From the NCBI GenBank assembly GCA_020891255.1, contig BQFW01000015.1, positions 558,001-622,000 of the forward strand: a stretch of 64,000 bases of DNA, read 5' to 3'. The notes under the pieces were generated by a model, which had not been told where the DNA came from, searched no databases, and saw only the letters and a program-made list of their open reading frames with translations. Each line of letters opens with the position of its first letter. Position 1 is the first letter of the stretch. The translations under genes and the position numbers were made by a program. Positions 1 to 64,000 of the stretch are shown piece by piece. The DNA is from Entomortierella parvispora E1425 (Eukaryota; Fungi; Mortierellomycota).

Positions 1-3000
1 CCAGAACTTCACGAGCGTCTGCGGAGTTTTGCAGCTGACCATTCCTCGGGATGCCTTCCTGACTTCGCTATGCAAGAGCTGCTTGCCTGTTTTGCCGGCA
101 CTGGATCAGAGGGCTGGATCATCTGCAGGACCCAGCTCAACATCAGAAGTCGTTGTGCCCAACATCACAGACAAAAACATGTACTGCTTACGTATTCTTC
201 TTAATGTTGCCCAGTACCTCGGAGGAACTTTGTTCGACAGCTGGTACCTTCTCCTTGAGACAATGCAGCAGGCTGAGCATCTCTTGACGGCGAAGTTGCA
301 CAGGGCTAGCTCTTCTAAGAAACAAAACGTCGGCAATTTCGGAACAAACGTACCAGGGTCGAAGACACTGTCGCCATCTCAGTCGAACCTTCAGCGAGCA
401 ACAAACAACACCATCGACTATGCCGGGTTAGCTGCAGGGTCTTCCCATCACGAAGCCGACGTGCTGGCATTGCTGGCTTCATTCAAGCAGCTTTTCGATT
501 TGTCTGTTCATTTGGATTTGCTCTCATTCCAGAGCTTTACCCGGGCGCTTTGCAAGCTCGGGGCTGCTGGCAGCGGTCTCCCTATACAGGACGGCAAAGG
601 AACAACGGCGACTCCTTTTCTTAAAGGACTGCGGCATGTCAATGTAAGTTGTGATGCGATACTTATAGGGGTCCACAATCATCAAGGTTCTCATATGTCA
701 CATTCAATTTTTTTTATAGAAATCAGAGGAAAAGTCATTTGCTATCGAGAAGCTGCGATACGTCTGCCTTCTTAATGTTGGCCGCATTGCAACACCTGAG
801 AATGGCACCACCGTCTGGGGAAGTAGCATTGGATATCTGATCGAAACAGCCAACCACCCGACCCCGTCCATTAGGATTCGAATGCAAGCATGCGACGCTA
901 TTTCTGATATTATTATCGCAGCAATGGCGTATGCCGAGCAAAATTCGATGGCCAAACAGGAGGAGACTCAAATGCGGGTGATGAGAAATTTGCGGGAGCT
1001 CATCCAAGGTCACCCTCATGCGCTGGTTGAAATTCAGCGTATGGGTCTTGAAACCCTGAACAAGCTTCTTCAGACATCGGGTCAGTCCCTGTCGTTTGGA
1101 TGGGGCATCATCTTCGAGATGATTCAGGGCTCTATTGCGTCCAAGACAGTCCCTGAGACCTCTCCTGAGCAACCAGAAGAGTCTTCAACTGCCGTGGCTA
1201 CAAAGTCTGCTGGACTTGTTCGTATCGCATTCCCTTGCCTTCAGCTGATCTGCACCGACTTTCTATCCCTCCTGAACGCCAAGAATATGCAGCTGTGCAT
1301 CGACACTTTGGCTGCTTTTGGTCATCAAACCGAGGATCTTAATATCGCGTTGACCTCTGTTGGACTGCTTTGGAATATCTCTGATTTTATCCAGCAAAGC
1401 TTGCGTGACCTGAATCAGGAACATACCCCAGAGGCAACAACAAATGGAGACACTGCTGCGGGCGCCGTGGACGAAATTATACTGCTGTTCCCCGACCCCG
1501 AGCTCTCATATGGCAATCTTAGTGGACTCTGGATGCTTCTCCTTTTCAAAATCTCGACCTTGTGCTCGGACATTCGGCCTGAGGTACGCAATGGAGCCAT
1601 CCAAACGTTGCTTAGGACAATCCAGATCAATGCCACTGGATTGAGCATGCGTGCCTGGCGCCAATGTGTTTGGAAGATCTTGCTGCCACTGCTAGACAGC
1701 ATTCAGACTGCCTCCTGCAGAAAAGTGGAGGAAGTTCCAGAGCCAGTGAGCACAGGAGCCTTTGTAATGCGCAACGACTCGCCTACAAAGCAGTGGGATG
1801 AGACACATGTGTTGCTGTACAGTGGACTCTCGGACGTTTTCCAAAACTTTTTCCTGCAATTAATCAGACTGGATGACTACCTGGAGGCCTGGGTTTTTTT
1901 GATGGAACATTTGGAAACGGCATCATTGTTTTCTTCTCCTGATGTGGCTATTGCTGCTCTGAAGGGAATTCAAATGATGATGAAGGTCCCTGTAGTTGAT
2001 GACAACAGCTCCGCAGAATCTTCGCTGACTAAAGAGGAACGGGAGAATCGCCTGTCTCGTCTCTGGGACACTGCCTGGGCTACATGGGAGCGCATCGGAT
2101 GCGCCATTGTCAACCGGGACCCCTCCATCGGCAATAAGCGAGCTGATTATCACGCCAATGGTCGACCCATGACGGTGAAGTTCACTCAAGAGGCTCTGAC
2201 AGAATATGTCAACATCATGCGCTCACTCTATCCAATCCTGCAGGCCAAGTTCCGACTCGAAGATTTGCGAGCATTTTTGGACGTTATCCATTTGGTTCTC
2301 ATTTTTGATGCAAGCCCAACATATAGACCTGATGTGGATTACCTCTCACCTTTGCAATTGGCTATACATGATACCTTGACGCTTCTGGATCTGAGCTCTA
2401 TCAGCGGAGGTCCGGCTGTTGTTCTGGATCATCTGGCTGCCCAGTTTATGCTTGCTTTTGAAGGCGATTTTGGACCTGCTGGTGGCTACTCCAATACCCC
2501 TGTGAACTCAACAGGGCCTGTCCGACCAACGTATATCGCGCTATGCAAGGTGACAGTGGCAAGAATGGTTTTCTTGTTGGACAAGTACCAGCGGGATAAG
2601 GGTATCTACGCAGATGGGGTATACGCGAAGGTCCTCCGGGTAGGTTACGTTAAAAATGAAGCGTACACATGATCTGTGTAAAATGAATTAACTAACATTG
2701 ACTTATTCTCATTGTGAATAGTCCCTTGGCACTGCGATGAGGCTCCGTTACAACTGCCCACCTTCTTACAAACATATGGAGGATATCCCGCTCTGGAAGA
2801 TCGCTACTACGGCGTTCCTAGAGTGCATCAAGACTGGCGTCGGTGTTGTCGAGGGACTTGAGAATGGTAACTGATGCATTTCCTATTAACATTAGTGTTG
2901 CTTACCTTGCTATATATGCCTATGTGAGCACAGATTTCATGTCCTAATTCCTCATCTTCAAATACATGATAGACCTTTCCGATAGTCGGTTCATGGAAAT

Positions 3001-4069
3001 TTGGCAGGAACTAGTTATTTTGTGCCGAGGCACAATGGCACCTGCACTGTAAGTAGAGAGTCGATGAATTACAAGGACACAAACATTTGCTATCCAATAT
3101 ACTAACCTGGTTGCTATGTTCATAAATACTTAGCCCAATTTCTCTTACGGAGATGTCGCTCAAAAACCAGGCGATGGACGAGTCATTTGACCTTGTTTTC
3201 CTTCACGGATTGCGCACTAAAGTCTTTTTCAGGATGGGGTATCACCGTGTTCCCTTGGCAACATTGAGCGAACTGACCCAGATCCTGGATCAGGCAGCCA
3301 ACTTGTACATTCTTTCGACAAGAACCCCCGCATCAGACGTGATCACCTCAGCTTCCATCGCCTCGAGATCCTCCTCCTCGAACGGTCTGAACAAAAACGG
3401 CACAGATTCCAAAGGCACCTCTCTGGATGACGCTCAACTAGACATTATCCAAGGGCTCGGGATCACTTTACATTCAACAGCCAACACCATGGTTCCAGTT
3501 CGCCGCGAGAGATTTGCGTTTGCTTCGCTCGAGATCTTGTTTGATCTATGTGCTTTTGAGGAGAAAAAAGTCGTGGGTGTCTCTCGTGTGGAGACCGAAC
3601 TTCGTCATCGCACTGCTGCTGTCGCCACACCGGTGCTGATGCAGCGTTGTCATGGACTACTCGATGCGTACAGTGCTGATCAGGCCTTGCTGGGCAAGTG
3701 TCCATTCCCGCGACTGCGTCACCAGGAGATCTCGTTGGTCTTGCAGCGATTGAACAACCTCCGCCTTGTTCCAGGAATCTTGGACAACAAGGACCCTGGG
3801 CAGCAGCAACAGGTTGATACAGCTTCATACCCTCTTGGTAGGTTTGCTCACTGCTTTGCTCAATTTGGTAACTTGTATCTTCTTTACTTATGATAATCCT
3901 TCAAATTTTAGCTGCCATGAAACAAGCTGCGTTGGCGGGGTCCACTGCACACCTCTTTTATCTTTATGAGTCTTTGACAGAAGCCATGTACTGCCATGAC
4001 CCAGAGGTCCTTTTGCTTCTCAAGGCCTGTCTTCAAACTGCAGGACGGTCTTTGGGTCTTGTGAAATAG
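1..4069 (+). CDS. MON2: Protein MON2 homolog (ARF-GEF-like/DOPEY partner), 5'-truncated, multi-exon
   Basis: Motifs NFTSVCGVLQLTIPRDAFLTSLCK, QTEDLNIALTSVGLLWNISD, DIRPEVRNGAIQTL, QWDETHVLLYSGL and RRERFAFASLEILFDLC. GT-AG introns at about 644-719, 2640-2721, 2867-2972, 3052-3133 and 3838-3911. The last exon reads AMKQAALAGSTAHLFYLYESL...GLVK, stop TAG 4067-4069. Confidence 0.93.
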
Positions 4070-4262
4070 TGGAACCAGAAGCAATAAATGAAATGGTATA
4101 TTTTTCTTCAAAAGAGGTGATAATAAAACAAGGGCATAGTAGCTCACCGTAACAAGGAGTAAGCTTTGAATGGCTTGGCAAGTGAGAGTTGATTGTCTCT
4201 GCAAGCTTCGCCCGTCTATGGTATTGAGAGGGCGCCTTCCAATAATTTGGGCTAGCCTGAAT

Positions 4263-5802
4263 TTATTGCCTTTGTTGTGGTCGCTTGATTTTATTGGCGA
4301 CTTGACGCGGAATCATTAGGCGCGTCATACTTTGTTGAAGTTGGTCCATATCCATGGCAAATGTATCCTCTGGACGACTAGCAGACACATACGGTATGGA
4401 TGCAGGCGCAGCATTTGAAGTAGTCTCGAGTGGTCCACCTCCTCCAGTACTGTTGTGGGTATATTCCATATCCATTGATGGCCGCCTGTCTGCACTAGAT
4501 CGGCGTCTACTTTGTCCAGGGTGATTCGCAGGGGTAGTAGCAGCTGGTGCACGATATTGTTGAAAGGCCAGTTTCCGAGCTGGAGGCTGAGAAGAATCTA
4601 CTTTTGAGGGTGTAGATCTTGTCCTATCCCCTTGAGTCGCTGCAGAACTACGGTGTGCATTTCCACTGTCAAGCAAGGCCGAAGCCGTCGTTGAATTGGC
4701 GGATTGTCCTTTTCTGGTGGATGGTATTGAGACTGTTGACTTGGCTCCTGCACCTGAGGCAGGGTTGGTCAGAAGATCAACGTCCATGTCCAAAGATGTT
4801 GAATTAGACAGCTGATGCTGACCTGAAGAAGCCTTCTGTTTCCCTTGAACTCTTGAAGCCCAGAGTGCCTTCTCTTTAGCCGCCTCCTTTATCCTTTGCG
4901 CCATAGGAATCACGCCTGTAAAAACAATACTAAAGTTGAATGATCGTGGATAGTGGTGCTTGTCGATTAGGTGTTGTCGTCGTTTCTGCGAGGTCGAACA
5001 TAATCGTTCACAGCCATCAACAAAACATTGGTACTAGCAATTATAGAGGGCCAAAAAAAAAAAAGTAACGGGGAACGTCAATTTTTTTTGCAGAAGCGAG
5101 AGAAAACAAAAATCAAGACAGCAAAATATTTCGAGTAATTACTGTTTTCTGACCCTGCTCTCGCCGAATCTTGATCATGATGTCGTGTACCTCGTTAAGG
5201 TGTAGGTCCAACAGTTTCGTTCCAGGAAAGATCTTTTCGCATGACCGGCAAATATGGCGATGGTTGGTCTCGTAATGGTGCTCATACGCCGCGGTTGTTG
5301 AGAAGGTTTGCTCGCCATGACAGTGACCCAAATGGCATCTTTGGAGGTGGATTCCACTGTTAGATATGAATGAAGTTGTCAGGTGAGAAGTCAGAGTCAG
5401 GCCCCTTTAGTGCTCCATTGTGAAAAGCGAAGGATGACCGGCGGCTTACGGTCGGGCAGTGTTTTCCGTTTCTGGCAGCAAAAGGCTGCTATGCAGGTCT
5501 AGTTCTGGCATATACGCATCCTCCTCTGTGAGTCTCAACCATGATGCCTTGTATTCATAGGTGCCCTCGTCAAAAAATGGGTCGTCCTGTGGTCGAGGTC
5601 GCTTTTTGAAGTATGGGAGGTGACTTGGGTTAGACGGAGCTGTCATGCCATCCTCGTGATGGGGACCTCTGTTACTATCGACCAAAACTGAGACGGATGT
5701 ACTCTCATGGGAGGTTGGGAAATCAATGTCCATTGCGCGTTGCTTGCGGCGGGATCGCGCGAGAGGTGATGTACATTCATGCATTGATGTCTCCAGTGAC
5801 AT
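4263..5802 (-). CDS. ZNF511-like C2H2 zinc-finger protein, 3 exons
   Basis: The spliced product contains CHLGHCHGEQTFSTTAAYEHHYETNHRHICRSCEKIFPGTKLLDLHLNEVHD and YQCFVDGCERLCSTSQKRRQHLIDKHHYPRSFNF, the three-finger pattern of the ZNF511 family. First ATG at 5802 (the ORF-track start at 5835 is TTG). Donors GTAAGC (about 5449) and GTAATT (about 5140). Confidence 0.85.
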
Positions 5803-6239
5803 ATAAGCCACCTGGACAACTGCAATTGGTGGCAATTTTTTTCTTCACTTTGTGTTGACGCACAGGGGGTTCGTGCTTTCCTGGTTCTCACCTCCACACA
5901 CCCCCTCCTCGCTCATACCCCAGAATACTTCCAGGATACAGTAATGTAGATGTAGACGAGAGTAAATATTAATGATATATCAAGCTGGAGAGCAGCCATT
6001 TCGTTTTATGGAATCCTGCTGAACGCGTTGCGGAACAGTCCATGGATTGAAAAAAAAAAAGGTGACTGCGCCTGTGGCCAATTGGGCAATGTCGCGTCTT
6101 TTCATTGGGCGCGTGCCACGCTTTTTTTTCTTCTTCTGGACATCGAGTAATTCACAAGTTTCGACAAACCCTTGTCCACACACCCTTTGTGCAATCATCA
6201 ACACAGACACAGCATACACACAATACACATACACACACA

Positions 6240-7892
6240 ATGTACTACACAAATCTCCGCCGACTGTCGGTCCTGCAAGGACCTCGTTCTCTGTTGAATC
6301 GCAGTAGACGTTTCTCGGTCCAGACTGGGGCCATCCAACCAATGTCTCTTAGCAAGAGATCGGCTTTGCGAATGCCTACGTACTCGCCTCAAGAGCTCCA
6401 CGCCATGTCTTCAGCAGATCTTAAGTCACTCATGAAGGAGAATGGTCTTCGATATGCTGGTGAAAAGTCGACCTTGGTTGACCGGGCCACACGTTACGTC
6501 TATCAAAATCCAACGGTTTCTACCTCGTCGTCCAGCCGTCTTCATCCTCATCTTTCTTCCAAAGGACAGCGAGCCACTGTTCAGCGCAAGCCAGCAACGA
6601 CCGCTTCGTCGGTTTCAAAGAAGTCGTCCTCCACAAGAAAGCCTTCAGCCCAGAGAGCCCAGATGAAAGAAATCCCACACCAGGAGATTTTTGGTCATGA
6701 TCACGACTTTGGTACAAAGTTGGCGGCCCGGGCTCACTTTGAAGGCTCTTCCTTGTCGTGGGCCGCACCAGCGCCAGCACCTCCAGTCCCCCAGCCCAAC
6801 ATGTTTTCTGCAGCTCAAAAGTCCACTGTAGCCTCCATCAAGGCGAAGCATGCAGCCGCCTTGAGCAAGTCTACAACCACAAAGACATCTACCCCAGCGG
6901 CACATCTGGCGAATCATAGCAGCGCCAGTCCAGCCAAGGTTAAGGAAGCGCCCATGACCACTGTCAAAGCAGCAGCCCATCACGCTGATCATTCGGCAAA
7001 GCCTACCGCTCAACAGAATGCCACCATCACTGCCAGCAAGAGTAAGATCAATGCTGTCGCTGAAGCAAAAGAGGGCTACCAGACTAAGATTTCGTCATTT
7101 CATCTCGCTACGATGCCCAAGGAAGGTGAAGTCAAGAGTGGTGCTGGGGCTCTGAATAAAGTCGAAATCAAGAGTGGAGCCACCACGCCTTCAAAGGTTG
7201 CAGACTCCACAAGGACCACGATCAGGAGCGCTGCAGCTGCCCTGCTGCGCGAGAAAACGACCACCTCTCCTTCTTCGCCAATGTCTATTTTCGACCTTCC
7301 CAAAGTGGCACAGCCTCACTTGGAGAAGCAGATCTTCCAGGCATCCGAGTCGGCACCAAAGACTTCTGTTTCAAAGACATTCTCTTCGCTCGCACCAAAG
7401 AAGACCGTTCAGCCCCCTGCATCTACCTCCGCTACTCACACAAAGCCTGTGATGTCGGAAAAGGCAACTGCCGCCTCGACTGGGGGGGCGTCAACAGGTG
7501 CCAAAGTTAGCAGCAGTAGCAGCGGCAGTAGCGGAGGTATGGGCCGAAATGAGATCAAACAGACGTCGCCATCCGAGGCCTCATCTTCATCGTCCACTCC
7601 CTCCAAGTCCTCTTCGAGCGCATCGTCCTCCGAGAGTAAGGCTGGGCCTTCCTCCTCCTCCTCCTCTAACAAAAAGGCGGAGAGTAGTGATGGATGGTCT
7701 TCAGACAAGATTCCAACGAGCACCTCGGCTTTCCCTGCTCTCCTCGGATTGGGCGTGATTGCCTGGTTCATCGCCGGCAAAAGAGATCGCTTTTTGCAGG
7801 CTGAGGCACGCAAGAGAGAGGAAGAGCGTAGACTGCACGCCAAGCGTCGTATGCAGATCAACGAGAGTGCTGAAGAAGTAGTCCTTTTGTAA
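6240..7892 (+). CDS. SAP-domain protein with Arg-rich presequence-like N-terminus, S/T/A/K-rich linker and C-terminal TM helix (Aim34-like architecture)
   Basis: ATG at 6240. SAP-like motif LHAMSSADLKSLMKENGLRYAGEKSTLVDRA; hydrophobic segment AFPALLGLGVIAWFIAG followed by a basic coiled tail. Intronless ORF. Confidence 0.75.
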   Translation: MYYTNLRRLSVLQGPRSLLNRSRRFSVQTGAIQPMSLSKRSALRMPTYSPQELHAMSSADLKSLMKENGLRYAGEKSTLVDRATRYVYQNPTVSTSSSSRLHPHLSSKGQRATVQRKPATTASSVSKKSSSTRKPSAQRAQMKEIPHQEIFGHDHDFGTKLAARAHFEGSSLSWAAPAPAPPVPQPNMFSAAQKSTVASIKAKHAAALSKSTTTKTSTPAAHLANHSSASPAKVKEAPMTTVKAAAHHADHSAKPTAQQNATITASKSKINAVAEAKEGYQTKISSFHLATMPKEGEVKSGAGALNKVEIKSGATTPSKVADSTRTTIRSAAAALLREKTTTSPSSPMSIFDLPKVAQPHLEKQIFQASESAPKTSVSKTFSSLAPKKTVQPPASTSATHTKPVMSEKATAASTGGASTGAKVSSSSSGSSGGMGRNEIKQTSPSEASSSSSTPSKSSSSASSSESKAGPSSSSSSNKKAESSDGWSSDKIPTSTSAFPALLGLGVIAWFIAGKRDRFLQAEARKREEERRLHAKRRMQINESAEEVVLL

Positions 7893-8044
7893 ATAGCGCT
7901 TTCACTTCATGATGTTGTGTATTTCCGACACTACAAATAGAAAAGACCTTTTGGGAAAAAAAAAATGACAGAACTGCAAGTTGCACAAGAACGATAATAG
8001 GTCTCTTTCCCTTTTTTTTATTTTTGTACAAGGGTGCTATACTT

Positions 8045-8917
8045 TCAATAGCCATAGGCTGGTTGCTGTGCCCATTGTTGCTGTTGTTGCATTTGCTGTT
8101 GTTGCTGTTGCTGCTGCTGGAGGTATAGGTGGTGTTGCTGCTGTTGCTGCTGCTGCTGGATTTGATATGACGCTGGGAGTGAGGTGGGCATCGGAGAGAT
8201 GACTGGATCCTGATAGACCCTATCCGAGAATCGTTCCTCATGCTGCTGTTGCTTTTCCTCGTCTTCCTTGGCGTCCTTGTACGGTTTTGGCTCCTCCTCC
8301 TCCTCATGCTCTCCAGCGCCTTTCAAATTCTTGCCCTCCTCCGAGTCCTCTTCCGCACGTCGGTATTGCGAAGGTGTCATGGAGAGTGCATAGGTGCCTC
8401 CGACCTGCTTTCCCCTCTTCTTTCGATCCTGCACTGATCGTCTGACTGAAAAGACCATGAGCAGGACAGCCATGGCTCCAAAGAGCAAGGCCGACACAAG
8501 ACAAAATGCAGTGGAGGCAAACATGGCCTGACAGGCACGGGTATAGTTTTTGTCGTCGGTATCTTTTCCGCTGGGAAGAACTTTACAAGAGATATGGCTC
8601 ATGTTGTTGGGAGGACGGATAATCGCTCCTACTCCTGCAAGGGCCCACAGGGCGGTGGCAAAAAGAACCCAGGCCGATTCGATAATGGTGCGGACGGTCT
8701 TGCCAGATTTGTGACGCAGGGCCAGAAAGATGGTCATGAGGAGGCTGATGATAGAGAAGGCAAAGGTTCCCAGGGCAATCGGGGATAGGGACCCGGCCTC
8801 GGGTGAATGGGGGTAGGCAGAGACATAGAGGCCACAGCAGATGGCGACGATGAGCACGGCAAAGAAGGTCAGAATCTGAACCACGAACAGGGATATAGAT
8901 GTCGGTGAGAGTTGCAT
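8045..8917 (-). CDS. MARVEL-like four-TM membrane protein with Gln-rich C-terminal tail
   Basis: ATG at 8917 (MQLSPTSISLFVVQ). Four hydrophobic segments, a Cys pair in the loop (SCKV...RACQAM) typical of fungal MARVEL proteins, and a polyQ tail. Confidence 0.75.
   Translation of the reverse strand: MQLSPTSISLFVVQILTFFAVLIVAICCGLYVSAYPHSPEAGSLSPIALGTFAFSIISLLMTIFLALRHKSGKTVRTIIESAWVLFATALWALAGVGAIIRPPNNMSHISCKVLPSGKDTDDKNYTRACQAMFASTAFCLVSALLFGAMAVLLMVFSVRRSVQDRKKRGKQVGGTYALSMTPSQYRRAEEDSEEGKNLKGAGEHEEEEEPKPYKDAKEDEEKQQQHEERFSDRVYQDPVISPMPTSLPASYQIQQQQQQQQHHLYLQQQQQQQQQMQQQQQWAQQPAYGY
8076..8158. repeat. Coding CAG/CAA microsatellite (polyglutamine)
   Basis: Plus-strand TGC/TGT triplet runs encode the QQQQ tracts of the MARVEL-like protein. 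Confidence 0.85.
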
Positions 8918-9691
8918 AGTGGTGGGGATGTGATGAGCAAATGAAGAAAACAAATGGATTGGATGTGGACCCATGAATGGACACAAAAGATAAAGAAAAA
9001 GAGCACTGCCACAGCACAACAGAATGAACGAAAGAGCTCCATTTCCTGCGTCCTTGCCCCGCGTGCTTTGGTCTGTGCGGCGCGCCTAATCCCAGGGAGC
9101 GCGTTTCTTTTGGTCTCCACCCCCCAGCGAGCCTCATCATGCGCGCTCCACTCAGGCTGTCTGTGTCAAGACGCCTGCTCACTGTCGGACTAGTCGCTCT
9201 TGCGCTGTGTTTCCGACCCATTTATCAAAATTGCGGATCTCGCATGAAGGACCCTATCGACCTCTTTGGAGATTCCCAGCAGATCCTCGAGCCTGAATCT
9301 GAAGTAATCTGCCAACTTTCTACGAAGGCACTGATGCCTGCAATAGCATTCAAGCTAGAGCTAAGTAAATACTTTGCATATACATCATGCTTTACCGACA
9401 TGGACCATGTAATTTTCTCCTGACTTTGCCTTCTTGATCATGTGAGATTACACAAAACCAGCGCTGACGAACTTTTCTCTGCAACTCCGGCTTCTGAGAC
9501 GGTTGTGTCAGCCAACTCCACCTCGGCCATCTCCACGCTGACCGACTCTTCACCGACCAGCTCCCGTGTGTCTGACGGCAACATTATAAAAAGCTGTTGG
9601 TTTCGCCTCCACTAGCATAATCTTGAGTCCCCTAATCATCCTAAAGCCTCACCCTAAAATACTCAACAGCTGGAACTGGCCAATATTGAAT

Positions 9692-10187
9692 ATGCACACT
9701 ACATCGATTTTTTTGCGTAAGGTCACCATTGCTCTGGCTATCATCTTCGGGATTGGCGTTGTTGTGCCTACCCACCAGGCGATACTCGGAACTCTCGTGA
9801 TATGTCATGGCACTGAACCCATCACCTACTCGCTAAGTCTAACGTATTAGTATCGAGGGCACGCTGGGGCCCTGTCTGTCAACGGACACATCCATCGTCG
9901 GTGGGTCGTACAGATCGCAAATCAGCAACCCCGGATTGTCCTGCGCGACCCTGTTGGAGGAAGAGCGTGGAGAAAAGATAATCGTTTGGAACAATGGGAA
10001 GAGCAGCACGACCAAGACTGTTACCAATATTAACGGGGAGACCATCACCACCTTCAAGGGCACCATCACTGCTGGAGAGCTCCAAGGCAGTCCGGTCATT
10101 GCAGTGGTAGTGCACCCGACGCTTGACATCTTGGGATGCGGTGGGGTCTCTTCGGTGAGCGGTTTGGTCACCCTGACAATCCTGTAG
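9692..10187 (+). pseudogene. Frameshifted small secreted 4-Cys protein resembling an actinobacterial/myxobacterial hypothetical secreted family
   Basis: Signal peptide MHTTSIFLRKVTIALAIIFGIGVVVPTHQA, then CHGTEPITYSLSLT, stop at 9848-9850. A second frame (codon ATC at 9852) continues IEGTLGPCLSTDTSIVGGSYRSQISNPGLSCATLLEEERGEKIIVWNNGKSSTTKTVTNINGETITTFKGTITAGELQGSPVIAVVVHPTLDILGCGGVSSVSGLVTLTIL*. No plausibly sized intron restores the frame. Confidence 0.7.
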
Positions 10188-10607
10188 CCAGGGCAACAAC
10201 ACACATCTCGGCTGAGTTGATAATGAAAATGGAGAGTGGGTGCTGGGCCGTCATCCGATATTTGTTATGATGCAATAAAAGAGAGTGGGTACCAGAGGCA
10301 GGAACTTCATGGGATTACAAAATACTTCCTAGTAGTCTTGTAAATGGAGAGGCGTATCAGGAGGGACGAGCACGAGACCAGGGCCAGCAACTGGTTCGTG
10401 AAAAAGCTGTGGTCGTCATGCCCTCCCGGGTCTGTGCGTGTCTCTCATTTTTTTTGGTTCTTCCCTTTCCGCGCCTTTTAACCCTTTCGGCCGTCCCGAC
10501 ACTTTCTCCATCCCATCAACCCATCCCGCTAATTCCTCACCGACGACATCACTGCTATCAGTTTTCACCCTCCCAACAACCATCCTGAATCTCCACACTG
10601 GGTCGTC

Positions 10608-13409
10608 ATGGGCGTTGCACAGTCATTGCTGTCTGGCTTGGATGCATCTTCAAACCAGCAGTCCCTCGAGGGTAAGAACCCGAGCTCATTACAACAACAG
10701 CAGCAGCGTCAGTCCGCAGACCTTGGTCTCTCCTGGGATAGTGGCAAGTTGCAGCGAGATATGTTTGCCAGGTTCTCTGAACTCGAGTTGCTGTCGTTGC
10801 GCCAAGTTTTCCAGCAGTTGAAGGACAAGCAGGACAAACAGGACAAGATCGCAGTACAGTCGACAACTGCGGACGGTGAAGACCCAGTGGGAACAGGGGA
10901 CGCGCAGGAAGCTTCACCGGTGTCAACACCGGCAACAATTCCACAGCAAACGCAGCCAACCAAGAAGAAGATGATGGAAAGCAAAAAAGTGACCTCGGTC
11001 AGCCAGGCCGTCCCAGGGATCACCGAGGCCGTGTTCGAGGTGAGAGCCGCGACCACACGTTCGCGAAAACAGGGTTCTTGCGGACATGCAAATCACACAT
11101 AGGAAACGAAACTAAAAAATGGGGCAACGTGTGCCGTGTGTCCTACCATCTTCTAGGAGTATCTGGGCTTCCCACCAGATTCAACGCGTGCTGGTAAACT
11201 CTTTTTTCGCTCCTTCTACAACCTCTCCACATACCCCGACAACCCAAATCAGCGTCCTAGCCGCGCTGGTCAACCTCAGTCCCTTACCTTTCGGGATCTG
11301 ATAAAGCCCTTGGCCATGTATTGTCAAAAAGTCAAGGAGGACGACCACATTGGTCTTATGAACGACAGGCCTTTAAAGGCCATTTTCGAGTCGTTTGCTG
11401 AGCTAGCGCCAACAGCCCTCAGCGATGGCACCAATTCTACTTCTGTATCAATGGCACATTCGCACACAGCAGAGAATCTACATCTAGACACGGACGGCTC
11501 GTTACCCTTGGAAGGAACACTCAAAAAGTCGAAGACAATGGAGGACTCGCTTAAAGACCTAATGTTGCACTCTAATTTTGAGTGGAATCCCGAAGATGAC
11601 GATTTCTTGGAGAGCGGCCCAAAAGTAAAGGCATTGGACCTAGTGGAGATTCTAAACGGACTTTTCTGGTTGATCGAAAGGCTGATCCTTGACAGTCCAG
11701 AATACCCACACGACGAGCACGACGAGTCGACAACCACCGACAGTAACAGGTCGCATCACAAACTTCGGGCAACGTCTATTGTCGAGCACATGATCCAATA
11801 CAGTCGGAATTCCTCGCATGTTCACGACCCTGTAGACTTGACCCTGGAATTGATTGACTTTGGCATCTTCTCAAAGTACGTCAGCCGTAATATGCCCAAG
11901 GTCTTTGAAGTCCTCTCCCAGTATTTCTATTCATTGTTCTTGATCGGTAACGTCATGCGCCGACCACACGAGTCGTCAACATCGAGCTCGGACCAAAAAT
12001 TGGTTCTTCCTGGTCTCTCCAGTATCCCTCAGTTAACCTCGATATCCACTATTTTAACGCCCGAGAACCTGGCGTTAATTTCTTGGTTTCTTCCTGATCA
12101 AAAATCAAAGCCGCCGACGCTGACAAATTTATACTCTGGAAGCAAGCATGGCTTTAGTATGAACCAGTTTGAGGTGCACGTCTGCAAATACCCAGCCCCG
12201 ACGCTACTTTTGCTCTCTGTTGTTCGTCAAAAGACGCCTGCCACTCCAACCATGAGCGGAGGAGTCAATAGGCGTCAGTCCATTTCATTTGGGACCACTT
12301 CGAATCGACATCGGCACTCGATCAGCAGCAACTCTCCTCCTTATTCTATTCCTTGGGGGATTGACACACGCAGGACGTCTTTTGAAAAACTAACAGGTCG
12401 CAGTCCAACCACGCCTGTCTCTACAGGAACAGTTTTGAACACAATCTTGGACGATGTAGCGACAACCGACAGTCTTGATTCAAAAGGGGAGAGAAAAGTC
12501 GATAATGATCCTTTAGCCAGCTCACCAAAAGTCTCTGCACCCAGAATATCATCAGACTCCAACAACGGCCATACACCCACTACACCAACAAAGAGAGTAA
12601 GCAGAGAACGCATGATCTTAGGAGCGTACGTGACTGAGACTTGGAAGGTATCAAAAGCAGGATGGGGAAACGAGTCATTCTCGTTATTTGAGTTGAGCCC
12701 TTGTTTTGAACTCTTTCCAGCTCGAAAGCAAGGTGCCACCTCTACGACTTTGGGTGGAGGGAGGACGGGGTTTCCACCAAGCTCAGCAAGATCACTGCCC
12801 GGGAGCAGTGCTCAAAAGACCAACCATGCGCGGTCAAGTACTACGGGTGCCAGCAGAGACTATCCTTTCGCATCTCCCGCTGTTGCACGGTCATCCTCGC
12901 CAGTTACTGTTGCAGCGCCAGATCGACATTATATCCATTTTCTCAAGAATGCAGGCGTTGGATTTGGAGGACAGGAATCCGATTCTTGTATGCTCTACTT
13001 GGATGACAATCTTCAATTTGGAAACTATCGGCAGGATTTTGCTGGTGGGAATGTATATCAGCCTGCTGGTGGAGTGCGTCAACAAGGATTTCAAGTTGAG
13101 TTTGAAATTGTAGAGTGTGAGGTTTGGGGTTTAGGCGGCGCAGAGGCCAAGGCTAGGCAGCAAAAAGAGTGGGACTTTGAGCAACGCGAGGCCAATAGGC
13201 GAGCATCAGTGCACCTGGGAGGCAGGGATGGCGAGCAGGATATTGATCGTGATCTATTGGTAAGAAAGAGAGCAGCTTGTAGATGACCTTTTGTCCTGAC
13301 AATAGGCATCCTGACCTTTCTTTGATATTCTACAACTTTTTAGGAGATGGCAGGAGTCATCGATCCGGACCGTGGACACAGACATGCAAGGCGCCAGAGT
13401 GTATTATAA
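10608..13409 (+). CDS. RTC5: TLDc-domain protein Rtc5 (MEAK7/Oxr1 family), 3 exons
   Basis: N-myristoylation-type start MGVAQS. TLDc motifs LYSGSKHGFSMNQFEVHVCKYPAPTLLLL, LGAYVTETWK, GNESFSLFELSP and FEIVECEVWGLGG; C-terminus QKEWDFEQREANRR...DRDLLEMAGVI. Introns at about 11040-11155 and 13260-13342. Confidence 0.88.
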
Positions 13410-13554
13410 CTTTTCAAGTCCAATAAAGTCGTAAAAATCCCTATTTAAGGGGTATGCACCCCTGGACAAGTTGCGCGACCTTGCATGTACCATTCATTCC
13501 GATTACATTCATCCAGCACAATTTACACAGGATTCAGCAAGAAAAAGGTCAAGC

Positions 13555-15201
13555 ATGCAGAGGGCTCTCGAGATCCCAGAACTTTTGGCCCTCATTGCGC
13601 GCCACCTTGAGAAACCAGATTTGGCTGCCGCTTGTCGCGTGAACAAGTCGTGGTTTGTTCCTTTTGCAGAGCAATTGTGGCGAAGCCTCCAGTTTCAAGA
13701 CATCAGTGAAAGTGGAGGGAAGCTTCTTCAATCCCTTCCTCGATACGCCATATATGTATACACAATTTGTTTCCCTAGTTATTGTGACCTAAGTCAATTG
13801 ATCTTGACACCAGACCTCTCGCACTTGACTTCTCTCACCTTTTTTGAAGTGCCCTACGAGAGTCAGGCTGTGATTCAGGATATTCTGCGACAGAACCCAC
13901 TGTTGGATTATTTGACAATCGAATTGGGGATAGATATCCCTGAAGAGAAAGAAGCCAAAGCTAGAGACATGGTTAAGACCATGCTGAGGTTAAAGAGACT
14001 TGAAACGCTATCGTTCAGGAACAATTGGGTTACCAGCAAACTTTTAGAATCGTTGGTTTGGGGCCTTCCCAAGCTTTCGTACTTTTGTTTTCAGACTATA
14101 GAGTTTCGACCTCATATTGAAGAGAAACTTGAAGCAGAGGGAGTTCCTGACGAAGACGACGAGGACTATCTGGAGGCTGATGAACTGGTTGCATTTCAAC
14201 TGCAACGGCCCCTTTTATTGGAAATGGTCAAAATGAAGAGTCCTGGACGCTTGTTTGGCTCCATGGTCAAGATTCTTCAGTCAAGCCCGTTGCTCACCCG
14301 ATTGGAATGGAGTGAATCCGAGGAGCATAACGATTTATTTGATGCCGATCTAAGATTCCTGACACAGGCCGTTCACAAGAGCTGTCCGAAACTAGAAGAT
14401 GTGGATTTGGGCTGCGAGTGGATGCGGTCTGGCGACTTTTATCATCTGTTCTCCCTTTGGGATCCGTTGGTGGACAATATTCAGCTTTCATGGCTCCCGC
14501 TGACTTCCATTTTCATTATAATGTCATGCTTGGAAGACGTTGATATCCTGGAGGTTGTATGGGAAGGTCGCGACATATTGCAACATACTTTGAAGAGCCT
14601 CATTTTGTTCTCACGCGTGGCGTGGGGCAGACGACGGAGTGGGCCGATAACCATTTCTATTTTAGAGACGTTCCAGAATTTACAATGCCTTGACCTCCCT
14701 GGAACGACTGTCGATGCAAAGTTGTTTTACTACCGGGTATCAATACCTCGACTTTTGGACTCTCGTTCAGTGGATCAGACACAAGAATATGTTGTTAGTG
14801 ATAATGTTGGCAATGGCGGCTATAGTGCTGATGACAATGACTGCAACGGTAGTCACTACGATGATGACGATGATGACGATGACGGCGATGGCGATGGTCC
14901 TCATGGCTCACTGCAGATCAGAACCTGGGCATGTGATGCCATGTATCGACTTGGGCTTGAGATCCAAGGTGTAGGCCCGTCTTGGTGTCCACCAGAGTTG
15001 TTGGACAAGCAAAACAGCAAGGGCTGTCTCGCGAGTGAGAGTAGATACCCTTTATTCGACCCTCTCAAAGCGTACTTGGACAGTTTTTCAAAGTTGGATC
15101 AGAGCAAGATTCGATACAGCTGGCGGAGTCCGTTTGCACCTTCAGTCAGTCCTCCGACAGACTTGGACCCGGACAGCTGGATAGAGGATTTAAGTCTTTA
15201 A
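13555..15201 (+). CDS. Intronless F-box / LRR-like protein
   Basis: ATG at 13555. F-box ALEIPELLALIARHLEKPDLAAACRVNKSWFVPFAEQLWR followed by LxxLxL repeats; Asp-rich GAT/GAC tract near 14860-14895. Confidence 0.88.
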   Translation: MQRALEIPELLALIARHLEKPDLAAACRVNKSWFVPFAEQLWRSLQFQDISESGGKLLQSLPRYAIYVYTICFPSYCDLSQLILTPDLSHLTSLTFFEVPYESQAVIQDILRQNPLLDYLTIELGIDIPEEKEAKARDMVKTMLRLKRLETLSFRNNWVTSKLLESLVWGLPKLSYFCFQTIEFRPHIEEKLEAEGVPDEDDEDYLEADELVAFQLQRPLLLEMVKMKSPGRLFGSMVKILQSSPLLTRLEWSESEEHNDLFDADLRFLTQAVHKSCPKLEDVDLGCEWMRSGDFYHLFSLWDPLVDNIQLSWLPLTSIFIIMSCLEDVDILEVVWEGRDILQHTLKSLILFSRVAWGRRRSGPITISILETFQNLQCLDLPGTTVDAKLFYYRVSIPRLLDSRSVDQTQEYVVSDNVGNGGYSADDNDCNGSHYDDDDDDDDGDGDGPHGSLQIRTWACDAMYRLGLEIQGVGPSWCPPELLDKQNSKGCLASESRYPLFDPLKAYLDSFSKLDQSKIRYSWRSPFAPSVSPPTDLDPDSWIEDLSL

Positions 15202-15369
15202 GGAGGCTCGTAACCTATCTGTTTTTTCTTTTCTTTTTCTTTTTGTTCTTTTTTTTTTGTCATTTGATTCGTTTACGAAGTACAGGAGGATGATTACCTT
15301 CAACAATTATTTTGCACCAATATGGTACATTTGGGTATAGGTTTTATATGCAATTTCATTTCTATGTGT

Positions 15370-16152
15370 CTATGAGAATTCGAGGGGGATGTCCGAATGG
15401 TCCCTTTCGTGAAAAATTATTGAGCGCGCTCCATGATACGCTTGTAATAGCACATTCAACCTTGGCAGCAGGTTCTATATTTTGAAGTATCCCGGAAAAA
15501 GAAATGAAGCGAAAATAAATAAATCTAGCACAGTTGAGCACTAATGACTTGAAAAAGCATGGTTTCTTACCTGAAATACAACCACCATTTTATCCTCGCC
15601 TTCAACGATAATAGCCATGTACACACGGATATGCATCATTGTAATGGCCTCGTTGATAATAATGTCAGCGATCTTGGATCTATCAATGAAGCGTGAGGAG
15701 CTCCGACCTCCCAGATAAACCGTCTTGACCTGAACACCTACATCCCTTATCACAAGAATAGTTTCTTAAAGTATATGAAGGAACAAGTTAGAAGCTGGAT
15801 CATTAACATTCGACGAGAAGGAAGTGTCCAGTCCTGTTACCTTCCATGACCATGAAAAGTTTGAATACGATCCTCGATAGGATCAAAAGGATAATGATCG
15901 AGTAGCTCGTAAATGTAGGTCCCTAACATTCGCGATTTTCCCCGATGCAGAGCATGCTGTCAGAATATTTTTTTCATAGGATATCCGTTATGGCCCTTGA
16001 CGACCAGATATCAAAAGTCACCCTACCAGTGTATAAACCAGACAGAGGCATAGGGCGACGAGCAAGAAGTCGTTCGAGTTGATCCTCTGGGCATCACTGG
16101 TCATGATGTACTCGCGCGTGTTGTCTGCATGGGCATAGCATTGGAACGTCAT
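15370..16152 (-). CDS. PIGH: GPI-GlcNAc transferase subunit PIG-H / Gpi15, 4 exons
   Basis: The spliced product has ETILVIRDVGVQVKTVYLGGRSSSRFIDRSKIADIIINEAITMMHIRVYMAIIVEGEDKMVVVFQ|NLLPRLNVL, the PIG-H signature. ATG at 16152, stop at 15370. Confidence 0.88.
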
Positions 16153-16534
16153 GACATCGTTGCTTAATGGCGTGTCTGTCAGTGTCTTTTACGGGACTCC
16201 GGATTCCTTGCCTGATGGTCCTTTGTTCCTGAAAGTGAAACTGAAAGAGCAAATGCATGAATGCATGCATGCATTTGGAGACGAGGGCAATGTGCAGCAA
16301 TTGCACTAATTCAAAATACGGTGAATTTTATCATTTTTTCGAAAGGTTTGCTTCGCATGTTTCAACAGTTCTTCCCATTACCCTGCCTTCAACAACCTCC
16401 CACAACCAATTGTCTTTTGCAAATACCTCCCTCGCTATACTCTAACACCGCAGTTCCACTGCCCATTAACCACGACTCAATTGAATACCGATATATATTA
16501 TAGCTGTTTCTCTTTCTAGCTTTTAGGAACATTA

Positions 16535-17866
16535 ATGGATATGCTGGACCACACATCGGACACTCTGCTGGATTTCGACGACATTCTTTCTCCCTCTCTT
16601 GCACCAATGACAAAACTCTCCGTTGAGGCCTCGCTTTATATATTGGATGAAGAAAAGGAGCACGACAACTCTCCTGTGAGCCCTGAAGAATATGCAGCCT
16701 TATTGGAGCCAGATTCTGAAATTGTAGCCTTGCCTGTGATCGAGGTTGTTTTCGGAGACTCCTTGTACGAGCTCTTTTTCGCTTCCTCCGATGCATACAA
16801 GTCGCAGCGTCAGAACATGGCACCGCAGCCGTTTGTATACGGACCTGTGCTGTTTGACAGCGAAGACAGGCTTTTGGAGGAGCCTCTCACGGTCCTCCTT
16901 TCTCACCTCCGTTCAGATCTGGTTGAGGAGCACTATGGCGTTGACGCTGAGCACTATGAGATGCACCTGACGTTCAAAGGACTGAATGACCTTTGGTTAC
17001 CTGAACATGATGGCGCAGCCTCGAGAATTTCTCTTTCGAACCTTGTCAAGCTGTACTCTGATGTCGCAGAGGAGTCTGGTTTAGGATTGGTGCAGCTTGA
17101 ACCATTTCAAATAGTGATGACTATCCAAGAGACCTTCACCTCCCGTCTTGATGCTCTTCAAATTCAGATCGACGAGGCTAGGGCTCAGAAAGACCTCTCC
17201 GCAGTCCAAGACTATGCGGATACTGACACAGCTGTCGCACGTCCTCAAGGTTAGTTTTGATGTCTTTTCTTATTTTTTGTATATTTTTTGTAGCTTGGTC
17301 ATAGAACTAAGCGCAGTTTATTTCTTCAACTTCATAGAATCTGATGTTATCCATGAGGAGGACGCTGTTCTCCACGCACCAGTTGAGCAGGTTGAACCAG
17401 CTCAATTAGCATCGGATAGCATCGAACAGGTCTTACTCGAGGAGGATGCAGAATCGGGCTCGTTCACAAAAAGTCTGAGCAAAAGGGATAATGAGGCAAT
17501 AGAAGTCAACGATTCGGATTCTGCTTTGGAAATCGGCGCAGCTCTTGAAGGCGTGGTTGACATTGGTTCTGACGATTATTTGCTTGACAGCGCGGAGATT
17601 GAGCAACATGGGGATAGCCTTGCAAGCATTTCGGATACCACTCTCAATTTTACTCTCAAGTCTACCTCACCTGCCGACCGATCTCCAAAGAGATCTCTGG
17701 ATGAGCTCTTGGAACTCAGTGATGCAGAGTTTGACGAAATGCGCCCTGACCGTAAGTAACCTAACCTTGAACATCTTTGACTCTAGTTGAGGAATTAGGA
17801 CGGCAATTTTTAACACTCGATTATTTATTAGGGGAGGATCTAAAGAAGGCAAGAGTTGAAGACTGA
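16535..17866 (+). CDS. Acidic conserved fungal hypothetical protein (DUF2420-like central region), 3 exons
   Basis: Segment LFDSEDRLLEEPLTVLLSHLR...EMHLTFKGLNDLWLPE...SLSNLVKLY...QETFTSRLDAL. Introns at about 17251-17338 and 17753-17831. Ends with an NLS-like REDLKKARVED*. The domain name is from recall only. Confidence 0.6.
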
Positions 17867-18156
17867 AACACAGACAGAGGTTTGAATTGGGGTGTGCCCT
17901 GGAGCTCGTTAGCTGGCTTTCGTGGTTGTTGGGCCCCCATCGTGAATGTAGTTCTCTTTGATTTGTTATGTAGGGTTCTTTGTGCGGGGGTTTTCTGTCC
18001 TATCTATATTTCTCCATGTACATACAAAAGGCGCGTCTTTTTTCTTGTTTATTCATACTCCTTCCTTCATTGTTGTATCATTTTCCCTGTGCTTGCGCAA
18101 TCAACATGTCTTTTTTTATTCAGTTCTCTCAAGAGGAATAAAGCCATTTGTTTATT

Positions 18157-19037
18157 TTACTGAACGGGATGAGCAGGCTGTGCGGGGGCGGTAGCCTGGT
18201 AGTTTTGCTGGGGAACAGCAGCATAGACGCGTCCCTGGTGGCGATGAGCCGAGTTGGGATCATCTCTGTTCTTGTAGATGACATACCAAGCGTAAACGAT
18301 GCCGGGAACATGTCCAAGCAAGGTCAAACCAATGCTGCAAAAAGAGAAAAAGAAAAAAAAAACGTCGGCCGTTAAAAAATGTGGGCTTTCTGACGACAAT
18401 CGGGCGAGAATGTGCCACACTGCTGTAACGAGAGCATGTCCGTGGCTCGAAGATTTTTCTGTGTCCTTTGGTTGGGATTATGAAAGGTGGTTTTTCCTTT
18501 CCCTCTCGGGAAAAATAGCGCAACCAGTTTTTTTTGCATCTTTTATCGTTGGAGATGATCCTGTTTCCTGTTTTTGCTTGACAAGAACAGAACCATGAAG
18601 TCATGACATTGGTTGCATACCTGATAAGAAAGTCAGCACCGCATCCTTGCTTGAGTCCAACTGGTAGTAGTCATGAAAGAAAGGAGAAGGAGAGGGAAGG
18701 ATAAGAGGTATATAAGTCGGCATGTTCCCGTGGTTGAAAATATCTCAAAACAAGATTGAACCATAGCAAAACCACGCGTCTTCGTGTCAGTTGAGGTCTG
18801 TTCGTTTACCAGCCTAACAACAAGGTCAAGAAAGTAGATTGTCAGTTGCCATTACCTCCATTCATGTTTGAGTGGGGAGGGACAGAGAAACAAACAAACA
18901 AAAAAAAAGGGTCTTGGCGTTTTTTTTTCCTTGTCTCCTTTGGAATGAAACACGCGGGAAGAGGATGCACTTACAAGAGGAGGCAAGAAGAAGCCGATGA
19001 TAAAAAGAAAGATGTCAGCACCGCTGAAGTTGGCCAT
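18157..19037 (-). CDS. PMP3: Pmp3/UPF0057 proteolipid membrane potential modulator, 3 exons
   Basis: Spliced: MANFSGADIFLFIIGFFLPPL|VGLKQGCGADFLI|SIGLTLLGHVPGIVYAWYVIY plus a Q/P-rich tail. Donors GTAAGT and GTATGC. Confidence 0.9.
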
Positions 19038-19218
19038 TGTGAAAAAGAGTCGAGTGGGTTTGGTGTGGGTGGGAAGAAAAGAAGAAAAGAAAAGAGTGCG
19101 CGAGACTGCAGTCCACGTCTGCCAGCCAGCCAGCCACAGGGTCACATGACGCGGTCTTGATCCAGCAGAGACAGAGAGAGGCGCGCACGGACAAAGGAAG
19201 GCCAGAGCAGAGGCAGAC

Positions 19219-19225
19219 TGACTCA
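19219..19225 (+). promoter_or_regulatory. Candidate Gcn4/CpcA (AP-1-type) element TGACTCA upstream of aspartokinase
   Basis: Exact TGACTCA about 280 bp upstream of the HOM3 ATG. HOM3 is a classical general-amino-acid-control target in yeast. Confidence 0.5.
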
Positions 19226-19500
19226 CTGTCCTTCCCCGCATCGCATCACCAGCAGACAAAGCTTTTTTCGCTCTTGTTGCCTCTGCCCCAATGAGGCGCA
19301 TCAAAATCGACAGTTGTTCCCCTCTCCGTTCCTTTTGCTCTCTCTTCTCTTTCTTTTTTCCTTCTTTCTTTCTTGCGGCGTCCCCTTTAGCCGTAACCCA
19401 CCCTTTGTGCCAAAAGCCGTCATCTGGCGCCATCCCTATCCACTGACACCCTCCCTCTGCCCTCTGCCCTCTGCCCTCTGCTTCGCAGATCGAAAAATCC

Positions 19501-21580
19501 ATGATCGCTCGCGCCGCGCACGAGGCCGCTGCCTCAAAGAGACCCTTGCCTGCCCACATCGAAATTGAAATCTCACATGCAACCAACCGACATTCATCTC
19601 ACTCCGGGTCAAAGAAACCATGGCTCGTGCAAAAGTTTGGAGGCACCAGCATTGGAAAATTCGTTGAAACCATTACGGGAACCATTGTACAGTGAGTTCG
19701 ATGCTGCTTCCCCATGTATTTTCTTGCGCGTAAACTACTTTTTTTATTGGTGGCAAAACAATTCTTATTCAACTCCACCTGTTGCTAGATCGTATCTGCC
19801 CACGAATAGGGTCGTGGTTGTCTGTTCTGCTAGGAGCTGCGAGTCAAAGTCCCTTGGTACCACTAATCGGTAAGCGCTTCACAGGATGTGCTATATGCAA
19901 TTGTTTGCGTGGGAGAGACTTCGACAAAATGAGAAAAGCGAGATCAGAGAGATCAAAGAGATCAATTGGACGCGCATGGTGAAATCGATTTCGTGGTCCG
20001 ATATCTAAATTGACCCAATTGACACCTTACCATCTAAACAACTTGTAGACTTCTCAGGGCCGCTGCGTCTGCTCTGCAACCAGGGTCCATCGAGTTCATC
20101 GAAACAGTGCAAGCCATTCGACAGGACCATCTGGATACTGCCAAGCAACATATTTCGGACAGTGATATTCTGAAAAGAGTTCAAGACGAACTCAACCAGG
20201 ACTGTGATCGTCTCATGGCATTCCTGAAGGCCGTTCAGGTAACAACGAGATGAGAAAAAAAAAAAAAAAAAACACTCGTGAACCGTAGGAAAAAGAAACC
20301 GTCACTCATCCTTTATCCATCTTACTTTGTTAGACAATCGAGGAAATATCTCCTAGATCCAAGGATATCATCATGGCGGTGGGCGAAAAGCTTTCATGTA
20401 GGATTGTTGCTGGCTTGCTAGAAGACCGAGGCGTGCAGACTCAGTTCATCAGTTTGGAGAATGTGATCGAGGCTGTCTTTGACCTTCAGTGCCTAGATCA
20501 AAACTTTTACGACTACCTTTCGCGTGCATTTGCCGCTGTGATATCAAAATGCGGCGACCGGGTCCCAGTTGTCACAGGTACGTGATAATACAGGCGCGAA
20601 TGGTAGTGCCATCTTTGACAGTCAAATCTTGCTACTAACTCAGGACCATTTTTTCCTTTATCCGCCCAGGCTTTTTTGGGCCAGTTCCTGGAAGTTTATT
20701 AACAAGTATTGGACGCGGTTACACCGATCTAGCTGCGGCGCTGATCGCCGTAGGCTTAGACGCAGAGGAGCTGCAAGTGTGGAAGGAGGTCGACGGCATC
20801 TTCACAGCAGACCCTCGAAAGGTCAAGGACGCACGATTACTCAACATTATCACTCCGGAGGAGGCATCCGAATTGACATATTATGGATCTGAAGTTATTC
20901 ATCCATTTACAATGGAGCAAGTTATCAGAGCCCAGATCCCCATTCGAATCAAGAATGTGATGAACCCTTCTGGAGCAGGCACCATCATTTTCCCCGATCA
21001 GCCCTCAGGAGTATGCACGCCCAATGGAAGAAACACGCCTCCACCTTCCTCCAAAGTCCTGCTTGAAAATGGATACCAGTTGGATCTGTCTAGGCGTCAC
21101 CCTACTGCGGTCACAATCAAAGACAACGTCTGGGTGCTGAACGTACACTCTAATCGCAAGTCGGTGTCTCATGGGTTCTTTGCCCAAATCTTTGGAACGT
21201 TAGATCGCTATGGGATTGCGGTCGACTTGATTTCAACCTCAGAGGTTCATGTCTCCATGGCGCTGGGTGCTAGTGTGAACGACAAGGATATGGAGAAGGC
21301 CATGTCGTCGCTGCGGTCAATTGGAACTGTGGATGTGATGAAGGGCATGGCTATCTTGTCGCTGGTCGGCAAGCAAATGAAAAACATGGTGGGAATCTCT
21401 GGTCGCATGTTCAGCACCATGGCCAAGGCAGGAGTCAACATTGAGATGATCTCTCAAGGCGCGTCCGAGATTAATATCTCGTGTGTTATTTTGGAGGACC
21501 AGGCACTCGAGGCTATGAATGTTATTCATGCGGAGCTATTGTGCGACGTGGGACGCGAAGCAGAGACGAGCTACTTCTAG
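19501..21580 (+). CDS. HOM3: Aspartokinase, 5 exons
   Basis: PWLVQKFGGTSIGKF, VVVCSARS, MAVGEKLSCR, WKEVDGIFTADPRKV, EASELTYYGSEVIHPFTMEQ, and two ACT domains (VDLISTSEVHVS; NIEMISQGASEINISCV). Confidence 0.97.
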
Positions 21581-21664
21581 ATCTTACAGCTATATTCATA
21601 GAGAGCGCTTTTTTTTGAAATAACATATAAATAATAGAATGATTGTATACAAGGGATGCTCGGC

Positions 21665-24600
21665 TCAGGACAACGAAAAGGGCTTGGAAAGAAAAGATTC
21701 ATAGTCACTGTCTTTCTCCGGATCACCAAAGTGTTTCAAGAGTGAGATTCGAACTCTTGCCTTGTTGCCTTTGGACAATGGAGCTGCGACAGGGTTTCCA
21801 TCCTTATTAAGGACCCTACCATCCCAACCGAGGAGCTGATATTCGTTGCCTTCTTGGTCATCATTTCTGGGAAGATATCGGCCTACTCCTCGGTTGAGCA
21901 GGCCATAGCTTTTGACCTTTGTTGGATCCGACCCCTTGTCTGATACCAAGTCTAGCACTAAAAGCTTGCAAGCTGTCAAGAGTCTGAACTGAAGGATGGC
22001 TTTGACTTCGGCGGAAGGTGTGTCGTCATTTTGGTCATCTTTGGAATCCAGAGGGTTGCTGATATTGAGAGCCAGAGTATCTTTGTCCAGTTCAAGCATG
22101 CGTCGACTCTTTCGGTTGTAGTACCTCAGCCCAAAGGAACGGTCAAACACGGCCACAGTCTTGTAATCTCCCTTCATGCCCAAGAATGGCACTGAGATCA
22201 TTGGTGTGGACTTGTCCAATTTTTCAGGTCGGAAGCGGATAAATCCAGAGTAAAGGACGTGGAGCAATGGATTGTTCTTGGGTCCGGAGAAATCCAAGTC
22301 CAGTGTCGCATTTGATCCCGGATCTACGCGGATCGTTTGGACAGAGGAGGCCGATTTCATTGATGCGGTGGCAAAAGTTTTCTTGGGTAAAACAGCCACT
22401 GTTCCATTCCTCTCAAAGGGGGTCAGGCCCACAGCGCTGAGCAGATCAACGCGATAAGTTACTGGATTCTTGCCTAGGTTTGTGATGGTGAAAGTTTGGC
22501 GGCCATTGAGGTGTAGAGTGTCGTTGAGAGATACATATGAGGGCGAGATAGAGACCGAGGAGGTGAGAACCTCCATCATTTGAACTAATCCAGCGCCTTG
22601 CTGAAGTACTGAGGCTGGACCATTGAATCGCTGTGGGTTGCCGTCCAAAATAGGACGAGCAGCGTTTTGGAGTGCGGTTTTGAAGGCGACGGAATTGTGC
22701 TCTGACTTTGGCCTGCCCTGAAGGAATAAGGCCGCACATCCTGCAATATATGGGCTAGCCATGGATGTACCAGAATCCGAGCCGAATCCGCCCATCTACA
22801 GAAACAACCAATTTCGATTAGTGGTTTCGACTGCCAAGAGACTACAATAATTATCACCTTGTGTACTCACCGACAAGGGAAACGTCGACCAGATGTTTCC
22901 CCCTGGTGCGGTAATATCCGGCTTTAAATTCAGCTCCGAATCCGGTCCTAATGAAGTGAAGTTGGAGAGCAGACCACCGACAGTGTTCTTGACGGTGATC
23001 GGCGAAGGTCCATCTGCAATGCGAATTCCGCCATTCTTTGACTGCGATTGCATCTGCTTCAAAAGAAACTCTCCATCCTCCCTGCTAATAGAGCGAACGG
23101 GGATTTTAAGACCTGACTTACTAACCGAAGTTGCAGGCTCACCTACCAAGTTGTTGATGATGATAACTCCCGTAGCCTTCGCCTTCATCATGTTCTTGAG
23201 TTTTTGGGCGAATGTACAATCTCCTCGCCGAACAAGTACAATCTTGCCTTTGATATCCTTGGTAGTCGGTTTGCAAGCATCCGCGGTGACATTGCCCGAG
23301 ATTCCTGGGGCAATCTGAGCCAGGGTGGTGTTGAGATCCATAACTTTATCGCCTAGGAAGGGGATTTTGCGTGGCTGATTCTGGTCAAGGCCTGTGGTCA
23401 CCTTACTAGAGTTGCTGGCAACGAAATACCAAGAGCTCGAATAAGGGTTCTCGTTCGACGACACTGATATGGCTGATCTGGACACACCTGGGGATCCCAT
23501 TTCGAAGGCCCCCATATCTCCCTCGTTTCCAGCGGCAGCCACGACCAGGATGCCCAATTTTTCCGATAGCATATCGATTACGAGAGCTTCTCGCTCTTGA
23601 TTCCATCCACCTGGACCACCCAAGGACAAGTTGATCACATCCATACCATCCTCAGCTGCGCGCAGTAACGCCTTGATAATGATATCGTTGGGGGCAGAAC
23701 CGACACAAGGAAAGACTCGATAAGATCCAAGCGTGCTTTGAGGCGCAACACCCAAAAAGTAGGTACTATTTGCGGCAATGATACCTGACACGTGAGTGCC
23801 ATGCCCATCGCAAGTGCTCCTGGGATCGTTATCGGGGCTTTTGCCATCGTCGCCAACAAAGTCATATCCGTATGCGACCTTGCAACCTTTGCCAAAACAA
23901 CCTCCCAGTGCAGGGTTCTAGTTTTAGAGCAAAACAAAGCTCATATGTAAGATTCGTTGCGCCAAGTCCACACCATAAGCAGTCGATGGTTACCTTGTAA
24001 TCGGTCCCTGAGTCGATAATTCCAACCTTGATACCCTTTCCAAACAACTTTAGCGACTCGTGTACCTGAGCGACACCTGTTTCTTTGTGCCTTTTTTTCA
24101 ACAGAAGATCAGTTAGACGTGTGCAGTTGGAGAATTAGTATCATATGAAGACTCCATGGTGTGAACTGGTTACTCACGGTGTCACGTTCGAAAGGTCTTT
24201 CTCCCGAGTTGACATGAAGGCATGGATGTTGTCCATGAATATGGACATCGTCTTTGGCTTACTATAGACCGCCTGGAGGAAAATTGCTCCATGGGAATCA
24301 TACACAGAGACGTTTAGTTCGTTATCATAAAATCAGATAGGCATTCATCGCCTCATCTTGCCGTTGCTAAGTTCCTTGTCCTTACTCATATGTGGGTTAA
24401 AAAAAATGAAAAAAAAAAATGCTCGACTTACCACTGGCTCTACCAACTTGATTTCTGGAAACAAGCCAACTATTTCTTTTAGCATGGCTGTATCCTTGAA
24501 TTCCAATGAAATGGCGTTCAAAGGCTCGCCCCAAAACTCATGACGGATCAAGATCTGACCAGGTTCTTGACTTTGCACCCACTGAGAGAAACGATCGTGT

Positions 24601-24944
24601 TGATCAAAGCCGGATACAAAGTCAATCCAGTAGGCACCCAACACAACTCTGTCATTTGCTCCAGCGACTCGTATCACAGGAGAGGCTGAGGTCGACGACA
24701 GTGGAGACGAGGGGTCATCGGCAAGAGAAAAGGCGAGAAGATCATCTTCTTTCAAAGAGGTCAAAGGACTGGGTCCGAAAACCTTCACGTTTTTGACTGA
24801 GTCTGAGATTCTCTGAGCATCAGCGACACTCAGGGATAGGATATCGGAAGGCAAGCCGCTGAGTTCCAAAAGTGCGGCGGTGAGGGCGTATATCACGCCG
24901 AGAGGGATAAAGGCCCTTCGTGTACGAAAAACCGCTATCCTCAT
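21665..24944 (-). CDS. Secreted S8 subtilisin-like protease with PA and Fn3-like domains, multi-exon
   Basis: Catalytic residues IGIIDSGTDY (D), DGHGTHVSGIIAA (H), AAAGNEG (oxyanion N) and SGTSMASPYIAG (S). PA insert KGKIVLVRRGDCTFAQK; KPDITAPGGNIWST. ATG at 24944. Confidence 0.93.
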
Positions 24945-25172
24945 TGTTCTTGATAATGAAAATGGCGTATCAAAGGAAAGAAGCAAAATAAGTCAACGTG
25001 GACATTAACCGTAGTCAGCAGGCGCGGAATGGAGAGAAAGCGTGCGCGCGGTTGAATGTGTACGCATTCTCTCACCAAGGCTGTGGACGAAACAGGTCTA
25101 ATTGTGTCTCGCATTACGCTATGAATAGATCCAAAAAAACGCGTTCCATCCTAGAACCACGAAATTTATTGT

Positions 25173-25916
25173 CTAGGCTACACGAGAATAGCAAGGCGGG
25201 GCTTCATCGGTATTGGCAGGCGATGAGTAGTTTGCATAGGTAGATTGTTGTTGTTGCTGAGGATGTGCTTGTGACGAAGTTGGAGCGAGATGTGCCTGTG
25301 GGGGAACCTGGTGGTAAATATGAGACACCTCCGACTCCTTCGAAGCAGTTGGCTGGTGCTGTTGTTTGGGTAGTTGCCGTGGAATTAGAGGCAGGTCATA
25401 CGAGATAGACAGTTCGGGGTGGTCTTGCTCGTCTGGGGCCAAAACTTTTCCCCTTGGAGGGAGAACTCCACGTTGAATCACTACCATCAACTCCTCTTCG
25501 TCATCCTGCTGGGTCCTGGCTCGTTTGCCCCTGCGATGGCGTGCTTTAGTTTCTCTGCGTTCCCATCTTAGAGTGAGAATAGCCTCTATAACCACCAAAG
25601 CCATCGTTGGAAGGTCCATCGCCACATCCACTCTCAACAGACAGTTGTAGCAAAATTCTGTCCAAGTCCAAGAAGTTGCCATCATAAATGACACTAGAGC
25701 CAGGCCAATTAGAAGGAATGCCCTCAGCCCTGGCATCGAGAGCTTGACAAGATTGAATAACGAGAGGGTGTAGCCGATGACGAGAGCAAGGTTGCTATAT
25801 CCGTTGATGGTCTCAACATGGCGTTCAGGTCTATCCATGGCGGTGCCCATACAACTGATAATCAGCAAGCAAACAATTGAGATACGCAAAATTCGGATGG
25901 GCTTTGGTGCGGCCAT
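25173..25916 (-). CDS. Hypothetical multi-pass membrane protein with Q/P-rich tail
   Basis: ATG at 25916 (MAAPKPIRILRISIVCLLII). Three to four hydrophobic segments and a C-terminal PPCY (PPxY-like) motif. Intronless. Confidence 0.65.
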   Translation of the reverse strand: MAAPKPIRILRISIVCLLIISCMGTAMDRPERHVETINGYSNLALVIGYTLSLFNLVKLSMPGLRAFLLIGLALVSFMMATSWTWTEFCYNCLLRVDVAMDLPTMALVVIEAILTLRWERRETKARHRRGKRARTQQDDEEELMVVIQRGVLPPRGKVLAPDEQDHPELSISYDLPLIPRQLPKQQHQPTASKESEVSHIYHQVPPQAHLAPTSSQAHPQQQQQSTYANYSSPANTDEAPPCYSRVA

Positions 25917-26241
25917 ATTGGGAGCGTCCTTGAGGTTGATAATGAAAGAGAGTGAAGAAAAAAAAAGCAAATAGTAGTCTAACACTCGTTGATATATCCT
26001 ATTCCTCTTCCTTCTGTCCGTCTGCATATTCTATATTCCATGAGAATATGCAACGACTAATTTCTTTATGTCAAGGGTGGACTCGAACGGAATAGCTTCT
26101 TAGATACACATGGAGGCACAGGTGGTCCAAGCAAAGCCGGTCAGTTGCAAGTGCCACGCGTGAATGGCTTTCATCACTCATTATAATGCACCATTGCATG
26201 TTTTACCGCACTGTCACATTACCCTTTTTTGATCCTACCTG

Positions 26242-26287
26242 CCTCTTTGACCTCCCTCTTTGACCTCCCTCTTTGACTCCCTCTTTT
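26242..26287. repeat. 13-bp tandem repeat (CCTCTTTGACCTC) x3.5, intergenic
   Basis: Two perfect units at 26242-26267, one unit with a 1-nt deletion, then a partial unit. Confidence 0.85.
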
Positions 26288-26603
26288 AACGTCATTTCGT
26301 TTAGCTTTTCTCTGCTAAGTTATTCAACCATCTCCGTCCTATTTTTTGTTTTCCCAGGTTTCATAGTGTGTGACGCCCAAATAGAAGAATAAAAGGTAGC
26401 CAGGTATTGTCACATTTGGATCATTCATGACCACAAAGGGAGTAATTCGATATCGAGTTCGCATATGTTGAGGCATTTCGGAGATCCTCATAATGAGCAT
26501 GACTTCGAGTCGGACATCTTTCAAACGTTTACATTGCCATGACTTTTTTTTTTCTTTTTTTGAAGTAAGTTTATAATATATTTTTTGTCTCTTTCCCCCC
26601 TGC

Positions 26604-29600
26604 CTACTTCTGAGATCTCCAGATCCAGTACGAAAGCGTACGTATAACATCTCCAACATGCTCCGACTCAATGGCATTGTATCCACTCTTGGGTTCTCGA
26701 CTCACTGAAAACACGCGCACATTAGCGCCAATGTTTTCGTTTTGATCGCCTTCAAGCCCTCGGCAGCTTCCATCGTCTCGGTGTTCGATCTCGGCGTTAT
26801 CATAGTCCTCATCTTCGTCCTCCTGAAAGCTGTGGTCAAGGCTGCGCTGGTCAGCAAATTCTTCGCTGGAAGAGTCTTCATCGTCTTGCATTGATTGGAT
26901 CTCTTCGTTAAAGTGTCTGCTCTTTTGAACAAATCTTGACCCTCCAGGACTTAGCAAGCTGGACCGGGCAGGCATCTGTGAAACTCCTCTAGTTGATGCT
27001 TTGGTAAGAATGGACCGGACATCGTCATCCATAACGACGCTGGGCGCACGCGAGCTTGTGCCGCTTGGAGATGTCCCTCCACCGTCAGCACCATTGGAGT
27101 ACAAAGCGGAAGACGAATCGCGACTACGAGTGGGTTGGAAGCGACTTGCAACCTTTGAAACAGCTAGAGAGGCAGCCCTAGCTATGGAAGTCACAGATGA
27201 TACTCGACTTGATACCTCAGAGAGCGATGGTCGGAGAGGCGGATTTGACAGCATTTGAGCCGAATCACGCCGATGGGACTCTGGCCGAGGTGATGTGGTC
27301 TGTGATGTGGACTGCAACAGCGTTTGAAGCTGAGAGTGAGACTGCGAGTGTAGCATTCGTCCACTTGAAGTCCGTGTGTTGAACCGAGAGCTAATATCGC
27401 CTGTAGAGTTCCACATTGTAGTTCGTGGCCCTTGTCCCGAGAGATGGTATGTAGACGTGAGCTCTTTGTTCGCCAAGGACTCTCCGGGATCGATAGTCGA
27501 TTCGGTGTTCATATTGATTACAAAGTGGACCAATAAATCACGATTATGTGGGTTAAAGATCACTAAATGCCGTCGTGCCCGTCCTCCTTTTCCGAGACTC
27601 ATCCTTGCTTGCCGTCCTGCTGATCCCGTCTTGTTAAATGCAGATCCTGAGGACCCTCGTTGATCCGAAAGCCCTGGCCCGAGACTTGATACTGCCGGGC
27701 CAGGAGAACTTGTCTCGTCGTGTTCCATAAATTCTCTTGCCCAGCGGGCATAGTAGCTAGCAAGGAAGGAGAGTACTTCGCCCCAATCAATACCTGGAGC
27801 TGTGACCATGGCTAGAAATTCAGGCTCCATCTCTTCAAGCGGAGTGCTGTGGAAGCGCTGACCTAGAGCTAAAAAGTCTGCGAATCCAAGTTCTGGTGCT
27901 CCAGAGGCGATGCCATCTCTTGTGGAGGAGCCGTCATACTCAGAGGGCCCATTTTTTAGCGTAAGTCCCGAGCTGAGGGATGTTGTTAGGGCTTGAGGCG
28001 CCAGCAATGACGAATTTGAACCCGTTAAAATGACGCCAGAGCTGCCAATCTTGCCCTGGACCAACATCTCCCATAAAGAATCGCGGTCGAAGAATTGAGC
28101 TGCTTGCTTCAGTAAAAGGTCCAAGCGAGCTTCAGCCGCACGGACAACGTCGCTCAAGACTGCTCGCTCCGTGATCCGCTCCTGCAGCTCTGTTGCATCC
28201 ATGAGGCGTTCTTCCGAGTTTAAGATTTCGCGTGTGGCATCGGCCTGTATGACCCGGCCTTCATGTACTGGCTCTGCCGTCACTGCGGACTCCATTAAAG
28301 ACTGAACGTTCTCCTTTGCTACAAAACCTGGCTTGGGACGAGGGGTTCCAAGGTGAGATCCGACGTGTCCACGGTCAACTCCCATGTTTCCTTCAGTCAT
28401 CACCATGTTATGATCGGCAGCAAGAAGGCGGTCCTTTGCCTTGAGAAGCGGTCCGTGGGCTTCCTCTAGTTTCTTGACCACCTCTTCTTCGCGAAGAATC
28501 AGCAGGTAGTAATGCACTGTGAGTCCTGTGCTGTCTTGATCGCCATCCGAAAGCACCAATACATACTCCACGCCTTCGTCATCCAGGATCGTACTCTCCT
28601 TCACATTGTAGCTAGAGCGACTAGATGGAAGTCTCCTATGGTTCCTCTTAGTATTCACACTGCTATCATGGCTGGTGTGTCGTAGGTGAGGACCGGTTGG
28701 TCTCTGAATATGGGTCACCGGTAGTCCCCCTTGGTTGCCACCAACTCCAAAACCTTTCAATCCGAACTTGTCGGTGCCGCTGACTCCTTTCGAAGATCCG
28801 TGGACGCTACCTGTGTGTTGCTGTAATCCACCAAAGCCAACGAGAAGATTACGTCCCGACACAAAGCATGCTCTCGGTCGGTCATGAAGATGAATGGCCT
28901 GGAATCCATAGCGCTGAGGATTCTTGATAACGTAGTCAAAGAGGTGTCCTGGAAGTTCGCCTTCTCCTGGCGCAAGAGTTGTGTGGTATACCCCACGATA
29001 TACTCGATTTCTGGAATAAGCAGCAGGTCGGGAGTGGTACTGAAGAAACTGATGTAAAACATCAAGCAAATCGAAAGAGAATGGAAGGGATGTCGGCGAC
29101 TGGGAATCTACTGTGTTGAGCTTGGAAGACTCCATAAGGATTCGATGGATATAGCGAAGATGAAAGTCGTACACGAAACTATTCACATGAATCCTGTCCT
29201 TAAATCTTGCACACTGTTCCGTATAGACCCTTAGACTGTCCTTGTTGGCTTCTGCTGTCGCAAATCCTGGGGCTGCGACCTTGACACGACCATAGCGGCG
29301 GTTGAGCGTGTACAGGGTCACACATACGAACATCCCTTGAAGTCTGACCTCGCACATGATGGATCCACCTTGCAAAGATTTGAACAAAAAGGCGGCAGGG
29401 CTTGCAACTGAGAGTGACTTGGATACAGTAAACTGCGACATGAACGAGAGCTCATCCGAATGTGCTGACTCCACTGGTTTGTCAAACTTTGAGTTTCCAT
29501 ACATTAAAAGTTGCATCCCAACTGTAGCCAGGTACTGGCTATATTCCCGCATGAACGTCTCTGCCAGTGAGCTGTACCATTGCACCACAGGATCTGCCGT

Positions 29601-32600
29601 TGTAGCCTTCGATTCTCCAGTCTGTGATAATTCTGCGTCTTGTTTGCTAGGAGGCGCTTGACTCAATCCCGGTTCAATAGGGGCTGCTGATGGGGCCACC
29701 AGCGGGAACAACGAGGACGAAAACTCTGTAAAAAGGAGAGGAGTTCGGCAGAAATGCAGAAGCCGCGCAGATCGAAGCATGATGGCCAAATCCGAGGTGT
29801 TCATGTTTTCATGTAGAGCGTTTGGAGACCCCTTGCGATCCTTATATCTTCTGGACCACTTTTGATAGACATTATAGGCGTTTTGCTGATCTTCTGCATT
29901 CTTTGTGTGATGCATAAATGTATCCAAAAATGGCTTGGCATGTCTCTGAACCTCGTCCTGAAACTCGTCCTCATCTCGAGCTGTCTCCAAGGGTTCTAGG
30001 ATATAATCGCGCAAAATCTGATCGATGTCTTGACTAGTAGTGATAATAGACCCAGCTGTAGGCGAGCTCTGATCCAAAGACTGTGTTGAAGCTACTGCTG
30101 CTGGAGGGCTCGGACGGACGGACATCGCGGAACCAGACAGACCCTTTTGGATCTCAGAACGAGAGTCGTCGTTGCTATATGCACTAAAGGGTCGAGTCCT
30201 ACTTGGAAACTGATCCTCTACGAGGCTCGATAGTGTAGCACTGTCGGACACCGCGGCACTGGAAGGAGACTTTGGGGAGCCTTGCGACTTTGGTACACTC
30301 ACTGAACTGGCTGCAGGGTCAGAGAGCCCAATTCTGAGGTTCGATCCTAGGTGTGGCGAGCTTTGTGGGCCAGGACGAGACAAACCTGGAGTCGCTCCGG
30401 AGTTCGATTGGGCTAGAGTCTGAGTTTGTGGAGGTGAAATGGATGGAACATGGTGGAATAACCCCATCTTTTGAAGCAGCACGTTGTCCAGCAACCGCAT
30501 TCGATCTTGGTGCCACTTGACAACTCGCTCTATGGCACCGAATACTTCTTGGTAAGCCTTGCCCCAGTTGTACGTGTATGCTTGGAGTCCAAATCCATTG
30601 GCGGTGATAACCACAAAGCAATTCCGTGTCAGCAACATGGTTTCATCTTGACCAGTAGCAGTGATGGCATTCGGATACATTTTGACATCCTCAAGCTGCC
30701 GCTTAGGAATGTGTTGAGAAGAATGGGTCGATGTCTTGTGTGAATGCTGTAGACTGACGCTCTCTGCTAAAGAGCTTCGGCGAGAGTGGGCACGGTCGTT
30801 TCCCATGCTGGCGCGTCTGCCGTAGTATGCAGAGCTTGAGCCTTCGTTCAAGTCCTGGATTCCTCCAACAAGAATAAATCGAATGTTGGTCATGTCGCCA
30901 AACGATTTTTTGGAGCCGCTGGACGCCTTGTGCTCTTTGTAACGATGGGAATTTGCAATAGATCGAATCAAAAGCGGCGAGAAGCTCATGCTGACGTCTG
31001 TCAAGATTTCGTCCAGCTCTAACAAGAATGAGTCCATTATCCATGGCGGCATCGAATATTCAAGATTGAGAGAGTGAACGGCGGGATTTTTCCACTGGTA
31101 AGAGTAGTGCAGAACCAAGAACGATGGGTCGATGAAATTTTTTTGAACGCACTCCCCAATAAGAGGCTCTCCATCAATCTGGTCTGTGTCGTTCCTGCGG
31201 TCTTGAGCACTGGGACAGAGGCCCTGTGCGATTGATGACTCTATTATGTCGTCGCACAAGCTCTGACGGAAACTTTGAGAAATCGCGTCCATTAAGGCAG
31301 ACGCGTTGACACCTCCTTGAGCCCAGATTTCTACCAGCAGTCTGTATTTGGAAGGCTTCTGTCCAGATGAATCAGGGAATGATTCAAAGAAGGCACGTAT
31401 CCCCTCATTGTCATGCTCTCCCTCTTGATGTCCGATCTCGAAAGCTGGCCTCTGATCCTGTCCCAGTACTGTAAGACACACACCAGCCAAGCCAATCCCC
31501 ACGGTTGACTCGATTTGTGTTGGCGAGCGACCCTGTACAGCATTGTAGAAAAATGTAAAGTCGCCAATCTGAGTGTGTTGCGATTGCCTGTCGATGGGGT
31601 AAGGGGTTAGCTCATATTTTTGGGATCAACTAACATGGCCGCCAAGACACATTGTTTCTCCACTTACTGGTCATGGAATCGCTCCGCTGCAGAGAAGCGG
31701 CCATATTGGGACTGGTAATATCGAGTCAAGACGCCAACCTTGTCCGCGCCCATCAATGGATGCAGATATAGGCTTAGGTTCTGCTTGAGATACATGAGGA
31801 ATGCGAATGGTGTGGCGATAAAGTGGGGTATCTCCAAGACTTGTCTCGATGGTTCAATTCTATCCACTGGCAGAATGAAGTCGACATCCTATCGGCATAG
31901 CATTACAGTGTAGTGGCATTCCAGATTAGTATAGTAGTCGCTGTGCCTTCGAATCAGTGGCTGCAAACCTTACCGCCTGGGTGAGCTTCAGTGTCGAATT
32001 TCGTGACAGGAACGTGGACACAACCGAGAGCACCACCGAATTGTAGAACTTGTTTTCAAGAAGTGAAAACAAGTCGCCCGTGACATGTCTACCTGGAGGC
32101 TGCACTCCGTACACCTCAACAACAAGTTCTCTGGTATCAGTGCGAGTCCCAGTGGGGGCGGCTATTCTTGATCCAGGTGAGGCGGTGGGTGAAGGTCGAG
32201 GGCTGTTCGAGTGCGACCCTGGATCTTCTATAGCTTGATTGGTGTTAAGAACTTGCGATGCTGATTCAGTTTTTACTACCGTCATAGCGGACCCATCGTC
32301 AACGCCAGGAGCGGCCTCCACACCAGCTTGGACTTCAACTTCGCTCAGCCTGAGGAACACTACTATTTTCTTCGACTCGTCTTGATCATCCTTGCTTTCG
32401 ACAACAAAAAAGTTCTTGCGGTTCTGGACAGCAAACGGGTACAGCACAAGATGAGCTACGCTCTTCATGGCTTGACCTGGTTTTACACGCCAATGCAGCG
32501 GCCATGCTCTGCGATAGACCAGAGGGCAAGCAAACTCCCCGGGTTTGAACTTCCTAATGTCTGGAGACCTCTCAGATCGCGATCCGCCTGTGATAAAAGC

Positions 32601-35600
32601 CTCATCTTCCTGAGAGACGTGATCCGAGTCGGAGCTTGAGTTCGACTCTGCGTTTGGATCACTATCGTCCGCCGGGACTAGATATTTGCTGCAATTTCGT
32701 GTTTCGTTCAAAGATTGCAATAATGTCAATTGATTGACCTTGATGCACAGCTCGTCTATAGCACGCCGAACGTGGCCCACAATAGAGTGACAGGACTCTT
32801 CTGACAGTGTCTTTGAGAAAAAGTACACCTGAACGTAGGGCTCTTTGGGAACGAGGATGAGCCAAAACTCGCGCTTGCGCGCTAGACGTTCTGAATTGTT
32901 CAGGCCATTGGCTGCTTCAGGGGTAGTCGAATGAGGCTTGTCCTTTGGGGTGGGCAATATAACTATGCCGAGACCATGGCACAGGTCTCTGGAAGGTGAT
33001 GTCGAAACGATATCATCATTTGTGTCAAAGCATACCGGTGAGCTCTTATCCGGCTGAGAGCCGTCATGATGATCTCCAGAATCATATGCTAGATGGTCCA
33101 AATCCGTTCTCATAGAATCCTGGTCAAGAGTAGAGCCCAGGGTCGCGTCGCTTTCTCTCAAATAAAAATAGGGTCCAACTTGGCAAAGCTCGTAAGGAAA
33201 CATACTCGTCCGACCTAGTTCCTGCATAAAGATTTCGTAGCCTCGTCTCTTCTTTACAAATGTCAATGGAAGGGCCATTGACGTGGGGAAGTTAACAAAA
33301 CTAGATTTTGTCTTTAGCTGTGTCTCCACTAGACTCAGCATATCGACTGTAACCGGTGTCATGTCAAGAAGGCCATGCATGACCTCCTCTTTGACCAGCC
33401 ACTCCAGCCTGGACTCAGTATCTGATATTGCTTCCAACTGTGTCGAGTCCAACGTCGGAAAGAGATGCTGGAGGTTTCGCAACCCTGCTCCCATTTGCTG
33501 ACTATTTTCGCTATTGATCTTGGATTCCGAGTCAATGCTTTTTAGAGTAGGGCCGTTGTAGTCGTCTGGTACAGGTAAAGTTGACACTACCAAATGTATA
33601 ATGGCTACCGTTCCATCGGCCGAATCAACTGGTCTAGATTCGACGCCAATTCTCGAAGGTGCGTAGTTGAGTTCGCGGGAACCCTTCTCCTTGAAGCTAT
33701 ATGACAACGGTAAGCCCGATACAGGAAAGGTGACAGACGGTTTCCAGCCATTTCGCTCCAACTCAGAAGACTGTGTTAACGGCTTTTGAAAAGAGCACTC
33801 GAGATGCATGAATAGCGGTCTTTCAGCACTCTCAATTATCTCCGCTAAGTTATCATCTGCCTCAGTGTCGATGGGGCCCTGGCGCGAAACGCTCGGCGAC
33901 CTCTTTCTCGTTTTAGGCTTTGCCTGTTTAGGGGCGGTACGGCGTATGGTGGGGCGATAAAAGAAAGTTTGATCCGGGCCTGGTACTGGAACCAACTCGA
34001 AAGAGTGCAACAAAACCTGCATGAACCGTGAAGCCAGCTCAGAAGATGATTCTCTACTGGAAAGACAGCGCAAGTGATGCATTAGTATTTCATTTCAAAT
34101 GTTGCAAACAAGCTAACGTATGAAACAGCATTTCAACGATCCCGTACCTTGCTATCCCGCGGTGTCGTACTAGCTCCATTGTGTTTAAAAAGCCAGTGAT
34201 GTTAATATCAACTGAGGTTCGAGTACAGATCAGAGTGGCCTTCTGAAGATCTGTTGGCTCTACAGAGTGACCCTCGATGAGAGCCGCGAAGATAGCTTTG
34301 GCGTAGCTGTGGGAATAAGTTTGACTGATGGCACGGATCAATTGTAATGTTGACTCGTGCACTTTTGTAGCTCGACCTTGATCTTCGTTCATGACTGGTT
34401 GCAGAAGAAGAGGTTGATGCATCACGACTGGTCCCAAAGACACTGGATGGAGCTCAAACAGTGCAAGACTTTGATCAAGTGAATTTGCATTGTGCTCGCT
34501 CACGTCCGCTAAAGGCTTACTCCGGAGACATTCGAACATCATACAACTCAAGAAGTCATGCCTGGCCAGCTCAGCCCCCACAACGCCCTCCTTAGTTTGT
34601 AGCGATCTCATTTTCGTGATATGGGCTATGACGGACCCCAGCTTTGGTATAATAATGAGACGAACGAACCGCGCATTTGGAATCTTGACAAAACACCGGA
34701 TGTCCTGGAAGGAATTAGTGCAGTGAAAAGTCATCAATAGCCGCCTGATGTCTGGATTTCGCTTGATAGATGTCTTGATATCGAGAAAAAACTGACTGCA
34801 TGCGTCATCGTCGTTGCCAGCCATGATCTCGCCTTCTGCTAGCTGGGAAAGCGACTTCTCCATGAACAGGTGCAGTATCGCCAGATCTCTGTCAGCACAT
34901 GACAACTCGCGGATATATTCCTTGTACTCTGAAACCAGCTCATTTTCCACAGAGACAGGAAGCTCTGCATCCGATAGGGACTGCGCCAGGCTCGTAGAAC
35001 TGGCATTCGCGTTTCGAGTGAGGAGAAGGTCTCTGGCAGACGAGACCATAGGGGGGTTGGATGAGGGGTCTGGTGCATTGAAGGTAGGCAACCCAAGCGT
35101 GTGCGTGCATCTTTTACCCGATGAAACAGATACGTCTTGCTGAACATTAGAGGATACGTTCCTCTTTGGCGCCTCGTATGCCAGTGTGATGAGCCGCTGC
35201 TGCCTCAGGAGTGTTGCTGGATCAAAGAGCCAGGGGTATATGAAGCCGCGATCAGGCTGAAGCTCAACTGTAGGCCGAAGTCGTAGGCGGCCGATCGTGT
35301 GTATAGCTTCAAAGGTGGTCAGGCGGGAGAGCAAGAACCTATCGATGTTAATGATAGATGTTTTGACCTTATCAAATGTGCTGTACTGACTCACATCCAT
35401 GAAAGGTTCTGCCCATAGCTCCGTTACGAGTTCGCCGGACACTGGGCTCCTGAAAATGAGATACTGAACAGCGCAATTGCCCTTAAGTAACGAGCCTTCA
35501 TGTGGTGGCATCTCCACCTCTTTGTAAAGTACAACGCGATTTGGAAGTGAAGATGCCAATAGAAATCCTTCGCCAATCCTCTGAGCACAAAGATATTGAA

Positions 35601-38600
35601 ACGCCAAATCTTGACTGGCCATGAACCCGTTATCGGATAGGTACGTGGAGTCTCGTACTTGATCCTTCCATCCCCAGTGCTTGTGAAGAAGGTATGAGCG
35701 CAAGACAGATTCTTCCCCGATGGGCTCTGCAACATGGGTGTGAAAGTCGGTGGAGGTAGTTTCCGGTGTATGACTTAGCGGAGCCTCGTGAATGAGATGA
35801 CGCATTAGCAAGCGGTAAATTGGACGCTGGCATCGTAAAACCGTAGTATGTACTGCCTGTGATCCATCTTTGGAAGAAGTTGCCATGTAAGGCCTGATGG
35901 TCTCAACAGCAAATATTCGCTTTTGTATGTCCTCAGCAATAGCCCTTCTCTCCAGCAATGGAATCCCGAAGAACCGCAATTGAATCCGCAGAATCGCCAC
36001 GTTAGGCTCACTAAATAATCTGAGCTCACAGAACCGGGAGCTCGCGGTAGACGTCGAATTCAACTCTGGCTGCTGCTGTGTCTGCATAAACACATTTCCC
36101 ACTACAAATGATGCCCAAGACCGTTTGAGATAGTCTCGGATCCCAGAGACACCGGCTTCCAATCCCTCACAATACTTGACAAGGGAGTTTTTTGTATCCA
36201 TGGATGTGGGCAGAAAGGCAGGAGGAGGTACCACTAAGAGAACATCAAATTCGAAGTCGTTGTACCAGCAGCGGCTATACTGGCGGTCAGAATCTTTTGC
36301 AAGGCCAGACCACTGCTCAGCCAGTCGTGAGAGGTAAACAGCAATATCTTCGCGATCCTGATCCTGGGCGGCTTCTCCTCTGTCGCCTACTTTACGTGAG
36401 CGCTCCATCGACTTTGCTCTTTGTGTCCAAAGTGCTTGATTAGCAGAGGCGTGAGAGTTGTTCAGACCTCGCAAAGTCACATCAGAGTCGCTCAGCCCTA
36501 CAATATAACGATGGATTCGGAACACCTTCGTGTAAACTGAGTGATTGGCGGTCACAGATGTATGCTGTGAATTCAGGAAATGTATGGCGAAGGCTTGGTA
36601 TGCGATGATATCGATCTCCACTTTGGGCGGCTCAAAGCGCTGTAAGAAGTTTGTCGATTTGGCTTCGCCATCTACTTGCCCCTTCAACTTGTACTGAATA
36701 GTCACATTTGGCAACCAGGCCAACGTCATGGTGATCAAGTAGCGCTCCGATGAGGGACGATCCTTGTCAGGTACGATAGAAACTCCCTTGATTCGAAATC
36801 CCTGCCGTACACGCGCCGCAACCAAGATTTCCACAGGAATGTTAAGATGGTAATCTTTACAAGCAGTTTGCATCATCTTGATGGGTTCTGGCTGACTCTT
36901 TGGGTCCCAAGGGAAATTGGTCATGGAATAGCCGCCAGAATCATCTTTATCCTCGACATCATCCAATCCTGGTCTAGGTTTCAAAAGGCAAAGCTCCCGA
37001 ATTAAAAAAGTGCGATGATACATATTTGGAGCGGTCCGCTTTTCTGTCGACCTCCTATCCATGGAGTGAGGATCAATGCTGGAACACTCCTGAGAGAACA
37101 TGAACTTTCCCAAGGTTGCCTCTGCCACGAATCGGAGTGCCTCTGTATCTTGAATAAAACCCCAGTTGCAGCTTGGTATAGAGCCGTCCTTATTTCCGAG
37201 TTGGATAACAGAGCATGAGACATCGAGCTCCATGAGTTTACGCAGAATAGTGCTGCCGTGGAGAAGGTTCGATTTGACTACACCGTCCGTAACAATCACC
37301 AGGGAAGGTGAGGCAGATTGCGGCATGAGTCCCAACGCGAACAGGCCAGCTGTCAGAGTGTAGGAGAGGTTTGCCCCTGATAATCCAACACCCCAAGACT
37401 TTCGACGACTTATATCGTCCTCGAAGTCAAGCTCTAAGCTCTCGTCGCCGACAGCATCTTCAACCGCAAGGGAGTATCCCATCGATTCTCGGGCACGTCT
37501 CAATTCGCTCCTGAATTTTGAAAGCTTGATCTGAAACTTCGCTAGCTGGACTTTCAAGACTTTCAAAATACTGTGAAGATTGGACTGAGTCAGAACGACA
37601 TCCTGGAGGAGGACCTTCATTGTAGGAAAATTCGACAGCATCTCTCCTGTGTGAACATTGCTGGCAAACTGAGAGCACTCTGCGATAACTGTGATATGAA
37701 TTTCTGGCTATCAGATAAAGATATTATATAAGTCTCAAAAGTGTGTAATGGTACTTATCAAGTCCCGAGGGCTGCAGCTGCAGGCAAGCTTTAAAGTTAA
37801 ATAAATAATACCTGAACATAATCCTCTATCATGCCTGGACAAGAGAACTTTTCTGACAACCCAACTAAGCATTTCGTAAGGCTAGTTATTTGAGCAGAGC
37901 AGGATACTTTTTCGTTAATTCAGTTCTTCTACCGAAGACAGCTGATAGCTGAGGAACGTGTCCGTACTAACTTACGTGTCGATAACTTGACCCATAACGA
38001 TCCTCGATCCACCGGCATCGACTGTGAGGACAGATGAACTAACATCGACTAGGAACACGGTGCGGTACTGCTTGTTGATAAAGAATACCCGAGTCTGTGG
38101 CACAAATCGCATCATGGCCAGATCCTGGTGCTGCTGTCGCTCCTGCGTCACCCATGGTAAATGCTTGTCTGTCGAAGCGTGAAGAACACTGACATTCTAC
38201 ACGTAACAGAACAGTTAAGACTCTTGTTCAACCATGCACAGGTTATTAAAGAAAGAACATGACCTACTTTAGACTCTAGGGACTTGACTGATCCAAAAAG
38301 ATTATTCAGCAACGACTCCTCCAAGTCTGAGCGCGCCAGTAGAAATTGGTCCTCTACTAAAACAGCAAGACTCTTCGCATCATCTCGGAGCTGATGTACT
38401 TCTCGGTCAATGGCGTTCTGGTGCGCAGAAGTGAATGTTGGTGACATGCTCAAGTCCACAGATGTCCTCGATGGGGATGAACTCCTACTCGGACGTAATC
38501 GCAGAGATGTATTCGTTTCTGATGGAGGGGAGGACGTTGAACAAGGACTGGATGTAGAAGTACTGTTCACATCTTGGTTTTGATCCTGGTCCCGATCCCG

Positions 38601-38750
38601 ACTTTGCTCCTGACTTTGTCCAAGCAACGGATGTTGAGTGTGATTTGATTCTTCGTGAATGTGTGGACTCAAGACAGTAGTCCTGGGAGATGGAAGGGAT
38701 TCATCGGACGAGTCCTCCTGGAAGTAGTAGCTAAAGCGATCAAATGACAT
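26604..38750 (-). CDS. SZT2: SZT2 homolog (KICSTOR complex scaffold), about 12 kb, multi-exon
   Basis: N-terminal exons give TRVFFINKQYRTVFLVDVSSS, LTKCLVGLSEKFSCPG and PEIHITVIAE. Also LVIVTDGV, CSVIQLG, FGFIQDTEALRFVAEATLG-like, FPWDP, ILVAARVRQGFRI, MTLAWLPNVTIQY, ELWAEP and WPLHWR, ending IRTLSYWIW. The motif order matches SZT2 as recalled. Confidence 0.88.
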
Positions 38751-39142
38751 GGATGGTTAGTATGACCTATAGTTCAAGTCTGTCATCGTGGCAATTCGTC
38801 ACCGACCTAGCCATCTTGCATGTGTATCTGTTTGCCGCCAAGAGGGTTCCAAAGTTTGTGTGAGAAAATGTGGACATGCACATGCAGTCTCAGCGGACGC
38901 ACACTCTTATTTGTCCAGGATAATCCACAGTCACTATTTTTTAAAATACACCTGTACGGCGGTGCTGGCGCAGCGTAGGTCTGGTGCTTTCGTCTGTCTG
39001 GTCAACAGGTCAACATGCGATAACAAAGAATGAATAAAATGCTTCCTTTTTCTGACGCGTTGGTCACTTTCTCTCTTCTTGTCTCTTCAGGTTTTGCTCC
39101 TCGTTGTAACTGTGATTTTTATGAATCATCGTGAAAACTAAT

Positions 39143-40714
39143 CTAAGCCGCTCTTGCCAAATAGCGAGACCCATCTGCAGGTTCGTCACGTTTTCGGACA
39201 GACACCCAGTTAGTCTCCAAAGCTTGAATTGTGGAGTCGTCCGCTCCGCGCCGGCGCATAGCCTTTAGTGTCCTCATAAACATTTTATCACTAGGAAGAA
39301 GACCGTAGTTGTCCTGCATGATCTGCATCCACCTCCAGGCGCGACCCCAACGGCCCCGAGCACCCATCAGCTCACTGTTGACCATGATTTGGAATGTGTT
39401 GAAGTCGGGTCCAAAGCATGGTGCCTTTGACCCCAGTGTCTTCACTGGATTTGTCATAGAAGACGATGACGATGTGTCGCTTATTTCCTGAATCTTGTCC
39501 AAATTCTGACCAATTTGTACAAGCTCCTTGAATAAATCGATAGCATCTCCGTCCCTTCGTGAAAGGAACGCGAACTTGATCATCTCGTTATAGGTTCTGG
39601 TTGTAGGAACAACTCCAAACAGCCGGACGTGACTTTCGAACATGGCTCGCAAGGCGTCAATGTCCTGGGTATACGCGTAGTAGCCGAAGAGAGTGTGGAT
39701 GTTCTGTATGCTAGGGTAGAGTTTCGTAACCGACTTTTGGGTACTTTTGTTCCTTGAGCTGTTCGCGGGGTTGGTGTTGAGAGTGCCTCCATGCAGCGTT
39801 CTGGGCTTTTGGCCTAATGGAATTGCCATCAGTTCTGACGTCGATCCTTGCTGACGGTAGGCCTTCTGTAGACTCAAAGCACTAGGCTGCCCCGTCGTGT
39901 CGGAATCCTGAGTAGTGACAAATGCCGAACGAAATGCAGCCTCAATTGCAGACCAGTTCTTCATCGCTGTGTGGACCTGTAGAACATAGTCCCAACTAGT
40001 AGTGTCGGGCTGGACTCCTGCACGTTTCATGGATTGGATTACGTCGGATGCAAGGTCGATATTCTTCCGAGGGACACACGATTTTAGGATTAGGTTATAT
40101 GTGAATAGGGTCGGCAGTAGCGGAGGTCCTCCAGAGGCTCTTCCTCCTGCCATCTCGGCTGACATCTCTCTCCAGGTCTGATCCACGGTTGCGTATTGCC
40201 TTGTGGCGACAAAAAATTCCAGTCGTGTGGTGTAGTTGTTCATGTCTGGCTGGATATTACAGCTCAACATCCCCGCCCAGACTTGCTCAAACCGCTTTGT
40301 GAGTTTTTGGACTTCAAGGGTTGTGAATCGCTTTGGGTCCGCAGGACGGATGCTCTTGAGAAGCAGGCTATGGTGAATCGGCAAGAGAGACGACAACTGA
40401 CCCGCTCGACTCAAGACGGAATATATCATCCAGGCAGTATCCTGATCTTTGCTTTGAATAGCTGATAAAAGTGGAGCAGCTTGGTCGTACGAGGGCGAAG
40501 TTCGCATAGCCTTGGGATTAATAGGGATGGGTCGGGTTTGTGAATGAAGTTGCTCTGGCAAGAAGGTCTTAGGAAGATCCACTGAATCATGGTTGCGGGA
40601 GAAAAAGCTGAATGTGGAATAATGACATCTAGAGAAGGCGCCTGCCGTGGCGCTGGATCGGGCGCGGAGGATGAGTCTCGTGCAGATCTGCTGTGTTAAT
40701 GCGGTGCTGGCCAT
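39143..40714 (-). CDS. Mitochondrial pentatricopeptide-repeat protein, intronless
   Basis: Presequence-like N-terminus. PPR motifs PDMNNYTTRL, PTLFTYNLILKSCV, PDTTSWDYVLQVH, PTTRTYNEMIKFA and PDFNTFQIMVN. Confidence 0.9.
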   Translation of the reverse strand: MASTALTQQICTRLILRARSSATAGAFSRCHYSTFSFFSRNHDSVDLPKTFLPEQLHSQTRPIPINPKAMRTSPSYDQAAPLLSAIQSKDQDTAWMIYSVLSRAGQLSSLLPIHHSLLLKSIRPADPKRFTTLEVQKLTKRFEQVWAGMLSCNIQPDMNNYTTRLEFFVATRQYATVDQTWREMSAEMAGGRASGGPPLLPTLFTYNLILKSCVPRKNIDLASDVIQSMKRAGVQPDTTSWDYVLQVHTAMKNWSAIEAAFRSAFVTTQDSDTTGQPSALSLQKAYRQQGSTSELMAIPLGQKPRTLHGGTLNTNPANSSRNKSTQKSVTKLYPSIQNIHTLFGYYAYTQDIDALRAMFESHVRLFGVVPTTRTYNEMIKFAFLSRRDGDAIDLFKELVQIGQNLDKIQEISDTSSSSSMTNPVKTLGSKAPCFGPDFNTFQIMVNSELMGARGRWGRAWRWMQIMQDNYGLLPSDKMFMRTLKAMRRRGADDSTIQALETNWVSVRKRDEPADGSRYLARAA

Positions 40715-40829
40715 GCCGGATGATCAAGGGTTAATGATTCGAGTGCAAGTTGATCACCGTGAAGTGAAGTGTACCTTGAAACCTTTAAATAGTGGCTTAG
40801 TTTGTAGATATTGCGTATACTTGTATACT

Positions 40830-43800
40830 TTATTCATTCTGTGGTGTGTTGTCCAGGTTGGCGTCTTGTGCAATCGTATGCCCATGTATATCGCTGTTCT
40901 CGAGGGGCATGATTCGCCCATCGCCGGCGTGAAAGATTTGATTAAAATCAGACATTAGGAGAGAGAACACCCCTGCCGGGATACCCAAGGTTGGAGAAAA
41001 TACGATGCCAACGTTGCGCGCAGTCATCTTGTTCACGTCCGCATTGTCTACGATCTCAATCAAGTGAGCCGTTAATGCTCGTAGGATTGTGTAATTTGCT
41101 TCTGGAAGACTTGCGACAAGGCGTGTCAGCTCATTTACACGATCCTCTCGACTAGACAACTCTGTAGAATGAAAACGAGTTAATAAATCGGTCTCTGGTT
41201 CTACAGTGAACAAGAAAAAGATATTTAGATAATTTATGTCCTTACCAACGACTTGTAGAAAATCCTTGTGCAACTCCCGTGTTAACACCGATGATGGCAA
41301 GTCTCGCAGATACAACTTCAACAAGCCAGCCACGGCATGAATATCATAATAGTCTTCGCTCGCCAACAATTGAACGTCACCCTCATGATTAAATCTCTCT
41401 TTGAGATTCTTGATAACGGCAGAGGAGCCGTTGAGCCGATAGATGCCCTCCTCCATCTTTGCTCGGTGAGCATTTAAGTATTCTATGCACCTGTAAACCA
41501 CTGCCGGAAGCTGGTAACCTGAGAGAACTCGGGCTTGCTCAATCGCTTGTTCAAGGGGCACACCAAAGATCTGACGGATAGGAGCTAATGGAGGATAAGA
41601 CACCGAGCCTGGTGCTGAAGGTGGCAAGATGTTTGAAGCGCTACTTCCCGCCCCAGCGCCACTACTACTGGAGGTCTTTCCCAAAAAATACTTCAGCCTT
41701 GATGAATCTTGGGGAGGTTGAGAAGGGGAAGAAGTCGGTAGGTTCTGCGCATTGCTTGCACTAGGCGCAGTGCCAGGCATTGCTGGTGGTGACTCCTCTT
41801 TTTTCTTTGGCCAGAATGTCATCCTTGATTTTTGCTTCTTCTCCGCAGGATCGCCAGATGTCAAAACAGGTGATCCAGACAGGCCCTCTAGCGACTGCTT
41901 TTACAATGGCAATTGTGATCGCAGGAAATGGTCAGTTAACTGTAGCCAAATAGCTGCACAGCTCCCTATTCCTAATTCGATGGTAGAGATATTCAAGGAA
42001 CTTACGTCGTCCTGAGGAGAGGACTGGGCCGTTGGATTCCTCGGAAGTTGTTGAGTAACACTGACATTATTACAGCCTTTTGAAGTTGGTGCAGGTTGGC
42101 CTTCAGTTGATGGCCTCTCTGTCGACTGTCTGTCATCGAAAGGTCCGCTCTGGATAGTGGGTGACTGAGGTAAGCCTCCTCCTCGACCTCCAGCCGGCTG
42201 ATTCAAAACTGAAGAAGATATCGAACGTGCCTGGGTATCATAGGAGTCCTGGCTATACAAAATCTTTTCGCTTCCTTTGGATGTGAGGTCCTTAGGTGCA
42301 GAGATCGACTTTTGGTCATCGGAGGACTTCTTCCTAGTACGATCCCGGTCAGTTCCTCCTGTTGAATCGCCAAGCTCTTTTCCTACATAAAGCATTAGAG
42401 CATCAACCCATTGGTCTCGCTCTTGATCCGTCTCCGCGCAGAGAACGTGACGGATAACATTGTTGGGGTTTTTCTTGGCATCTATCACCGATTGTCCTTT
42501 CTTAGGCTCGAGAATGAGAAAAGCATGTCTGTAAGAGTTGGGATCGATCACACCGTCTTTAGTGTTCTCTTGAGACCGTTCTTGAGTTTGCTGTCGCCCA
42601 ATTTGCGCATTCGTTAGAGATATGCTTCCGAGATGATGGCCATCCTTCTAAATAGCGATATTACAAGAGGTCACGAGCTGCAATTCACCGCGATCACACG
42701 ACACCAAAATATATAATCCACTTACTGCATCAAGATATTCCAAGACAGGACCCCTCAGCATGAAGTATCGTGTCTTCCATCCTCCAAAATTCTTGCCGCG
42801 CTTTGTCAAGTATCCCTCCTTCCATCTGGCATCACGGCTTAGTGGAGCGATCTCGCGCTCAACAACATTTGTGCTTAGAAACTCACACAAGTCACGCGTA
42901 TCTTTAATACGTAATGACGTGATTTGCTGCAGATACTGCTCCAATGCGATCTTTCGAGCATCGACTTTTGATGGCGCATGGTTGTTGAAGAGACTCTTTT
43001 CGGGCAGTTTTGGAAGAGAGTTAATAATATTCCTTGACTGAGTAACACGCAACTAGAGGACAAATGAGAAAGTAAGCCGTCGATAGCCTTAAATTCGCGC
43101 TCATTTCTATCGGCCCATCAATTTTCACGAATCTCGTGCCTCCTACCTTTGCATCAAGATTAACAAAGTCGGTATATTGCTTTTCGACCCTCCAAAGTTC
43201 GTCACTTTCCTTATGAGGACACATGCCTTCAGGTGAATTTTGCACTTCCTGCCCAATCGAGATAAAAAAAGTCAGCTGTTCCTTGCCTCTGTCGTTCGCG
43301 TTGATATTGCTGCCTACAACAAGAACAGACACAAATTCAAGATTGTCCGCAAACATGCTGAAAGCCTGTTGATGGTACGTAGGAGCAGAGCGAGATTGAG
43401 ATTGTGACGGTTGCACACTGGTCAAGGCATTGACCAGAGATGAATTTCCAGAGGGTGTGGGTGAGGCAACACGCCTAGGGCGAGTACTGTCATGGTCAGG
43501 AGACTGTTCCAGCAGATTTTGTGAGTCGTAGCGTCTAGGCAAGACGGGCATAGTAAAGTCCGTCAACGACGCGTCTTCGTCGTTATGCTGCTGCAATGCT
43601 GACCGAGACAATATCTTTGGAAGTTCGTCAGTCAGGTGCAGTGACGAATCGCGTTTCCTGCTTCGTATATCGGAAGGCAATGAGAGCTGACTGTTGTTAT
43701 TTTCCATGGCATCAGCAAGCGCTCCCTGGTCGCTCCCATCCCCATGCTCCATAGAATGCTTTGATGTCGACTCGTGCAACAGAATGGGGGCTGATATATT

Positions 43801-45573
43801 GTTGTGGTTGCGCGCCGTTTGCTTCAGTCCACGGCCGCCGTGGCCTAAGAAGAAGAGAAATAAGCCTCAGTGGTCTTACATATACAATGGACATTTAAGA
43901 AACATAAAATATATGCGTACTCTGAACCTGAACCAAGAGCTGGTTTTGGATCTCAAGTTGTTGCTGGATATTCTCCATCGCTACAGCCTGACCAAGAGCT
44001 GATGCGAGATCTTGCTTACTGCCTGCTGCCTGAATTGGAGCTGAGACATTTCGCCGATTTGGATTGTTTAGCTTGTCCATGTAAATTCTGAACTTTTCAG
44101 CATCTTGGTCAATTATAGCAGCAATAGGGGAGGCTGGTGTTGCAACCGAGCTGATGGCTGTTGAAGACGAGACCAAACCAAGTTCCATAGAGCCTTTCGG
44201 CCACTCCAATCCCACAGATGAGATCGATGGGATCTGGGCAGAGATATTCTTACGAGTAGCCTTGCCTATGGCATTGTCTGCGCTGGACGGAGCTTCGTTG
44301 ACGTACAGACCGGTGACCTTCGTGGCGGAGATGATGAATTCATCGTCATGGCCCTGTGATTCTAGAGGCAGTGACTGAAGAGGTTGTTTCAGGGAGTTTG
44401 TCGAATAAGCCGAATGGTGATCTCCTGTTACTTTGGTTGCCCCTCGGACTCTGCTTGGAGAGGACGTCTGAGCTGCCTCGTCTTCATTGTCTGACACCGC
44501 CGGCGACATGTTATCTCCAATGTCTCTCCGTTCCCTCCGCGGCGACCGTGGCGGCAAATGTGGCATGTGTGGCAAAGACAAAGCATAAGTCAAATTGCCC
44601 GAAACGTTGCGACTATTTGTTGGGCTCGTGGCAGCTGAGGATGATGATGAGGAGCGATATTGACCTGAGGTTGCACGAGCAATAAAAAAAATTAGCTAAG
44701 AGTGACAGGCTGGGCTCTCTGTACTTGACAACTGTACTGGAACTGACCTGGTGGGAGGTCGTTCTCGATGGCAAGGGTCGGCGAGGTAAAGGATACGGCT
44801 TGATGTGACGTGTTCAATATAAGCGTCGACTTCTGCTCTGGATCGTTTGTGGTGTCCTGGAATGGACGCTGTTCCTCTGATTGACTATCGATATTACCAT
44901 CTGTAATGGCAGGAGCATAGTCTCTGCGAACAGGAGCAGGTGTGTTGGTGGCAGACTCTGCGGGATCGAGATGGAGGGATGTTTGGGCGTGGTTTTGGCG
45001 ATCGAGCGTCAATGAACCTGTAGTCGCCAACTTCTCTCCTGGATGGACAACTTCCTGGCCATTACCCAAATTTTTGTCTTCCTCGGGAGTATACAAACTA
45101 GGGGCAGAGGACAACGAGGTTACCTTCGCACCCTGACTATCGATCTCTAGAGTAGAAGATACATTCAATCGATCCTGCTGTGGCGAGTCCTTGTCTCGAG
45201 AAGTCTTTCTTTCAGAAGTGTGCCTGACATGTTGCTGATAGCCGCTGGTTTTGGCTGCAGGCATCAGGTCAGAGGCGATGCTGTTAGTGCTGCTGAAGTT
45301 ATCGGAGCGGAATGAGGTGCTTTCAGAGGAGAAATGACTGCGAAGAAGGTCCCGCTCGGCCACCGCCTTGGCAAGGTCCTTCTGAAGATTCTGGATGATG
45401 ATGCGCTGTTTTTCAATGATCTTCCAGAGCTGATCATTCTGGGATCGAAGCGAGTTACGTTCTGCGGTGACCTGTTGCAGAGCGACATCAACATCCTGGA
45501 GTGGCGCTTGGGCCGATTCGTGGCTGTGTCCATGCCCCTGGGAGGAGGAGTCGGACCGGGTGCTTTGAGACAT
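40830..45573 (-). CDS. BEM3: Bem3-like Rho/Cdc42 GAP (coiled coil, PX, PH, RhoGAP), multi-exon
   Basis: ERNSLRSQNDQLWKIIEKQR; PX (WRVEKQYTDFVNLDAK...LPKLPEKSLFNNHAPSKVDARKIALEQYL); PH (KEGYLTKRGKNFGGWKTRYF); RhoGAP (IFGVPLEQAI, PAVVYRCIEYL, EEGIYRLNGS, NKMTARNVGIVFSPTL). Confidence 0.9.
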
Positions 45574-46258
45574 GATGCTGGCTAGGAGGAGCGGATGTCC
45601 CAGCGGTGAATGAGTCTGCGTGAGTGTGCGAATGTGCCTTGTGCCTTGTGCGTGGATGTGAGTGTGGGTGCGTGAATGTGTGTGCCGGCCTGGATGTGGC
45701 TCCAGAAGTCGGGAGAGAGCTGCAGGTGCGAATGTGGGGATTTGAAAGCAGGCGGGAGGGTGGAGAGGATGATGATGGTGATGATGTTCTGCACGACCGC
45801 AGATTGAAAGAGCACAACGCGGGGCTGTGCAACCCGCAGGAAGGGCGTCTCGTCAATTTCGCCTCCGTCTCCCTTGTTCTCTTCCCTGCCCTTCTGCCCT
45901 TTCCTGCCCTTTCCTGCCCTTCGTGCGCCCTCCCGCATGCGGCAGCAGTGGCACTCCAGAATCAACAGAGCAAACAACAAACGGACCACCAGCGTGCAGT
46001 CTTGCCCTCCCCCTCTCCCCTCTCTCTCTCTCTCAATTCGCTTGTTTGTGCCACAAGTTCCTCTTTCCATCCTCTGTGGCTCTCTCGTCTCCTTTCCCTG
46101 CAAGCATTCAATCTTCCGCCAGGATCCATCCCCTCCCCTCCCCTCCTTCCCACCCCATTCATCCTCGCCCCTCAAAAGAAAGTAATCCCAGGCAGTGTGC
46201 CTGTGGATCGCCTCTCTTTCCTTCTTGATCTAAACTCTGTACTCGGCCCTCCACCCAC

Positions 46259-49200
46259 ATGTCAAAGTCGTGCCAACCGTCAGCCGTGTCTCCATCTGCC
46301 TCAGCTTCGAGTCATGACACGCACTCGTTACCACCAAACTTCAAAGGCGCTATCCAGCGGTACCTTGCTGTGAGTTTGCCCACAGTGACCTTCAGTCAAG
46401 AACTGATCGAAGTGCTTGACGAGGCAGGGATCCTTATTCCTTCCAGGATCAAGGTTACAATGCGTTGGTGGAAAGAAGACGCGTCCAGCTCACTATCTGT
46501 CTATCCAAACATCAATGGCCTCCTTCATCCAGCCATTGCGGCCCACCAATCCCAGCTGCGATTAGAACAAGGCGATGATCCTCACATCGATGGTAGCCTG
46601 TTGCCAACACAAGCCTATCCGCAAACCCAGACAGAGAGTTCATACAGCTTGCAAAAGCCAGACTTGCAGCCGCAAACGCGTTGTTCTATGGATGTCGCAA
46701 CCACTTCCCCGCCATCCAAGAAGCCTTGGGTGGGAGCCCGTTTCTTGAACGCGCTTATCAGGCGAAAGAAAGGCTCTGGGCAAACGTTAAAAGGCACACG
46801 AGTAGGAACTCCCCATCCACAACCACATGCGCCACTACCGCAAGGAGGCCATCTTTCCCCCACACAAGATACCACTACCAGAAAACCTCTACCATTGCTA
46901 CCTCCTGCGGCATTCCCTCTGACGGTGGCTTACCCTATCCGATGCTCACTTGAACAACTTCGTCGCTATTTTCTGGAACTCTCCGTGCTAACACTTGATA
47001 TCCACATCGCTCCAGATCTCGTTGCCTCAACCACAGTCCAGAATCTCAGCGACCTGTTCCACAACATCAATGGCACATTCTCAGGCGTGTTCCCATTTAC
47101 ACACATCGTCAAGAACGCATCCACCTCTCTCACACAGGAGAACTCGCTTCGGCCTGGTACAGTTCTCGGCATGGTTGTTTTCCAAGCTTGGGCTCAAGAC
47201 ACTTCCCAAGTTAGCGAGACATCTGAAGAGTCAGAGTCTGCGTCCACTACTTCGATGTCTATCCCACAACACTATAAAAGGGCATCTTTTAATTCACGTC
47301 ACTCTAACTCTCGATCGCAGCTCCAAGGAAGTGCTTTACCTCGAGGAGGAGACGTTGGTGTCGCTCATCATGGCACAAGGAAAGACTTTTCCCGTCAGCT
47401 ACACCCCTCCATGTTGAGCGAAGGTCTCGCTCAATATCCAACACTGTTGAACCGTCGCCAGCTGCCGCCCCATTTGCGCAGCCATCTTGGTGATAGACAT
47501 CATCGCCAACATCTTATAGACGGTTCAAGGCCACTAACACGACACTCAAGAGAGCAGAAGGTGACCATTCCGGAACCGAGAACTGATATCGCTGCGAGAA
47601 CAAAAGCTTTTAGCAGGCGGTTTGATGAGTCACAACCGTATGAAAACAGGCCCAAATCTCAGGATACCCAAAGGTCCAATGCCGCTAATAGTCAAACATC
47701 CCGATCTCGACCACGCTCAGGTGCCACTGCGGCGGCTATTGGTCGATTGGATGCAGTTCTTTCCCGTGGACAGGATCTTCTTCAAGGTATGACGCAAACC
47801 ATTTACAAAGCACGCTCAAATGAACGTGTTCTTGTCTTTCACTGACTCTTACATACCCACCATCTCCTTTGTGGATATTAGGTATGAGGACAAGTCTTGC
47901 GTTGGATCCCTTAGAAGTTCGTGCGAGATCCTCAAAACCCTCTCTGACAACAGATTTACATAATCCCGACGATGATAAGCTGCCATACTGGCCGTCAAAG
48001 TCTCGATTTATCCTGGAGGTCGCCATCCCTACGGCATACTTGACCACACGTGGGCTATTGAAAGGATCTGCCGGAGCAACTGAGCTGCGACCACGCCACC
48101 ATGGAAGACGACAACACGAAAAAGACGCCACCCTTTCGAACTTACACTCGGAATCCCATGAACCTGGACTCACGTCATTCATGGGCTCCTTTTCACAAAA
48201 GGACAGTGCCACGAGATCATTGCGTCGATCAGTGGCACCTATACCGTTCGGAGTGGCTTTTTCGTCCGCTGGGCGGTCAACAGGGTCTTTGAGGAAAGAC
48301 TATCAATCGTCCGAAAAAAAACCTTCAAAACAAATTCTTGATAAAACCTTGAACAGCGATACGGACCGGCACCCCCCCTTGGCCAGGCCGCAGGTGCATG
48401 CGTTCCGTTCAAGCCCAAGTCCTGATCTTCGAAGATCAGGCCCTAGCACCCTGTCGGCCCTGCGACCATCGCTATTGACACGCCAGGGATATAAACGATC
48501 GTCATCACATAGAAGCCCGCTCTCAGATGATACGTTTAAATCGCAAAAGAGACGTCTCAGTGACAACGACCGCCTTCAGATCCGGATGAACCCTCGAGCA
48601 GGGGAACTATTTGCCGATCTCCCTGATCTTTTTCCTGTTCGAAGCATGTCTGCCCTTCTTAAACCTGAGTACCCGTCAACGAGCGAAGGCAGCCATGTGT
48701 CAGAGCATAGAGGCTCAGACTTGGGCATGACGAGCAATGCATCCGAATCGAGCAGTCATATATCAGCGAGATCCGAGCGAAGGGGCTTATCAGGTCGACA
48801 ATCCCGACTTCAAAAACGACCCAAAGAGTCAACTACCAACCAGCATGGTTTGAAACATGGATCTGCGCAAGATAGACGGGCCAATGCCTATTCCAAGGCA
48901 AGCAGGATAATGTCGATAACAGACCCCATCCATGCTCAGCATTTCGACTTTAAGGCGCAATGTCCTCTTGCACTTACTCCCGAGATTATGGCAGCCTGCA
49001 TGCTTGAGAATATTTCGGTTGAATTATGGAAGTTGAATCACAAACGGCAAACAATGATCGAGCTTGGAACCGCTAAGCTGCCATTGCACAAGATACTTGG
49101 CCGGATCATTCAAAAGGATGTCGCACTGTCCAGTCTCCATGCTGACAAGAGTTTTACGTTTCGCCGGGATAACCTTGAACCAGAGAGGCATTCTTCTCGG

Positions 49201-49392
49201 GCACAAAGGAGAAAGGCTGAATATTCAAGATTTGGAAAAGACAATAGCTCCTGTAGAGAAGGATGGAGACTCGAACCATCCCTGTATGACATTCGATCTA
49301 GACATGGTACCGTCATCGGCCAGTTGGATGCCGACGTTTGGATCCATCCCCGCTCTCGTTCAAATTCTTTGGTGGTCTCTGCTGCCGCGTAG
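46259..49392 (+). CDS. C2CD3-like protein (N-terminal C2CD3-type C2 domain plus a second C2-like domain), 2 exons, about 1012 aa
   Basis: Exons 46259-47786 and 47882-49392 (GT-AG, phase 1). Motifs [59 protein letters not shown] and FDFKAQCPLALT...SVELW...LGTAKLPLHKIL. Confidence 0.78.
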
Positions 49393-49544
49393 CTGATAAT
49401 CCAATAAAGTTGACATATCGTATTAATTAAGGGTCTACTCCGTGACCTTTATTCCTTGGGTTCCTCCCGCAACGCAACGCTACATGTACGCTTGCGCAAC
49501 CCTCGTTCATTCAACCAACAACCATCTCTTTCTCTTTATTCACT

Positions 49545-52500
49545 ATGCAGGACGCGTCTAACGATGCACCCCTTTCCCAGGAGGAGCGAGAACGTGTAAT
49601 AAGAGTGATGGGATACCTTTTCATACAAGCATCCTCGTGGTGCAATGGCCTTGCTAATTACGCCTGACTCATTTTCATTAGATTCGCCTTAAGCGGCTTG
49701 AAAAACTCCAGGGAACCCAGGAAACGCAGAGAATTGCAGTCGCCTCATCTTCTTCCAGTCCCGACATATCTGTCGGCCCTTCATCACTGCCACCTCCTCC
49801 TCGGTCAACCACGCCAAAAGATATTATTACCAAGAGCCCAATTCTTACAAAGGTGTGCATTCGCAGCCAATTGCGCACTGGCAATATAGACTCCATCATG
49901 ACTTAATGAAACTGCATTCCACCCTATATAGCCTGCCAGCCCAACTGCGCCGAAGCAGCCTGCTCTTTCATTTGAAGCCTGGCAAAACGAAGCTCTCTCT
50001 CGAATTTTGTTGGTCTCACTGGTATGGTTACTCTTGCGCCTTTAAATGATCATTTGCTTGGTCCTGACCTTCCTCTCTTATTTTAGAATGAAAAGGCGGC
50101 TGCGCCACTTTTGTTTCTATCGAGTCTTGCGAAAGAACTTCAGGCGGAGAATGGTAACCTTGACTATAAGCATTAGCATTTTGGAATTTTGACGAGGAAA
50201 CCTGCTCACTGCCTTCTCGATCACCCTGTGCACTATAGAGCCATTGACGATCAACCAGGCTTCTTTGGATCGGGTACTTGTGGATCGTATGTCGATGGAC
50301 CCTAAGGAGGTGGAAAATGCACACCTACTTGATCGTGGACAGCTGCAGTACTCTCTTTTTGACTACCTTTTGGATTGCTGGAAGAGACTGGAGAATGTCA
50401 AGTTACAAACGTCCAGAGCCAAAGTAAGATCGGCTGGTGTGACCCGTACCTGGTATCCGAATGCCTCTGACTTTACTTTAACCACAATGCGAATGTTAGA
50501 CTCTCCCCAAAAGCGTCATTGAAGAGCGTGTCCATTCTCTCAATTGTTCTAAGGGCCTCCTTGTGTCGTACTCAGGCCTAGTTCTTCAAATGCCCGATAT
50601 GTTCCCCCAGCCTCAAAGGTACTCATTTTATGACCCTATTAGTCAAGGTTTCGCTTCTGCCTATAACTAACAACGCTTTGTCACCATGTATAGCTCTCGT
50701 CCCCTGGGCTCCTCTCAGTTAGTTGAACGTCTTTTAGCAGACCCGGATTCACCTTCAGGAGTTCCTATGGAATTCTTGAAGGATCTGTCTGTGAGATTTA
50801 AGGAGGATGGCTTAGAGAACATAATTCAGCCGCTGGTGTCAGGAGTTGCTGCTAAAGCCAGGAATGCCTCTATTTTGACAGACTGGAGAACTCCAATGAG
50901 GGCGTTGCTTGCATTGATTGAAATTCCGGGAATTGCCGCTGCCATTCCTCAAGGCGCAACATGGAATCCACCGAACGCCACTGCTCGGCAAATTGAGATT
51001 GTATCCACACTTGGCCCTTTCTTCAAAACGTCAGGGTTTTGCATCGATGATGTAAGCTGTATTGAATATGTGTATGTTCGTCAATACTTTACACAAGTGC
51101 TAACATGAATTGTTTCCTGAAATAGCCCTCTGTGGCAGAATTGTTTGGTACTGGATTGAAAAGAAATAAGGCAGACTCAAGCGGAGCCTTTGCTTCTATT
51201 CGTGGAACTGTCAGGGGGATTCATACTTCGCTCTTTCAAGCAACAAATGGCATTATTCGATCGGCTCCGGAAGCCAGAGAACGAATGTTGGAATATTTTT
51301 ACTCAATCTTGAAGAAAAACGAACGCCGAGCCCAGATGCAGGTTGATCGTGCAACTGTCTCTGGTGACGGCTTCATCTTCAACATATCGGAAGTCCTCAT
51401 GCAATTCTGTGACCCCTTCATGGACAGTCAACACTCAAGGGTCGATAGAATATCCCAAACTTTCTTCAGAGGGAAGTCGAGGATCGACATCAGCAAGGAG
51501 ACGAGAATATGTGCCTCCAAGGAAAAAGTAGATGAGTTCTCCGCGGATCCAGAATCTTCGACTGTCAACTTCATATCCGACATATTTTTCCTCACCTTGG
51601 GATTTCATCATATTGGCTTGTCCAGAATGTATGTGGACTACAAGCGGTTCACGAAGGACTTTTATGAAATGAGAGACCAGTACGATCGCCTGAAAGAACA
51701 AGAGGCAGCTGGACAACTGTCAGCCGAGAATGGACTACTGATCAAAAGATATGAGATGCAGTTGGAGAAAATGCTGACCTTTCGACTTTCGATGCAGTCT
51801 CAGATCTTGGACCCGATCATCCTGAACCATTCGTTTCGCTTCTACAATTTGGTCATGGTGTGGTTGCTCAGAGTTGTCGACGAGTCTCATGCGTATCCGC
51901 AAAAGCCCATGCAGCTGCCTTTACCTGACCAGCCAAACGACAACTTCGCAATCCTGCCAGAATTTGTGATTGAAGATATTGTCGAATTTTTCCTCTTCGT
52001 CCTTCGACACTCGCCAGAGACTGTTGGATCGTCAACACTAGATGAACTAGTCACCTTTACTGTGGTTTTTTTGGTTACTCCCGGATATATCAAGAACCCT
52101 CATTTAAAGGCTAAGCTTGTGGAGGTTTGTTTTCGAAATGCCATACTCCTTTTTTTTGACATGAGACATGTAGTATGAAATATGAAGGCTGACTTGGACT
52201 GAGTATCTGTAGATCCTCTTTTATATGACCCTTCCATACCGTGGTCAAAGAAATGACGATACTCTGGGTATCAAACTTAACACGCACCCCGTGGCACTAA
52301 GATATTTGATTCCGGCTATCATGAACTTCTACGTTGAGGTAGAAAACACTGGACGACACTCACAATTTTACGACAAGTTCAATATTCGATACAACATCTC
52401 TCAGATCCTCAAATTTGTCTGGACCAATCCAATTCACCGTGACATGGTGAAAGCGGAGAGCAAGTAAGAGAGTTATTTCGAAGCATGTGTTGACTGTCTA

Positions 52501-53708
52501 AAACCCCTCTTGCTGATATGAACTTCTTTAAATAGACGCTCAGAGACATTCGTTCGGTTCGCAAACTTACTTATGAATGATACCACGTACTTGTTGGACG
52601 AGGGTTTGACCAAGCTTGTAGAGATCCACGAAATCGAGGTCGAAATGGAGGACAAAACAGCCTGGGCCACCGCCTCACCCCAGCACAGGCAAGAACGGGA
52701 AGGTGTTATGAGGACAGCTCAGCGCCAGGCCTCGTCCTACATTGCGCTTGGAAATGAGACAGTGAATATGCTGGCATACATGACGCAAGAGATCAAAGAG
52801 CCTTTTTTGACTGCAGAAATTGTTGATCGGCTTGCCACCATGTTGGACTACAACCTTGTAATCCTAGTGGGTGAAAAAATGTCTACCCTCAAAGTAAGAC
52901 GCCGCAACACCCTGCTTTATTATTCTATAAGATGCCAAACTCATCGTTTGTACGTATCCATTTGTAATGCCTTAGGTCAAAAATCCGGAAGAATATCGAT
53001 TCCAGCCCCGTGTTCTTCTTTCGGATATCATTGCAATATATTTGCATCTAGACTGCCCAGCCTTCATCGCAGCTCTTGCACGGGATGACCGCAGTTATAG
53101 TGCTGTTATTTTTAGCAAGGCTAGCCGCATTCTCGAAGGACGCAATCTCAAGAGCCCAGATGAGATCTCGAAGCTGCATAGGCTAGTTAGCAAAGTGGAG
53201 GATGTTCGACAACAAGGTGCAGCTGATGAAGAAGAACTTGGCGATATCCCTGATGACTTTTTAGGTATTGTAATCTCCTTGCTTTCGGTGTTATTTACAT
53301 GATGACTATGCTAGCTAATGACGGCTACTGACATACTCTTGTCTCTTTTGCTCATAGATCCACTTCTCTATACTCTCATGGAAGACCCTGTAATCTTACC
53401 AACGTCTCAGATATCAATTGATCGGAGCACAATCAAATCCCACCTTCTTTCAGACACCACGGACCCATTCAACCGAATGCCTTTGAAGATTGGTGATGTC
53501 ATAGACGGTAACATTGGACGAGATAATTAATGATCAAAGGCTTTTGATGTTTGCATTCTCAGAAAATGAAAACTGATTTTTTTTTTTTTTTTTTTTTGTA
53601 AACAAAGATGTTGATCTGAAAACAAGAATACAGACGTGGAAAAATGCCCAGAGATCAAAGAGACTTAACCAAGACCAGCAATCGGAATCCATGGATGTTG
53701 ATAAATAA
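49545..53708 (+). CDS. UFD2: U-box ubiquitin chain elongation factor E4, multi-exon
   Basis: [67 protein letters not shown]; U-box [43 protein letters not shown]. Last exon ends ESMDVDK* at 53708. Confidence 0.96.
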
Positions 53709-53983
53709 CTCAGGATATGCCTTTTGCTCGGGCAATCTCTCAGGAGGATGGAATAGAGAAAGATAATTTTGAATCTCCTCAAGACAACGAATTCTTTCAC
53801 CGAAGTTTGGAACTTTTGTCACCTATGCAAAGGGACGAAAGTTCACGACTTATCTACTCTCACCATTGGTCGAGGTTCGGAAATTTTACAATAAAGAACT
53901 AGTTTCAATGACTTGCCGGGCGTCAGTCTGGGTGATAGTCTCATGGGTCTTACAAACAATAACAGTCAATAGAAGTCAACGAG

Positions 53984-54107
53984 TGTAACAGTAGGACAGT
54001 AATACGGTGACCTCACGCGATCCTCGCCTATATAAGTTAGTTGCTACAGTAGCACTTGAATAAACATCACTTCTTGTCTCCACTCTGTCCCCAGTACTCC
54101 TATTGTA
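53984..54107 (+). repeat. 5' LTR of element A (124 bp), related to the LTR at 55853-55963
   Basis: Shares TGTAACAG, AATACGGTGAC.TCACGCGAT, TCACTTCTTGTCTCCACTC and TACTCCTATTG with the LTR of B. Both are followed by TGGTAGCAAAGG. Confidence 0.85.
54045..54051. other. Putative Tc1/mariner excision footprint TACAGTA in the LTR of A
   Basis: Removing CAGTA gives GCTAGCACTTG, which aligns with GCTAGAAACTTG in the LTR of B. Confidence 0.55.
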
Positions 54108-54163
54108 TGGTAGCAAAGGACCCTCGATCCCCCGACCTCTGACTCCTGACCCCTGACCCTTGA

Positions 54164-54364
54164 TGCACACAAATAGACCTCGTGCAACAGTCAAATCAGA
54201 CTGACCGTGCAGCACCTTCACTCACAGCAAAGCCACAGACAAAGGGTCAACTACAACCACTACCACCATTGCCACCACCGCAACCTTTAGTATAAATACC
54301 CCGGACTTCATATCAATAAACATCATTCAATCTTCGTGCTCTTCCCTTGGCCTTTACTATTGCA
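54164..54364 (+). mobile_element. Solo LTR X (201 bp) inserted in the leader of element A
   Basis: TG...CA ends, 5-bp TSD CTTGA (54159-54163 and 54365-54369), TATAAATA at 54291-54298, AATAAA at 54315-54320. Confidence 0.88.
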
Positions 54365-54474
54365 CTTGAACCTTGCCACCCTGACTCCAACGACATCCCC
54401 CGACCCCATCGACAACCTCACCGACCTTTTCCACGGCCTCTCATTGACTGTTCCAGACAACCTCCCTCAACCAC

Positions 54475-54983
54475 TGTGGTGTTGCTACAATGGGTTGGGG
54501 ATCGGTCGTAGCTCAAGGAGAGAGGGGCTGGTCACAAGTGATCAAGGGAAAGGGGATTGCTTGCGAGGGGGAGGATAGACGTTGCAGGATCTCACTGTCT
54601 AAACTGTGTGAACCAAGTATCAATAAAGATCTCAGTCGGGTGGAAGCTCAAGACTTGTACGAAGGCAAGCTTGATCGGCAGAACAGGGTCTGTGATATCC
54701 AAAGGTAAAGGGGGGGGAGGAGGTTAGACTAGCTACTAATAGTCTCAGCAATCGGAATTAAGGCGTCGATCTTGCTGCTGCTGCAAAGGGGATATCGGGC
54801 AGGAAGTGGGGGGGGGGGGATGTGTATGTGTTCTGTAACGATCAAACAAAGGCAAACGAAAAAGTAGGGAAGGAAGCGACCCAGAGCAATTACTGCTCTG
54901 AACACGAAATTATATTAACGCAATCTTTTAAGGGTATCTAAACTGACTTCTACAAATGTGTGATCCGTATCTACTACACCACA
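54475..54983 (-). mobile_element. Element Y1 (509 bp), probable solo LTR with 4-bp TSD
   Basis: 8-bp inverted termini TGTGGTGT/ACACCACA; TSD CCAC (54471-54474 and 54984-54987). Shares a block of about 150 bp with Y2. Strand inferred from a TATA-like motif. Confidence 0.82.
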
Positions 54984-54987
54984 CCAC

Positions 54988-55857
54988 CACCCTGGCCCCC
55001 AACCTCTTCTCAGCAGCCACATTCCGCTTCCCCCAACCTGAACACTACAGTACAAGGGCGAACGAGACGGCTTCAAATGCGAGATCTGGCTCACTGCAAT
55101 CACTCGCCTCTTCAAAGGAGCCCGCATACCCGACAACGAACGCGCCTTGCACGCAACCATCTTCCTCACCGACGATGCTACCTTGTGGTGGGAGGGCAAT
55201 GCCCTCTCTGACGATGCCCCCTGGGATGACTTTGTCGATGCCTTCCGTGCTGCTTTCCAACCTGCCGGCTTCATCGACCAAGTGCGCAACATGTTATTTG
55301 ATATCAAGATGACCTCTACGGTATCGGACTACGTAGCGCGCACCCGCACGTACATGTCATTCCTGTGCCCCTACGATATGAACGCCGAGGCTCGTTCCAC
55401 CCTTGAACAGGCCGCTACTTCGTGCTTCTTGAAGGGTGCTCCCAAAGATCTCCAACAGGTTCTCCTGACTTACAAGCTCAACAATCCTAAGTGCACTATC
55501 CAAAATCTGTGCAGCCTAGCCGAGCAGTTCGATCAGATCTACGAGTACAAAGTTCGCCCCCCTTCTTCGTCTTCCTCTACAGGACTTGACTATACTGCTG
55601 CCAGCGCTAACGCTGCTAAGGACTCCAGCATGGCAATGGACATCGATAACATCACCGCTGCTGCACTTGTGAAGACTATCAACAACCTATCTATCCAGGT
55701 CAATAACCTCTCTAGAAATAACAACCGATCTCGCTCCGGCCACCACCAAGACTCTTCTCTGAAAAGACTGACACCGGAAGACAAACAATATCTCATCAAA
55801 AACAACGGTTGCTTTCGCCGCCGCAAGATCAATGCCGGTCACTACGCCACGTTGTAA
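54988..55857 (+). pseudogene. Gag of element A (retrotransposon gag), frameshifted
   Basis: FRFPQPEH[5-nt insertion]YKGERDGFKCEIWL...ATLWWEG...FRAAFQP...FLKGAP...AMDIDN. The stop at 55855-55857 is supplied by the inserted LTR of B. Confidence 0.85.
55046..55052. other. Putative Tc1/mariner excision footprint TACAGTA in gag A
   Basis: Removing 5 nt joins the frames of ORFs 54956 and 55147 into PEHYKGERDG. Confidence 0.75.
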
Positions 55858-56207
55858 CAGGAATACGGTGACATCACGCGATGTGTACCTACAAAAGCTA
55901 GAAACTTGCAATATAATAAAACTCACTTCTTGTCTCCACTCCACCCTCGATACTCCTATTGCATGGTAGCAAAGGTTTTCGATCCACTGACCTCACTGAC
56001 CCACTGACCCTCCGACACACTCACACCCTGGACCCCCTCGTATCCCTCTTCGATCAACTCTCCCTCGACAATTCACCCAACATGGACTCCGCGACACCGT
56101 CATTCAAATTCCCTCATCCAACACCGTTCAACGGCAAGCGCGACGGATTCTCTGTTCTCGGTTTTCTGAAACGCATGACCTTTTTCTTCGATGGCGCTGG
56201 AATTGCC

Positions 56208-56379
56208 TGGGATATTTTGGGCTCTCACTTACAATATGACTATCGAGACAAGAAGAAGGATCTTTATGTTCTGCCCTCGCACTCCTTTGATAAGGGAGTG
56301 CGAGGGTGGCTTGCTACTAAACTAGGTTACTAAAATAAACATCCCTATTAATACACTTCAAGGCCCACGATATGCCACA
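56208..56379 (-). repeat. 3' LTR of element C
   Basis: TGTGGCA...ATCCCA on the minus strand; identical by eye to 62230-62401. Confidence 0.95.
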
Positions 56380-56607
56380 GCTCTCTCCCATAGAAGAGGC
56401 TGAAAGCCGGGCTTCTTTGCATATCGTATCTGCTCCTGATTCATACAAGATGACATCTTGTTTTGAGGTCAACATCCTCCCATGACTTTCTTCTTTGATG
56501 CCCTACAGGTATATACCAAACCTGATTGATGTAAAAACCCATTGGGATAAAAAAACCATCAATGCATCGCTCCAACACTTCGCCCAAATTCTCGTTGAGT
56601 ATGGTGA

Positions 56608-59600
56608 TTAACGGCGGCTGCGTTTGATCGCTCGAACAGTCCTGTCGCTGCTGTCCTGGTCGCCACTAATTGTCTGCCTCTTTCTTGCAGACCTGGACGA
56701 AGCAAGCGGTATTAACTCTTGCTCCAAAGGCTGTCCTCTTTTTGACCTCCTCCGATCCAACACCTTACTGGTAGTATCGTTCTTCTTCACCATGATTGTC
56801 TGATCCTGGTTTATATACTGCTGAGTTGATTCTTGTCGCTTTCCAACTGTCTGCGCTTGACTCTTCGCCTGCCGACAAGGCTGCGTGGGGTCCTGTTTAG
56901 CTGGTTGACTCTGATCATAAGCCTTCCAATAGTCGCTAATACATTTCCGCTCAATAAAGTTCTCCTGAGGTTCCCAAGTTCTGTCTTTGGCCTTATACCC
57001 TTTCCAGTTGACGAGGTACTCCACCCCCTCCCCAGGTTCTTGCCTGTGATCGAGGATTTTCTCTACTTCATAAGTACTTGTTTCTTCAAAGTCGTCGAGC
57101 ACAAGCTTTAACTGTGAAGGCGCGAATTTCCTGCCGAGCTCTTCACCTGTTCCGTCCTTTAATACGTAAGAACCGCCCACAGTCCGTCGTACAACAGTAT
57201 ACGGACCTTCATACCGAGGCGAAAGCTTGTCTCCTTGTATAGGGTCCAATGACATTACTTTTGCTCCGTCTGGAAACTCATTGTGCAGTATCGTCCGGTT
57301 AAAACGCTCAATCATTCGACGTTGAGTATCCTGCGCTTTTGTTTGGATTGCGGGGAAGACGACCTTCGTCATGTACTCCAATCGCTTCACAAGTTCCTCC
57401 TCTGATGACCATTTTTCTGTGGTTGTGGTGAATTTGCTGAGACCATTGAATCGGCGCCCAAAAAATAAAAGAAAATGGTGATGAGTTGTGTAAAGCCACA
57501 ATTCTTGTGTTCATCGCCAATTGCGCCATTGGCACATGTAGTGCCCAATTGTCCTTCTGATCCTCGATCTCCTTGCGAATAATATTACATGCTGTCTTGA
57601 CATGATTTTCTGCTACTCCGTTGCCTCTGGGATGATACGGGGTGACAAGTCGATGTTGAACATCAAACCTGGTGGTCAATTGCAGAAGGACGTTATTAGC
57701 AAATTCTTTTCCATTGTCCGATTGTAGAATGCGAGGAAAACCGATAAGAGTAAATATCTTGAACAAGACTCTGGCAACAGTGAGCGCGCTCTTGTCTGGG
57801 ATCGCCTCTAGAAAAACGAATCTTGTACAGACATCCACTAAAACGAGTAGGAATCGATTTCCATTGCTTTGTACAGGGAACGGACCGGCCAAGTCCACTG
57901 CCATATGTTCTCCCTGGCAGCTGGGCGTGAATGGCAACCATAGGGTGGTATCCTTTCCTAGCGATGTTGACTCGCTGGCATTCTTGGCAGCGTTGAACAA
58001 ACTCCAAACAATCCTTGGCTAGCTTTGGCCAAGTCTTGCCCAACGAATGAATCTGCTTCACCATCGCATTTGTGCCAATATGGCCCATTGCATGTGCATC
58101 GCTCACTATCTTATTGCGATTGGCCAACTTCACCGTCTCTTTAGGGGTGTCTTTGTCCTGAATTAAGTGAATGTAACTGTAGATCTTTGCTGCGTTTCTT
58201 TCCCCAGTCCTGTTCAACCACAGCTCCTGAGGGAATTGTCGCGACAGCGCGTCTGGCAGCACGTTCAACACTCCAGGGCGATAAACGACCTTGAATGTAT
58301 AATCCAGAATGGTTTCCTGCCATGCCGTCAACATTGAGTTCATCTCCTTTTGCGTGTGCATAAAAGTCAAAGCACGATGGTCAGTAAAGAGCGTGAAACA
58401 ACGACCCCACAGGTAATAATGAAGCTTTTTTAACGCAAAGACAATGGCCAAAAGCTCACGCTGCGTGGCGGAATAATTCCTTTCACTTGGTTGCAATGAG
58501 CGTGCAACAAATGATACGTACCGAATATTCTTCGGTTCATCTTCTCCTCCTGGTAGCTGGTACAGTACTGCTCCAATGCCATAGTTCGATGCGTCCGTGG
58601 CCACATACTGTAAAATGGCTGACTGAAGTCTGGGAAATGTAAAATTGGCGCTTGCACCAATAAGTTTTTTAAAGTGTTGAAGCACTTCAACTGGAGTTTG
58701 TTCAGCGTGAACGTTCCTGGTTCATTTCTCAGTGCATCTAATGGTGCTGCTACCGTGCTGATTAATGGGACGAATTCTCTAAAGAAATTAAACGTTCCCA
58801 TATACGACATTACCTGCTTGCCTGTCGTAGGTGCCTTCCATTCATCGATGTTTGCCAATTTGTTGGGGTCAACTCTCTTCCCATTGACGTCAATGATGAA
58901 TCCCAATAAGGCTGTAAAACCTGCACTTGTCTCCGTTGATGATAAGATTCGCCTCTGTCAGTCTCTCGATGACAATCCTGACATGCTCAGCGTGCTCCGC
59001 CTTGTTCTTTGAAGCTATCAGGATATCATCAATGAAATTCCTAACAAATTTTAGATCTCCAAGGATTCTACTCATTCCTCTTTGAAACAATGACGATAAC
59101 GGTTTGAGTCCGAAAGGCGCCTTTTAAACATGTATTGAACTCCTCCATGCATGAATGCTGTCAAATTTCTGTCTGCTGCATGAATTGGTAGCCTGTGGTA
59201 TGCTTGTCTGAGATCAATCGTCGTGAAAACTTCGTTGCCTCCCGCAAAGTTCATAATATCTGATATCAGTGGGACAGGGAAATTGTCATCCGGTAAATAG
59301 GCGTTTAACGGCCTTGGATCCAAGCATACACGATACAGTGTTTTGTTCCCTTCCAAATCCTTTTTTGCTGCAAGCGTCAAAGTATTGTTGTATCTGTTTC
59401 CAGCTGGTGCTAACATGATCACATCGTCCTTTATCCATGCTTCCACTGCTGCATCCAGAATTGGAACCTGCGACGCTGCAAATACTCGTGGTCTTCTATA
59501 CAGTTCTACTCCTTCTGGTACTGCTAAAAATACCTTCATTTCTGGTATCGGGCAATGGCTTTGCGGCGATATCTGTGCGTTTTTTTTCAAGGCGTCCTTG

Positions 59601-60109
59601 ATCTTCCTCATGAATTCTTGCTTCTCCTTGATGAACTCACTTGTCTCCTCCACGAGAGGTGTTTGTAATGGGATGAGTGTGGGTTTGTCATCCTCCTTTG
59701 GCGGTGTCTCCTTCTCCGTCGCCATTTCTGGGTCAGGTAGGCCCATGAGGTTAAATCCATACCTATGAAATAGATCCATGCCAATTGTTATTGCATGCTC
59801 CTGATCAATTACTTCATATGGTGCACTGAGCATATGCTCCCCGCATGTGACTTCTACACTTTCTGTCTCTCCCAACCTTGGTATGGTCGACCTGTCCGCT
59901 AACTGAATAAGTCCTTTTTGGGGGCTAGTCGGTATGCGATATTGGTCGACAACTGTCTTGCTTATGAATGAATGTGTTGCTCCAGTGTCAATCAATGCAT
60001 AGTGTCGCTCCTGTCTGATAATAATCGGGACAAAGATGCGGTTGTCTTTTTTTCCTGCCTTCTTGCTTGCATTGAAATGCAAGATGCAGCCTGGCGATTC
60101 GAATGGCAA
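56608..60109 (-). pseudogene. Pol of element C (PR, RT, RNase H, integrase, chromodomain) with five frame disruptions
   Basis: ALIDTGATHSF; RVCLDPRPLN, FTTIDLRQAYHR, NFIDDILI; ATDASNYGIGAVL, NYSATQRELLAI, TDHRAL; HHCC and DDE motifs (AVDLAGP, SDNGKEF, AENHVK); chromodomain YEVEKILDHR...EYLVNWKGY...TWEP. Breaks near 59110, 58900, 58609, 57912 and 57468. Confidence 0.93.
58606..58612. other. Putative Tc1/mariner excision footprint (TACTGTA on plus, TACAGTA on the element strand) in pol C
   Basis: Removing 5 nt joins ORFs 58430-58906 and 57696-58685 into the canonical RNase H start DFSQPFYVATDAS. Confidence 0.78.
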
Positions 60110-62070
60110 AGATTTGATGACGTCACCACATCATGTTCAATCATATACCCTTCATGCTCTGTTGCTTGCGCGTCCTCCACATCGGGATCGGCAGCGATTT
60201 CTTCAACCATTGTTGCTGCAGCAAACTTCACCTCTGCTTCCTCTGCTTCCTTGCTGCTCCCTTCGCTGTCGCCAGAGGCGCTTCTCCTTTCCCTCTCCTC
60301 TAGCACTGCAATCATAGTCTTAACAATGTCTTCCCTTGTTTTGACTCTTACGCCGCCATTCGCTGGCATTCTTTTTCTCGCTTTTCTTTTCTTTTTCTTT
60401 TTCGTAGCCGTTTCTGGCTTTTGCTCCATTTTTATTTCTTCAGACGACGCCTCTACTTTTGTCTTTCCCTGCTCCGTGTGCGTCTCTTCTATTGCTATCA
60501 CCTCTTCGCACTCTTCTTCAGACTGCTCTTCTTCTGCTGTCGCTACAACAACTCCCCTCTCGTCTTCAGCGCTCTCTTTCGCTACTTCAGGGTGTGTTTC
60601 CTCCAAGAGGCTTTTGTCCTTGAGGCTGGTGACTTCCTTCGTGATTGCCACAGTATTATTGTTAATTACATCGTCACTTCCCGCTTCAGCTTCGTCAACA
60701 TATTCTTCGCACTCACCTTCATGTCTGTGGTACGGTGCACCTCTGTACGACCCTCTGTTCGTGTTATAGTTTCCACCTCGGTAACCTGAGCGTCCTCCTC
60801 TGTAACCTCTGTAAGGTGCTTGGTACGAGTAGCCTGAAGCAGGTGCCCCCTGGTGGTTGCTGTGGGTGTTGCTTTCATTGCTGTTTGCGGATGAGCCATT
60901 CGTCACCGGCTTCTTGTTTTTCTTTGCATCTTCTCCTTCCTTGAGCACTCGTCGTCTGCGCGCTTCGTCAATTACTGTTTTCCATTCAGTGCAATCGTCA
61001 GGACCATAGGCATGAGGAATACTATCCATCAAAAAATCCAGCGTTCCAGTCTCAGGCATCGCCATTCCTATGTGTGCGAGCATACGCTTCTGCACTTCTG
61101 CTATCTGCATGACGGTGAATGTCAAGGAGGGGATTGACATGCGCAACGTTTGCGTGACGTCGGCGTGTTTCGGCAATTCTTTAACCCTGTATACTTCGAC
61201 TAGACGTTTCAATCGATACTGGAGCTCCTTGTAACTCTCTCCCTTCTCCCTTCCAGCCTTGGCAAACTCATCCACTTCTAACGCTTTCTCCAGTGGCGTG
61301 AGCGCGGCGTCAACAAACTCCTGTTCGCATCGCTCCCAGTCCCATTCGCTTCCACGATCCGCTTCTCGTGTCACTACGAACGCGTCTGCAGCTTTTCGAT
61401 CCAGATTCGCCAACGACAATAATCGGAAGCAGATTTTCTGGAATGCCAGATGTCCATACTTCAATTGACAGATGGTGCGAAATTCATGTAGGAAGATCCT
61501 GACATTGGTGATGATCGGACCGGAGGACTTAGAATCAATTGCAGGCATGAGTGAGGGGTCCACGCTTCGATGGTAACGCGGAATGTCAGTCGTCAACTTA
61601 ATCTCCGATTCATCAGACGACTTGGCGGCGCCTGTGGCAACCAAAGCACCTGTAGTCGACTTGATCATCGTCGGTCTCGTCGTTGACAGTCTCTCAGCTT
61701 CCCTGCTTTTGTTCAGATCCTCAACAATGGCGGACCATTCGACGATGCTCTCTTTAATGCCCTGGATCTCTTCCTTCACTTTTTCCAATGCGGCTTTATG
61801 GGCCGGTGTCTTACTGCTTGGACCCATGCTCTTGCGACCAAGTGTTACGCGTTGGTCTGTCTTGCTTTTCAACAGCTGTCCCTGTTTTTTCAAGCAATTC
61901 TGTGCCGACTCCAAGGTCAAAGGCTCATCGAAGGTCTCATCATCTACCTCCATGTGGGAGTCTTCTTCAGGTACGTCCTCAACCACTTCGGTTGGTACGA
62001 CCACTTCACCACTGCTCGTTCCAAGGTTGCCCTCTTCCTCCACTTGAGGAGTCTTCGAAGTCTTTGCCAT
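59992..62070 (-). CDS. Gag of element C (692 aa, open)
   Basis: Capsid-like region (RIFLHEFR...WDWERCEQEF...REKGESYKELQYRLKRL), YRG/RGG repeats, acidic spacer and basic KKKKKRKARKR patch. Confidence 0.85.
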   Translation of the reverse strand: MAKTSKTPQVEEEGNLGTSSGEVVVPTEVVEDVPEEDSHMEVDDETFDEPLTLESAQNCLKKQGQLLKSKTDQRVTLGRKSMGPSSKTPAHKAALEKVKEEIQGIKESIVEWSAIVEDLNKSREAERLSTTRPTMIKSTTGALVATGAAKSSDESEIKLTTDIPRYHRSVDPSLMPAIDSKSSGPIITNVRIFLHEFRTICQLKYGHLAFQKICFRLLSLANLDRKAADAFVVTREADRGSEWDWERCEQEFVDAALTPLEKALEVDEFAKAGREKGESYKELQYRLKRLVEVYRVKELPKHADVTQTLRMSIPSLTFTVMQIAEVQKRMLAHIGMAMPETGTLDFLMDSIPHAYGPDDCTEWKTVIDEARRRRVLKEGEDAKKNKKPVTNGSSANSNESNTHSNHQGAPASGYSYQAPYRGYRGGRSGYRGGNYNTNRGSYRGAPYHRHEGECEEYVDEAEAGSDDVINNNTVAITKEVTSLKDKSLLEETHPEVAKESAEDERGVVVATAEEEQSEEECEEVIAIEETHTEQGKTKVEASSEEIKMEQKPETATKKKKKRKARKRMPANGGVRVKTREDIVKTMIAVLEERERRSASGDSEGSSKEAEEAEVKFAAATMVEEIAADPDVEDAQATEHEGYMIEHDVVTSSNLCHSNRQAASCISMQARRQEKKTTASLSRLLSDRSDTMH

Positions 62071-62229
62071 TTCCTTGCGCTAGGGCAGGTAATATTTGTC
62101 AATGATATTGTCGTTGAGACAATCACAATGACCGATGCACGATCGATTATTGTTCACAAGGATGTATCCCAATGCCGATGGATGTAACCTTTTTGCGGAT
62201 TGGATCCGATCTTGTATTCGATAAAAAAA

Positions 62230-62401
62230 TGGGATATTTTGGGCTCTCACTTACAATATGACTATCGAGACAAGAAGAAGGATCTTTATGTTCTGCCCTC
62301 GCACTCCTTTGATAAGGGAGTGCGAGGGTGGCTTGCTACTAAACTAGGTTACTAAAATAAACATCCCTATTAATACACTTCAAGGCCCACGATATGCCAC
62401 A
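62230..62401 (-). repeat. 5' LTR of element C
   Basis: Identical to 56208-56379; followed on the element strand by T7 (62223-62229). Confidence 0.95.
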
Positions 62402-62525
62402 TTGCCGAATCTCGCAAGGTCGGGGTTACCCTTGCCTTTGCCGGCGATGAGGTTATCGGCTGGTGGGCACTCTTAAACAAGCCATCCGACACCTCATTCC
62501 CGGATTTCAGCGAGCTCCTTGCCGC

Positions 62526-63593
62526 TGTGATGTTGTCTAAAGTAAGTATAGTCTAACGTCAGCAAAGGCTGGAGGTGAAAATGATAACGAAAAGAATAAT
62601 AACGAACAAAGCTCGCTGCTTACATATGATAGGGACTTTGCTCTCTGTGCCACAAGGATCAAACACAGCACTGCTATATGATCAGATACAATCTCGAGAG
62701 AATGAACTGGATAGACAGGAGGAGGAGAATGAGCAACAGGATCACGATGTAAGCAGGAACGAAACTGAAAGGAGACTAATAAGGACATACCAATGAGCTA
62801 AGCACGTCCTAATGGTAACCAAACAGGAGAATAAACAACTACGGAGGCGAACACTAGGTACTATACTAACTAATAACAACAACAAGGGAGGATTGAAGGG
62901 ATCTAATCAGTAAGAGCACGGCCAGAAATATTCTATCCAGGGAAAGGGGACAAGGCCGCCTAACTGAGGGTTCAGGAGGGACTCGAGGGAAGGCGACGAG
63001 AAGATAAGGGAGGTTCCCAAGCACCAGTTAAGGCCTCAGGATGCCCAAGCGCCAGTTAAGGCCTCAGGATTCCCAAGCGCCAGTTAAGGCCTCAGGATGG
63101 GATGCCAGGATCGTACAAGTCCACTCAAAAGAGACAAGACATTGTTGGTACCTCGTAAGTGAGCAAGGACACGGACAAGTGGTTGGCCGAGGTTCTTGAC
63201 GGGACTTGTCGAGGACGGGGAAGATCGTAACTTGTGAGTGTACAAAGTCGATCAACAGAACGCAATAGGTCTGTGATATCCAAAGGTAAGGGGGGGGAGG
63301 AGGTTTAGACTAGATACTAATAGTCTCAGCAATCGGAATTAAGGCGTCGAGCTTGCTGCTGCTGCAAAGGGGATATCGGGCAGGAAGGGGGGGATGTATG
63401 TTTGTGTTCTGAAGGGTTCAACAAAAGTGTACTGGCAGGAATCGTAAAGGAAAAAGGCAACCAGGAGCAAAATGGATTTTGCTCCCTTCTTTATAGAAAA
63501 AAAAACTGAAACTAAACAAAATAATAAATGCTACTGAAAATGTATATCTACTCCGATTGATGTGGATCGGGACTCCACATCTACTACACCACA
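62526..63593 (-). mobile_element. Element Y2 (1068 bp), relative of Y1, inserted in gag of B
   Basis: Termini TGTGATGT...ACACCACA; TSD CCGC (62522-62525 and 63594-63597). Removing it restores the gag B frame. Block 63268-63411 matches 54687-54835. Confidence 0.85.
63016..63099. repeat. 28-bp tandem repeat x3 inside Y2
   Basis: CCCAAGC(A/G)CCAGTTAAGGCCTCAGGAT(G/T) at 63016, 63044 and 63072. Confidence 0.92.
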
Positions 63594-64000
63594 CCGCCGA
63601 GTTCAGCCCTGCGAAGTTTAAGGAGCACATTCTCGCCCTCACAATGCAAATGAAAATGACACTACCACTGAACATCTCCAACGTCATGGCCTATATTACC
63701 AAAGCCCGTGAATACCACCTGCTCCTCCAGTCTTACTACGCCGACAACGCAGTTCTCAACGATACTATCCGTACTGCCTTTCTCAGTGGTGCACCTACTC
63801 AGCTTCGCCAGATGCTGGAAGTGGCCATTGTTAATGCAGGCAACGACACCATAGATCTGCCCAGACTCTTTAAGGCCGCGGAGGAGTTCGGTCGTATCTT
63901 CCACACTGAAGACCCATCACTCGGTGCCAAAGCACTGGCTGCCTCGGGATCCTCTGCTGGTATCACCGACCCCAACGCAATGGAAGTGGACAATATTCAT

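Follow-up and report, generated by a model that had tools for sequence, protein, structure and literature searches.

A reduced C2CD3-family gene under purifying selection in Entomortierella parvispora and other non-flagellated Mortierellaceae

The window analysed here is a stretch of 64,000 nucleotides from Entomortierella parvispora E1425 (contig BQFW01000015.1, positions 558,001 to 622,000 of the forward strand), to which all coordinates below refer; features lie on the plus strand unless otherwise stated. At 46259..49392 it contains a two-exon gene encoding 1012 aa. This gene is the same as EMPS_10856, publicly labelled "hypothetical protein", and the corresponding E. parvispora entry, GJJ78497.1 (1012 aa), is 100% identical to both exon translations. 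Exon 1 (46259..47786) comprises 509 codons and the first base of a Gly codon, and exon 2 (47882..49392) comprises the last two bases of that codon, followed by 502 codons and a TAG stop. The intervening 95-nt intron (47787..47881) is of the GT..AG type, interrupts the Gly codon in phase 1 and contains a ctgac branch-like site. The position of this phase-1 intron is kept in two orthologous loci (three species), with diverged intron sequence, and the gene order RhoGAP, C2CD3-like gene, Ufd2 represents conserved synteny. The first-pass annotation had described an intact gene of about 1012 aa with one clean intron, and this description holds: the open reading frames are intact, and the product has the length of GJJ78497.1, about half that of the animal protein. 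Upstream of the gene is a divergent promoter region of 685 bp (45574..46258; no strand assigned), common to the minus-strand upstream RhoGAP-family gene. This region is CT-rich, its GC skew changes sign across it, and no MCB, SCB (cell-cycle boxes) or TATA motif was found in it. The encoded protein is basic, with a pI of 10.2 overall and of ~11 in its linkers. E. parvispora belongs to the Mortierellaceae, which are non-flagellated zygomycete fungi (PMC6899921), as had been supposed for the source organism; the host is thus not a flagellated fungus, nor is it the centriole- and cilium-building host that is usual for the C2CD3 family.

The C2CD3 family is marked by an N-terminal C2CD3N-type C2 domain (Pfam PF25339; Zhang & Aravind 2012). 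Exon 1 was found to match PF25339 (C2_C2CD3_N) with an E-value of 4.9e-13 and 49.6 bits (cut-off 27), in two collinear stretches that place the domain at residues ~22-316, and scores of 45-50 bits were obtained for 8/8 Mortierellaceae proteins scanned. The first half of the domain (46322..46558; aa 22-100; PF25339 positions 3-51) contains the motifs SLPPxxKG and VTMRWWKED. It was observed to align with Neocallimastigomycota proteins at an hhalign probability of 94% (E 1e-7), was modelled by AF2 with strands at pLDDT 80-88, and shows a dN of 0.12-0.15, with dS saturated. It is followed by an intra-domain disordered loop of ~108 aa (46559..46882), poorly conserved (aa identity 0.26-0.32, dN 0.75-0.85) save for a KKPWxGARFLNA motif. 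The second half (46883..47206; aa 209-316; PF25339 positions 66-123) carries a 14-residue motif running on to LDI, as well as GTFSGVFPF and VVFQAW, and was also observed to align with Neocallimastigomycota (hhalign probability 81%, E 1.3e-5); the sole outside match of the deep search described below maps to this half. In the translation of exon 1, the four fungal strings quoted in the first-pass annotation occupy residues 23-36, 66-73, 225-248 and 497-507, and the resemblance to C2CD3 that it had proposed for its first three blocks is borne out by the Pfam score, so that the profile check it proposed does return a C2CD3 N-terminal match.

The AF2 model of the N-terminal domain is a C2 beta-sandwich split by the disordered loop. 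In VIA-align searches, the best 50 matches were all C2 domains, among them the RPGRIP1L C2 domain (Z 9.5) and CEP120 C2C (Z 9.2), with 131-134 residues aligned at a sequence identity of 13-16%. Although no structures match the predicted domain better than CEP120 C2A-C and the RPGRIP1/RPGRIP1L C2 domains, only the fold is common to them, and Pfam assigns C2CD3_N rather than these families. Foldseek searches against the PDB gave weak E-values for the predicted structure, and PDB sequence searches with both exons and profiles returned nothing meaningful.

The middle region is long, very basic, Ser/Thr-rich and disordered, and contains five or six invariant short motifs. Linker 1 (47249..47692; aa 331-478) has a pI of 11.4 and is basic, disordered and rich in Ser/Thr. 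It is followed by the motif SRSRPRSGATAAAIGRLDxVLxRGxDLLQ-G-MxTSLALDPxEV (47696..47919; aa 480-522), which spans the intron at the glycine set off by hyphens, with an aa identity of 0.94 and a dN of 0.05. This segment includes the fourth block of the proposed C2CD3 resemblance, a 12-residue string, which was found to be a very strongly conserved Mortierellaceae motif with no match at the Neocallimastix locus. Further conserved segments are LPYWPSKSRFxLExxIPTAYLTxxGLLKG (47977..48066; aa 542-571) and the basic motifs RRLSxNDRLQIRMNPR and LFPxRSMSALxxPE (48556..48669; aa 735-772), whose RRxS pattern may resemble a basophilic-kinase site, as well as the basic, invariant GRQSRLQKRP (48793..48822; aa 814-823). 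No counterpart of the AAIGRLD..., LPYWP... and RRRLS... motifs was found in the Neocallimastix downstream ORFs.

The C-terminus is occupied by a conserved beta-rich domain with a variable insertion (48925..49389; aa 858-1012; dN 0.07-0.12) and a core at 48934-49113 (aa 861-920). This domain is probably a divergent C2. In three Neocallimastigomycota genera, its core was observed to align with the conserved domain next after C2CD3_N (hhalign probability 86-90%, E 1e-6 to 5e-6). The alignment covers one block of 33-59 residues and lies in a downstream ORF that is presumably part of the gene containing the C2CD3_N exon. An AlphaFold model of the C-terminal 284 aa showed a beta-strand pattern, but at a pLDDT of 42 was too poor for a fold search. 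No C2-type Pfam family was detected at E <= 10 in the C-terminal region of ten orthologues, and Atlas feature searches gave weak C2-like leads, all below 0.9-0.92. The second C2-like region claimed in the first-pass annotation is therefore partly supported, by the Neocallimastigomycota alignment of its core but not by Pfam. The possibility that the C-terminal domain is an internal copy of the N-terminal C2, hinted at by BLAST, was rejected because the hhalign probability was 0.3%. PKC-type C2 domains (PF00168) were detected neither in this protein nor in seven other Mortierellaceae orthologues, and hence no tandem array of them was found, so that the protein lacks the greater part of the canonical C2CD3 machinery.

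Conserved blocks of the protein show dN values of 0.05-0.18, versus 0.6-1.0 in the linkers; only these dN contrasts are informative, since synonymous sites are saturated. Purifying selection on the domain blocks is strong, and the basic linkers evolve freely. Together, the orthologue alignment, predicted structure and dN also confirm the presence of the disordered insertions noted earlier.

A Mortierellaceae-only profile of the N-terminal domain was searched against 1.84 billion proteins at E <= 1e-3. Twenty Mortierellaceae proteins and one outsider were retrieved, the outsider being a C2CD3_N protein (KAL6617335.1; E 1.1e-4) of Neocallimastix, a flagellated rumen fungus. Animal or chytrid C2CD3 was not retrieved by this profile at that threshold, so the case for orthology is built on the Pfam profile, with the Neocallimastigomycota as a bridge. 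Neocallimastix members score 83-91 bits on PF25339, ~40 above the Mortierellaceae, indicating that this Pfam model was not built around Mortierellaceae and that the match is not circular. In other non-flagellated fungi of the searched collection, the gene is absent or beyond recognition by the deep profile search. At the level of sequence, the gene is confirmed as a true C2CD3-family homologue in a non-flagellated fungus, as first proposed, by the PF25339 match, the reciprocal Neocallimastix match and the two hhalign matches. In a 2026 survey that covered 184 fungal proteomes, C2CD3 was scored as confined to fungi with flagella, and accessions of six Mortierellaceae orthologues were not found in the available part of its supplement (PMC13358043); judging from this survey, retention in the Mortierellaceae is apparently unreported.

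How does the Mortierellaceae protein compare with its known relatives? In vertebrates, C2CD3 is an organiser of the centriole distal lumen and an OFD14 ciliopathy gene, and the human protein is roughly 2,300 aa long. Members of the family typically reside in the distal centriole lumen or at the microtubule wall, and the assembly of the distal centriole requires them. The fungal and vertebrate proteins are alike in the N-terminal PF25339 domain, a downstream C2-like domain and long disordered regions. However, the five tandem PKC-type C2 domains of vertebrate C2CD3 (PMC3495828) are undetectable in the fungal protein, which has 1012 aa, carries a 108-aa loop inside its N-terminal domain and belongs to a host without a flagellum or canonical centriole. 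The N-terminus of human C2CD3 sits at the A-microtubule, and the protein organises SFI1, centrin, CEP135 and SSNA1, while the correct localisation of CEP162 depends on it; the same study did not reproduce the binding of the human protein to microtubules (PMC12707624). Nematode SAS-1 combines an N-terminal C2CD3N-like domain with just one C2 domain, and it both binds microtubules and stabilises them (PMC4238951). Compared by architecture, the fungal protein is analogous to Caenorhabditis elegans SAS-1 in this reduced layout, with one (in the fungus, probable) C-terminal C2-type domain and no C2 array, but SAS-1 is shorter, acts in real, though atypical, centrioles and differs from the fungal protein in the linkers and motifs, which are specific to the fungal lineage. 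By analogy, SAS-1 is the best model for how the fungal protein might work, namely by binding and stabilising microtubules. The nearest relatives found outside the Mortierellaceae are those of the Neocallimastigomycota (Neocallimastix KAL6617335.1, Anaeromyces robustus and Piromyces finnis), in which both domain halves align, a variable loop occupies the same position within the domain, and the next conserved domain also aligns with the C-terminal core described above. Unlike the Mortierellaceae, these fungi are flagellated, and the locus runs on for >1,600 further conserved-ORF codons.

A C2CD3 gene maintained by selection in a fungus without flagella implies either that its product serves a concealed remnant of the centriole at the spindle pole, or that it has taken on some other job. 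The explanation that we consider reasonably probable is that the gene encodes a functional C2CD3/SAS-1 member, inherited vertically, much reduced and kept throughout the non-flagellated Mortierellaceae, which acts by a SAS-1-like mechanism. Such a protein would have kept the C2CD3N-type C2 with its loop, the basic disordered middle and one C-terminal C2-like domain, the last being the putative counterpart of the domain that comes next to C2CD3N in flagellated fungi, and would have lost the downstream PKC-type C2 array. By analogy with its relatives, it may serve at spindle poles or on microtubules, as a scaffold close to the microtubules of the spindle pole body, the microtubule-organising centre, in a mode like that of nematode SAS-1 and the N-terminal region of human C2CD3. 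Contact with microtubules would be made by both C2-type domains together with the basic linkers, and the short motifs might bring in partners, among them the Sfi1-centrin system and the distal-centriole proteins CEP162, CEP120 and CEP104.

A rather unlikely alternative is that the protein is a repurposed relic, descended from C2CD3 but no longer connected with microtubule-organising centres. Its C2-type domains and basic linkers would now act, for example, on membranes or vesicles in the coenocytic hyphae, and this new role would account for its retention in the Mortierellaceae. Such a relic would fit the general use of C2 domains as modules for interaction with membranes or proteins (PMC3495828), the loss of every PKC-type C2 domain, the fast evolution of the linkers, the lineage-specific motifs that find no match at the Neocallimastix locus, and the other non-flagellated fungi of the searched collection, which divide their nuclei without a recognisable gene. 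Nevertheless, the retained parts are the ones that in SAS-1 and C2CD3 go with a position close to microtubules (PMC4238951, PMC12707624). Quite improbable is a canonical C2CD3/SAS-1 role, in which the protein would stabilise the distal part of a cryptic spindle-pole microtubule ring or act in an undescribed centriole-bearing stage. The spindle pole body of Coemansia reversa does contain a ring of nine microtubules, of unknown molecular composition (PMC6070874, citing McLaughlin 2015), both C2-type domains are under strong purifying selection, and CEP120, SAS-6, LRRCC1 and CEP164 are not limited to flagellated fungi in the proteome survey. However, in the same survey delta-tubulin, POC1, POC5, CEP135 and STIL fall among the proteins confined to fungi with flagella (PMC13358043), the Mortierellaceae protein has lost the greater part of the C2CD3 body, and a literature search turned up no ultrastructural description of a ring of this kind in the Mortierellaceae. 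That there is no real C2CD3 kinship, only a chance or convergent C2 fold, a decaying pseudogene or an annotation artefact, might be argued from the failure of the Mortierellaceae profile to reach animal or chytrid C2CD3 and from the weak Foldseek E-values, but this highly improbable view is already contradicted by the Pfam scores, ~22 bits over the curated cut-off and present in every species scanned, by the deep search, whose sole outsider among 1.84e9 proteins is a C2CD3_N protein, by two independent collinear hhalign matches and by a gene structure with intact frames, conserved intron and synteny, and low dN.

On how fungi exchanged the centriole for the spindle pole body, the sole structural hint so far is the centriole-like ring, of unknown composition, in one zygomycete (PMC6070874). 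A selected C2CD3 derivative across the culturable Mortierellaceae provides a concrete protein for tagging, deletion and use as bait. Some Mortierellaceae species are genetically transformable. The Mortierellaceae gene also corrects the flagellate-only class to which C2CD3 is assigned in the recent survey (PMC13358043). It further indicates which part of C2CD3 survives without a canonical centriole, namely the N-terminal C2 and, putatively, the first domain that follows, and the likeness of this minimal layout to that of nematode SAS-1 points to these two domains as the functional core of the family. More speculatively, and on present grounds doubtfully, the spindle pole bodies of Mortierellaceae may keep a molecular, perhaps even structural, remnant of the distal centriole, in which the reduced C2CD3 would act with CEP162, CEP120 and CEP104 on Sfi1-centrin in an assembly like the Coemansia ring. 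Such a remnant, if real, would offer the first tractable molecular handle on the evolution of the spindle pole body from the centriole.

The gene at 46259-49392 on the plus strand consists of two long reading frames with a predicted 95-nt GT..AG intron between them, as seen in the ORF listing and in the sequence near 47.8 kb. Exon 1 (46259-47786, +) provides 509 codons and exon 2 (+, TAG stop at 49390-49392) provides 502, and the phase-1 intron (47787-47881, +) interrupts a Gly codon. Searches were run separately for each exon. A deep-search match, the 1012-aa 'hypothetical protein' P0029 of Entomortierella parvispora (GJJ78497.1/EMPS_10856/UniProt A0A9P3HLP8), matches exon 1 (its residues 1-509) and exon 2 (its residues 511-1012) with 100% identity, which confirms the organism and bears out the two-exon model of the first-pass annotation. 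E. parvispora belongs to the Mortierellaceae (NCBI taxonomy), and the non-flagellated fungi are the zygomycete lineages from Zoopagomycota onward (PMC6899921).

Exon 1 was found to match a single Pfam family, PF25339 (C2_C2CD3_N), in two stretches (E 4.9e-13, 49.6 bits; gathering score 27), and exon 2 has no match in Pfam. The C2CD3-like gene that had been noticed at this locus is confirmed, and there is good support for assigning its product, in a fungus without flagella, to the C2CD3 family. Seven further Mortierellaceae orthologues score 45-50 bits against PF25339, with no other C2 family detected in them by Pfam. The best stretch lies in the first half (profile 3-51) or the second half (63-132) depending on the species, indicating that the two halves both occur and are collinear, with an insertion between them. 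Ten orthologues were used to build an AlphaFold model, whose two well-ordered segments (residues 34-103 and 222-314; block pLDDT mostly 65-88) fold into a single beta sandwich with a disordered loop of ~115 residues between them. With the trimmed model, all 50 best VIA-align matches were C2 domains, headed by that of RPGRIP1L (Z 9.5, rmsd 3.3, 134 residues aligned) and including CEP120 C2C (Z 9.2) among the top matches; Foldseek and the ESM Atlas agreed weakly with a C2 fold.

The Pfam assignment is not circular, because true members of PF25339 score ~40 bits above the Mortierellaceae proteins and the profile was thus not built around them. Searching 1.84 billion cluster representatives with A2, a profile built from Mortierellaceae sequences only, yielded 21 proteins at E <= 1e-3. 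The 20 strong matches are Mortierellaceae wherever a source organism is given (Entomortierella, Mortierella, Podila, Linnemannia, Gamsiella, Actinomortierella and Haplosporangium), and the 21st (E 1.1e-4) is a cluster with Neocallimastix sp. KAL6617335.1. Neocallimastix proteins score 83-91 bits across the entire PF25339 profile, and their Anaeromyces and Piromyces relatives carry the UniRef name 'C2CD3 N-terminal C2 domain-containing protein'. When each domain half was aligned separately, profile to profile, with three Neocallimastigomycota sequences, residues 22-89 matched positions 38-107 (probability 94%, E 1e-7) and residues 223-303 matched positions 140-225 (probability 81%, E 1.3e-5), both collinearly. 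The Neocallimastigomycota domain has a shorter variable loop at the position of the Mortierellaceae insertion. The signature common to both groups (SLPPxxKG; V..xWWxxD..x..x.YP; YPIxCxxxxLxxYF.......LDI) contains the three N-terminal blocks that the first-pass annotation had likened to human C2CD3.

Beyond the N-terminal domain, comparison among Mortierellaceae revealed a mosaic of invariant short blocks and basic, Ser/Thr-rich linkers (pI about 11; 10.2 for the whole protein) that are nearly unalignable. The blocks are SRSRPRSGATAAAIGRLDxVLxRGxDLLQGMxTSLALDPxEV, which spans the intron and includes the fourth block of that annotation, LPYWPSKSRFxLExxIPTAYLT, RRRLSxNDRLQIRMNPR, LFPxRSMSAL and GRQSRLQKRP. 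An invariant C-terminal domain contains HFxFKAxCxLxLTPExMAACMxENISVExWKLNxKRQTMxELGxAKLPLH and, farther on, GWRLEPSxYDIRSRxGxxxGxLDAxxWxHPRSRS. The idea that it arose within the protein as a copy of the N-terminal domain was not supported.

Downstream of its C2CD3_N exon, the Neocallimastix locus has a same-strand ORF of 1673 codons in which Pfam finds no family and which is also conserved in Anaeromyces and Piromyces. Residues 861-920, the Mortierellaceae C-terminal core, align to the first conserved domain of this ORF (E 0.0018 with a single Neocallimastigomycota sequence; probability 86-90%, E 1.4e-6 to 4.9e-6 with three), and the flanking C-terminal blocks and middle motifs have no match in it. 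The core may therefore be a second collinear piece of homology with the Neocallimastigomycota C2CD3 locus, a reading with moderate support given a C-terminal AlphaFold pLDDT of 42, the silence of Pfam in this region, and a downstream ORF that is only presumed to share one gene with the C2CD3_N exon. On this reading, what the Mortierellaceae keep would be the N-terminal part of fungal C2CD3, with the long C-terminal body lost. The long same-strand conserved ORFs of the three Neocallimastigomycota genomes (L003:12110-20186, L004:13668-15611, L005:12632-14827) have no Pfam match, and gene calls over them are fragmentary; they probably form the part of fungal C2CD3 that annotation has missed.

Two orthologous loci, on an ENA metagenome contig and in Gryganskiella cystojenkinii GCA_015852425.1, both have a RhoGAP-family gene upstream on the opposite strand, Ufd2 downstream, and a phase-1 intron of unrelated sequence in the same Gly codon. 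Their exons are intact, encoding 1054 and 1069 aa. Synonymous sites are saturated (pS 0.6-0.9), and non-synonymous sites diverge by 0.05-0.18 in the domain and motif blocks versus 0.6-1.0 in the linkers, indicating strong purifying selection on the former. The gene's neighbours in the window (39143-45573, -; 51132-53088, +; 55147-55857, +) comprise an ORF with PPR repeats, a RhoGAP gene of several exons (PX, PH and RhoGAP domains in the model of its Gryganskiella orthologue), the gene for the ubiquitin-chain elongation factor Ufd2 and, farther downstream, a retrotransposon gag fragment. The 685-bp divergent promoter between the RhoGAP-family and C2CD3-like genes (45574-46258) shows a sharp GC skew flip (+0.43 to -0.49) and long CT-rich tracts, with no TATA, MCB or SCB motifs.

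Public orthologue models are often wrong (loci L001:6001-9271 and L002:6001-8154; proteins P0001+P0014, P0004+P0022, P0008+P0020 and P0030). Some are cut in two at the conserved intron, and a truncated one in Gryganskiella has 598 aa, against 1069 aa when the exons are read. A zf-U1 finger at residues 1098-1131 of the Podila verticillata model ('WW domain binding protein 4') points to a probable fusion with a neighbour. Models from Actinomortierella wolfii and A. ambigua (P0033, P0034, P0039) reach 1653-1797 aa versus 1012-1394 aa elsewhere, reflecting either a real extension or a fused gene model; in P0033 the matched domain begins near residue 116.

With the A2 profile, no relative turned up in Mucoromycotina, Glomeromycotina, Zoopagomycota or Dikarya; because this profile misses even animal and chytrid C2CD3, very divergent copies outside the Mortierellaceae are possible. 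Covering 394 flagellar proteins across 184 fungal proteomes, several from Mortierellomycotina, a survey from 2026 lists C2CD3 as 'flagellated fungi specific' (19 proteins), as it does CEP162, POC1, POC5, CEP135, STIL and delta-tubulin, with CEP120, SAS-6, LRRCC1 and CEP164 not so restricted (PMC13358043 supplement); none of six Mortierellaceae orthologue accessions occurs in the accessible part of that supplement. No literature tying C2CD3 or centriole proteins to Mortierella was found. The domain is implicit in databases, where precomputed labels already place PF25339 on Mortierellaceae proteins, and as far as we found it has not been discussed in print.

To our knowledge, the spindle pole body of all fungi contains Sfi1 and centrin. 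C2CD3 was defined by a C2CD3N-C2 domain plus five PKC-C2 domains (PMC3495828), whereas its nematode homologue SAS-1, which localizes to centrioles and binds and stabilizes microtubules, has only a C2CD3N-like domain and one C2 domain (PMC4238951). In mouse C2CD3, the PKC-C2 array is less important than the N-terminal domain (PMC8239364). The N-terminus of C2CD3 adjoins the A-microtubule in human centrioles, where the protein keeps SFI1, centrin-2, CEP135 and SSNA1 together as a network and is required for correct CEP162 localization (PMC12707624). The Mortierellaceae protein shares the minimal layout of SAS-1 and adds strongly basic linkers. Two defining features of canonical C2CD3 are missing, the C2 array and a host with a centriole, and the protein is best placed in the family as a reduced variant resembling SAS-1. 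From this layout and the basic linkers, its most likely role would be to serve at the spindle pole body as a scaffold close to microtubules. In a further version, the Mortierellaceae spindle pole body may keep an element that descends from the centriole, of the kind reported in Coemansia (PMC6070874). The predicted function of this C2CD3-family protein is directly testable.
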